Virus record (IMG/VR): IMGVR_UViG_2579778535_000009
Location: 1 to 10,970 of that record
Length of the DNA stretch: 10,970 nucleotides
Source: a virus
Taxonomy: Duplodnaviria; Heunggongvirae; Uroviricota; Caudoviricetes
Direction: 5' to 3' (one strand)
Position numbers and translations under genes: made by a program. The notes below the pieces were generated by a model. The model saw only the letters and a list, made by a program, of their open reading frames with translations. It did not search any database and had not been told where the DNA came from. How positions within the stretch are numbered: position 1 is the stretch's first letter; each line of letters starts with the position of its first letter. This document shows, in pieces, positions 1 through 10,970 of the stretch.

Positions 1-344
1 TTCAGCGTTTCCCGAAAATCAGCACTTCGCGCCCGGATAGTCAGGCGGTCCGGTGCGCCAGTGTGTTCAATCTCGTCCACTGTGAATGCCCCTTTCGGGA
101 AAAGCGGCTGCCCCTTCCAGCCCAGCGCCAGCGTAATAACCGCACCACGGCGCGGCAGCACGATTTTTCCGTCAGCGTCATCCAGCTCCAGATCAAGCTG
201 GTCCGCTTCAAAGCCCCGGTTATCCGTCAGCGTCAAACTCATCAGGCGGTTATCCAGCACAGTGGTGATATCCCTGCCCTCAATACTGATGCTGAATGCG
301 GGAGTTTTGTTGCCTTTGTTAAGCAGTTCAGAGCTGAAATTCAC
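1..344 (-). CDS. D: Phage tail protein D (gpD / late control D family), N-terminal part; ORF continues past the left edge of the window
   Basis: Absent from the ORF track because there is no stop inside the window. The minus-strand frame opens after a TAA at 368-366. The candidate GTG start at 344-342 overlaps the stop of gene A and is preceded by a GGAGG-type Shine-Dalgarno. Translation [76 protein letters not shown]... resembles the conserved N-terminus of P2 gpD / Mu P family as I recall it (recollection, not a search). Plus-strand ORFs 61-372 and 63-425 are its antisense shadows. Confidence 0.5.
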
Positions 345-2110
345 GACAGCAGCCCTCCCACCGTTTTACTGATATCGCTTACCGGCGCACCTGCTTTTTT
401 GTCACCCTGTTGCCTTGCCGCCTGACCAGCCAGCAAGCGAAGTTCACGATAAGCCTGACGCCCCGGAATACCAAAGAAGCGGAATTGCTGAACACGATGC
501 AGAGACGCCCAGGCATTCACGTATTCAGCGTTATCACGCAGAGATTTACCCGTTTCCTTGCTGATCTCGCCAGCCAGACCACGACCGTCAATGTTCTTAC
601 TGATATATTTCGCGATGTAGCTTGTCGGCGTTCCTTTGCGCGGGTTAATCAACTCAGACTTAAAGCGCGGCCCAGTGTTATTGCCCAGCTCCTCGCGGTC
701 TTCACGGATGGCAAACTTACGCAGTAATGCAGTAATGGCACGGCGGTCTTTTTTGCGCATGAAACACAACAGGTGCCAGTGAACTGTGCCGTCATGATGC
801 GGCTCAGCCACCCGCACGCCATACCAGCGCAACCCGGCTTTGTGCATCGCCTTACGAAATGCAGCAAACATGCCGACCAGATAATCGCTGCTTTGTCTTA
901 CCGTCGCGTTTGTCCAGGTCGGGTTTGGTCTGCCGTTATTTAGCGTGGAATGGAAACGCGACGGACAGGTGATAGTGTAGAAAACGGCGCAGTCACCGCG
1001 CATTTCCGCGATAAGCTCCAGACCTTTAACACAGGCCATCATCTCATTGCGGCGATGCGCAGGGTTGCTGCTGCTGGCGTTTACCACATCCTCCATGTCC
1101 AGCGTGTCGCCGTCTTCGTTCACCAGTTCATGAGAACGGAAAAACTCCAGCGACTTACGGCGCTGCTCACGTTTATGCATCACGGCTTCATAGCTGACAT
1201 AAGGAGATGCTTTTTTGCTGACCAGGCAAACAGCGCGCAACTGCTCTTCCCGCCATTCGCAACGCATCTTCCATAATTTCCGATACCACCAGTCGCCGCA
1301 CAACATACGCGCCAGCGAACCCGGAATGAGTTCATAGGGCACGGGTTTACGGCGGTTTCTTTTCCGACGGAGTTGCTCAAACGCAGGTGGGATGACATCC
1401 AGACGCAGGGTTTCCGCCGCCACCTTTTCCCATGTCTTGCGGATTTCTTCTGGCTTAACGTCATCGGTGGCATACAAATCGCCACAAGCTGCATCAAGGC
1501 ACATGCTCATATGCGCAGCTACCAGGGTGGACAGGCGTTTCACATGATCCTGACTCATTTCAGGCAGAATCAGCAGGCCGTCCAGCCCTTCATGGCTTGC
1601 CATAAAGCGAAAAGAAGTGGATAGCTGACTCTCGCGTACATGCTCCAGTCGTTCCAGACATGGCTTAATCGTCTCACGCAAATAGCGGGAATAAGCCTTT
1701 GGCCTGCCCAGGCTGCTGAAGTATTCAATACGTTGCATCAGCGGCTTGCTGATATGGGAAGGCTGGGCGTTGACGTCCGCCAGAATGACCATATCCGGAT
1801 TAAAACGCTGCTGCTCATGCGCCAGCTTTGCCCGACTAATGAGCTTATCCTGCTCCATTTCGCGCTGGACAGGATCACGGGATTCATTAAAGAAATAACG
1901 CTCCCAGACCTGATCACTCAGCGCCTCACGGCGCAGCTGTTCCTGCTCGTTATCGGCAGCGTACAGAGTGATCAGGTTTGAAAGCGCAGAAACCGGCGCA
2001 ACTTCCGCCGGGTCCAGATAAGGGTTAATGGCCTTTTTCGGGCTGTTCCATGAGAATGCTGCGGCGATCTCGTTAAAGCCGCTGCAGTTGTTCATATCAG
2101 CATGGCTCAT
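341..2110 (-). CDS. A: Phage replication initiation protein A (P2 gpA / 186 A family rolling-circle Rep endonuclease), possibly C-terminally shortened
   Basis: 589-aa ORF. Carries an HUH-type motif ([10 protein letters not shown]) and a paired-tyrosine motif ([13 protein letters not shown]) typical of P2 A-type nicking proteins. The start ATG overlaps the dam stop (ATGA). Only about 87 aa follow the YIAKY motif, far fewer than in P2 A as I remember it. Confidence 0.85.
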
Positions 2111-2964
2111 GCACGCACTCCGTACACGGCAGAACTATCCACGCCACACGAAGGATCAAATCCCACCCAGCAGCGCGGCCCGGAAACAGCGATGATTTCT
2201 GTTGCTGATTTACCCTCGCCAGCTGCCACACCGATGCTGCGTTTTACCTTGATATAGTGGTGAGTAAAATTGCGATACAGCGAACGAATCAGGGATGTGT
2301 CACTGTTAGAAACAATGACCGGATGTCCTTCAGATGATCGATGTTCAAGAACGGATGCCAGGTGATACTGGTCATCTTCAGTGAAACCATCAGTGTGATA
2401 GCCGGAAAACGTACCGTCATACGGCGGATCGCAATACACCACATCCCCCGCCTTCAACATCGCCAGCGTTTCATCAAAGCTGGTGCAGATAAACGTTGCC
2501 CGCTGGGCTTTTTCTGCAAATGCGCGAATTTCTTTTTCAGGGAAATACGGATTTTTATAATTACCGTAGGGAATGTTGAAATGCCCACTCTTGTTATAGC
2601 GACATAAACCACGGTAACCGTGACGATTGAGATACAGGAAATATACCGCTTTCATGAAATCAGTAATTTCAGTTGAGTAATTAAACTCCTGCCTTATGTT
2701 GTAATAAGCTACCTCCCTGTTTGCGATCTCAAATAAAACTCTGGCGCGAGATATAAACGATTCACAATCAGCGGCAACCTTTTTATAGAGGTTGATTAAA
2801 TCAGGATTAATATCCGCAACCAGATAGCTGGGGTAATCCGTCTCCATCATCACAGCACAGGAACCCGCGAAAGGTTCAACCAGTCGCGGGCCAGCAGGAA
2901 GATGTTTTTTCAGTTCGGACATTATGGCAGTTTTATTTCCCGCCCATTTCAGGATGGTGCTCAT
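2107..2964 (-). CDS. dam: DNA adenine methyltransferase (Dam family, N6-adenine MTase)
   Basis: The ORF track gives 2107-3024; the likely true start is the ATG at 2964 ([11 protein letters not shown]...), preceded by GGAGG. The N-terminus LKWAGNK...[11 protein letters not shown] and the DPPY motif ([10 protein letters not shown]) match E. coli Dam-type methyltransferases. The start overlaps the stop of the upstream zinc-finger ORF (ATGA). Confidence 0.85.
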
Positions 2965-3188
2965 ACAGCACCTCCGTTGTAATGTTTGCCTTTCAGCTCT
3001 GCAATTTCCTGACAGGTAATGCAAAGCTGCACACCCGGAATGGCACGGCGGCGTGCTGGCGGAATTGGCGCTTCACACTCAATGCAAAGCACGCGGGACA
3101 CGCCCGGCGTTTTGGCACGGGCAGCACGGATATGGCGTTGGCGTTCTTCTTCAACGCGCTGCTGTACGAGATCCATTGCATCAGCCAT
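2961..3188 (-). CDS. TraR/DksA-family C4 zinc-finger protein (phage early protein)
   Basis: 75 aa with CxxC-(17)-CxxC (CIECEAPIP...CITCQE) near the C-terminus, as in TraR/DksA-like phage proteins. Its start overlaps the upstream ORF stop (TAATG). Confidence 0.7.
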   Translation of the reverse strand: MADAMDLVQQRVEEERQRHIRAARAKTPGVSRVLCIECEAPIPPARRRAIPGVQLCITCQEIAELKGKHYNGGAV

Positions 3189-3427
3189 TAGTGAATCTCC
3201 TGCGCTTCGTTCTGGATTGCTTCAGCAGTCACACGAAGCAGTTCTGCCGCTTCGACGTGGGTTAGCTGGCGGGATGTGATATGACACGCCAGGCTATCAA
3301 GGCGAGCTGCCATTGCTTCAGCCCTTGCCCGGCGTTCTTCCAGACGAGCCTCTGTCAGTAAAATATTAAGCCCTGCGTCATCCGGTCCGGTTTTGGTCGT
3401 GAGGGTTTCAATATTACGCATAATCAA
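3188..3427 (-). CDS. Hypothetical small early-operon protein (79 aa)
   Basis: ORF in the co-directional early operon. AGGAG lies 8 nt upstream of the ATG at 3427. Translationally coupled to the downstream zinc-finger gene. No recognisable motif. Confidence 0.5.
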   Translation of the reverse strand: MIMRNIETLTTKTGPDDAGLNILLTEARLEERRARAEAMAARLDSLACHITSRQLTHVEAAELLRVTAEAIQNEAQEIH

Positions 3428-3487
3428 TTCTCCTGAATTTAGATAAAGGGATACTGGCGGGTTTACGCCATTAATTTCATTAGTTGG

Positions 3488-3829
3488 TTAATTCGGCATG
3501 GTTAGCCGTCTGGGAAATAAGCTCACCACTGCACGAAAATGATTCATTGCTTTAATCAACTCCCGCTTTTCGTCAGTGGTCAGCTCATTAATGCTGATGC
3601 TATGACGTTCAGCTGGAATTTTTGCCATAAAGAATATGGCAGCCAGTGCCCGTTTATTTTGTTCGCTATTAATATCCCGTGGATCACGCATATCTTTAAT
3701 AAACCGTTCAAGCTCTGACTCAATATTCAGACCAAAAACTTTCGCCCTTAACTCCGCAATATGATTAAGTCCATTCAGGCGTTCACCGGGTCTTAATGGA
3801 ACAGTCGCCGCAGCGCCTTCAATAGCCAT
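3488..3829 (-). CDS. Hypothetical early-operon protein (113 aa)
   Basis: ORF in the early operon with a G-rich SD upstream of the ATG at 3829. Overlaps the 3' end of the upstream 66-aa ORF by 37 nt. Function unknown. Confidence 0.5.
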   Translation of the reverse strand: MAIEGAAATVPLRPGERLNGLNHIAELRAKVFGLNIESELERFIKDMRDPRDINSEQNKRALAAIFFMAKIPAERHSISINELTTDEKRELIKAMNHFRAVVSLFPRRLTMPN

Positions 3830-3993
3830 TGGTTCCCCCGTTTTTTCGTTGATAGTTCTGCCAGCAATTCATCTTGCGAACGGCACGGATGCCAGCGTTT
3901 ACCATCCTCACCCATGATCCAGCCGTGACCGTAGTGCATTGCCGGACTTTGTTTTACCAGCAGCGATGCAAATGATGGTTCTTTCGTCAGCAT
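3793..3993 (-). CDS. Hypothetical small early protein (66 aa); positional analogue of 186 fil/dhr-type host-takeover genes
   Basis: The ORF track gives 3793-4023; the ATG at 3993 (MLTKEPSF...) is preceded by GAGGTG and avoids overlap with cII. Function inferred from position only. Confidence 0.45.
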   Translation of the reverse strand: MLTKEPSFASLLVKQSPAMHYGHGWIMGEDGKRWHPCRSQDELLAELSTKKRGNQWLLKALRRLFH

Positions 3994-4000
3994 AAGCACC

Positions 4001-4510
4001 TCACAGCAAACCGAATGAAGCACCGAGGCCAGTTACAGTATCAACTGCACTTGCCATCGCAGGATTAACCTGTAAACGGGCCTGCAATGAAACAGCAGCT
4101 AACGCCATCAGTCGTGTAACAGAGTTAATGCTGCTGATAGCATCACGACGACCTGCACTGGTTTTTACATCGCCAGATACCGCACCTGCAGCAACACGCC
4201 CGATCTCTGCGGTTGCACTCATGACGTAATGTGGCAGTTTCTCTTTTGCCACCTCATTAATCGGTACACATGGCAGGCAGTGAATCTGTGCCAGAAAACC
4301 GTCTACCAGCGTTGAATCTTCCGTCAGATCGGTAAGTAGCCAGATATCTGGCGCATTGAGCTGATGCGGTTGATCTGGGTTGAGTTTGTTTCGCAGAGTC
4401 TGGACATTCATTCCTGCACGTTCTGCCAGCTTCGCCATATTGTGACGAAGTGCAAAAGCTCTACAGGCTTCATCAAAATGCGGGTGTTTGGAAATCTTAT
4501 AATCAAACAT
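4001..4510 (-). CDS. cII: Phage regulatory protein CII (186 CII / CP76 family lysogeny-establishment activator)
   Basis: 169 aa, the same length as 186 CII. The sequence MFDYKISKHPHFDEACRAFALRHNMAKLAERAGMNVQTLRNKLNP... closely matches my recollection of 186 CII, including the HTH region. It is the second gene of the lytic operon. Confidence 0.8.
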   Translation of the reverse strand: MFDYKISKHPHFDEACRAFALRHNMAKLAERAGMNVQTLRNKLNPDQPHQLNAPDIWLLTDLTEDSTLVDGFLAQIHCLPCVPINEVAKEKLPHYVMSATAEIGRVAAGAVSGDVKTSAGRRDAISSINSVTRLMALAAVSLQARLQVNPAMASAVDTVTGLGASFGLL

Positions 4511-4542
4511 GCTACCCCCTTAGAAAGTTCTCATAATTGAAC

Positions 4543-4785
4543 TTACTTACCAACAATGACGCGGAAGTTGGAATGACCGAGGGATTCACGGACCTGATCG
4601 GTTTTGTACATTAAATAACGCAGGCTTACGCGGCCTTTGTTTTTTTCTTTCTTGACCATGTATTTAGCAAGCTGACCATGGTGAATTTTTTGATACACGG
4701 AGCCGCGGGAGATACCTTCCCATTCCGCGAACTCTGCAGGCGTAGCCATCTCTTTTGGTACACGAATTGAAATATCAGTGCTCAT
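4543..4785 (-). CDS. apl: Apl/Cox-type small HTH protein (excisionase / lytic-operon repressor), first gene of the early operon
   Basis: 80-aa ORF transcribed divergently from cI. HTH-like segment PAEFAEWEGISRGSVYQKIHHGQL. SD GGGAGA upstream of the ATG at 4785. The assignment is mainly positional, by analogy to the 186 apl and P2 cox layout. Confidence 0.55.
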   Translation of the reverse strand: MSTDISIRVPKEMATPAEFAEWEGISRGSVYQKIHHGQLAKYMVKKEKNKGRVSLRYLMYKTDQVRESLGHSNFRVIVGK

Positions 4786-4820
4786 AGTGCAGTATCTCCC
4801 GATTAAGGTTTGGTTTACGT

Positions 4821-4890
4821 CGTTTTATCTCGTTTTACTTGATTCAATATTTGATACATCGAGATACTACGATCCAATATTTGATACGTC
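4821..4890. repeat. Operator-like direct repeats in the cI/apl switch region: 20-bp repeats at 4841-4860 and 4871-4890 (GATYCAATATTTGATACRTC, 18/20 identical) and a tandem 10-bp repeat CGTTTTAYCT at 4821-4840
   Basis: Seen directly. The 20-bp copies are 30 bp apart. One overlaps the -35 and spacer of the pR candidate; the other lies just downstream of its -10. Confidence 0.45.
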
Positions 4891-4892
4891 AA
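4864..4892 (-). promoter_or_regulatory. Candidate sigma70 early lytic promoter (pR-like): -35 TTGACG (4892-4887), 17-bp spacer, -10 TAGTAT (4869-4864)
   Basis: Read on the minus strand as CCTGTTGACGTATCAAATATTGGATCGTAGTATCTC. Correct orientation and distance (about 70 nt) upstream of the apl start. Confidence 0.4.
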
Positions 4893-4904
4893 CAGGATTA
4901 AAAA

Positions 4905-5537
4905 ATGATACAGGTAAAGGTTGGAGAGAATACAGGGGGAAGAGAGGCTATCCATAGACTAATGGCAGCCTATGATTTCAAGTCCAGACAGCAACTTTGC
5001 GATCACTTAGGCGCATCAAAAAGCACCATGGCAAACAGATACTTAAGAGATAGTTTTCCTGCAGAGTGGGTGATTCAGTGCGCCTTGGAAACAGGAGTTT
5101 CTTTACTGTGGCTAACCACCGGACAGGGGGAGCCAGGTCCAAACATTGAACCTAAAAAAAATATCAATTCCGTGAACTCCAGCAAGGTTGTACCTCTTTC
5201 TGAACTAGTATCTCCTGAAATTGACAAGGCGACTCTCAACGGTGGTTTATTGGTCGATGCTGGAAAAGCAATCATTGATAGCAGCATACTCCCCTCAGAC
5301 TCAAGCAACCTACTGCTGGTGACTACTTCTGGTGATTCTTATTTAATAGATCGCAACCAAACACCACCAGTAAATGGTATGTGGTTAGTCGATATCGACG
5401 GGATAAAAAGCATCGTTAAATTGACTCGACTCCCGGGAAACAAATTAGTAGTGCATCAGGATGATTCATCGTTTGAGTGCGGTCTGGATGACATTGAGGT
5501 AGTAGGCCGCGCACTGAAAATCATTAAGAGCCTTTGA
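4905..5537 (+). CDS. cI: Immunity repressor CI (186-type)
   Basis: Divergent from apl and immediately upstream of int (cI stop TGA 5535-5537, int ATG 5539). HTH-like segment SRQQLCDHLGASKSTMANRYL. Start uncertain: the ATG at 4905 has AGGA 7 nt upstream; the ATG at 4962 would give 191 aa, close to the size of 186 CI. Confidence 0.7.
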   Translation: MIQVKVGENTGGREAIHRLMAAYDFKSRQQLCDHLGASKSTMANRYLRDSFPAEWVIQCALETGVSLLWLTTGQGEPGPNIEPKKNINSVNSSKVVPLSELVSPEIDKATLNGGLLVDAGKAIIDSSILPSDSSNLLLVTTSGDSYLIDRNQTPPVNGMWLVDIDGIKSIVKLTRLPGNKLVVHQDDSSFECGLDDIEVVGRALKIIKSL

Positions 5538-5538
5538 T

Positions 5539-6570
5539 ATGACCATCAGAAAACAGCCGAACGGAAAATGGTTGTGTGAGTGCTATCCCAATGGACGCAA
5601 TGGCAAGCGCGTGCGTAAGCAATTTGCCACGAAAGGCGAAGCCATTGCGTTTGAAAGCTTCACAATGGAAGAAGTGAATAAAAAACCGTGGTTGGGTGAA
5701 AAGGATGATCGGCGACGCCTATCAGAATTAATTGAGCTTTGGTATTCCCTGTATGGTCAGACACTCGCAGACCCCAAGCGCCTCATGGCGAAACTTAGAA
5801 TTATCTGTAATGGTCTAGGCGACCCCATCGCCTCTGAGCTGACAGCCGGAGACTTTACGAAATACCGCGAAGCACGGTTAAAAGGTGAAATACGAAATGA
5901 AGATGGCACGCTTATGTCGCCCGTTAAGCCCCGCACGGTAAACCTTGAACAGCGCAATCTATCATCGGTGTTCGGTACATTAAAAAAACTAGGACACTGG
6001 TCAGCACCAAACCCGCTGGCAGGACTTCCGACCTTCAAAATTGCCGAAGGTGAGCTGGCTTTTCTTTCCACGGACGAAATCAAGCGCCTGTTGGCGGCAT
6101 GTGCTGAATCTCAAAGCCCTAGCTTACTAATGATTGCAAAAATATGCCTAGCTACTGGCGCACGGTGGAGTGAAGCAGAAAATCTGCAGGGCCATCAGTT
6201 ATCCAAATACCGCATCACTTATACCAAGACGAAGGGCAAGAAAAACCGTACCGTGCCAATATCTCAGGATCTTTACAACGAACTCCCTAAAAACAGAGGA
6301 AGGCTATTCACCCCATGCAGAAAAGCCTTTGAACGGGCAGTAAAACGAGCTGGTATTGAACTGCCAGAGGGACAATGCACCCACGTTCTACGCCATACAT
6401 TCGCCAGCCATTTCATGATGAACGGCGGAAACATACTGGTACTGCGCGATATTTTGGGCCATGCCGATATAAAAATGACGATGATTTACGCCCATTTTTC
6501 TCCAGACCATCTGGAAGATGCAGTAACGAAAAACCCTTTGAACTTTATATACTTGTCGAATAACATGTAA
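5539..6570 (+). CDS. int: Tyrosine integrase (P2/186 Int family)
   Basis: 343 aa. The N-terminus (NGKWLCECYPNGRNGKRVRKQFATKGEAIAFE) resembles P2-type Int. Catalytic motifs ARWSE, HVLRHTFASH and MIYAHF (Tyr) are present. It reads toward the ssrA fragment. Confidence 0.85.
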   Translation: MTIRKQPNGKWLCECYPNGRNGKRVRKQFATKGEAIAFESFTMEEVNKKPWLGEKDDRRRLSELIELWYSLYGQTLADPKRLMAKLRIICNGLGDPIASELTAGDFTKYREARLKGEIRNEDGTLMSPVKPRTVNLEQRNLSSVFGTLKKLGHWSAPNPLAGLPTFKIAEGELAFLSTDEIKRLLAACAESQSPSLLMIAKICLATGARWSEAENLQGHQLSKYRITYTKTKGKKNRTVPISQDLYNELPKNRGRLFTPCRKAFERAVKRAGIELPEGQCTHVLRHTFASHFMMNGGNILVLRDILGHADIKMTMIYAHFSPDHLEDAVTKNPLNFIYLSNNM

Positions 6571-6610
6571 CTTATAATGTAAGTACACAAAAGTGATCTT
6601 AATCTTAAAT

Positions 6611-7606
6611 ATGAAACCTAATTTAATTTCACGTAAACAGTACCAACACCTCAAAAATGAGTTAAATAGACTTGAGAGCTTACCATATAGACGAGGAAAC
6701 AACCCAACCAACCTCAGAATATTAAAACTAAGAGAAGATCTAACAAACTCTCTTGTTGAATCCAGAAAAAGAAATTCAAAAAAAATTAATGGAGGAAATG
6801 TTAGCTGTATAATATGCAAGAAAAATTTCAAAAGTGCTCATGGCCTATATGAGCACTATCGCGCCAAGCATAGCAATATGATTGAACACCCTACCTCATT
6901 GTTTAATAAAGAAATAAATGGCAATACAACACTGCTTGAAAGCATTTCGCATCCTGTCACAAAAGGTATACCAATAGCAGAACACGATAAAAAAATATCA
7001 TCCATTACGCTAAACAGGGAAACTAAATATTTCAATGTAGATGCGTATAATCTGGCATGCCTTTCATTAACAAAAAGTGAAGCAATAAAAATCGCTAAAG
7101 ATGAATTATTATCAAGGCAGTTTCTTGGACAAAAAAACACTCTAGAACCTACTCTACCGCCAGTCATATTTATAAATCCCTCTGATACAATTAGTATACC
7201 AGTTGTCACAAAAGGCAATACTCATCTGCAAACAGTATTACAGCGTGACTCTGGCGAACAGGTTGACTTTAAAAAAAGGGTTCTAAAAAACTTCTCAAAT
7301 GTATGCGCAATAACAGGTTACAACCTCCCAGTATTGCAGGCATGTCACCTTGAACCATTTTCTCAGACCCAAAACCATAGAACCAACAATGGAATACCTC
7401 TTGAACCTACCCTTCATGCCTTGCTTGACCGAGGTCTACTAGCCATACATCCAGATAATTTAACTATTCATTTTGCTATCGATTGCTATTACAAAAATAT
7501 ATATGAAGGAAAAAATATCAAACCTCATAAGATTGATTTAGATAAAAATTCACTGCTAATAATTTGGAAGAACTTTCTTTTGAATGTTAAAAACAGCCAA
7601 CCGTAA
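6611..7606 (+). CDS. AT-rich cargo gene: protein with an N-terminal C2H2-type zinc finger and a C-terminal HNH-type (HNH_2-like) nuclease domain; candidate defence or accessory nuclease
   Basis: The ORF track gives a GTG start at 6593; the first ATG is at 6611. Zinc finger: CIICKKNFKSAHGLYEHYRAKH (C-x2-C-x12-H-x4-H). C-terminus: CAITGYNLPVLQACHLEPF...NNGIPLEPTLHALLDRGLLAIHPD, which matches the CAITG...HI.P...NGL.L...H.LFDRG pattern of HNH_2 nucleases as I recall it. Base composition is visibly much more AT-rich than the flanking phage genes. No obvious SD. Confidence 0.6.
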   Translation: MKPNLISRKQYQHLKNELNRLESLPYRRGNNPTNLRILKLREDLTNSLVESRKRNSKKINGGNVSCIICKKNFKSAHGLYEHYRAKHSNMIEHPTSLFNKEINGNTTLLESISHPVTKGIPIAEHDKKISSITLNRETKYFNVDAYNLACLSLTKSEAIKIAKDELLSRQFLGQKNTLEPTLPPVIFINPSDTISIPVVTKGNTHLQTVLQRDSGEQVDFKKRVLKNFSNVCAITGYNLPVLQACHLEPFSQTQNHRTNNGIPLEPTLHALLDRGLLAIHPDNLTIHFAIDCYYKNIYEGKNIKPHKIDLDKNSLLIIWKNFLLNVKNSQP

Positions 7607-7732
7607 GTTAGCCTAAAATTGGCGACAACTTGGCGGCAGAGCATTAAAAATGCGTAAAACGGATAAACACAGGATAATAGTAACACACTGTTTTTAAACG
7701 CAAACTACTGTTTTCATTGTATTAAAAATAGT

Positions 7733-7777
7733 ATGTAGGAATTTCGGACGCGGGTTCAACTCCCGCCAGCTCCACCA
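7733..7777 (+). ncRNA. ssrA: 3'-terminal 45 nt of tmRNA gene ssrA (T-arm and acceptor 3' strand ending CCA); attachment-site copy, not a full gene
   Basis: ATGTAGGAATTTCGGACGCGGGTTCAACTCCCGCCAGCTCCACCA matches the 3' end of E. coli ssrA as I recall it. Upstream sequence is AT-rich coding DNA with no tmRNA 5' domain (no GGGGCTGATTCTGG about 360 nt upstream). Confidence 0.8.
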
Positions 7778-7810
7778 ATTTTTGATATATTGAAGTTCAG
7801 TGAAGTCTAT

Positions 7811-7845
7811 CAAGCCCGCATGGAACCAGCCTTGCGGGCTTTTTT
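7811..7845 (+). terminator. Rho-independent terminator-like hairpin (AAGCCCGCA ... TGCGGGCTT followed by TTTTTT)
   Basis: Perfect 9-bp inverted repeat with a T-run, about 35 nt downstream of the ssrA CCA end and upstream of the intA start. Confidence 0.45.
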
Positions 7846-7902
7846 ACGTCTATAGTAGTCTACCGAGAATTGCTAGAATCTACTCGTTATGGCACCCTTT
7901 TT

Positions 7903-7946
7903 GGGACCCAACACAAAGGGTCCAAAACATGAGGGTCCCAAACATG
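7903..7946. repeat. Three copies of a GGG(A/T)CC(C)AAA motif at exact 15-bp spacing (7903, 7918, 7933), the first inverted relative to the others, overlapping the intA RBS and start
   Basis: Seen directly: TTGGGACCCAA cacaaa GGGTCCAAAACATG a GGGTCCCAAACATGG. Candidate protein-binding array. Confidence 0.4.
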
Positions 7947-9173
7947 GCAAAAATCGCTAAGAAGCTCACTGACACTGAAATCAAAAGCACCAAACCTGCC
8001 GAGAAAGAGGTTAACCTTTTTGACGGCGATGGTTTGCTCCTGCGAATCGCCCCCTTAGCGAAGGGAGGAAAGAAAAATTGGTATTTCAGATATGCAGTGC
8101 CTGTGACCAAAAAGCGAACTAAGGTGAGCTTAGGAACCTATCCTCACCTTACACTTGCGAAGGCACGAGCTTTACGTGATGAGTACTTGTCGTTGCTTGC
8201 AAATGGTATAGACCCACAAGTTCATAACACCCACAAAGCCAATGCCCTTAAGGATGCAACGGAACATACATTTCAAGCAGTAGCCAAGAAGTGGCTTGAT
8301 GAGAAAGTCAAAACGTCAGGCATCTCCCAGGATCATGCTAACGACATCTGGCGAAGCCTAGAGAGAAATATCTTTCCAACGTTGGGTGATACCCCCATTA
8401 AGGAGATTCGCCCTAAAATGCTTAAACAGCATTTAGACCCCATAGAAAAACGAGGTGTCCTTGAAACACTTCGCCGCGTCATATCCCGCCTGAATGAAAT
8501 TTTCCGCTATGCAGCAACAGAAGAACTCATAGAATTCAATCCGGCTGACAACCTGGGGCAACGGTTCAGCAAGCCAAAAAAACAGAATATGCCAGCATTA
8601 CCCCCTTCCGAACTCCCCCGCTTCCTGGTTGCTCTAAACAATGCTTCTATCCGTTTAGAAACAAGGCTACTGATTGAGTGGCAACTTCTCACATGGGTTC
8701 GCCCTGGTGAAGCTGTTCGCACAAGATGGTCAGATATTGATATAGAAACCAGCATGTGGAACATCCCGGCGGAGTTTATGAAAATGAAGAAGCCTCACAA
8801 AGTTCCACTGAGCAAAGAATCTTTGCGAGTCTTGGATTCAATGAAAGCCATCAGCGGGCATAGAGAGTGGGTTTTTCCCAGTATCAAAGCTCCACTCAAT
8901 CACATGCATGAACAAACAGCTAATGCGGCTATAATCCGTATGGGCTTCGGAGGTGAGCTTGTAGCTCATGGTATGCGATCAATCGCTAGAACGGCGGCTG
9001 AGGAGTGTGGCAAGTTTAGAACTGATGTCTTAGAAGCCGCCCTTGCCCACTCGAAAAAAGATGAAATAATTGCAGCCTACAATCGTGCAGAGTATCTCAC
9101 AGAACGTGTGGTTCTCATGCAATGGTGGAGTGACTATGTTTCGTCTCAAAAATACAAAGTTATTGCCGCATAA
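7944..9173 (+). CDS. intA: Tyrosine integrase, P4/CP4-57 IntA family (N-terminal DUF4102-like arm-binding domain)
   Basis: The ORF track gives 7800-9173, but that start would run through the terminator hairpin. The ATG at 7944 (MAKIAKKLTDTEIKSTKP...) has GAGGG 8 nt upstream. Conserved blocks DDIWRSLERNIFP, WQLLTWVRPGEA, HGMRSIARTAA, DVLEAALAH and YNRAEYL match my recollection of CP4-57 IntA. It lies immediately downstream of the ssrA 3' end, as in CP4-57. Confidence 0.85.
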   Translation: MAKIAKKLTDTEIKSTKPAEKEVNLFDGDGLLLRIAPLAKGGKKNWYFRYAVPVTKKRTKVSLGTYPHLTLAKARALRDEYLSLLANGIDPQVHNTHKANALKDATEHTFQAVAKKWLDEKVKTSGISQDHANDIWRSLERNIFPTLGDTPIKEIRPKMLKQHLDPIEKRGVLETLRRVISRLNEIFRYAATEELIEFNPADNLGQRFSKPKKQNMPALPPSELPRFLVALNNASIRLETRLLIEWQLLTWVRPGEAVRTRWSDIDIETSMWNIPAEFMKMKKPHKVPLSKESLRVLDSMKAISGHREWVFPSIKAPLNHMHEQTANAAIIRMGFGGELVAHGMRSIARTAAEECGKFRTDVLEAALAHSKKDEIIAAYNRAEYLTERVVLMQWWSDYVSSQKYKVIAA

Positions 9174-9455
9174 CTCTTCCATGATGGGTTAACTATCTTG
9201 ATTTATTTGAAGAATTAATGATCACACCATTAACCTATGTGGACTAAGCATAGCCATTTACAAATGGGTACCTTGAGGCCACATAACGAAAGCTGTCGGT
9301 CATATCAGCTAAATAATTCACATCTCTTCTCGATTATCATACACCTCGAAGAACTACCAAATTCGCTCTAATCAATGATAAAACAGTTGAATTCGGTTAA
9401 AATTTGATCAATTTTATCCTCTACATTGTATTGAATCATCCATGAGGTTTTGTGC

Positions 9456-10970
9456 ATGGCTAGCGGAAATGAAAAAAATCATAGAGTTAGGGTCGCACAG
9501 TACTTGAGGATGTCTACCGACCATCAGCAATATTCTTTACATAATCAGTCTGAATATATCAAAGATTATGCTGAAAAGAACAATATGGAAATCGCTTATA
9601 CCTACGATGATGCAGGTAAGAGCGGAGTCAGTATCGTAGGCAGGCATTCTTTGCAGCAGTTACTTAGCGATGTAGAACAAAAGAAAATAGATATACAGGC
9701 TGTATTATTTTATGATGTGAGCCGTTTTGGTCGTTTTCAAAATAGTGATGAAGCTGCATATTATTCCTTTCTATTTGAAAGAAATGGTGTAGATCTTATA
9801 TATTGTTCCGAACCTATACCCACTAAAGATTTCCCTTTAGAGTCCTCTGTTATACTGAATATAAAAAGATCAAGTGCTGCATATCACAGCAGGAATCTAT
9901 CTGAAAAGGTATTTATAGGGCAAGTAAATTTAATAAAGCTTGGTTATCATCAAGGCGGTATGGCTGGTTATGGGCTGAGACGTCTTTTAGTAGACGAAAA
10001 TGGCATAGCTAAAGAAATATTGAATTTCCGCAAAAGAAAGAGTATTCAAACAGATAGGGTAATATTAATTCCGGGACCAAAAAATGAAATAAAAATTGTA
10101 AATAGAATCTATGATCTCTTTATAGATAGTAACGTCCCAGAATTCATTATTGCTGAGAGATTAAATGAACAGAGCATACCTGCAGAAAATGGAACATCAT
10201 GGACTCGTGCAAAAATACATCAAATTTTGACAAATGAAAAATATATTGGAAACAACATATATAACAAAACCTCATCTAAACTAAAAAGTAGGCTTGTAAA
10301 AAACCCCAAACATGAATGGATTAGATGTGACAAGGCATATAAACCAATTATTTCAAAGAAAAAATATAATAAAGCTCAAGAAATAATTCAGCTCCGATCC
10401 ATTCATTTGACTAATGAAGATCTATTAGAAAAGCTAAAAGAAAAATTAGAATCTAATGGAAAACTATCAGGCTTTATCATTGATGAAGATGATACAGGCC
10501 CTTCATCTTCTGTTTATAGAACCCGATTTGGTGGTCTTTTAAGAGCATATACTTTGATTGGTTATAAGCCAGAACATGATTACAGCTATCTCCAAATAAA
10601 TGAAGCACTAAGATCATTTTACTCAGAGATAATTGAGGATTTTAAGGGCGAAATATTAAAAAGTAACTGTCATATAGACGAGTATAAATATTACCCAATG
10701 CTTTACATCAATGATGAGTTTTTAATTTCCGTCCTTGTTACTAAATGCATACATATGAAATCAGGTAAACTTAGATGGAAAGTCCGGTTTGATAACTCAC
10801 AGAAAGCAGACATAACAATTGTTATACGAATGAATTCACAAAATATTTCACCTCTTGATTTTTATATCATACCAAAGATTGAAAACGAATATAGTAAAAT
10901 GTGTATGTGGATTTGCCCCTATATTTCCAGACATCTGTTATCACTTAACCCATTACAAGCCCGCTGCCGC
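9456..10970 (+). CDS. Large serine recombinase (resolvase-type catalytic domain plus recombinase domain), AT-rich; 3' end beyond the window
   Basis: Not in the ORF track. I translated 505 codons from the ATG at 9456 to the window end with no stop; GAGG lies 8 nt upstream. The N-terminus VAQYLRMSTDHQ...YDDAGKSGVS...LQQLL...SRFGR carries serine-recombinase catalytic motifs. The segment ILIPGPKNEIKIVNRIYDLF...AERLNEQSIP...GTSWTRAKIHQILTNEKYIGNNIYNK fits the recombinase domain of large serine recombinases. Confidence 0.75.
   Translation, partial: MASGNEKNHRVRVAQYLRMSTDHQQYSLHNQSEYIKDYAEKNNMEIAYTYDDAGKSGVSIVGRHSLQQLLSDVEQKKIDIQAVLFYDVSRFGRFQNSDEAAYYSFLFERNGVDLIYCSEPIPTKDFPLESSVILNIKRSSAAYHSRNLSEKVFIGQVNLIKLGYHQGGMAGYGLRRLLVDENGIAKEILNFRKRKSIQTDRVILIPGPKNEIKIVNRIYDLFIDSNVPEFIIAERLNEQSIPAENGTSWTRAKIHQILTNEKYIGNNIYNKTSSKLKSRLVKNPKHEWIRCDKAYKPIISKKKYNKAQEIIQLRSIHLTNEDLLEKLKEKLESNGKLSGFIIDEDDTGPSSSVYRTRFGGLLRAYTLIGYKPEHDYSYLQINEALRSFYSEIIEDFKGEILKSNCHIDEYKYYPMLYINDEFLISVLVTKCIHMKSGKLRWKVRFDNSQKADITIVIRMNSQNISPLDFYIIPKIENEYSKMCMWICPYISRHLLSLNPLQARCR

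Follow-up and report, generated by a model that had tools for sequence, protein, structure and literature searches.

A defective P2/186-family prophage in the ssrA 3' end of Escherichia coli, very probably left by a large deletion at a TA microhomology

Closest described prophages and satellites

The complete phages closest to the element described here are Elveevirus/186-like members of the Peduoviridae, which carry the same CI, Apl/Cox, CII, Fil, Dam and other early genes and are 96-99.4% identical to it on the A side and up to 100% identical on the D side. The retained 9.5 kb of the element is collinear with phage Cartapus (NC_070909), Klebsiella phage 4LV2017, Salmonella phage RE-2010 and a prophage of E. 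coli A41. Compared with the complete relatives, approximately 24-26 kb is missing, which for Cartapus amounts to about 71% of the genome. What remains shares 96.3-98.4% identity with that Elveevirus phage; with so much of the genome absent, a whole-genome identity criterion is inapplicable. The A41 prophage uses the ssrA attachment site, as the element does, and is 100% identical to it on the D side and 99.4% identical on the A side. Its gene order is int-cI/cox-cII-fil-...-dam-A-hyp-DinI-cargo-portal-terminase-head-lysis-tail-U-D-ogr, the portal and terminase genes corresponding to Q and P in P2.

The defective prophage of WS4437A-1 (NZ_CP035822) belongs to the same lineage, with 99.0% identity over positions 380-10911 of the window, a term used here for the whole 10,970-nt stretch of DNA analysed. 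It shares the ssrA site and the neighbouring island with the element, and has likewise been inactivated by an internal deletion, which joins the tail tube gene FII to the terminase gene P, is smaller and lies inside the interval missing here. Unlike the element, it keeps an 804-aa A, the Tum-like genes, the portal gene, E, T, U and D, and on the D side the identity is no higher than 96.9%. The two deletions could be either independent or nested events.

E. coli K-12 carries a cryptic P2 remnant, consisting of ogrK and the gpD pseudogene yegZ. In this remnant the D/ogr end is kept next to the att site while the rest of the prophage is lost, leaving just the C-terminal part of D together with ogr, whereas the element still has all of the lysogeny and early region, along with the beginning of D. 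P4-type satellites of P2 resemble the element in size, in carrying an integrase and in needing P2-type structural genes if packaged. The element differs from them in having no cos, no replicon of its own (primase/helicase and ori) and no helper-manipulating genes, and in arising directly from a helper-type phage by deletion.

The deletion junction and the missing interval

The window very probably holds one end of a defective (cryptic) P2/186-family prophage that underwent one deletion of about 24-26 kb at a TA microhomology. By sequence comparison, the retained part is closest to the genus Elveevirus, exemplified by Cartapus, and is integrated in the 3' end of E. coli ssrA. Parental alignments place the junction, which is unstranded, at window 380..381, where the dinucleotide TA is common to both parental sequences (2-bp microhomology). 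In a base-level three-way alignment, identity on the D/U side extends through 381 and identity on the A side begins at 380. Both flanks have matches at E = 0 in dozens of phage records and in over 1,300 E. coli genomes, and all of these alignments end at the same base. Across 57 phage records and the more than 1,300 E. coli genomes, the match ends at 380 on the A side and at 381 on the D/U side. This common stop base is far beyond chance. On the A side, all 43 related phage records with query coverage of 80% or more diverge at 380, as does every one of the 132 E. coli genomes in which the early region is closely related. Comparison with the progenitor-like A41 prophage revealed no homology beyond TA within 40 nt on either side of the junction, and neither breakpoint displayed extended homology or repeats, the expected sign of site-specific or homologous recombination, beyond this dinucleotide.

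The truncated replication gene A occupies 380..2110 on the minus strand and contains the authentic codons 1-577 of 804, as assigned by Pfam Phage_GPA, PHROG and alignments. It continues in frame into the 3' end of tail gene U (341..379, minus strand), whose last 12 codons (379-344) and TGA stop (343-341) now form the C-terminus of the A ORF. The 12 residues equal the U C-terminus of WS4437A-1, and the DNA alignment agrees. The product is an in-frame fusion, A(1-577)::U(last 12 aa), encoded by a 589-codon ORF at 341-2110 on the minus strand. Relative to the A proteins of Cartapus, WS4437A-1, P2 and 186, this ORF follows full-length A to residue 577 and then becomes the U C-terminus; full-length A measures 804 aa in Cartapus, WS4437A-1 and A41. 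The ORF matches Pfam Phage_GPA (PF05840) at E 3e-127 with all 321 model positions covered, and matches PHROG phrog_91 over profile positions 16-533 of 852 only. An HWH motif lies upstream of YIAKY (residues 498-502), so that a rolling-circle initiator of the Phage_GPA family, with its HUH region and the YIAKY tyrosines, is present in truncated form.

The original prediction of a 3'-shortened A with about 87 residues after YIAKY agrees with these data, the count being exactly 87 and the breakpoint falling after residue 577 in the proposed alignment to full-length P2/186 A. It had also read the GTGA overlap as A abutting D. The overlap exists on the minus strand at 341-344, where the TGA stop of the shortened A overlaps the GTG start of the D ORF, but it is the native U-stop/D-start overlap retained after the deletion, and the last 12 codons assigned to A come from U. 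Similarly, one large deletion was correctly anticipated, while the suggested size of about 20 kb and a join at the start of D were not borne out: the join sits within the last codons of U, 37 nt upstream of the A stop and D start, and the missing interval spans 23,754 bp when measured in phage Cartapus and 25,660 bp in the A41 prophage, a near-progenitor.

A single illegitimate recombination at the 2-bp TA in the integrated prophage would have removed these 24-26 kb, running from A codon 578 through the internal cos region of the prophage to 36 nt short of the end of U. Two nested deletions fit as well as a one-step deletion, and the smaller FII::P deletion of WS4437A-1 lies within the same interval. 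The lost DNA comprises the last 227 codons of A with the ori-homologous sequence inside them, Tum/DinI-like genes together with a LexA box, the cargo slot that separates A from the portal gene, the adjoining cos, and all head, lysis and tail genes up to U, leaving D as the sole virion gene. Loss of the ori, cos and the SOS antirepressor module goes beyond what had been predicted. A P2-tail-derived tailocin was also considered and rejected: the sheath, tube, baseplate and fibre cluster is absent, and D is the only tail-cluster gene in the window.

The ori was placed by homology to the GenBank-annotated P2 and 186 sites. The annotated nick sites at P2 29892 and 186 28576 fall in one alignment column, at approximately A residue 675 of the full-length relative, where the conserved ...CAATAACTGT core is found in a somewhat diverged form; within the window, no ori-like sequence rose above 10-nt chance matches. 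Full-length A is immediately followed by a perfect LexA box and by split Tum-like genes, of which the DinI-like one is 41% identical to the C-terminus of 186 Tum; the window contains no strict LexA box. The P2-cos-like sequence of WS4437A-1 maps within the interval deleted here. No cos-like match was obtained in the window, nor any P2-cos-like match in the WS4437A-1 stretch corresponding to 1.7 kb to its left.

Four different samples yielded the identical junction: one NCBI draft contig, a metagenome contig from ENA with 100% identity over 10,907 nt, and two contigs in Logan that derive from separate runs. Six contigs carry it overall. The A-D junction was found in none of 5,426 complete E. 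coli genomes and in no phage record, and an exact 31-nt scan detected no copy in GTDB representative genomes, JGI metagenomes or IMG/VR. Its identity in contigs from four samples, together with its absence from complete genomes and from the three collections, indicates that the junction is genuine, rare and recent.

Retained genes, attachment site and the D fragment

The retained genes form a 186-type switch with divergent cI-int and apl/cox-cII-fil operons, in the same gene order as in 186, Cartapus and A41. On the minus strand, an intact Dam-type N6-adenine DNA methyltransferase of 285 aa (2107..2964; Pfam MethyltransfD12, E 4e-76; length as in relatives) is followed by an intact TraR/DksA-type zinc-finger protein (2961..3188; Pfam zf-dskA_traR), an intact DUF2732 early protein (3188..3421; gene call and Pfam DUF2732, E 9e-29) and an intact DUF5347 early protein (3488..3829; Pfam DUF5347, E 7e-33). 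The same strand encodes a homologue of Fil, the 186-type cell-division inhibitor (3793..3993; gene call and Pfam Phage_186_Fil, E 5e-24), a CII-like lysogeny-establishment regulator (4001..4510; Pfam Phage_CP76, E 4e-43) and, as the first gene of the early operon, an Apl/Cox-like excisionase and repressor (4543..4785; PHROG 'Cox-like excisionase and repressor', E 5e-28). The plus strand carries an intact 186-type CI immunity repressor of 210 aa (4905..5537; Pfam Phage_CI_repr and Phage_CI_C), an intact tyrosine integrase of 343 aa (5539..6570; Pfam Int_N and Phage_integrase) and, between int and att, a low-GC HNH_2 cargo gene (6611..7606; Pfam HNH_2; GC 33-37%). All of these genes, namely int, cI, apl/cox, cII, fil, DUF5347, DUF2732, the traR-like gene, dam and the HNH cargo gene, are intact. 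A pR-like -35/-10 pair at 4892-4864, ahead of apl/cox, is a consensus match only, and the promoter and terminator scans, which did not exceed shuffle expectation, serve only to point to this site. The slot between int and att holds different genes in other strains, known anti-phage genes among them, and PADLOC returned only weak generic HNH matches on the element.

The int-proximal att (7733..7778, plus strand) is a 46-bp copy of the 3' end of ssrA (tmRNA), with a 100% match to the annotated ssrA end in WS4437A-1 and in the 500465 region. With this copy downstream of int in the window and the complementary ssrA junction in relatives, the alignments identify the 46-bp att copy as the displaced original ssrA end. 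ARAGORN and Rfam at gathering thresholds reported no tmRNA or tRNA in the window, which contains only the last 46 nt of ssrA; this end was detected by alignment to annotated ssrA. On the other side of the element, relatives display the order D-ogr-hyp-ssrA-smpB; the window itself does not extend to the remainder of D, to ogr/B, to the second att copy or to an intact ssrA.

The left end of the window contains the 5' part of the tail/late-control gene D (1..344, minus strand; DNA identity and PHROG), which begins with a GTG at 344-342 and runs off the left end after 114 codons. A Pfam search of this 114-aa fragment gave no match, so its identification as gpD relies on DNA similarity, PHROGs and a longer copy. 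The fragment matches phrog_52 'tail protein' at E 1e-53, and at the DNA level its identity to genes annotated 'late control protein D' is 96.6-100%: 100% for D of the prophages in E. coli A41 and 500465, and 96.6-98.4% for D of Cartapus and Klebsiella phages. The longer copy, on junction-bearing contig L005, spans 303 aa and contains PF05954 Phage_GPD. Other junction-bearing contigs run collinear with D up to residue 303, and all of them end within D, at residues 114, 124, 161 and 303. From these breaks we infer, tentatively, a second P2-like prophage sharing distal D. The prediction that the left ORF is D-like is thereby substantiated, as is that of a 9-10 kb element retaining the lysogeny switch, int, early genes, dam, the shortened A and D, whose genes were identified by Pfam and PHROG.

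Competing explanations and expected behaviour

The original prediction had left open whether the element was a decaying cryptic prophage or helper-dependent, and the first of these stands, whereas the second, given the lack of ori and cos, is not supported. A satellite-like mini-element of 9-10 kb, excised and then replicated and packaged by a co-resident P2-like helper, would be in keeping with a size of about 9.5 kb, near that of P4-type satellites, with the retention of int and apl/cox (and of ogr in relatives), and with the contig breaks within D, which hint that these genomes may also carry another P2-like prophage. It is nevertheless highly improbable. The window has no cos-like sequence, and the one in relatives falls within the interval lost here; the ori-homologous sequence is gone and the truncated A is the only replication gene; primase/helicase, capsid-size and helper-control genes are absent; all genes are ordinary 186-type early genes, 95-99% identical to those of complete phages; and the junction is a 2-bp illegitimate join present in six contigs only and in no phage or viral collection. 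A chimeric contig uniting A of one prophage with U/D of another is scarcely credible. The window is indeed a whole short-read draft contig that ends in repeats or likely repeats (IS2 on the right, D on the left), yet base for base the same junction occurs in four samples and three sources (NCBI draft, ENA metagenome contig, Logan), and the parental sequences have just 2 bp in common where they meet, leaving no repeat to mislead an assembler. That a phage lineage normally carries an A of about 590 aa followed by D is almost inconceivable, even though the ORF is open, in frame and keeps a complete Pfam GPA domain: it ends in 12 residues that form the C-terminus of tail protein U, relatives lose similarity at 380, and the phage, IMG/VR, GTDB-representative and JGI metagenome collections all lack the junction. 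In relatives, an 804-aa A (in the three inspected) precedes Tum/DinI-like genes, cargo, cos and the late region, and no complete genome has A abutting D.

A further reading adds to the deletion model rather than replacing it, namely a domesticated remnant under selection for immunity from CI, for Dam, for the HNH cargo gene or for interference with incoming relatives by a truncated A nickase. The retained genes are all intact, the catalytic core of A is kept, and the int-att slot holds known anti-phage genes in other strains. This addition is nonetheless unlikely: junction-bearing copies are rare and 100% identical over up to 10.9 kb, which makes the deletion recent and the intactness of the genes uninformative on selection; an in-frame fusion is expected by chance in one of three cases; and PADLOC supplies nothing stronger than generic HNH matches. 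It is quite doubtful, too, that the remnant acts as a host-beneficial module in which CI provides immunity, HNH and Dam act against incoming phages, and A(1-577)::U excludes relatives. In such a module, A(1-577)::U, a nickase core without its own ori, might nick superinfecting relatives at their ori or titrate their replication factors, and exclusion of this kind would, if true, be a function created by the deletion itself.

Under the preferred reading of a defective prophage, the att site adjoining the integrase is present, and the genes and sites for replication, packaging and morphogenesis are lost, including cos and the complete head/lysis/tail set, since A codon 577 runs straight into the last 12 codons of U. 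With no ori and a truncated A, the element is presumably unable to replicate; P2 A is cis-acting. With cos gone it should not be packaged, and it is probably unable to form particles or to be SOS-induced by itself, mitomycin C induction being predicted to be negative. CI should still be expressed, providing immunity against homoimmune phages, and the HNH cargo gene is possibly expressed from the element. If derepressed, the early operon would read through dam and the shortened A into D. Excision mediated by Int/Apl may still be feasible, but would lose the element.

The locus represents a clean example of prophage decay via a single microhomology-mediated deletion: its breakpoints are exact, a full-length relative is nearly identical, and a sibling occupying that ssrA site carries an independent deletion; beyond annotation its importance is small. 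It belongs in counts neither of inducible prophages nor of satellites, and a 589-aa 'replication endonuclease' with an abutting D fragment in such drafts is better annotated as a fusion or pseudogene.

Junction between genes A and U

The ORF of the replication gene A (window 341-2110, minus strand) comprises 589 codons, with the YIAKY motif at residues 498-502 followed by 87 residues, and its stop overlaps the GTG start of the next ORF in a minus-strand GTGA at 341-344, both as originally described. The left-end ORF (344-1, minus strand), the 5' part of a gene running off the left end of the window, is gpD, as had been proposed. It matches PHROGs phrog_52 'tail protein' (E 1e-53), its DNA shares 96.6-100% identity with genes carrying the annotation 'late control protein D', and a longer copy (303 aa) on contig L005, another contig bearing the junction, matches PF05954; a Pfam search of the 114-aa fragment gave no match.

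Across the phage collection, A-side similarity ends at window 380 in every record, while D-side similarity spans window 1-381, which takes in D and the last part of the 'tail protein' gene upstream of it. Aligned three ways with the E. coli WS4437A-1 prophage, the sequence switches at 380/381, with the dinucleotide TA alone common to both parents, and no homology beyond TA was found within 40 nt on either side of the junction using the progenitor-like prophage of E. coli A41. Authentic A comprises codons 1-577, with codon 577 (GTA, Val) straddling the junction and reading the same from either parent. Codons 578-589 and the stop of the fused ORF come from tail gene U, whose last codons are read here in frame; the A'::U' fusion has therefore taken over the GTGA from U, where it is the natural overlap of the U stop with the D start. 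Being a one-in-three chance expectation, the in-frame fusion needs no special explanation.

Of the 852 positions of PHROG phrog_91 ('nicking at origin of replication'), the match of the A ORF extends no further than 533. Full-length A is 804 aa in the complete Elveevirus phage Cartapus (NC_070909), WS4437A-1 and A41, so that 227 A residues are missing here and these relatives carry no naturally short A before D. The original prediction of a deletion joining the 3' part of A to the D region thus stands in outline, with its breakpoint placed 37 nt too far downstream on the coding strand: A is indeed cut short, the join following codon 577 and leading into the end of U, not lying at the D start.

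Retained genes and the deleted interval

The window is the complete draft contig AYQQ01000096.1 (assembly GCA_000503395.1), which it matches at 100%, and both its flanks and its closest matches are from E. coli chromosomes. About 9.5 kb of the prophage remains after the deletion, within the 9-10 kb anticipated, and all retained genes of the remnant are full length. On the minus strand, D and A are accompanied by Dam (2107-2964), a TraR/DksA zinc-finger protein (2961-3188), a DUF2732 protein (3188-3421), a DUF5347 protein (3488-3829), Fil (3793-3993), CII (4001-4510) and an Apl/Cox-like excisionase (4543-4785), with 186-type CI (4905-5537) and the prophage integrase (5539-6570) on the plus strand. 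These gene calls agree with the proposed retention of the lysogeny switch, int, early genes, dam, A and D.

In the A41 prophage, which matches the window at 100% identity along the D side and at 99.4% along the A side, the gene order is int-cI | cox-cII-fil-DUF5347-DUF2732-traR-dam-A-(63-aa ORF)-DinI-like-cargo-portal-terminase-scaffold-capsid-...-lysis-...-baseplate-fibres-sheath-tube-E-T-U-D-ogr. The interval missing from the window measures 25,660 bp on A41 and 23,754 bp on Cartapus (33,368-bp genome; from similarity coordinates), supporting a large deletion and revising its size from about 20 kb to 24-26 kb.

GenBank annotates the A nick sites at 29892 in P2 and 28576 in 186; both fall in one protein-alignment column, corresponding to residue about 675 of the 804-aa A, where the conserved origin core ...CAATAACTGT is kept in the DNA. 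This origin-homologous site lies 98 codons past the breakpoint, and a search for the core in the window returned nothing better than 10-nt chance matches. Just downstream of A, WS4437A-1 carries a perfect LexA box (CTGTAAATATAAACAG), a 63-aa ORF and then a 77-aa DinI-like ORF (box at about 33342 and Tum-like ORFs at 32851-33283 of locus L002, NZ_CP035822.1 2226000-2275000). The DinI-like ORF shares 41% identity with the C-terminal portion of Tum, the LexA-controlled antirepressor of 186 (BLASTP, E 3e-24); the 63-aa ORF resembles the Tum N-terminal part by eye, with no significant BLASTP match. These sequences raise the possibility that 186 Tum is divided between two small ORFs in phages of this group. 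The window holds no strict LexA box. The P2-cos-like sequence of WS4437A-1 falls within the interval deleted here, with no cos-like match in the window, and the gpA-gpQ cargo/defence hotspot known in P2-like phages (bioRxiv 10.1101/2021.01.21.427644) is lost along with cos.

Origin and nature of the remnant

Six contigs on record encode this 589-aa fusion protein exactly; the four presented here are from an NCBI draft, the ENA metagenome assembly ERZ27280783, and Logan assemblies of runs SRR16848239 and ERR271429. These four are 100% identical across the junction, the metagenome contig (L003) being identical to the window over 10,907 nt. An assembly chimera is ruled out, because the same junction recurs in different samples and sources with just 2 bp common at the join. 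None of 5,426 complete E. coli genomes spans the junction, although 1,306 match one of its two sides and 132 have the closely related early region; exact-match scans of GTDB representative genomes, JGI metagenomes and IMG/VR for its 31-nt string gave nothing. Given the identical junction contigs and this absence elsewhere, the deletion is genuine, rare, and recent or clonal. The four contigs, collinear with D as far as they reach, end inside it at different residues (114, 124, 161 and 303), which suggests a second P2-like prophage with near-identical distal D in these genomes.

On a prophage map of attL-int-cI-cox...A...cos...U-D-ogr-attR, A and D share a strand, and a simple deletion between them would therefore give exactly the observed structure; two nested deletions would be the alternative to one event. 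A single illegitimate deletion at the level of microhomology, within the integrated prophage, is the explanation that fits best. Lacking ori, cos and the C-terminus of A, the element would be neither replicated nor packaged, helper or not, and loss of the Tum-like module would leave it unresponsive to the SOS signal on its own. Immunity through CI should persist, and Int and Apl may still permit excision, upon which the element would be lost. A derepressed early operon would be expected to run on via dam and A'::U' into D, preserving U/D translational coupling. Since the known copies are identical, the full-length genes are uninformative about selection.

The element is a cryptic prophage of the P2/186 family. 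A functional phage is rejected, as the window contains no late genes and no cos; a P4-type satellite likewise, lacking cos, a replicon and helper-control genes; and a tailocin, D being all that remains of the tail cluster. The interpretation as a decaying cryptic prophage is supported, refined by the exact breakpoints, the size and the loss of ori, cos and tum, which removes the helper-dependent alternative also raised. Events of this type are well known, and the remnant adds one more. Among its closest known analogues are its own intact relatives Cartapus, 4LV2017, RE-2010 and the A41 prophage, together with the P2 remnant (ogrK/yegZ) in E. coli K-12. The WS4437A-1 prophage, 99% identical and at the same ssrA site, is another of these, with a different internal deletion that links a fragment of FII, the tail tube gene, to a fragment of the terminase large subunit (L002 28249-29692). 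Decay in this lineage is not unique to the window prophage, the WS4437A-1 deletion being either a separate event or an earlier, nested one.

Neighbourhood at ssrA

At ssrA the integrated elements lie in tandem: the prophage remnant, a displaced 46-bp copy of the ssrA 3' end (7733-7778; not reported by ARAGORN or Rfam) and a P4-type integrase island (second integrase, 7944-9173), with a recombinase/ParB island beyond. A serine recombinase gene (9456 onward) is cut about 35 codons short of its normal end (518 aa) by the terminal 63 nt of IS2 (10908-10970), which show 100% identity to the ends of sequences annotated 'IS3-like element IS2 family transposase'. L003 and WS4437A-1 lack this IS2. The contig ends at the right edge of the window because of IS2.

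Between the prophage integrase and att lies an HNH_2 gene of low GC (33-37%; 6611-7606, plus strand), with weak generic HNH matches in PADLOC and PHROG 20585 of no known function. The slot is occupied in other E. coli strains by an 'anti-phage dCTP deaminase' or by unrelated hypothetical genes, and so has the look of a variable site for cargo or defence genes. RefSeq NC_049342.1 ('Escherichia phage 500465-1', L009) is a prophage prediction, not a clean phage genome, including the host genes smpB, ratA, recN, grpE and ffh, and its gene A is split by an IS100-family insertion.

Follow-up and report, generated by a model that had tools for sequence, protein, structure and literature searches.

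The interval between the divergent apl and cI genes described here belongs to the region that controls lysis and lysogeny in the remnant of a Fels-2/186-type E. coli prophage. We consider it likely that this region carries two face-to-face promoters, pR and pL, with two near-identical 20-bp repeats serving as operators for the CI repressor and a series of phased hexamers serving as sites for Apl. On the comparisons given below the repeats are most likely two CI operators, because each contains a dyad, their conservation is symmetric about the dyad, they follow CI through natural swaps of the immunity genes, and the same geometry recurs in other immunity types. The kind of switch is well known and of the 186-type family (Peduoviridae). 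The operators of this particular class are without analysis in the literature that we searched, in which no operator or promoter analysis of Fels-2-type switches was found; Nilsson et al. have noted that the CI immunity classes are little studied (PMC3448106).

The prophage and its switch genes

The window, by which we mean the whole stretch of 10,970 nucleotides that was analysed, contains the following genes and end marker of the prophage:

4001 to 4510: cII, the next gene after apl
4543 to 4785, minus strand: apl, 80 aa, encodes a Cox-like excisionase and repressor and opens the lytic operon (phrog_575, phrog_6912)
4905 to 5537, plus strand: cI, 210 aa, immunity repressor of the 186 type whose interdomain linker is long
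5539 to 6570: int, the next gene after cI
7688 to 7777, plus strand: 3' fragment of ssrA (tmRNA), the att core repeat and end of the prophage (partial match to Rfam RF00023)

The interval under study is 119 bp long (4786-4904), since apl ends at 4785 on the minus strand and cI begins at 4905 on the plus strand. The order apl-cII with divergent cI-int is that of 186, and near-identical E. coli prophages are annotated likewise. CI consists of a helix-turn-helix N-terminal domain (Phage_CI_repr, PF07022, E 5e-31) and a C-terminal domain (Phage_CI_C, PF16452, E 6e-28) homologous to the wheel-forming one of 186, and it matches the 186 CI structures PDB 2FJR and 2FKD. In 186, CI assembles into a 14-mer wheel, which wraps and loops DNA. 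Protein identity between the window and 186 is only 30-33% (33% for CI and 30% for Apl); the window Apl is 100% identical to those of Fels-2 and Cartapus. With both 186-CI domains in the repressor, and with Apl, CII and Int present in the 186 order, the original prediction of a 186-type genetic switch is borne out. No RNA genes were found in 4786-4904 by Rfam or ARAGORN.

The window DNA is >99% identical to prophages in many E. coli chromosomes, with matches in 238 of 5426 complete E. coli genomes, and shares 74-90% DNA identity with phages of Klebsiella, Salmonella (SEN8, SopEPhi, Fels-2) and Yersinia (MLG42). The prophage lies in ssrA, whereas 186 integrates in a tRNA-Ile gene. Positions 7742-7778 are repeated at the other prophage end in strain A41, and the int-proximal att arm aligns with the attP of Fels-2 and of SEN8.

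Compared with the intact prophage of A41, the one in the window is what a deletion has left. Positions 1-381 are the 5' part of tail gene D of that prophage (100% identity), and from 380 on the sequence runs on inside replication gene A; ~25.7 kb is missing, which comprises the genes for tail, lysis, head, terminase and portal together with one third of gene A, at its 3' end. The truncated gene A is the ORF of 589 aa at 341-2110. The immunity region is intact, and therefore the cryptic prophage may still confer immunity. In the fil region, from the DUF5347 gene to cII, ~250 bp of A41 (34610-34869 of locus L008) is absent from the window at 3829-3838, a case of local mosaicism between prophages that are otherwise 95-99% identical.

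Between int and the att arm there is an ORF of 337 aa (6593-7606) with an HNH_2 nuclease domain (PF13391; phrog_20585, function unknown). Because Fels-2 and SEN8 have no gene there, we regard it as a cargo gene (moron) at the prophage end. Directly past the ssrA 3' repeat, 7800-9173 encodes a second integrase, of the P4 type (Arm-DNA-bind_3, Phage_int_M, Phage_integrase), a sign that another island follows in tandem at the ssrA hotspot. An Rfam match to IsrM, below threshold (42 bits vs a gathering score of 376) and in the region 7688-7845, overlaps the 5' end of this integrase gene.

The predicted promoters pR and pL

Two candidate promoters face each other across the interval:

4864 to 4892, minus strand: pR-like lytic promoter, -35 TTGACG (4892 to 4887), 17-nt spacer, -10 TAGTAT (4869 to 4864)
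4767 to 4795, plus strand: candidate pL-like maintenance promoter, -35 TTGAAA (4767 to 4772, inside apl), 17-nt spacer, -10 CAGTAT (4790 to 4795)

The pR hexamers have 9 of 12 consensus matches in a promoter scan. The yield of the scan was not above chance (2 sites, with 1.4 +/- 1.2 expected), and the support for pR therefore comes from its position and conservation rather than from the scan count. To measure conservation we used 90 loci of the window immunity type, collected from GTDB genomes, IMG/VR and GenBank phages, which reduced to 41 distinct gap-free sequences. Among these 41 variants the pR -10 is invariant and the -35 has rare single-sequence changes only; a CGTCAA-like -35 is also present in nearly all CI groups examined. 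The distance between the cI start and the beginning of the pR -35 is 15 nt in the annotated 186 record and 13 nt in the window. A minus-strand sigma70 promoter had been proposed for the interval, and TTGACG-17-TAGTAT, conserved and at the position of 186 pR, agrees well with that proposal.

It had also been proposed that no convincing plus-strand promoter for cI lies inside the interval, and that such a promoter would be weak or would lie within the apl coding region, as in the face-to-face arrangement of 186. Within 4786-4904 the scan found no plus-strand promoter able to express cI; its sole plus-strand match, TTGATA-17-AATGAT (4881-4909), was ruled out because its -10 overlaps the cI ATG. 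According to the 186 record, pL has its -10 at 5-10 nt upstream of the apl ATG and its -35 at 13-18 nt into that gene, and the window candidate TTGAAA-17-CAGTAT has offsets from the apl ATG identical to those of annotated 186 pL (TTGCGA-17-CATGAT), as the proposal would have it. The candidate matches the consensus at 8 of 12 positions, under the scan threshold, and its -10 at only 3 of 6; among the 41 variants its -35 is invariant and its -10 nearly so. The positions of the pR and pL hexamers are nearly unchanged in the other CI groups. Judged from its sequence, pL is intrinsically weak, as expected of a maintenance promoter of the 186 type.

If transcription starts are put ~7 nt past each -10, pR would start at ~4857 and pL at ~4802, and the two would overlap face to face by ~55 bp. 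In 186 the corresponding overlap, between the starts of pR and pL, is 62 bp.

Two inverted repeats in this area were set aside. The pair AGTATCTC / GAGATACT (4791-4798 / 4861-4868) consists of the two -10 hexamers with similar downstream bases and is no separate element. A perfect 10-nt inverted repeat (4706-4715 / 4792-4801), which might allow a fold around the apl start, is perfect only in the window lineage, its relatives having no compensatory changes, and was taken as chance.

Probable operators for CI and candidate sites for Apl

The two repeats were located with a repeat finder and are assigned as follows:

4841 to 4860: copy 1, GATTCAATATTTGATACATC, candidate promoter-distal CI operator, dyad core TTCAA-TAT-TTGAT at 4843 to 4855, centre 4849
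4871 to 4890: copy 2, GATCCAATATTTGATACGTC, candidate promoter-proximal CI operator, dyad core TCCAA-TAT-TTGAT at 4873 to 4885, centre 4879

The copies are identical at 18 of 20 positions (90%) and 30 bp apart, start to start. The interval was shuffled 2000 times with its dinucleotides preserved; the best pair of 20-mers without overlap reached at most 16 of 20, and none (0/2000) reached 18. The repeats flank the pR -10 hexamer: the dyad of copy 2 lies in the pR spacer and overlaps the edge of the -35, and that of copy 1 would fall at ~+3 to +15 of the pR transcript, given the start assigned above. The original prediction had described two near-identical 20-bp direct repeats, 30 bp apart and placed to occlude the minus-strand promoter, and both parts of that description hold, the similarity being far above chance and the repeats bracketing the -10. 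What they share is the dyad TYCAA-N3-TTGAT, centred on 4849 and 4879. The symmetry of the dyads is incomplete (4 of 5 outer pairs in copy 1), and the appearance of a direct repeat would arise because one imperfect dyad has been used twice together with a few flanking bases. No further copies of the 16-mer operator were found in the window with up to 3 mismatches.

Conservation among the 41 variants follows the dyads. In copy 1, T4844, C, A and A4847, together with T4851 and G4853, are invariant, and A4849, T4852 and A4854 change in one variant each; free variation is found at 4848, at 4850 and in the tail (4855-4860), so that the conserved positions are symmetric about 4849. In copy 2 the sole common change is at the dyad centre, 4879; the part of this copy outside the dyad coincides with the pR -35 hexamer.

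Copy 2 begins with GATC. This Dam site (4871-4874) marks the outer edge of the proximal operator candidate, 1 nt away from the pR -10, and a GATC is found near the pR -10 in every CI group examined despite differing surroundings; 186 has none. Among the 41 variants SopEPhi alone lacks it at 4871-4874. The phage of the window encodes its own dam gene (2107-3024). The GATC could be a CI half-site that the groups share or a methylation-sensitive control point.

Natural recombinants separate the contributions of CI and Apl. Fels-2 and Cartapus, which have the same Apl as the window (100% identical) and a different CI, have no 20-bp repeats. SopEPhi, MLG42 and Kp4845-2 have an Apl that is 68-72% identical and a CI in which 73-74 of 75 N-terminal residues are identical, and they retain copy 2 unchanged (SopEPhi with AATC at 4871-4874) and the core of copy 1. 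Across these recombinants the repeats thus track the identity of CI and not that of Apl.

A similar arrangement is present in other immunity types. The Cartapus/RE2010 type has the dyads ATCTTGATTCAAGAT and TCTCACATCAAGAGA, and L020, a prophage in an Enterobacteriaceae genome (G50), has ATTCCC-N5-GGGAAT and GATCAC-N5-GTGGTC. In both types the two dyads are non-identical and lie around the pR -10 (745-789 in L114, the Cartapus record, and 2438-2484 in L020); their centres are 30 bp apart, and 12.5 nt separate the proximal centre from that of the -10, as in the window. Together with the CI sequences that go with them, these dyads provide a small natural data set for the recognition code of the family. 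The Fels-2 group shares the CI recognition helix and has only one clear dyad, TTCAA-N3-ATGAA, 25 bp from the -35 site, and a rule of two dyads at 30 bp is therefore not universal. We also sought a single half-site rule covering the window type, the Fels-2 type and 186, and none could be defined. In the RE2010 record (L115) the immunity genes are annotated as short fragments (apl at 528-686, 159 nt; cI at 1216-1440, 225 nt), and the translation of the apl region has stop codons, which suggests frameshifts or sequencing errors in that record.

For Apl, the better sites are to be sought in a second set of repeats, with a possible counterpart near the prophage end:

4801 to 4846, plus strand: candidate Apl operators, GATTAA at 4801, GGTTTA at 4812, GTTTTA at 4822, GTTTTA at 4832 and GATTCA at 4841
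7645 to 7700, minus strand: possible Apl sites in the int-proximal att arm, TTTTTA at 7650, GTTTTA at 7660, GTGTTT at 7670 and CTATTA at 7680, in 10-bp steps

Part of the first set is the 10-bp tandem TCGTTTTATC / TCGTTTTACT at 4820-4839, which had been pointed out in the original prediction and is readily seen in the sequence. Tandem Repeats Finder gave no match for it, the tandem being too short for that tool, and for this reason it was assessed by shuffling for phased hexamers. The hexamers at 4812, 4822 and 4832 are strong and exactly phased, and those at 4801 and 4841 are weaker; a chain of three such hexamers arose in 1.1% of 3000 shuffles (p about 0.011). Among the 41 variants the GTTTTA hexamers are conserved and the bases between them are variable, and phased GTTTTA or GTGTTA hexamers are also present in Fels-2 and Cartapus, with the same Apl, and in L020. 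In 186, Apl recognizes 6-bp direct repeats every 10-11 bp, seven of them between pR and pL and five at attP, and binding requires at least 3 adjacent sites (PMC7498355). In the 186 sequence these sites are (A/T)TTGCC-like and read on the strand that runs from apl to cI, with the opposite orientation at att; the window hexamers have the same strand and location. The att-arm series is a weak match, with one exact GTTTTA and weaker phased hexamers, and its orientation is opposite to that of the switch sites, as in 186. We regard the phased GTTTTA-like hexamers as the best candidates for Apl sites, and on balance they are rather more probably such sites than not.

The direct repeats had originally been likened to Cox/Apl-type binding sites, that is, to sites read head to tail by Apl as a Cox-type directionality factor and repressor, and this we now think improbable. 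The two units do lie in direct orientation and GATAC recurs at 4853, 4863 and 4883, but each unit has an internal dyad, the conservation is symmetric about that dyad, and the GATAC tail of copy 1 is variable. The weak GATTCA at 4841 does extend the series of phased hexamers, yet the sites known for Apl are 6 bp long and recur every 10-11 bp, unlike 20-bp units at 30 bp (PMC7498355). Similarly, the 186 Apl array begins right after the pR -10, whereas copy 2 lies upstream of the -10, beyond the region that Apl covers in 186. The swaps also weigh against this reading, since the repeats follow CI rather than Apl and are missing from Fels-2 and Cartapus, whose Apl is 100% identical.

We give as little credence to the possibility that CI reads the repeats head to tail and not as dyads, in the manner of the C repressors of P2, WPhi and P2 Hy dis. 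The P2 C repressor has ~99 aa, and the repressor here is a two-domain CI of the 186 type, not a P2-type C. In P2-type switches the operators are a pair of direct repeats, variable in length and in spacing, close to the early promoter (PMC1904268), which would suit a repeat that, at 20 nt with 18 of 20 identical, is longer than its dyad. The excess over the dyad, however, is not conserved in copy 1 and is the -35 hexamer in copy 2, and in Cartapus and L020 the same places are taken by two dyads that are not identical to each other. It is very improbable that the repeats serve IHF or another architectural protein of the host, or that they are a recent duplication without function: the minus strands of the repeats, TATCAAATATTGG and TATCAAATATTGA, are one mismatch from the IHF consensus WATCAANNNNTTR, but the mismatch falls in the TTR element, the repeats co-vary with CI type though the hosts are the same enterobacteria, and the pattern of conservation over 41 variants from several genera argues against neutral duplication.

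The proposed switch and its known relatives

With the repeats as CI operators and the phased hexamers as Apl sites, the switch would work as follows. pR would fire leftward from ~4857 into apl-cII, and a weak pL would fire rightward from ~4802 into cI-int. Each dyad TYCAA-N3-TTGAT would be the operator for one dimer of CI helix-turn-helix domains, and in the lysogen CI bound cooperatively to both dyads would block RNA polymerase at pR. By shutting pR, CI would also end convergent transcription and so relieve interference on pL; cI and int would be supplied by pL, and during establishment by a CII-dependent pE in addition. Once CI is inactivated, pR would fire through apl-cII. During induction, monomers of Apl on the phased hexamers, which extend from the distal operator to the pL -10, would put a bend in the DNA and lower the activity of both promoters, and Apl would also act at att for excision.

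The region resembles that of 186 in several respects. In addition to the homologous two-domain CI, Apl, CII and Int in the same order, the window has a pR candidate beside the cI start, a pL candidate with its -35 inside apl, and one operator candidate in the pR spacer, all placed as in 186; phased T-rich hexamers lie between the promoter candidates, on the strand of the 186 Apl sites; and the apl-cII junction has candidate half-sites for CII together with a pE-like -10, again as in 186. The interval measures 119 bp in the window and 129 bp in 186. 186 CI binds inverted repeats, with three operators two turns (~21 bp) apart, whereas the window has two near-identical operator candidates 30 bp apart (PMC3675496). 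The window half-site in TYCAA-N3-TTGAT is distinct from the 186 sequences, and the linker of the window CI is ~18 residues longer than that of 186 CI.

The closest geometric match to the window pair is found at 186 pB, where two A-type CI sites, ATTCAC-N5-GTGAAT, lie 32 bp apart centre to centre, one over the -35 and the other just past the -10 and over +1 (PMC3675496). The pB sites are 17 bp long, with N5 between 6-bp half-sites, and their spacing of 32 bp compares with 30 bp in the window, both being about three helical turns; pB controls the late activator gene B and not the lytic/lysogenic switch. The three-turn spacing at pB has been reported to distort the DNA and was considered disfavoured (PMC3675496).

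We tentatively suggest, as a possibility that is doubtful at present, that for Fels-2-like CI proteins with a long linker (~210 aa in all) the preferred pR operators are two dyads 30 bp apart, symmetric about the -10. An 18-residue longer linker would let the DNA-binding domains lie further from the centre of the wheel, so that three-turn spacing would be relaxed. Three long-linker immunity types, those of the window, of Cartapus/RE2010 and of L020, have the 30-bp geometry, and a preference for three turns was raised as a possibility for 186 by Wang et al. on other grounds (PMC3675496). If this were true, linker length and operator spacing would evolve together in a wheel-forming repressor.

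The P2, WPhi and P2 Hy dis switches also have convergent early and repressor promoters, two operator units, and a Cox/Apl protein with a dual role (PMC1904268, PMC3448106). In P2-type switches the C repressor has a single domain, the operators are true direct repeats and there is no cII; the window, by contrast, has a 210-aa repressor with the C-terminal domain of 186 CI, a cII gene and dyad-bearing repeats, and hence does not belong with the C/Cox switches.

Among closer relatives (Felsduovirus and related phages), SEN8, SopEPhi, MLG42 and Kp4845-2 share with the window the N-terminal domain of CI as well as the repeats and an interval of 119 bp, and judged by these features they and the window probably form one immunity class. 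Fels-2, with the same Apl, differs in a CI that is 58% identical, an interval of 116 bp and the absence of the 20-bp repeats. The proposed assignment of operators and promoters extends to an immunity class of 186/Fels-2-like prophages that is also present in phages of Salmonella, Klebsiella, Citrobacter and Yersinia and that includes SopEPhi, the carrier of a virulence gene. Phages with the same Apl and a different CI, and with the same CI and a different Apl, also offer a natural comparison of how far the wheel tolerates changes in operator number and spacing. The benefit is mainly practical, and no new kind of regulation is revealed.

Beyond the operators at pR, CI of 186 has distal sites, FL and FR, which flank them at ~300 bp, and it also has sites at the promoter of the late activator. 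The 186 record places FL inside cI, FR at the apl-cII junction, and further sites at pB. Related 15-16-mers were found at the three analogous places in the window and in the intact relative A41, those in the window being listed here with the nearby CII sites:

5163 to 5177, minus strand: FL-like candidate GTTCACGGAATTGAT, inside cI, a weak pattern match
4527 to 4542: GTTCTCATAATTGAAC, an FR-like element located where 186 has FR/pE, between apl and cII
4484 to 4510: candidate CII-binding half-sites GTGTTTG-N13-CAAACAT, at the cII start

The FL-like candidate lies at a distance from pR similar to that of 186 FL and is unusually conserved, with third-codon variation of [1,0,5,0,0] against a gene mean of 9.7. 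Another match to the dyad pattern inside cI, TCCAAACATTGAA (5138-5150), was dropped, its conservation being no higher than that of the rest of the gene. The palindrome-like GTTCTCATAATTGAAC contains the likely pE -10, a strong CATAAT (4532-4537, plus strand), and is identical at 13 of 16 positions to a site upstream of ogr in A41. The third related element, GTTCTCAATATTGAT, lies upstream of ogr in A41 and coincides with a likely promoter element there, a pB-like TTCTCA-16-TATCAT that aligns with 186 pB. In all the distal candidates the half-site spacing differs from that of the pR dyads. The FR-like element is kept in all CI groups, and a promoter role therefore suffices to explain it; since both it and the element upstream of ogr are kept whatever the CI type, they cannot speak for CI specificity, and the promoters pE and pB may be all that they represent. 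We treat all three distal sites as leads only, which from their sequences could be promoter elements.

The candidate CII half-sites are conserved in relatives and match the ATGTTTG...CAAACAT within the annotated CII site of 186. Together with the FR-like element they make 4484-4542 an analogue of the CII-dependent establishment promoter, with the pE/FR layout of 186, that is conserved in all relatives.

What the first reader, a model, noticed from the sequence alone, without database searches (positions are those of the whole stretch)
6571..7732. AT-rich zinc-finger/HNH nuclease gene inserted between the prophage integrase and its ssrA attachment site
The int-to-att interval of P2/186-type phages is normally short. 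Here it holds a roughly 1-kb gene of sharply lower GC content encoding a textbook C2H2 zinc finger (uncommon in bacteria) fused to an HNH_2-like nuclease domain, with an unassigned middle region. A single-gene nuclease cargo at a prophage end is a plausible anti-phage or anti-plasmid effector, or a type IV restriction-like enzyme. I do not recognise this domain combination as a described defence system.
Basis: partly seen in the sequence, partly recalled or inferred. Interest (0 to 1): 0.7.

Follow-up and report, generated by a model that had tools for sequence, protein, structure and literature searches.

The report
Zinc-finger HNH nuclease cargo in prophage
A decayed P2/Fels-2-type prophage at the E. 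coli ssrA site carries, between its integrase and its attachment site, a rare uncharacterised gene that joins a C2H2 zinc finger to a restriction-type HNH nuclease; related phages keep interchangeable cargo at this spot, including one proven anti-phage gene, so it is a good but untested candidate for a new single-gene defence nuclease.

Summary
A 331-aa ORF (6611-7606, +; GC 0.34) lies between the Fels-2-type integrase (5539-6570) and a 46-bp copy of the ssrA 3' end (7733-7778). It has an HNH_2 domain above Pfam threshold. All four C2H2 ligands are invariant among its close full-length relatives. dN/dS is 0.24 (0.11 in the nuclease domain).

The gene is a discrete 1.08-kb cassette. Relatives with the same integrase and att arm carry, at the same borders, nothing (Fels-2), the validated anti-phage gene GapS1, or one of three other unknown ORFs. 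All cargoes have GC 0.32-0.35. Of 221 complete E. coli genomes with this integrase type, 4 carry this gene.

It matches no named PADLOC system, and I found no paper on it. The most likely function is a lysogen-expressed defence endonuclease, possibly type IV-like. That function, and what the sensor recognises, are inferred, not shown.

The parts
4905..5537 (+). cI repressor, first gene of the lysogenic operon that runs into int and the cargo gene
   Evidence: Pfam Phage_CI_repr 5.4e-31 and Phage_CI_C 5.6e-28; annotated as phage repressor protein CI in WS4437A-1
5539..6570 (+). Fels-2/SopEPhi/RE-2010-type tyrosine integrase that uses ssrA as its attachment site. Its last codons (after about 6537-6551) belong to the exchangeable cassette.
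   Evidence: Pfam Int_N and Phage_integrase; 92-97% aa identity to Felsduovirus-type integrases; homology to relatives breaks at 6537-6551
6540..7619 (+). Exchangeable cargo cassette of about 1.08 kb, GC 0.34. Fels-2 has 32 bp between the same two borders. Other relatives carry GapS1 or other single ORFs there.
   Evidence: blastn break points and junction alignment
6611..7606 (+). Zinc-finger/HNH_2 nuclease ORF, 331 aa (an alternative GTG start lies at 6593)
   Evidence: ORF list; RefSeq CDS WP_001413720.1; full-length match to phrog_20585, function unknown; dN/dS 0.24 against the 79%-identical homologue
6629..6754 (+). N-terminal helical hairpin, aa 7-48 (includes the LESLPYRRG motif). Present only in the close homologues; role unknown, possibly oligomerisation.
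   Evidence: AlphaFold helices 8-23 and 31-48, pLDDT 75-94; conserved in A1
6794..6880 (+). Single C2H2 zinc finger, aa 62-90, with ligands C66, C69, H82, H87. A basic stretch RKRNSKK precedes it.
   Evidence: Spacing C-x2-C-x12-H-x4-H; ligands invariant in A1; homologues significant on C2H2 Pfam models; family profile against PDB fingers E 1.6e-7; strand-strand-helix predicted
7028..7141 (+). Conserved three-helix module, aa 140-177 (FNxxAYxLAxxSLTKxEAIKIAKDE), with no detectable known homologue. Flanked by disordered linkers at aa 91-137 and 178-196.
   Evidence: Y146 and A158 invariant, A149 and A162 nearly invariant, across the 22-sequence family; pLDDT about 90; no Pfam or PDB sequence hit
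7223..7597 (+). HNH_2 nuclease domain with a family-specific C-terminal extension, aa 205-329. H246 is the predicted general base (codon 7346-7348); N260, H269 and D273 complete the active site.
7620..7732 (+). Conserved attP arm. It begins with the direct repeat TGGCGACAACTTGGCGGCAG (7621-7640), which I take to be Int arm-type sites (inferred).
   Evidence: 78-85% identical across all cargo variants and Fels-2
7733..7778 (+). att core: 46-bp duplicate of the ssrA (tmRNA) 3' end, forming attR
   Evidence: Rfam tmRNA 3' end, 35 bits; 46/46 identity to the intact ssrA at attL of WS4437A-1
7812..7845 (+). Original ssrA terminator hairpin and T-run, now displaced to the right of the prophage
   Evidence: Terminator-like site; structured 3' part of the spurious 'IsrM' Rfam alignment

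Best explanation
The gene is accessory cargo of a Fels-2/186-type temperate phage. It sits in the int-att slot, which this phage group uses for interchangeable single-gene cargo; one known occupant is an anti-phage system.

It encodes a metal-dependent DNA endonuclease built like the NTP-independent type IV restriction enzymes: a nucleic-acid-binding 'sensor' part tethered by flexible linkers to a C-terminal HNH domain. Here the sensor part comprises a helical hairpin, one C2H2 zinc finger preceded by a basic stretch, and a conserved three-helix module. In the TagI/VcaM4I class the HNH domain dimerises and cuts near the bound site.

No promoter-like or terminator-like signal separates it from int, which ends 40 bp upstream. 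It is therefore probably transcribed with cI-int in the lysogen.

The proposed role is to cut incoming foreign DNA (other phages, perhaps plasmids) while sparing Dam/Dcm-methylated host DNA. The most likely basis is recognition of a DNA modification or nucleic-acid form that the host lacks.

Shown: gene anatomy, cassette borders, active-site conservation, purifying selection, fold similarity, slot variability.
Inferred: co-transcription, dimerisation, DNA cleavage, the defence role and the nature of the target.
For: 1. The nuclease domain is intact and constrained.
- HNH_2 is above the Pfam threshold.
- H246, N260, H269 and D273 are invariant across 22 relatives at 24-82% identity.
- dN/dS is 0.11 in this domain.

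2. The nearest solved folds are modification-dependent restriction enzymes.
- Foldseek E 5e-4 to 7.5e-3 for the same three.
- The family profile hits VcaM4I at E 8.7e-7.
- TagI's catalytic H229/N245/H254/D258, with Ala before the first His, map onto H246/N260/H269/D273. In this protein Cys precedes the first His; most relatives have Ala there.

3. The 'sensor, disordered linker, HNH' layout matches the mobile-domain architecture described for TagI and VcaM4I.

4. The slot behaves as a defence hotspot.
- The same borders hold GapS1 (NF047931, 401 bits against a cut-off of 320) in many E. coli prophages. GapS1 is experimentally anti-phage.
- A survey of P2-like phages names int-att as a minor defence hotspot.
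- All cargoes are single ORFs with GC 0.32-0.35.

5. The gene is rare and accessory: 4 of 221 E. coli genomes with this integrase type.

6. Homologues sit in mobile or defence contexts: the same slot in two other P2-like prophages, beside an element with Multi_ubiq, ThiF and BubE domains and a UvrD/PD-(D/E)XK gene, in another prophage, and in an island with an integrase, a methyltransferase, a RES gene and a second HNH_2 gene.

7. The ORF stays intact in prophage remnants that have lost their structural genes: this window, WS4437A-1, and a 4.8-kb remnant between att repeats.

8. No promoter-like or terminator-like site lies on the + strand between int and the ORF.
Against: - There is no experimental phenotype for this family. 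No paper mentions the protein or its PHROG.
- No recognised modified-base reader (SRA, EVE/PUA, SBD, winged helix) is detectable in the N-terminal 200 residues. 'Type IV' therefore rests on the nuclease domain alone.
- The family's zinc fingers score about as well on RNA- or dsRNA-associated models (zf-met, zf-C2H2_jaz) and on ribosome-biogenesis and RNA-editing fingers as on DNA-binding ones. The ligand is open.
- The TagI structural zinc site is not conserved (only C232 remains), so details of the fold may differ.
- One homologue (Serratia, P0036) lies among ordinary metabolic genes.
- Shorter relatives of the nuclease domain occur in lytic Salmonella phages, where a defence role for the host is not the obvious reading.
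- Position in a hotspot is circumstantial. The three other cargo ORF families tested match no PADLOC or NCBIfam model.
Confidence: 0.55

Rival explanations
1. Trigger-activated (abortive-infection or dormancy) nuclease. The enzyme stays inactive in the lysogen and is switched on by a phage protein or an infection cue. It then degrades DNA indiscriminately, host DNA included, instead of recognising foreign DNA directly.
For: - GapS1, which occupies the same slot, works this way: a capsid protein triggers its nuclease-superfamily effector and the cell goes dormant.
- No modified-base reader is detectable.
- A lone nuclease with no immunity partner has to be restrained somehow.
- The variable N-terminal parts of the wider family would suit protein sensing.
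Against: - The closest nuclease domains belong to direct-acting type IV enzymes.
- The conserved modules upstream of the nuclease are a zinc finger preceded by a basic stretch, which is typical of nucleic-acid binding.
- Nothing in the sequence suggests an autoinhibitory or ligand-binding domain.
Confidence: 0.2
2. Selfish homing-type endonuclease. The gene spreads by cutting cassette-free alleles of the int-att region and gives the host or phage no benefit.
For: - HNH nucleases joined to small DNA-binding modules are typical of phage homing endonucleases (general knowledge).
- The gene is sporadic and low in GC.
- Relatives of the nuclease domain occur in lytic phages and giant viruses.
Against: - Four unrelated cargo gene families, GapS1 among them, use exactly the same left and right borders. 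Exchange is therefore a property of the slot (recombination in the int 3' end and the att arm), not of this nuclease.
- The nuclease domain groups with restriction enzymes, not with solved homing HNH enzymes.
- Homologues also sit outside this slot, in islands.
- The ORF is kept intact in dead prophage remnants that can no longer spread.
Confidence: 0.08
3. Restriction half of a type II-like restriction-modification pair. The prophage's own Dam-type methyltransferase (2107-2963, minus strand), or the host Dam, protects resident DNA, and the nuclease cuts unmethylated incoming DNA.
For: - A D12-class adenine methyltransferase is encoded 3.6 kb away in the same prophage.
- HNH_2 includes type II enzymes such as HphI, AlwI and BbrI.
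- One PADLOC hit is to an HNH model labelled type II.
- One distant homologue has a C5 methyltransferase 1.7 kb away.
Against: - The same methyltransferase gene is present in relatives irrespective of cargo, and it belongs to the early operon, not to the cassette.
- Five of the six homologue contexts examined have no methyltransferase next to the gene.
- The cassette moves as a single ORF.
Confidence: 0.07
4. A phage-serving function rather than defence, for example a nuclease that processes RNA, RNA:DNA hybrids or host DNA for the phage's own cycle. The zinc finger would act as an A-form duplex binder.
For: - The family fingers match dsRNA- or RNA-associated finger models (zf-C2H2_jaz 1.5e-6, zf-met 4e-7). 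They also match fingers of the RNA-editing protein MP42 and of ZNF622, Bud20 and ZNF593.
- Short relatives lie in early-gene regions of lytic phages 7-11 and SE131.
Against: - The gene is absent from about 98% of prophages with this integrase type, so it is not needed for the phage cycle.
- It is placed after cI-int, not in a lytic operon.
- It is retained in remnants with no lytic genes.
Confidence: 0.07

Closest known systems
TagI (SRA-HNH) and VcaM4I (EVE-HNH), NTP-independent modification-dependent (type IV) restriction endonucleases
   Same: - The family profile matches VcaM4I at E 8.7e-7.
- The catalytic pattern is the same: His general base, then Asn, then His nine residues on, then Asp four residues further.
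- The overall plan is the same: an N-terminal binding part tethered to a C-terminal HNH.
- Like them, the gene is solitary, with no methyltransferase inside the cassette.
   Different: - There is no SRA, EVE or PUA reader. In its place are a helical hairpin, a C2H2 finger and a three-helix module with no known homologue.
- TagI's structural zinc site (CxxC plus CxxD) is not conserved.
- Identity is only 18-19% over about 130 aligned residues.
- Modification dependence is untested.
EcoKMcrA (e14 prophage) and ScoMcrA/SprMcrA/EcoWI (phosphorothioate- or 5mC-dependent HNH enzymes)
   Same: - All are solitary HNH nucleases, and EcoKMcrA is prophage-borne (EcoKMcrA's e14 location is from my own knowledge).
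- Weak NCBIfam hit to PT-DNA_restrict over the HNH core.
   Different: - NF045808 scores 23 bits against a cut-off of 180.
- No sulfur-binding or McrA N-terminal domain is detectable.
GapS1 (GAPS1), a single-protein anti-phage system
   Same: - It occupies the same int-att cassette position in sister prophages at ssrA.
- It is also a single ORF and low in GC.
- Its effector also belongs to a nuclease superfamily.
   Different: - It is an unrelated protein: PD-(D/E)xK rather than HNH, 508 aa.
- GapS1 has a demonstrated phenotype and trigger; this gene has neither.
Exclusion cargo of phage P2 (old, tin, fun/Z) and the P2/P4 defence hotspots
   Same: Both are accessory, lysogen-beneficial genes carried at fixed variable positions of P2-like genomes. 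The int-att position is listed as a minor hotspot holding 3% of P2 systems.
   Different: The main P2 hotspots are between gpA and gpQ and within the tail genes. This gene family is not among the described systems: PADLOC gives only generic HNH hits.
Classical eukaryotic-type C2H2 zinc fingers, including the U1/matrin/JAZ-like subclass
   Same: - The ligand spacing and the hydrophobic Phe and Leu positions match.
- A strand-strand-helix fold is predicted.
- There are significant profile matches to PDB fingers and, for homologues, to Pfam finger models.
   Different: - It is a single finger in a bacterial or phage protein, fused to a nuclease.
- This protein on its own stays below every Pfam C2H2 gathering score.
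- Zinc binding and the ligand (DNA or RNA) are untested.

Membership tests
HNH_2 / His-Me finger nucleases (PF13391) | Profile score above Pfam's gathering threshold | tested here: met
   42 bits against a cut-off of 21, E 8.7e-11; all 22 family members match
HNH_2 / His-Me finger nucleases (PF13391) | Catalytic His (general base), structural Asn, and metal-binding His/Asp are present | tested here: met
   H246, N260, H269 and D273 are invariant in A2; they map onto TagI H229/N245/H254/D258
HNH_2 / His-Me finger nucleases (PF13391) | Beta-beta-alpha-metal fold | tested here: met
   [not shown]
Type IV (modification-dependent) HNH restriction enzymes, TagI/VcaM4I/McrA class | Nuclease domain of the same structural class | tested here: met
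   [not shown]
Type IV (modification-dependent) HNH restriction enzymes, TagI/VcaM4I/McrA class | A recognised modified-base reader domain (SRA, EVE/PUA, SBD, McrA N-domain, DpnI-like winged helix) | tested here: not met
   Residues 1-200 give no Pfam, NCBIfam or PDB-sequence hit apart from the C2H2 finger
Type IV (modification-dependent) HNH restriction enzymes, TagI/VcaM4I/McrA class | Solitary gene without a cognate methyltransferase | tested here: met
   The cassette is a single ORF. Five of six homologue contexts lack an adjacent methyltransferase. The prophage dam gene is present whatever the cargo.
Type IV (modification-dependent) HNH restriction enzymes, TagI/VcaM4I/McrA class | Cleavage requires modified DNA | not testable with these tools
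   Needs in vitro digestion of C, 5mC, 5hmC, glucosyl-hmC, 6mA, phosphorothioate and deazaguanine substrates
Phosphorothioate-dependent SBD-HNH enzymes (NF045808 PT-DNA_restrict) | Whole-protein score above the curated cut-off, including the sulfur-binding domain | tested here: not met
   23.1 bits against a cut-off of 180, and the match covers only the HNH core at aa 222-288 of the 337-aa GTG-start query (216-282 in 331-aa numbering)
Classical C2H2 zinc finger | C-x2-4-C-x12-H-x3-5-H spacing with conserved hydrophobic positions; ligands conserved in homologues | tested here: met
   C66, C69, H82, H87, with F at +4 and L at +10 after the second Cys. The ligands are invariant in A1.
Classical C2H2 zinc finger | Pfam gathering score reached | tested here: inconclusive
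   This protein scores 11.6-16.5 bits against cut-offs of 20.6-30. Homologues reach E 1e-7 to 5.5e-7 on zf-C2H2_4, zf-C2H2 and zf-met. The family profile scores E 1.6e-7 against MP42 fingers.
Classical C2H2 zinc finger | Zinc binding | not testable with these tools
   Needs metal analysis of purified protein and C66A/C69A mutants
Named anti-phage defence systems (PADLOC-DB v2.0.0) | Match to a system-specific protein model | tested here: not met
   Only two generic 'HNH' models hit, and only over aa 208-289 of the 337-aa GTG-start query (E 3.6e-9 and 2.5e-5). Newer DefenseFinder or PADLOC releases could not be run.
Cargo of the P2-like int-att defence hotspot | Lies between int and att, and is replaced by other genes or by nothing in relatives with the same flanks | tested here: met
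   The borders are the same in six variants. Alternatives are empty (Fels-2), GapS1, and ORFs of 418, 401-403 and 353 aa.
Cargo of the P2-like int-att defence hotspot | Confers resistance to phages | not testable with these tools
   Plaque assays are required
Homing endonuclease | Insertion borders specific to the endonuclease gene and its own target site | tested here: not met
   Unrelated cargo genes share the identical borders

The most novel reading that the evidence does not exclude
The zinc-finger/HNH_2 proteins form a new family of single-protein immune nucleases. Only about 25-30 clusters at 50% identity show this layout among the 150 best hits from 1.84 billion representatives. In this reading a classical C2H2 finger (in some members of the U1/JAZ-like kind that binds A-form duplexes), together with a novel three-helix module, serves as the sensor. 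That sensor would recognise a modified DNA, an RNA:DNA hybrid or another infection-specific nucleic acid, and would direct a TagI-class HNH dimer to it. This would be a new reader class for type IV-like restriction, and a functional use of a eukaryote-style zinc finger in bacterial immunity.
Probability: 0.25. Interest if true: 0.7.

Novelty: new variant of a known kind. Interest (0 to 1): 0.5.

Why it matters
If the gene protects against phages or plasmids, it adds a compact 331-aa single-gene system to the defence repertoire, with a sensor unlike any described for restriction enzymes. It would also give experimental backing to the int-att slot of Fels-2/P2-like phages as a defence hotspot: three further cargo ORF families of unknown function sit at the same borders.

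A nuclease that reads a particular DNA modification or nucleic-acid form through a small finger module could be useful as a reagent, as the type IV enzymes from the TagI/VcaM4I class have been.

If it does not protect, it is still a clean example of cassette exchange at a prophage end, but only of routine interest.

Tried and rejected
- **ARAGORN:** found no tmRNA because only the last 46 bases are present. Rfam and direct comparison with the intact ssrA settled the point.
- **Rfam 'IsrM' hit:** the match at 7768-7845 (42 bits against a gathering score of 376) is just the ssrA end plus its terminator, so I rejected it.
- **First AlphaFold run:** with the six close homologues it was unusable beyond residue 90 (mean pLDDT 38). 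A 22-sequence alignment raised this to 75.7.
- **Word-indexed protein search:** it found only 6 clusters with the single protein and 11 with the family profile. The exhaustive representative search was needed to see the wider family.
- **AFDB50 fold library:** not available.
- **Scan of species-representative genomes:** With a narrower one it returned only relatives of the C-terminal domain and no full-length zinc-finger homologue. An example from Kluyvera lacks the finger.
- **Slot cargoes from relatives:** PADLOC, NCBIfam and Pfam named only GapS1.
- **Literature:** searches for the accession, the PHROG id, and C2H2 plus HNH plus anti-phage found no description of this family.
- **Hypotheses considered and set aside:** pairing with the prophage Dam methylase (the methylase is present whatever the cargo); homing (the borders are shared with unrelated cargo); a core phage function (the gene is in 4 of 221 genomes with this integrase type).
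Full report
**1. What is in the window**

The left two thirds of the window is the early/lysogeny region of a 186/Fels-2-type (P2-like) prophage:
- replication gene A, minus strand, ending at 2110;
- a D12-class adenine methylase and small early genes;
- cII (4001-4510, minus) and apl/Rha (4543-4785, minus);
- cI (4905-5537, plus) and a tyrosine integrase (5539-6570, plus).

The integrase is 92-97% identical in protein to those of Fels-2, SopEPhi, RE-2010 and related Klebsiella and Escherichia phages.

To the right of the target ORF lie the last 46 bases of ssrA (7733-7778). They are identical to the 3' end of the intact ssrA found at the other prophage end in E. coli WS4437A-1, a genome 99.7-99.8% identical to the window here. 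Next come the displaced ssrA terminator (7812-7845) and a second, P4-type integrase (7944-9173) that opens another island.

**2. The ORF**

RefSeq and the closest homologues start at ATG 6611, giving 331 aa and a stop at 7604-7606. A GTG at 6593 is a possible alternative start. GC is 0.34, against about 0.43-0.49 over the integrase gene and 0.52-0.58 further left.

It is a real gene under purifying selection. Against a 79%-identical homologue, dN/dS is 0.24 overall, 0.11 in the nuclease domain and 0.3-0.6 in the linkers.

Pfam HNH_2 is significant (42 bits, cut-off 21). The zinc-finger models are individually sub-threshold for this protein. Four lines of evidence nevertheless support the finger:
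- The four ligands (C66, C69, H82, H87) are invariant in the six close full-length homologues.
- Several members of the wider family are significant on C2H2 models, at E 1e-7 to 5.5e-7.
- The family profile hits PDB zinc fingers at E 1.6e-7.
- AlphaFold predicts a strand-strand-helix unit there.

**3. Family and rarity**

An exhaustive profile search of 1.84 billion cluster representatives found 3059 proteins sharing the HNH_2 domain at E up to 1e-3. Only two clusters share the full length.

About 25-30 of the best-scoring clusters have the same plan. Each has one or two C2H2 fingers, the motif (Y/F)(F/Y)Nx(E/D)AYxLAxRxMTxxEAxKLAKDE, a variable linker, and the HNH_2 domain with a C-terminal extension LT(I/V)HFxxDC...EGK. 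In the alignment of 22 of them, Y146, A158, Q217, F220, C232, H246, N260, G261, H269, D273, I279, P281, F288 and L315 are invariant.

The exact protein cluster occurs in E. coli, with members in Klebsiella and Salmonella, always named only 'HNH endonuclease'. It matches phrog_20585 over its full length; that family has no assigned function. No full-length homologue turned up among the best 80 loci from one-genome-per-species representatives.

**4. Structure**

With the 22-sequence alignment AlphaFold gives mean pLDDT 75.7, in a beads-on-a-string layout:

| Segment | Residues | pLDDT |
|---|---|---|
| Helical hairpin | 7-48 | 75-94 |
| Zinc finger | 62-90 | about 80 |
| Three-helix module | 143-177 | about 90 |
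| HNH domain | 205-329 | >90 |
| Low-confidence linkers | 50-61, 91-137, 178-196 | <50 |

The TagI paper defines H229 (general base, preceded by Ala), N245, H254 and D258 as essential. The corresponding residues here are H246, N260, H269 and D273, with identical N-to-H (9) and H-to-D (4) spacing, and they are invariant across the family. In this protein Cys precedes H246; most relatives have Ala there. TagI's structural zinc site is not conserved here.

TagI and VcaM4I both dimerise through the HNH domain. They carry a modified-base reader that is mobile (TagI) or anchored through linker helices (VcaM4I), and TagI cuts at a distance from the bound base. The present protein has the same plan with a different, unclassified front end.

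**5. The slot**

Comparison with seven loci that share the integrase and att arm shows homology breaking at 6537-6551, inside the last codons of int just after the residues AVTKNP. It resumes at 7615-7620, at a direct repeat TGGCGRCAnnnTGGCGGCAG.

| Occupant between these borders | Evidence |
|---|---|
| Nothing: 32 bp in Fels-2 | |
| GapS1, 508 aa (NF047931, 401 bits against cut-off 320), in many E. coli genomes | |
| 418-aa ORF | |
| 401-403-aa ORF (RE-2010 gp01, SopEPhi orfY, Cartapus gp33) | |
| 353-aa ORF | |
| The zinc-finger/HNH gene | this window |

Every cargo is a single ORF of GC 0.32-0.35 that begins within about 60 bp of the int stop. The three ORF families of unknown function match no PADLOC or NCBIfam model.

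GapS1 is an experimentally validated anti-phage system, and E. coli homologues were also shown to protect. A 2026 survey of thousands of P2-like prophages reports that 3% of their defence systems lie between int and att, and calls this region a possible hotspot.

Of 5426 complete E. coli genomes, 221 carry this integrase type and 4 carry the zinc-finger/HNH cargo, all four with a nearly identical int allele. One of them (ET734) has it on a full-length prophage, so the gene travels with a complete phage genome. A 79%-identical homologue ends a 33.7-kb contig, about the size of a P2-like genome, that carries the same early and lysogeny genes.

**6. Context of homologues**

- A 49%-identical homologue follows an IS-truncated integrase inside a 4.8-kb prophage remnant bounded by att repeats.
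- Another follows an IS3 element next to genes with Multi_ubiq, ThiF and BubE domains and a UvrD/PD-(D/E)XK gene.
- More distant members lie in a prophage, and in an island with an integrase, a C5 methyltransferase, a RES gene, a second HNH_2 gene and an H-NS gene.
- One lies among ordinary Serratia genes.
- Shorter proteins with only the nuclease domain occur in lytic Salmonella phages 7-11 and SE131 and in giant viruses.

**7. State of the prophage in the window**

Bases 1-381 match the gpD/gpU tail region and are fused at about 380 to the interior of gene A. This prophage has therefore lost its head, tail and lysis genes, and has a truncated A (589 aa against 804 aa). Even so, the cI, int and zinc-finger/HNH ORFs are open. 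The WS4437A-1 copy is also deleted, to about 19 kb. Retention in remnants fits a host-beneficial gene, but is weak evidence on its own.

**8. Expression**

No sigma-70-like promoter or intrinsic terminator was found on the plus strand between int and the ORF, and the gap is 40 bp. The simplest reading is co-transcription with cI-int from the lysogenic promoter, that is, expression in the lysogen. This is inferred.

**9. Interpretation**

The best-supported account is a lysogen-expressed cargo endonuclease that excludes foreign DNA. Its nuclease module belongs to the class used by type IV restriction enzymes, and its sensor is new.

I rate 'active nuclease cargo in a variable hotspot' as very likely, 'defence or exclusion function' at about 0.55-0.6, and 'modification-dependent' at about 0.3.

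The main uncertainty is the sensor. No known modified-base reader is present. The family's fingers resemble RNA- or dsRNA-associated fingers about as much as DNA-binding ones. A trigger-activated abortive mechanism like that of GapS1 is the strongest rival. Homing, a Dam-linked restriction-modification pair and a phage-serving role are less likely, for the reasons given under the rival explanations.

**10. Novelty**

The protein is already in databases as a generic 'HNH endonuclease'. I found no paper describing it or the C2H2-plus-HNH_2 combination. It is not a member of any named PADLOC system. It is best described as a new variant of a known kind: a solitary HNH restriction-type nuclease with an unprecedented front end, in a hotspot that has already been noted.

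Noticed in passing
window 1-381 and 341-2110: The first 381 bases are tail-region DNA (gpD/gpU, 96.9% identical to WS4437A-1), fused at about 380 to the interior of replication gene A. The A ORF is cut to 589 aa against 804 aa. The prophage in this window is therefore a remnant of roughly 9-10 kb with no head, tail or lysis genes, yet cI, int and the nuclease gene are intact.
   Followed up: partly
window 7768-7845: The Rfam 'IsrM' match (42 bits, gathering score 376) consists only of the ssrA 3' end plus the ssrA terminator hairpin, with 261 model positions skipped. It is not an IsrM gene.
   Followed up: yes
window 7944-9173 and 9150-10970: A second, P4-type integrase (Arm-DNA-bind_3, Phage_int_M, Phage_integrase) sits directly after attR, followed by DNA of GC 0.29-0.38. 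This indicates another island stacked at ssrA. In WS4437A-1 it continues with a serine recombinase and two ParB-like genes.
   Followed up: partly
window 7621-7640; L002, L006, L018-L020 at the same position: The right border of every cargo variant is the direct repeat TGGCGRCA-nnn-TGGCGGCAG, followed by GCATTAAAAA. These are probably Int arm-type binding sites of attP. The left border lies inside the last codons of int, so each cargo brings its own int C-terminus.
   Followed up: partly
L019 2529-3785, L020 2527-3732 (also RE-2010 gp01, SopEPhi orfY, Cartapus gp33), L002 3162-4223: Three further single-ORF cargo families (418, 401-403 and 353 aa; GC 0.32-0.34) occupy the same slot and have no significant Pfam match and no PADLOC or NCBIfam match. 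By position they are also untested defence candidates.
   Followed up: partly
L101 (E. coli ET734, NZ_CP100922.1 1152500-1192000): Part of a second copy of the prophage, with the same integrase protein, lies in tandem at ssrA (the stretch fetched ends inside it). In that copy the cargo region is annotated as two short ORFs, one of them named 'HNH endonuclease'. Many genes in this record are marked frameshifted, which may reflect sequencing errors.
   Followed up: no
L007 2192-3511: The related prophage carrying the 79%-identical homologue has an extra PAPS_reduct-domain gene between replication gene A and the dam methylase. This is another variable position in the early operon.
   Followed up: no
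L017 2252-2950 (Salmonella phage 7-11) and the SE131 homologue: Lytic Salmonella phages encode proteins of 189-232 aa that are 33-41% identical to the nuclease domain and its C-terminal extension, and too short (189-232 aa) for the full zinc-finger architecture. The SeKF_80 copy is annotated 'ParB-like partition protein', which looks like a misannotation.
   Followed up: partly

Follow-up and report, generated by a model that had tools for sequence, protein, structure and literature searches.

A displaced ssrA 3′ end at the junction of a Fels-2-like prophage remnant and a P4-type-integrase island in Escherichia coli

A short piece of the tmRNA gene ssrA, consisting of the last 45 nt of the gene and lying between two integrase modules, is very probably (roughly 0.9) the original chromosomal 3′ end of ssrA, displaced by a Fels-2/186-type phage that integrated in front of an island with a P4-type integrase. 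This fragment can be read as the core of the int-proximal junction of a Fels-2-like prophage, and its last ~15 nt as the left junction of the P4-type island. The stretch of DNA analysed, referred to here as the window, is 10,970 bp long and represents the whole of draft contig AYQQ01000096.1 (GCA_000503395.1), so that the intact ssrA of the source strain has to be deduced from relatives; it is only in relatives that the intact gene and the far end of the island are visible. An initial annotation had proposed that the locus records tandem site-specific integrations at ssrA, and this proposal is upheld by the gene order in the closed E. coli genome WS4437A-1, by a phage-free site in E. coli STB20-1 and by the attP of free phages.

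The fragment around which the argument turns is the following.

7733-7777, plus strand: displaced 3′ end of ssrA, identical to the ssrA of three E. coli genomes and to the attP core of phages Cartapus, SEN8, MLG42 and Fels-2

The fragment (ATGTAGGAATTTCGGACGCGGGTTCAACTCCCGCCAGCTCCACCA) matches the last 45 nt of ssrA from WS4437A-1, STB20-1 and K-12 at 45 of 45 positions and corresponds to nucleotides 319-363 of a tmRNA of 363 nt in total, that is to the T-arm, the 3′ acceptor strand and the CCA end. The A at 7778 is also present in the phage-side copy, so that the repeat is 46 nt long. For a 32-nt portion of the fragment the chance expectation is 0.00 occurrences in 49 kb. When aligned to ssrA, the sequence upstream of 7733 displays no homology to the gene apart from a two-base chance match at 7730-7731; identity to the 3′-end of the gene over 45 of 45 positions, with homology ending abruptly on the 5′ side at 7733, is the pattern of an Islander-type fragment of a tRNA or tmRNA gene. 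No tmRNA gene is detected in the window by ARAGORN, and with the Rfam tmRNA model the window reaches 35.1 bits, below the gathering score of 47, with the 3′ end alone aligned and 267 internal model positions skipped. These two results bear out the earlier statement that only the last 45 nt of tmRNA are present, and the fragment lacks what defines a functional tmRNA gene, namely a complete tRNA-like domain, a tag reading frame and pseudoknots.

The left flank had been described as a P2/186-type int with a cargo gene. Pfam matches agree with this description and identify the flank as the early, regulatory end of a P2-family, 186-type prophage remnant, made up of the following features.

1-2110, minus strand: internal deletion scar, in which the end of gpU and the start of gpD (3-344) are fused near base 380 to gene A
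341-2110, minus strand: replication gene A, truncated (589 aa versus 804 in the full protein)
4001-4510, minus strand: CII (Pfam)
4543-4785, minus strand: Apl-type excisionase and switch regulator of 80 aa, 100% identical to Fels-2 Apl
4905-5537, plus strand: 186-type CI repressor (Pfam Phage_CI_repr, Phage_CI_C)
5539-6570, plus strand: P2/186-family tyrosine integrase (Pfam Int_N, Phage_integrase), 92% identical to Fels-2 Int
6611-7606, plus strand: HNH-nuclease cargo gene (Pfam HNH_2; PADLOC HNH models)

The module of CI, Apl and CII, accompanied by a P2-family integrase close to that of Fels-2, places the prophage among the Fels-2/186-type phages (Peduoviridae). The counterparts of Apl in the SEN8 and MLG42 records are annotated as apl or excisionase, and a Dam methylase gene is also found in the prophage part of the window (Pfam). 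Window positions 1 to 381 correspond to the gpU/gpD region of this type of prophage, and the match from 380 onward is to the middle of gpA. One metagenome contig and two assemblies of public sequencing runs also encode this gpA fusion protein; ssrA is reached by none of these three other contigs. As the fusion of gpD to gpA removes the structural genes, the prophage is a remnant for which virions are impossible, rather than a complete, inducible phage genome; its int, apl and cI genes and its ssrA junction look intact. The slot between int and the attachment site, occupied here by the HNH gene, is variable, in that a dCTP deaminase, GapS1 or a RES-domain protein is encoded there in relatives. 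The dCTP deaminase found in the cargo slot of close relatives is of the anti-phage type. For the cargo gene of the window, PADLOC returned nothing beyond generic HNH matches. A hairpin with a minus-strand terminator score lies directly after the HNH stop codon (7595-7613) and may be a bidirectional terminator or the terminator of the cargo gene.

On the right of the fragment a terminator-like hairpin and an intA-type integrase had been noted, and both are recovered here along with further components of an island.

7812-7845, plus strand: intrinsic terminator with a 12-nt stem (7812-7823/7830-7841) of 92% complementarity, a 6-nt loop and a T6 run at 7840-7845
7900-7946, plus strand: tandem 15-nt repeat AGGGTCC(A/C)AAACATG at 7917-7931 and 7932-7946, with an inverted copy at 7900-7909
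7944-9173, plus strand: P4-type (IntA-like) tyrosine integrase of 409 aa (Pfam Arm-DNA-bind_3, Phage_int_M, Phage_integrase)
9456-10970, plus strand: large serine recombinase of the island (Pfam Resolvase, Recombinase), running off the contig end

The island integrase reaches 445 bits with the NCBIfam model NF007246 (cutoff 434) and is 49% identical over 401 aa to IntA of the K-12 element CP4-57; a P4-family integrase gene immediately 3′ of the end of ssrA is the arrangement of a P4-type island. An alpA-like gene is absent from the window. The 15-nt tandem repeat overlaps the start codon of the integrase gene, and comparable GGCCCA/GGACCAA repeats are present at both ends of CP4-57 in K-12; the repeats in the window are candidate arm-type or autoregulatory sites of the P4-type integrase. 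The terminator hairpin is identical (100%) to the one behind the intact ssrA of STB20-1 and homologous to the one behind ssrA of K-12, and it matches the terminator end of the Rfam family IsrM. It is the usual ssrA terminator of phage-free genomes that contain this island, stranded in the window behind a fragment of the gene.

The layout of the complete locus can be followed in WS4437A-1, which matches window positions 380-10911 at 99.0%. The initial annotation had suggested a search of the full genome for the intact ssrA and for further 3′ fragments, and both are found in this relative. The intact gene (L001 21827-22189) is located 19.3 kb upstream of the 45-mer (L001 41475-41519) in the same orientation, and the order is smpB, ssrA, a hypothetical gene, ogr, gpD and so on to gpA, cI, int, HNH, the 45-mer, the terminator and the P4-type integrase. 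The cognate gene is here intact, it shares replicon and orientation with the fragment, and an integrase gene stands between the two. If the source strain is collinear with WS4437A-1, the 3′ end of its ssrA would fall ~1.7 kb to the left of base 1 of the window. The island of WS4437A-1 extends over ~20 kb and contains the serine recombinase (annotated there as 'recombinase family protein') and, according to the annotation of the part beyond it, two ParB genes, NACHT and RelA/SpoT-domain genes and IS elements. Its far end was located by blasting the right-end flank of CP4-57 from K-12, and consists of a 13-nt relic of ssrA, CGCCAGCCCACCA, that lacks T357 (L002 20837-20849). This is the distal, T357-less repeat of the ssrA end expected of a P4-type island, at the position that it occupies in K-12, and the flank that follows it is 100% identical to the K-12 CP4-57 right-end flank. 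The T357-less relic, the flank shared with K-12 and a published table together indicate that the island is located in the CP4-57 slot and makes use of no more of ssrA than its terminal ~15 nt. Each of the two elements in WS4437A-1 can accordingly be paired with an integrase and an ssrA-derived repeat, the prophage with its Int and the 45-mer and the island with its P4-type integrase and CGCCAGCCCACCA, the latter being short and truncated by an IS66 element. A third long ssrA repeat is absent downstream in WS4437A-1 (searched with a 26-mer allowing up to 3 mismatches and with T357-less variants allowing up to 4). Neither finding that would have spoken against tandem integration was encountered, given that no full ssrA adjoins the 45-mer and that other ssrA-derived repeats lie nearby in WS4437A-1.

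The element that cuts the far end of the island is of the IS66 family (ISCro1, L002 18124-20836); it abuts the CGCCAGCCCACCA relic exactly, and the adjacent arm has been removed. The insertion of ISCro1 has probably immobilised the island in WS4437A-1.

The site without the phage and the phage without the site are both available for comparison. STB20-1 contains no prophage, and its intact ssrA is directly joined to sequence 100% identical to window positions 7778-8080; this locus is the unoccupied site for the phage. In the free phages Cartapus, SEN8 and MLG42 the int-side arm, the 45-mer and the ogr-side arm are contiguous and constitute attP, and the ogr-side arm carries its own terminator, AAGGGGTTACGTGAAAGCGTAGCCCCTTTTT. 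In the record of Fels-2, attP is annotated as a split feature of 47 bp with the same A of ATGTAGG as its first base. It follows from the attP of the free phages and the STB20-1 site that the window holds the int-proximal prophage junction, composed of phage arm, core and original downstream DNA. The boundary at which homology to ssrA ends, 7733, coincides with the boundary of the attP core in the free phages.

The 46-mer was matched in all 5426 of the 5426 complete E. coli genomes, at 5968 places, which amounts to 542 extra copies, with up to 4 copies per genome. The arrangement of the window as a whole (at least 80% of it covered) is encountered in 19 of the 5426. Other traces of integration were also noted. 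Near the pinH and ypjC pseudogenes, both in K-12 (L008 12898-12960) and in WS4437A-1 (L002 26334-26400), a relic with the sequence TGCCAGCCCACCA continues directly into an ogr-side arm of the Fels-2 type, terminator included. This relic goes back to a P2-like element that was inserted in the ssrA array at an earlier time, even in K-12, and it implies that the locus has been used repeatedly. The chromosome of E. coli ET734 (L009 10232-12245) displays int, HNH remnants, the core, a hypothetical gene, ogr and gpD in succession, an attP-like junction that suggests a head-to-tail double lysogen or a rearrangement.

The phage side of the junction contains several groups of short repeats.

7607-7732, plus strand: int-proximal arm of the attachment site, AT-rich (34% GC), 126 nt, kept among Fels-2-type phages
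7620-7638, plus strand: paired direct repeats TGGCGACA (7620-7627) and TGGCGGCA (7631-7638), TGGCGRCA motifs 11 bp apart
7644-7669, minus strand: three GTTTTA-like hexamers spaced 8 and 10 bp, candidate Apl excisionase sites
7687-7694 and 7707-7714, plus strand: ACTGTTTT direct repeats 20 bp apart, between the candidate arm-type sites and the core

The arm aligns with those of Fels-2, SEN8, Cartapus and MLG42, with a mean column identity of 84% in an alignment of arm plus core, and in five phages the blocks TGGCG-CA and TTGGCGGCA are invariant, as are the blocks TAAAAC and TAAAA. The sequence TGCCGCCA, the reverse complement of the TGGCGRCA repeat, fits tgccGCCActt, the consensus of the arm sites bound by 186-type Int (PMC3448106). 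The TGGCGRCA pair recurs with the same 11-bp spacing in the ogr-side arm (WS4437A-1 L001 22238/22249), where an inverted copy is also present at 22278, so that each side of the core has two or more direct repeats of the 186 type. The pair at 7620-7638 probably represents the arm-type sites to which the P2/186-family integrase would bind. The GTTTTA-like hexamers resemble others, on the opposite strand, at 4813-4837 in the cI-apl switch; in both places they are about one helical turn apart. In phage 186 the binding sites of Apl, at attP as well as at the switch, are 6-bp direct repeats with a spacing of 10-11 bp (PMC7498355), and the hexamers in the window are putative Apl operators. An inverted repeat around the core (7713-7729/7778-7794) was dismissed, as its right arm is island DNA outside attP.

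The short ACTGTTTT direct repeats just upstream of the fragment, which the initial annotation had pointed out, do exist, and their interpretation as arm-type binding sites of the phage integrase has in its favour that the two copies are exact, that they lie 20 bp apart in the int-proximal arm and that their TGTTTT cores are conserved in five phages. Nevertheless, among 5000 dinucleotide shuffles of the 126-nt arm, 522 (10.4%) contained some exact 8-mer direct repeat within 40 bp, the ogr-side arm lacks the motif, although arm sites of the P2/186 kind flank the core on both sides, and the motif does not match tgccGCCActt, whereas the TGGCGRCA pairs fit this consensus in both arms. Such a role is distinctly unlikely. 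In 186 the Apl and IHF sites are located between the arm sites and the core (PMC7498355), and the position of the ACTGTTTT repeats, which is the one that these sites have in 186, makes a function in bending more plausible; they probably belong to a region for bending or accessory factors rather than to the arm-type sites.

The events that would have produced the present map can be outlined as follows. A temperate phage of the Fels-2/186 type would have recombined, by means of its tyrosine integrase, its attP with the 3′ end of ssrA. The attP would have contributed its own copy of the 45-47 nt and its own terminator; since it carries both, a complete ssrA would have been rebuilt at the far, ogr-side end of the prophage. 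The old 3′ end of the gene would have been left beside int and the cargo gene, still attached to its former downstream DNA. This DNA would have been an older P4-type-integrase island in the CP4-57 slot, which would itself have been inserted earlier at the final ~15 nt of ssrA, bringing with it the terminator of the gene. Because the phage would have joined DNA that consisted of the fragment plus the island, the fragment would form both the junction of the prophage on its int side and the left junction of the island. Either element may still be mobile, and excision of the phage would leave CGCCAGCTCCACCA. The description of the fragment as acting as a shared attachment site stands in one respect, in that the last ~15 nt used by the island lie inside the 45-mer. 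It is not supported as a statement about present-day activity, as the prophage is internally deleted and the far end of the island in WS4437A-1 is cut by IS66; with the right end of the island reduced in that relative to 13 nt against the IS66 element, the role of the fragment for the island may be purely historical.

A different sequence of events, in which the phage arrived first and the P4-type island was inserted later into the displaced fragment, would produce the same final map, and its end product would be indistinguishable within the window. The fragment holds the complete terminal ~15 nt used by P4-type integrases and could have served as a secondary target. The same island family, however, abuts an intact ssrA without a phage in STB20-1 at 100% identity, the island is decayed, with IS elements and a truncated right end, its right flank is common to CP4-57 in K-12, and the full arrangement is confined to the 19 complete genomes mentioned. 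These observations favour an older island and a younger phage, which we infer to be the more parsimonious order, and the reverse order is unlikely. An origin that involves no site-specific recombination, through decay of a second ssrA copy, homologous recombination or mis-assembly of the draft, could be suspected because the window is a draft contig and contains, near base 380, a deletion junction. It is so improbable as to be nearly negligible, as the 7733 boundary is exactly that of the attP core in free phages and a closed genome and an independent metagenome contig both show the fragment junction at 99.7%.

The fragment and its terminator might also be regarded as a functional small RNA or tRNA-like decoy, for example one resembling IsrM. 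Positions 7768-7845 match Rfam IsrM with 42 bits, a stretch of 118 nt folds better than its shuffles (z = -2.99), and read-through transcription from the int-HNH operon is conceivable. Yet the IsrM score falls far under the gathering score of 376, with 261 of the 329 model positions missing; no promoter-like site is found upstream on the plus strand, the 5′ acceptor strand is absent, so that the tRNA-like domain cannot form, and the folding signal stems from the T-arm and the terminator. A functional RNA of this kind is very improbable, and the fragment is better viewed as the displaced end of ssrA set out above. The Rfam matches to IsrM and to permuted tmRNA were rejected as partial matches to the end of ssrA plus the terminator. 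In the model of IsrM, a small RNA of Salmonella islands, it is the ends that match, to the last 10 nt of ssrA and to the terminator, and the middle 261 nt are absent; this suggests that the IsrM locus may itself descend from a junction between an ssrA end and an island.

Tandem arrays of islands at tRNA and tmRNA genes were reportedly treated by Williams in 2003 under the title 'Traffic at the tmRNA gene'. They constitute a recognised class, compiled in the Islander database (PMC4383910), and the present locus agrees with them without essential difference: every element comes with a separate integrase and a separate ssrA fragment, the fragments are oriented as the gene, and the element beside the intact gene seems to have arrived later, as inferred here. 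Fels-2 and SopEPhi, with P2 integrases, leave an intact 3′ end at ssrA, and at CP4-57, with a P4 integrase, T357 is deleted (PMC10107115). In Salmonella, the junction of the Fels-2/SopEPhi prophages at ssrA goes back to Pelludat et al. 2003, according to the passages of PMC3448106 and PMC10107115 that cite it. The prophage of the window is like Fels-2 in its Int (92%) and Apl (100%), in the start base of its core and in the conserved int-proximal arm, and likewise in a cI-int order that reads towards the attachment site and in the regeneration of an intact ssrA. It differs from Fels-2 and SopEPhi in its host, E. coli, in the HNH cargo gene between int and the attachment site and in the internal gpD-gpA deletion. 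The repeat measures 46 nt here versus 47 in Fels-2 because the base that follows CCAA differs in the island DNA.

Likeness to CP4-57 of K-12 concerns the integrase gene right behind the 3′ end of ssrA, the homologous terminator and, in WS4437A-1, a right end formed by the same CGCCAGC-CCACCA relic without T357, next to a flank 100% identical to that of K-12. Unlike CP4-57, the island encodes an integrase that is only 49% identical and contains a serine recombinase, a ParB pair, NACHT and other genes instead of alpA, yfj and rnlAB, and it adjoins a displaced fragment rather than a working gene. The attP of coliphage 186 comprises Int arm sites, IHF sites and five Apl operators. The attachment site studied here resembles it in the paired repeats that fit tgccGCCActt on both sides of the core, in the Apl-type factor encoded beside cI and in an AT-rich spacer with short repeats in roughly helical phase; it differs in that 186 targets a tRNA gene and not ssrA, and in that the IHF consensus WATCAANNNNTTR, with at most one mismatch, has no match in 7600-7780.

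The locus is an ordinary and already known signature of repeated integration at the ssrA hotspot, and no new mechanism is called for. Its analysis delimits two mobile elements, in that the prophage ends on its int side at 7777/7778 and the left end of the island falls in the final ~15 nt of the 45-mer, and it corrects the assignment of integrase arm sites, which is useful for annotation and for tracing the order in which elements were acquired. It also adds a further example of ssrA as a multiply used integration hotspot with variable defence-type cargo. When CP4-57 excises in K-12, T357 is deleted and tmRNA is inactivated, an event referred to as a 'regulatory switch'. It is conceivable, albeit doubtful, that the tandem layout uncouples tmRNA activity from excision of the island, in that a decoy fragment would be scarred and the working ssrA shielded by the prophage remnant. 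If so, tmRNA would be lost only by a joint deletion extending from the intact gene through the right end of the island, and insulation of this kind could help to explain the retention of Fels-2-like remnants at the ssrA locus.

Follow-up and report, generated by a model that had tools for sequence, protein, structure and literature searches.

A serine recombinase gene truncated by IS2 behind an IntA-like integrase at ssrA, and its conserved association with two ParB-like genes

The window analyzed here, a DNA stretch of 10,970 nucleotides from an IMG/VR virus record, runs from the right end of a degraded P2-like prophage across a 49-nt ssrA repeat into the left end of a second island, which is likewise integrated at ssrA. 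In this island, the gene of an IntA-like tyrosine integrase is followed by a serine recombinase gene which is interrupted by an IS2 copy. In related loci, two ParB-like genes lie just past the point where the window ends, and the recombinase and the two ParB-like proteins form a trio. The best joint explanation is that the window has this anatomy, that the tyrosine integrase is the island integrase, and that the trio is an accessory module; I give it a probability of about 0.55. The features of the window are as follows.

7730 to 7778, plus strand: 49-nt 3′ fragment of ssrA (tmRNA), an att repeat between the P2-like prophage and the island (match to the ssrA 3′ end)
7812 to 7846, plus strand: GC-rich hairpin and then a T run (AAGCCCGC...GCGGGCTTTTTT), read from the sequence and identical after the ssrA fragment in locus L003
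7944 to 9173, plus strand: IntA/P4-type tyrosine integrase of 409 aa (Pfam Arm-DNA-bind_3, Phage_int_M, and Phage_integrase)
9174 to 9455, no strand: AT-rich 282-bp spacer (GC 0.35) from the integrase to the recombinase (alignment of six copies from four genera)
9236 to 9285, no strand: 50-bp imperfect palindrome, TATGTGG...CCATTT AC AAATGG...CCACATA (arm complementarity)
9456 to 10907, plus strand: native part of the recombinase gene, codons 1 to 484 of 518 (Pfam, comparison with WP_000146253, AlphaFold model, and fold searches)
10908 to 10970, no strand assigned: terminal 63 nt of IS2, an IS3-family element whose transposase genes here run on the opposite strand (identity to annotated IS2 ends)

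An earlier note on this DNA had described a serine recombinase ORF of at least 505 codons at 9174 to 10970, open at the window end and missing from the ORF track. An ORF scan gave an unbroken plus-strand frame of exactly 505 codons from an ATG at 9456 to the window end at 10970, with a GAGG 8 nt 5′ of the ATG, while the segment from 9174 to 9455 proved to be intergenic. The frame is absent from the ORF list because frames running off the end are left out of it. The catalytic motifs that the note had recognized were borne out by Pfam, in which the protein matches Resolvase (PF00239; residues 14 to 152, E 7e-22, 78 bits against a cut-off of 23) and Recombinase (PF07508; residues 210 to 312, E 4.5e-22, far over the cut-off). 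In an alignment of 40 family members, the Y16-x-R18-M-S20-T-D-H-Q24 motif and D87/R90/R93 are invariant or near-invariant; the catalytic serine S20, D87, R90, and R93 are invariant, and Y16 and R18 are conserved in at least 90% of the homologues. The window copy keeps all of these catalytic residues. The ORF is a genuine serine recombinase gene that is truncated in the window. The recombinase is already annotated as a "recombinase family protein" in hundreds of genomes.

The truncation is due to IS2. All 63 nucleotides from 10908 to 10970 are identical to the terminal sequence of annotated IS2 copies, such as the one starting at 12287 in locus L001, which is 1331 bp long and has a 5-bp target duplication, CATGG. 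Elements of this kind in the IS3 family are marked by a terminal inverted repeat, a length of 1.3 kb, a frameshifted transposase, and a 5-bp target duplication; the window holds only the terminal 63 nt, and the IS2 body, the duplication, and the far junction lie outside it. Intact recombinase genes continue with ATGGAAACAAAC... where the window copy enters IS2. The native codons end at 484 of 518, so that 34 conserved C-terminal residues are lost. The earlier note would have given up its reading upon finding a stop just beyond the window with no recombinase domain, or a nonfunctional remnant. The domains are present, yet this copy is broken at codon 484, and the fused frame would stop after 28 IS2-derived codons. 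Since the 484 leftover codons differ from the intact counterpart WP_000146253 at a single residue (K279R), the IS2 truncation appears to be recent. Either the two ParB genes are now cut off from the window gene by IS2 or IS2 has removed them, and the recombinase-ParB-ParB module is probably inactive in the window strain. No complete Escherichia coli genome covers at least 80% of the region with the recombinase-IS2 junction, and no exact match to the junction was found in one-genome-per-species contigs. Other IS elements have hit the same gene: at least 10 strains associated with pigs and cattle have IS2 at its start codon, and an annotated IS3 lies in or beside the gene in one further strain. 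These repeated independent insertions suggest that the gene is dispensable.

Large serine recombinases such as phiC31, Bxb1, SPbeta SprA, TP901-1, CcrB, and TnpX have in common a catalytic domain with a nucleophilic serine, a long alpha-E helix, and a recombinase domain (RD), and the window protein has the RD after the alpha-E helix as well. Over about 325 residues, its structural model matches the integrases of SPbeta, Bxb1, and phiC31 (Foldseek E 6e-16 with SPbeta complexes), and a weak NCBIfam similarity links it to CcrB. The alignments to serine integrases stop around residue 330. In serine integrases, att-site synapsis and directionality are governed by a zinc ribbon that contains a coiled coil. 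Of the three domains for which the earlier note had proposed an HMM search, only the zinc ribbon is missing: Pfam gave no Zn_ribbon_recom match, and the recombinase sequence has no CxxC pairs. The domain with the zinc ribbon and coiled coil of serine integrases is thus absent from the recombinase. According to the AlphaFold model and fold searches, residues 318 to 518 instead comprise a homing-endonuclease-type helical repeat, a long helix, and a PD-(D/E)xK-like sheet. The homing-endonuclease repeat PF18780 was detected in 14 of 20 family members, and the predicted C-terminal domain has the restriction-endonuclease-like alpha/beta fold of the PD-(D/E)xK superfamily. The native part in the window encodes the catalytic domain, the recombinase domain, and most of this nuclease-fold domain. 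D452 and D468 are conserved, and the +2 position is a tyrosine (D468-Y-Y) rather than the lysine of the (D/E)xK motif. The C-terminal domain has 15-20% sequence identity to I-Ssp6803I, a PD-(D/E)xK homing endonuclease (PDB 2ost), from which it differs by the unconserved catalytic-motif lysine and by its fusion to a recombinase. Judging from the model, a homing-endonuclease-like domain takes the place of the zinc ribbon and the coiled coil, an unusual architecture in which a serine-integrase core is joined to such a fold. The window family also differs from the large serine recombinases in that it is always encoded with two ParB-like genes and in that it is not the sole recombinase of its element.

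The earlier note had placed the two recombinases next to ssrA. It was found that the window contains only the 49-nt 3′ fragment, which has an exact 35-nt match to the ssrA 3′ end at 7743 to 7777 and, over 7730 to 7778, a 98% match to the 3′ end of the complete ssrA in locus L003 (7022 to 7070). ARAGORN and Rfam gave 0 hits for a complete ssrA/tmRNA in the window; the Rfam search of the window and four related loci gave tmRNA and tRNA only. The same ssrA repeat flanks the P2-like prophage in L003. The degraded P2-like prophage sits between the true ssrA and the island, and the 49-nt fragment is the att repeat that it left. The real tandem element at ssrA is this upstream prophage, not the recombinase, and the picture of two recombinases at ssrA consists of tandem elements plus a fixed island backbone. 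Judging from its sequence, the hairpin at 7812 to 7846 may be an island-supplied terminator for the ssrA copy.

The integrase at 7944 to 9173 scores 445 bits against NCBIfam PRK09692 (cut-off 434), is 100% identical to WP_001384082 in loci L001 to L003, and belongs to an allele with about 78% DNA identity to the other common E. coli allele. Its start lies 166 nt downstream of the ssrA 3′ sequence, the same distance as after the complete ssrA in BL21, Klebsiella, and Enterobacter. An integrase gene beside the ssrA 3′ end is the arrangement of P4/IntA-type ssrA islands, and this enzyme is presumed to be the integrase of the ssrA island. The CP4-57-type ssrA islands of E. coli, known from K-12 and carrying the IntA integrase, likewise begin directly after ssrA with a P4/IntA-type integrase as the first gene and end before ypjA. 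The window-type island differs from them in that the recombinase-ParB-ParB operon, not alpA/yfj genes, follows the integrase and in that no attR repeat was found. The tmRNA gene is hotspot #9 of E. coli (PMC10121019). No repeat of the ssrA 3′ region of at least 12 nt was detected downstream in the 48-kb L003 locus, and because this far-end repeat is absent, the island is probably decayed or fixed.

As the earlier note stated, the recombinase gene comes directly after the integrase gene, the two being separated by the 282-bp spacer. Only weak promoter-like matches, not above those in shuffled sequence, were found in this spacer. Its palindrome has 18 of 24 complementary arm positions, a value reached by 0 of 1000 shuffles, and no second site of this kind is present in the 48 kb of the L003 locus. 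In Klebsiella and Enterobacter, each copy of the palindrome has three substitutions and a slightly lower symmetry, 16/24 by my own count. The palindrome is a candidate binding site for the recombinase or a regulator. No equivalent was found in distant loci; the "palindromes" that recur there come from a tandem repeat coding for MGT(V/I)V, with which a small divergent ORF begins.

Is the recombinase a newcomer beside the integrase? The note had proposed a nested or tandem second mobile element and, from the sharp difference in composition, separate acquisition of the two genes. In fact, the IntA-like tyrosine integrase, the 282-bp spacer, the 518-aa serine recombinase, ParB-like protein 1 (ParB1), and ParB/RepB-like protein 2 (ParB2) form a backbone whose order and spacer length are shared by E. 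coli, Klebsiella, Enterobacter, and Salmonella, each with cargo of its own. Since the stop and start codons of the recombinase, ParB1, and ParB2 genes overlap, the three look like one operon. Among 5,426 complete E. coli genomes, the integrase allele was found in 609, the recombinase in 632, and the ParB pair in 630 (631 places, all chromosomal), so that the trio occurs in about 12% of them. At this site, strains BL21(DE3) and REL606 have nothing but ssrA, the integrase, the trio, and an IS1 copy; strain WS4437A-1 is an example with cargo. The window-type integrase allele was never seen without the trio in E. coli genomes. Because the spacer is fixed in four genera and the three E. coli counts are similar, the recombinase does not seem to be a recently nested or tandem second element; the conservation points to a fixed, co-inherited pair rather than separate recent arrivals. 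The difference in composition is real (GC 0.33 in the recombinase ORF, 0.46 in the integrase gene), but it fits an old modular origin rather than separate acquisition in the window lineage, because the trio is found across phyla without the IntA-like integrase.

Beyond the enterobacteria, all of the 80 distant loci retrieved have the trio in the same order. Their amino-acid identity is about 45%, and they come from four phyla or more; the trio ranges from E. coli (including BL21) to Acidobacteria. Each ParB paralogue matches its own counterpart across these loci, and the flanks vary. The recombinase is present on 68 plasmid records; in pAtC58, the one inspected, two ParB/RepB genes follow it. 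A phage origin of the recombinase was considered and rejected, as 50,697 phage records contained only one unverified 7.5-kb fecal contig with it. The ssrA islands of Dehalococcoides carry a different six-gene module with the CcrB-like DsiB. Neither a paper nor an experiment on the recombinase family or on a module of a recombinase and two ParBs was found in the literature searched, nor was any functional description of the trio.

Both ParB proteins combine a ParB N-terminal domain, which has a GxxR and ENxxR type motif, with a RepB or HTH region. ParB1 shares alignable N-terminal and HTH domains with Spo0J, ParB, Noc, and KorB (residues 8 to 188 in the case of Spo0J), and ParB2 aligns with Noc. 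Like the CTP-dependent clamps ParB, Noc, and KorB, they have the ParB N-terminal domain. Unlike these clamps, they are two diverged paralogues always paired with a recombinase and have no ParA partner: no ParA was found in the operon at any examined locus, and no parS was identified. The ParB pair is therefore not a classical partition system. In integrative elements, ParB-like proteins are known that serve as regulators and not as partition factors; a comparable case is BisD of ICEclc (PMC12409273).

I infer that integration of the island at ssrA is the work of the tyrosine integrase and not of the serine recombinase. A case in point is L042, an 11.2-kb tRNA-Ala island with a 49-nt direct repeat at both ends, which contains its own tyrosine integrase, an HTH_17 gene, and the trio. 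Because a tyrosine integrase stands beside the trio in this island, the recombinase is probably not the integrating enzyme. A role of the serine recombinase as a tRNA- or tmRNA-targeting integrase was rejected, since only about 12 of the 80 distant loci have a tRNA within 8 kb and L042, the sole fully delimited island, has its own tyrosine integrase. No att sites for the recombinase were found; the trio-bearing elements have their own tyrosine integrase and tRNA/tmRNA repeats.

As to what the trio does, I tentatively propose, at somewhat less than even odds, an accessory module that combines site-specific recombination with ParB-type DNA clamps. Its task would be to stabilize the mobile element or to regulate it, for instance through the resolution or processing of an excised or multimeric form, and the two ParB paralogues would load on a nearby site. 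SGI1, with ResG (S027), and RK2/RP4, with the multimer-resolution operon parCBA, are elements in which a serine resolvase accompanies the main integration or replication functions and presumably stabilizes the element. By analogy, the module would resemble ResG and such resolvase-containing plasmid stability operons, in which a serine recombinase other than the integrase of the element may form a small operon with DNA-binding or nuclease proteins. RK2 ParB is staphylococcal-nuclease-like, unlike the ParBs of the trio. In contrast to the elements that bear ResG or parCBA, the window-type islands have no recognizable replication genes, so that the need for a resolvase is puzzling, which counts against the maintenance role. 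Neither a recombination partner site, a parS-like site, nor an excision product was identified. The nuclease-like domain and the defense-rich surroundings, which fit a DNA-targeting role equally well, also count against maintenance, and so do the independent IS insertions, the lack of a ParA gene, and the absence of a counterpart to the spacer palindrome elsewhere in the island or in distant loci.

In such a role, the trio would be island cargo, a stand-alone anti-phage or anti-plasmid defense system or a homing-type selfish cassette, with the ParB-type proteins recognizing DNA and the recombinase-homing-endonuclease-like fusion cutting or rearranging it. I consider this unlikely, but it draws on several observations. 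Besides the I-Ssp6803I-like fold with its homing-endonuclease repeat and the strict three-gene co-conservation over at least four phyla, the neighbors of the trio in several phyla are mostly defense or toxin genes: NACHT, RelA/SpoT, Mrr, HNH/ScoMcrA, and RloB with AAA_15, and further AbiEii, Fic, MNT/HEPN, ParB-methylase, and DUF499. The trio also makes up about a third of the content of L042. For E. coli islands in which defense genes are accompanied by integrases or recombinases only, mobilization has been described as unclear (PMC10121019). However, defense genes are common in any island, and co-location is weak evidence. PADLOC 2.0 gave no defense-model match to the recombinase or ParB1, and only a weak 24-bit match of ParB2, via its ParB N-terminal domain, to a methyltransferase model. 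The canonical (D/E)xK lysine is absent, with D452 and D468-Y-Y conserved instead, and the fully conserved serine-recombinase active site argues for recombination, not simple cleavage.

If the recombinase instead served as integrase or transposase to move the cargo of another element, one that is nested in the IntA island or lies in tandem with it, its serine-integrase-like N-terminal 325 residues, the 33% GC of the trio against 46% in the integrase gene, and the very different contexts of the trio in distant taxa and on plasmids would be understandable. In the argW island of locus L004, moreover, the shared 4.2-kb block with the trio begins within one integrase remnant, and another integrase 3′ fragment comes after it, so that the block lies between two integrase 3′ remnants. 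I regard a separate element as improbable all the same. The recombinase is tied to one integrase allele at a fixed distance in four genera, it is essentially single-copy, as the 631 places of the ParB pair in 630 genomes indicate, and it lacks the domain that governs att-site synapsis. The search that the note had suggested for flanking direct or inverted repeats found none bounding the trio, and no further ssrA 3′ fragment downstream in L003. The tRNA repeats of L042 are typical of its own tyrosine integrase. Common element ends were rejected, since the flanks shared within closely related pairs of distant loci vary widely in length. Insertion of the trio into the integrase 3′ end with a surrogate 3′ end was also rejected: identity is uniform across the L004 block, and no such integrase allele lacks the trio. 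In the ssrA islands, the conserved backbone does not stop at the supposed right end but goes on into a fixed remnant of IS3, which likewise counts against insertion.

It is similarly doubtful that the trio is an autonomous and ancient three-protein machine of a kind so far undescribed, in which a heterotypic pair of ParB-type CTP clamps would direct or license a recombinase whose zinc ribbon and coiled coil have given way to a homing-endonuclease-like PD-(D/E)xK domain, and which would act on foreign or competing DNA, in defense or against plasmids, or spread as a homing-like cassette among islands and plasmids.

Switching or shuffling of the downstream cargo by a DNA invertase, which the earlier note had entertained and which the variable, mostly defense-type cargo beginning a few hundred bp after the trio in related genomes might suggest, is very improbable, since no inverted repeat pair surrounds any segment near the trio in a 20-kb scan, the best E. 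coli genome matches are single collinear pieces (multi-piece matches being IS insertions), the cargo differs by gene content with no orientation variants, and the protein is not of the small Hin/Gin/Pin type. Members of the small resolvase/invertase group (Tn3, gamma-delta, and Hin/Gin/Pin) have about 180-200 aa, a C-terminal HTH directly after the catalytic domain, and adjacent res or inverted sites; the window family has 518 aa with an RD, and invertase models match it weakly and partially (Mpi, 24 bits against a cut-off of 272 in NCBIfam).

By itself, the window is a modest result, a recently IS2-broken copy of a widely annotated gene. The wider point is the strict conservation of the three-gene module beside defense cargo, from a sizable share of complete E. 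coli genomes to other phyla. If the trio stabilizes or regulates defense islands or targets DNA, it would bear on the maintenance and exchange of the islands that have only integrases or recombinases (PMC10121019). E. coli BL21(DE3) retains exactly the four backbone genes, followed by an IS1 copy and then glaH, and offers a clean genetic test bed.

The serine recombinase gene that the earlier note had placed directly downstream of the tyrosine integrase gene is real. Six-frame translation gives a single open frame from an ATG at 9456, preceded by GAGG, to 10970 (505 residues without a stop). Pfam searches of this ORF found Resolvase at aa 14-152 (E 7e-22) and Recombinase at aa 210-312 (E 4.5e-22), and the catalytic residues Y16, R18, S20, Q24, D87, R90, and R93 are invariant or nearly so in an alignment of 40 family sequences. 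The composition also differs as described, with a GC content of about 0.30-0.38 along the ORF versus about 0.46 in the integrase gene. The ORF listing has nothing on the plus strand after the integrase ORF ending at 9173, because ORFs running off the window are omitted from it. Thus, the core observation holds, yet the copy in the window is broken, and the interpretation placed on it was right in part.

In a megablast search of 5,426 complete E. coli genomes, 9174-10911 matches at 99.9% genomes with an intact gene of 518 codons, annotated as "recombinase family protein" (WP_000146253). In the alignment, the window departs from the intact gene after ...AAAATGTGTATG and goes on with TGGATTTGCCCCTATATTTCCAGACA..., and 10908-10970 is identical to the end of an annotated 1331-bp IS2. 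Thus, the native codons are 1-484. The possibility had been raised that the ORF stops just past the window and lacks a recombinase domain, or is a pseudogene remnant; the domains are present, and the copy is indeed cut at codon 484, after which the frame would run through 28 IS2-derived codons to a stop, giving a 512-aa fusion. The cut falls within the last strand of the C-terminal domain, and the 34 residues lost are conserved in the family (consensus N-x3-LD-x-YR-x3-L). Since a single nucleotide and a single residue (K279R) separate the 484 retained codons from the intact allele, the insertion is recent. The junction was found in none of the 5,426 genomes and had no exact match among species-representative contigs. 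The end of the window is probably an assembly break within the IS2 repeat. In at least 10 other strains, associated with pigs and cattle, an IS2 lies exactly at the recombinase start codon with a CATGG duplication, and in a chicken strain an IS3 copy is annotated as splitting the gene. These insertions are exemplified by 12287-13617 of L001, an E. coli ssrA island, and by NZ_CP087564.1. Together with the codon-484 IS2 of the window, three separate IS events have struck this gene.

In the AlphaFold model of the recombinase (pLDDT 87), about 325 residues align with integrase structures from SPbeta, Bxb1, and phiC31 (E 6e-16 to 1e-10), and the alignments go no further. A zinc ribbon, which had also been suggested as a search target, gave no match, and the protein has no Cys pairs. 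Residues 318-518 have a homing-endonuclease-like PD-(D/E)xK fold. In 14 of 20 family members, the first ~47 residues of this region gave a match to PF18780, the "homing endonuclease associated repeat". The acidic residues D452 and D468 are conserved, but the motif is D-Y-Y instead of (D/E)-x-K; therefore, nuclease activity cannot be inferred for this domain.

ARAGORN and Rfam found no tmRNA in the window. What had been taken as a neighboring ssrA is a 3′ fragment, the last 49 nt (7730-7778), and not a complete gene. The closest complete genome, WS4437A-1 (99.0% identity over 380-10911), has a complete ssrA, a P2-like prophage, the same 46-49-nt ssrA repeat, the integrase, the recombinase, two ParB genes, cargo, and ypjA in this order. 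Thus, the tandem second element at ssrA is the prophage and not, as proposed, the recombinase. Within 4905-7606, the window has the genes for the CI repressor of the prophage and for its P2-type integrase, and a cargo gene, the last being:

6593-7606, + strand: AT-rich HNH endonuclease gene, 337 aa (PF13391; PADLOC HNH models)

This gene is flanked by the P2-type integrase gene and the ssrA repeat, and in strain 300709 an anti-phage dCTP deaminase occupies the same slot. Thus, the prophage cargo at this position varies. Window 1-381 matches the prophage tail/gpD region (8746-9126 of L003, a 48-kb E. coli locus with a complete ssrA, 97%) and directly abuts the replication-endonuclease (gpA) gene, which the junction shortens to 589 aa. 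Thus, the window prophage has lost a further 9.9 kb or so from its interior, and the absent sequence exists in WS4437A-1.

The integrase (409 aa; PRK09692, 445 bits) and the recombinase directly follow ssrA in E. coli, Klebsiella quasipneumoniae, Enterobacter asburiae, and Salmonella, with the same 282-bp spacer between them. On the 3′ side of the recombinase are two 298-aa genes, each with a start overlapping the preceding stop: ParB1 (ParB_N and RepB) and ParB2 (RepB and a weak ParB_N). The N-terminal and HTH domains of ParB1 can be aligned with those of Spo0J, ParB, Noc, and KorB; ParB2 aligns with Noc. Both keep a GxxR-type motif, and no ParA accompanies the pair. The integrase allele with its spacer is present in 609 of the E. 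coli genomes, the recombinase in 632, and the ParB pair in 630 (631 places, all chromosomal). The content past ParB2 varies by genome: NACHT and RelA/SpoT, Mrr and HNH/ScoMcrA, UvrA-like and ThiF, HNH_5 and DUF5677, or a relaxase. In all ssrA-type islands compared, from four genera, a fixed IS3-family transposase remnant begins about 48 bp past ParB2 (31465-31800 in L003, with the equivalent position in L012-L018). Thus, the conserved backbone reaches past the trio before the cargo diverges. A 93.6%-identical, 4.2-kb copy of this block lies inside an argW island (L004) that has its own IntS-like integrase, and there the block carries a 5′-truncated, frameshifted remnant of the integrase gene. 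Two integrase 3′ remnants, alike in orientation, border the L004 trio: a left one at 9175-9715 (aa 225-409, ~90% identical, frameshifted) and a right one at 13392-13673 (aa 316-409, 71% identical), which begins at most 5 bp from the end of the conserved block.

Is the trio confined to Enterobacteria? A profile search across species, each represented by one genome, found 80 loci with ~45%-identical recombinases in Alpha-, Beta-, and Gammaproteobacteria, Acidobacteriota, Planctomycetota, and Bdellovibrionota. Every distant locus long enough to show them has ParB1 and then ParB2 orthologues, and the stops and starts overlap in most cases. Among the large serine recombinases, this family is an uncharacterised variant that is tied to two ParB-like proteins in a conserved operon. 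In a representative library, 1,350 clusters match the recombinase at E below 1e-30. It occurs on 68 plasmid records; in the one inspected, pAtC58, the recombinase and two ParB/RepB genes lie between an AbiEii pair and a Fic gene. A phage collection gave one unverified match. Genes downstream of the distant trios include ParB-methylase fusions, DUF499, DUF6361, helicases, and Fic. Otherwise, the flanks show no relationship to one another, and the sole recurrent neighbor is a small divergent upstream ORF (33 loci) with no Pfam match, which the enterobacterial version lacks. Examples are 7488-7907 (−) of the distant locus L020, with 32 others, and ATU_RS24150 of pAtC58. At the 5′ end of this ORF, the stretch coding for a tandem MGT(V/I)V peptide repeat resembles a DNA palindrome. 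A GC-rich non-coding element of roughly 120 nt lies about 40-170 nt past ParB2 in L020, L025, L030, L031, L047, and others, with the motif GGGGACCCGGACCC...GCGGGGACCGCAGGAGACGCC...GGTGGGGATGGCGGCGAACCCG... It has no Rfam match and no E. coli counterpart; it is conserved in 12 of 14 aligned Rhodobacterales loci, more strongly than its surroundings.

The serine recombinase is probably not the island integrase. In locus L042, a 49-nt direct repeat of the tRNA-Ala 3′ end bounds an 11.2-kb island with a tyrosine integrase and an HTH_17 (AlpA/Xis-type) gene by the tRNA, followed by the trio, an MNT/HEPN pair, and an SRAP gene. This layout follows the same logic as the E. coli island. Closely related pairs of distant loci share flanks of very different lengths, and therefore the trio lacks fixed element ends; the flanking repeats proposed as a delimiting sign, direct or inverted, do not bound it in E. 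coli. The spacer has a 50-bp imperfect palindrome (9236-9285). Its arms are complementary at 18 of 24 positions, and 0 of 1000 shuffles gave as high a value. The palindrome is unique within the island and resembles a serine-recombinase site in size and symmetry, which makes it a candidate site and a lead only. The symmetry falls to 16/24 (manual count) in the Klebsiella and Enterobacter copies, and no equivalent was found in the distant loci.

Integration at ssrA would be handled by the tyrosine integrase, with the trio as an accessory module. I tentatively prefer a module for maintenance or regulation that combines recombination with a ParB clamp (probability about 0.35-0.4); plasmid stability operons that include a resolvase, and ResG of SGI1, are proposed analogues of such a module. 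The main rival, a stand-alone DNA-targeting or selfish system, is unlikely: the nuclease-like fold, the neighborhoods rich in defence genes, and the small islands with the trio as main content point to it, but PADLOC has no match. If true, an autonomous DNA-targeting machine would be a finding of considerably more interest. A nested element with the recombinase as its own integrase fits the data less well and is quite improbable, and an inversion switch, also a poorer fit, is hardly credible.

The literature searched has no description of the recombinase protein or the trio module. The gene in the window is ordinary in being annotated in hundreds of genomes. A survey of E. coli defence islands lists the tmRNA locus as hotspot #9 and points out islands that have integrase or recombinase genes only and an unclear mode of mobilisation (PMC10121019). 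Small serine recombinases proposed as defence-locus markers (PMC13552941) belong to another family, and the CcrB-like serine integrase of Dehalococcoides ssrA islands lies within a six-gene module (PMC3146451) that differs from the trio. BL21(DE3) has ssrA, the integrase, the recombinase, two ParB genes, IS1, and then glaH (L102 10403-16875). This bare backbone makes it a ready-made minimal test strain. E. coli B strains have lost everything else in the island, along with the ypjA region.
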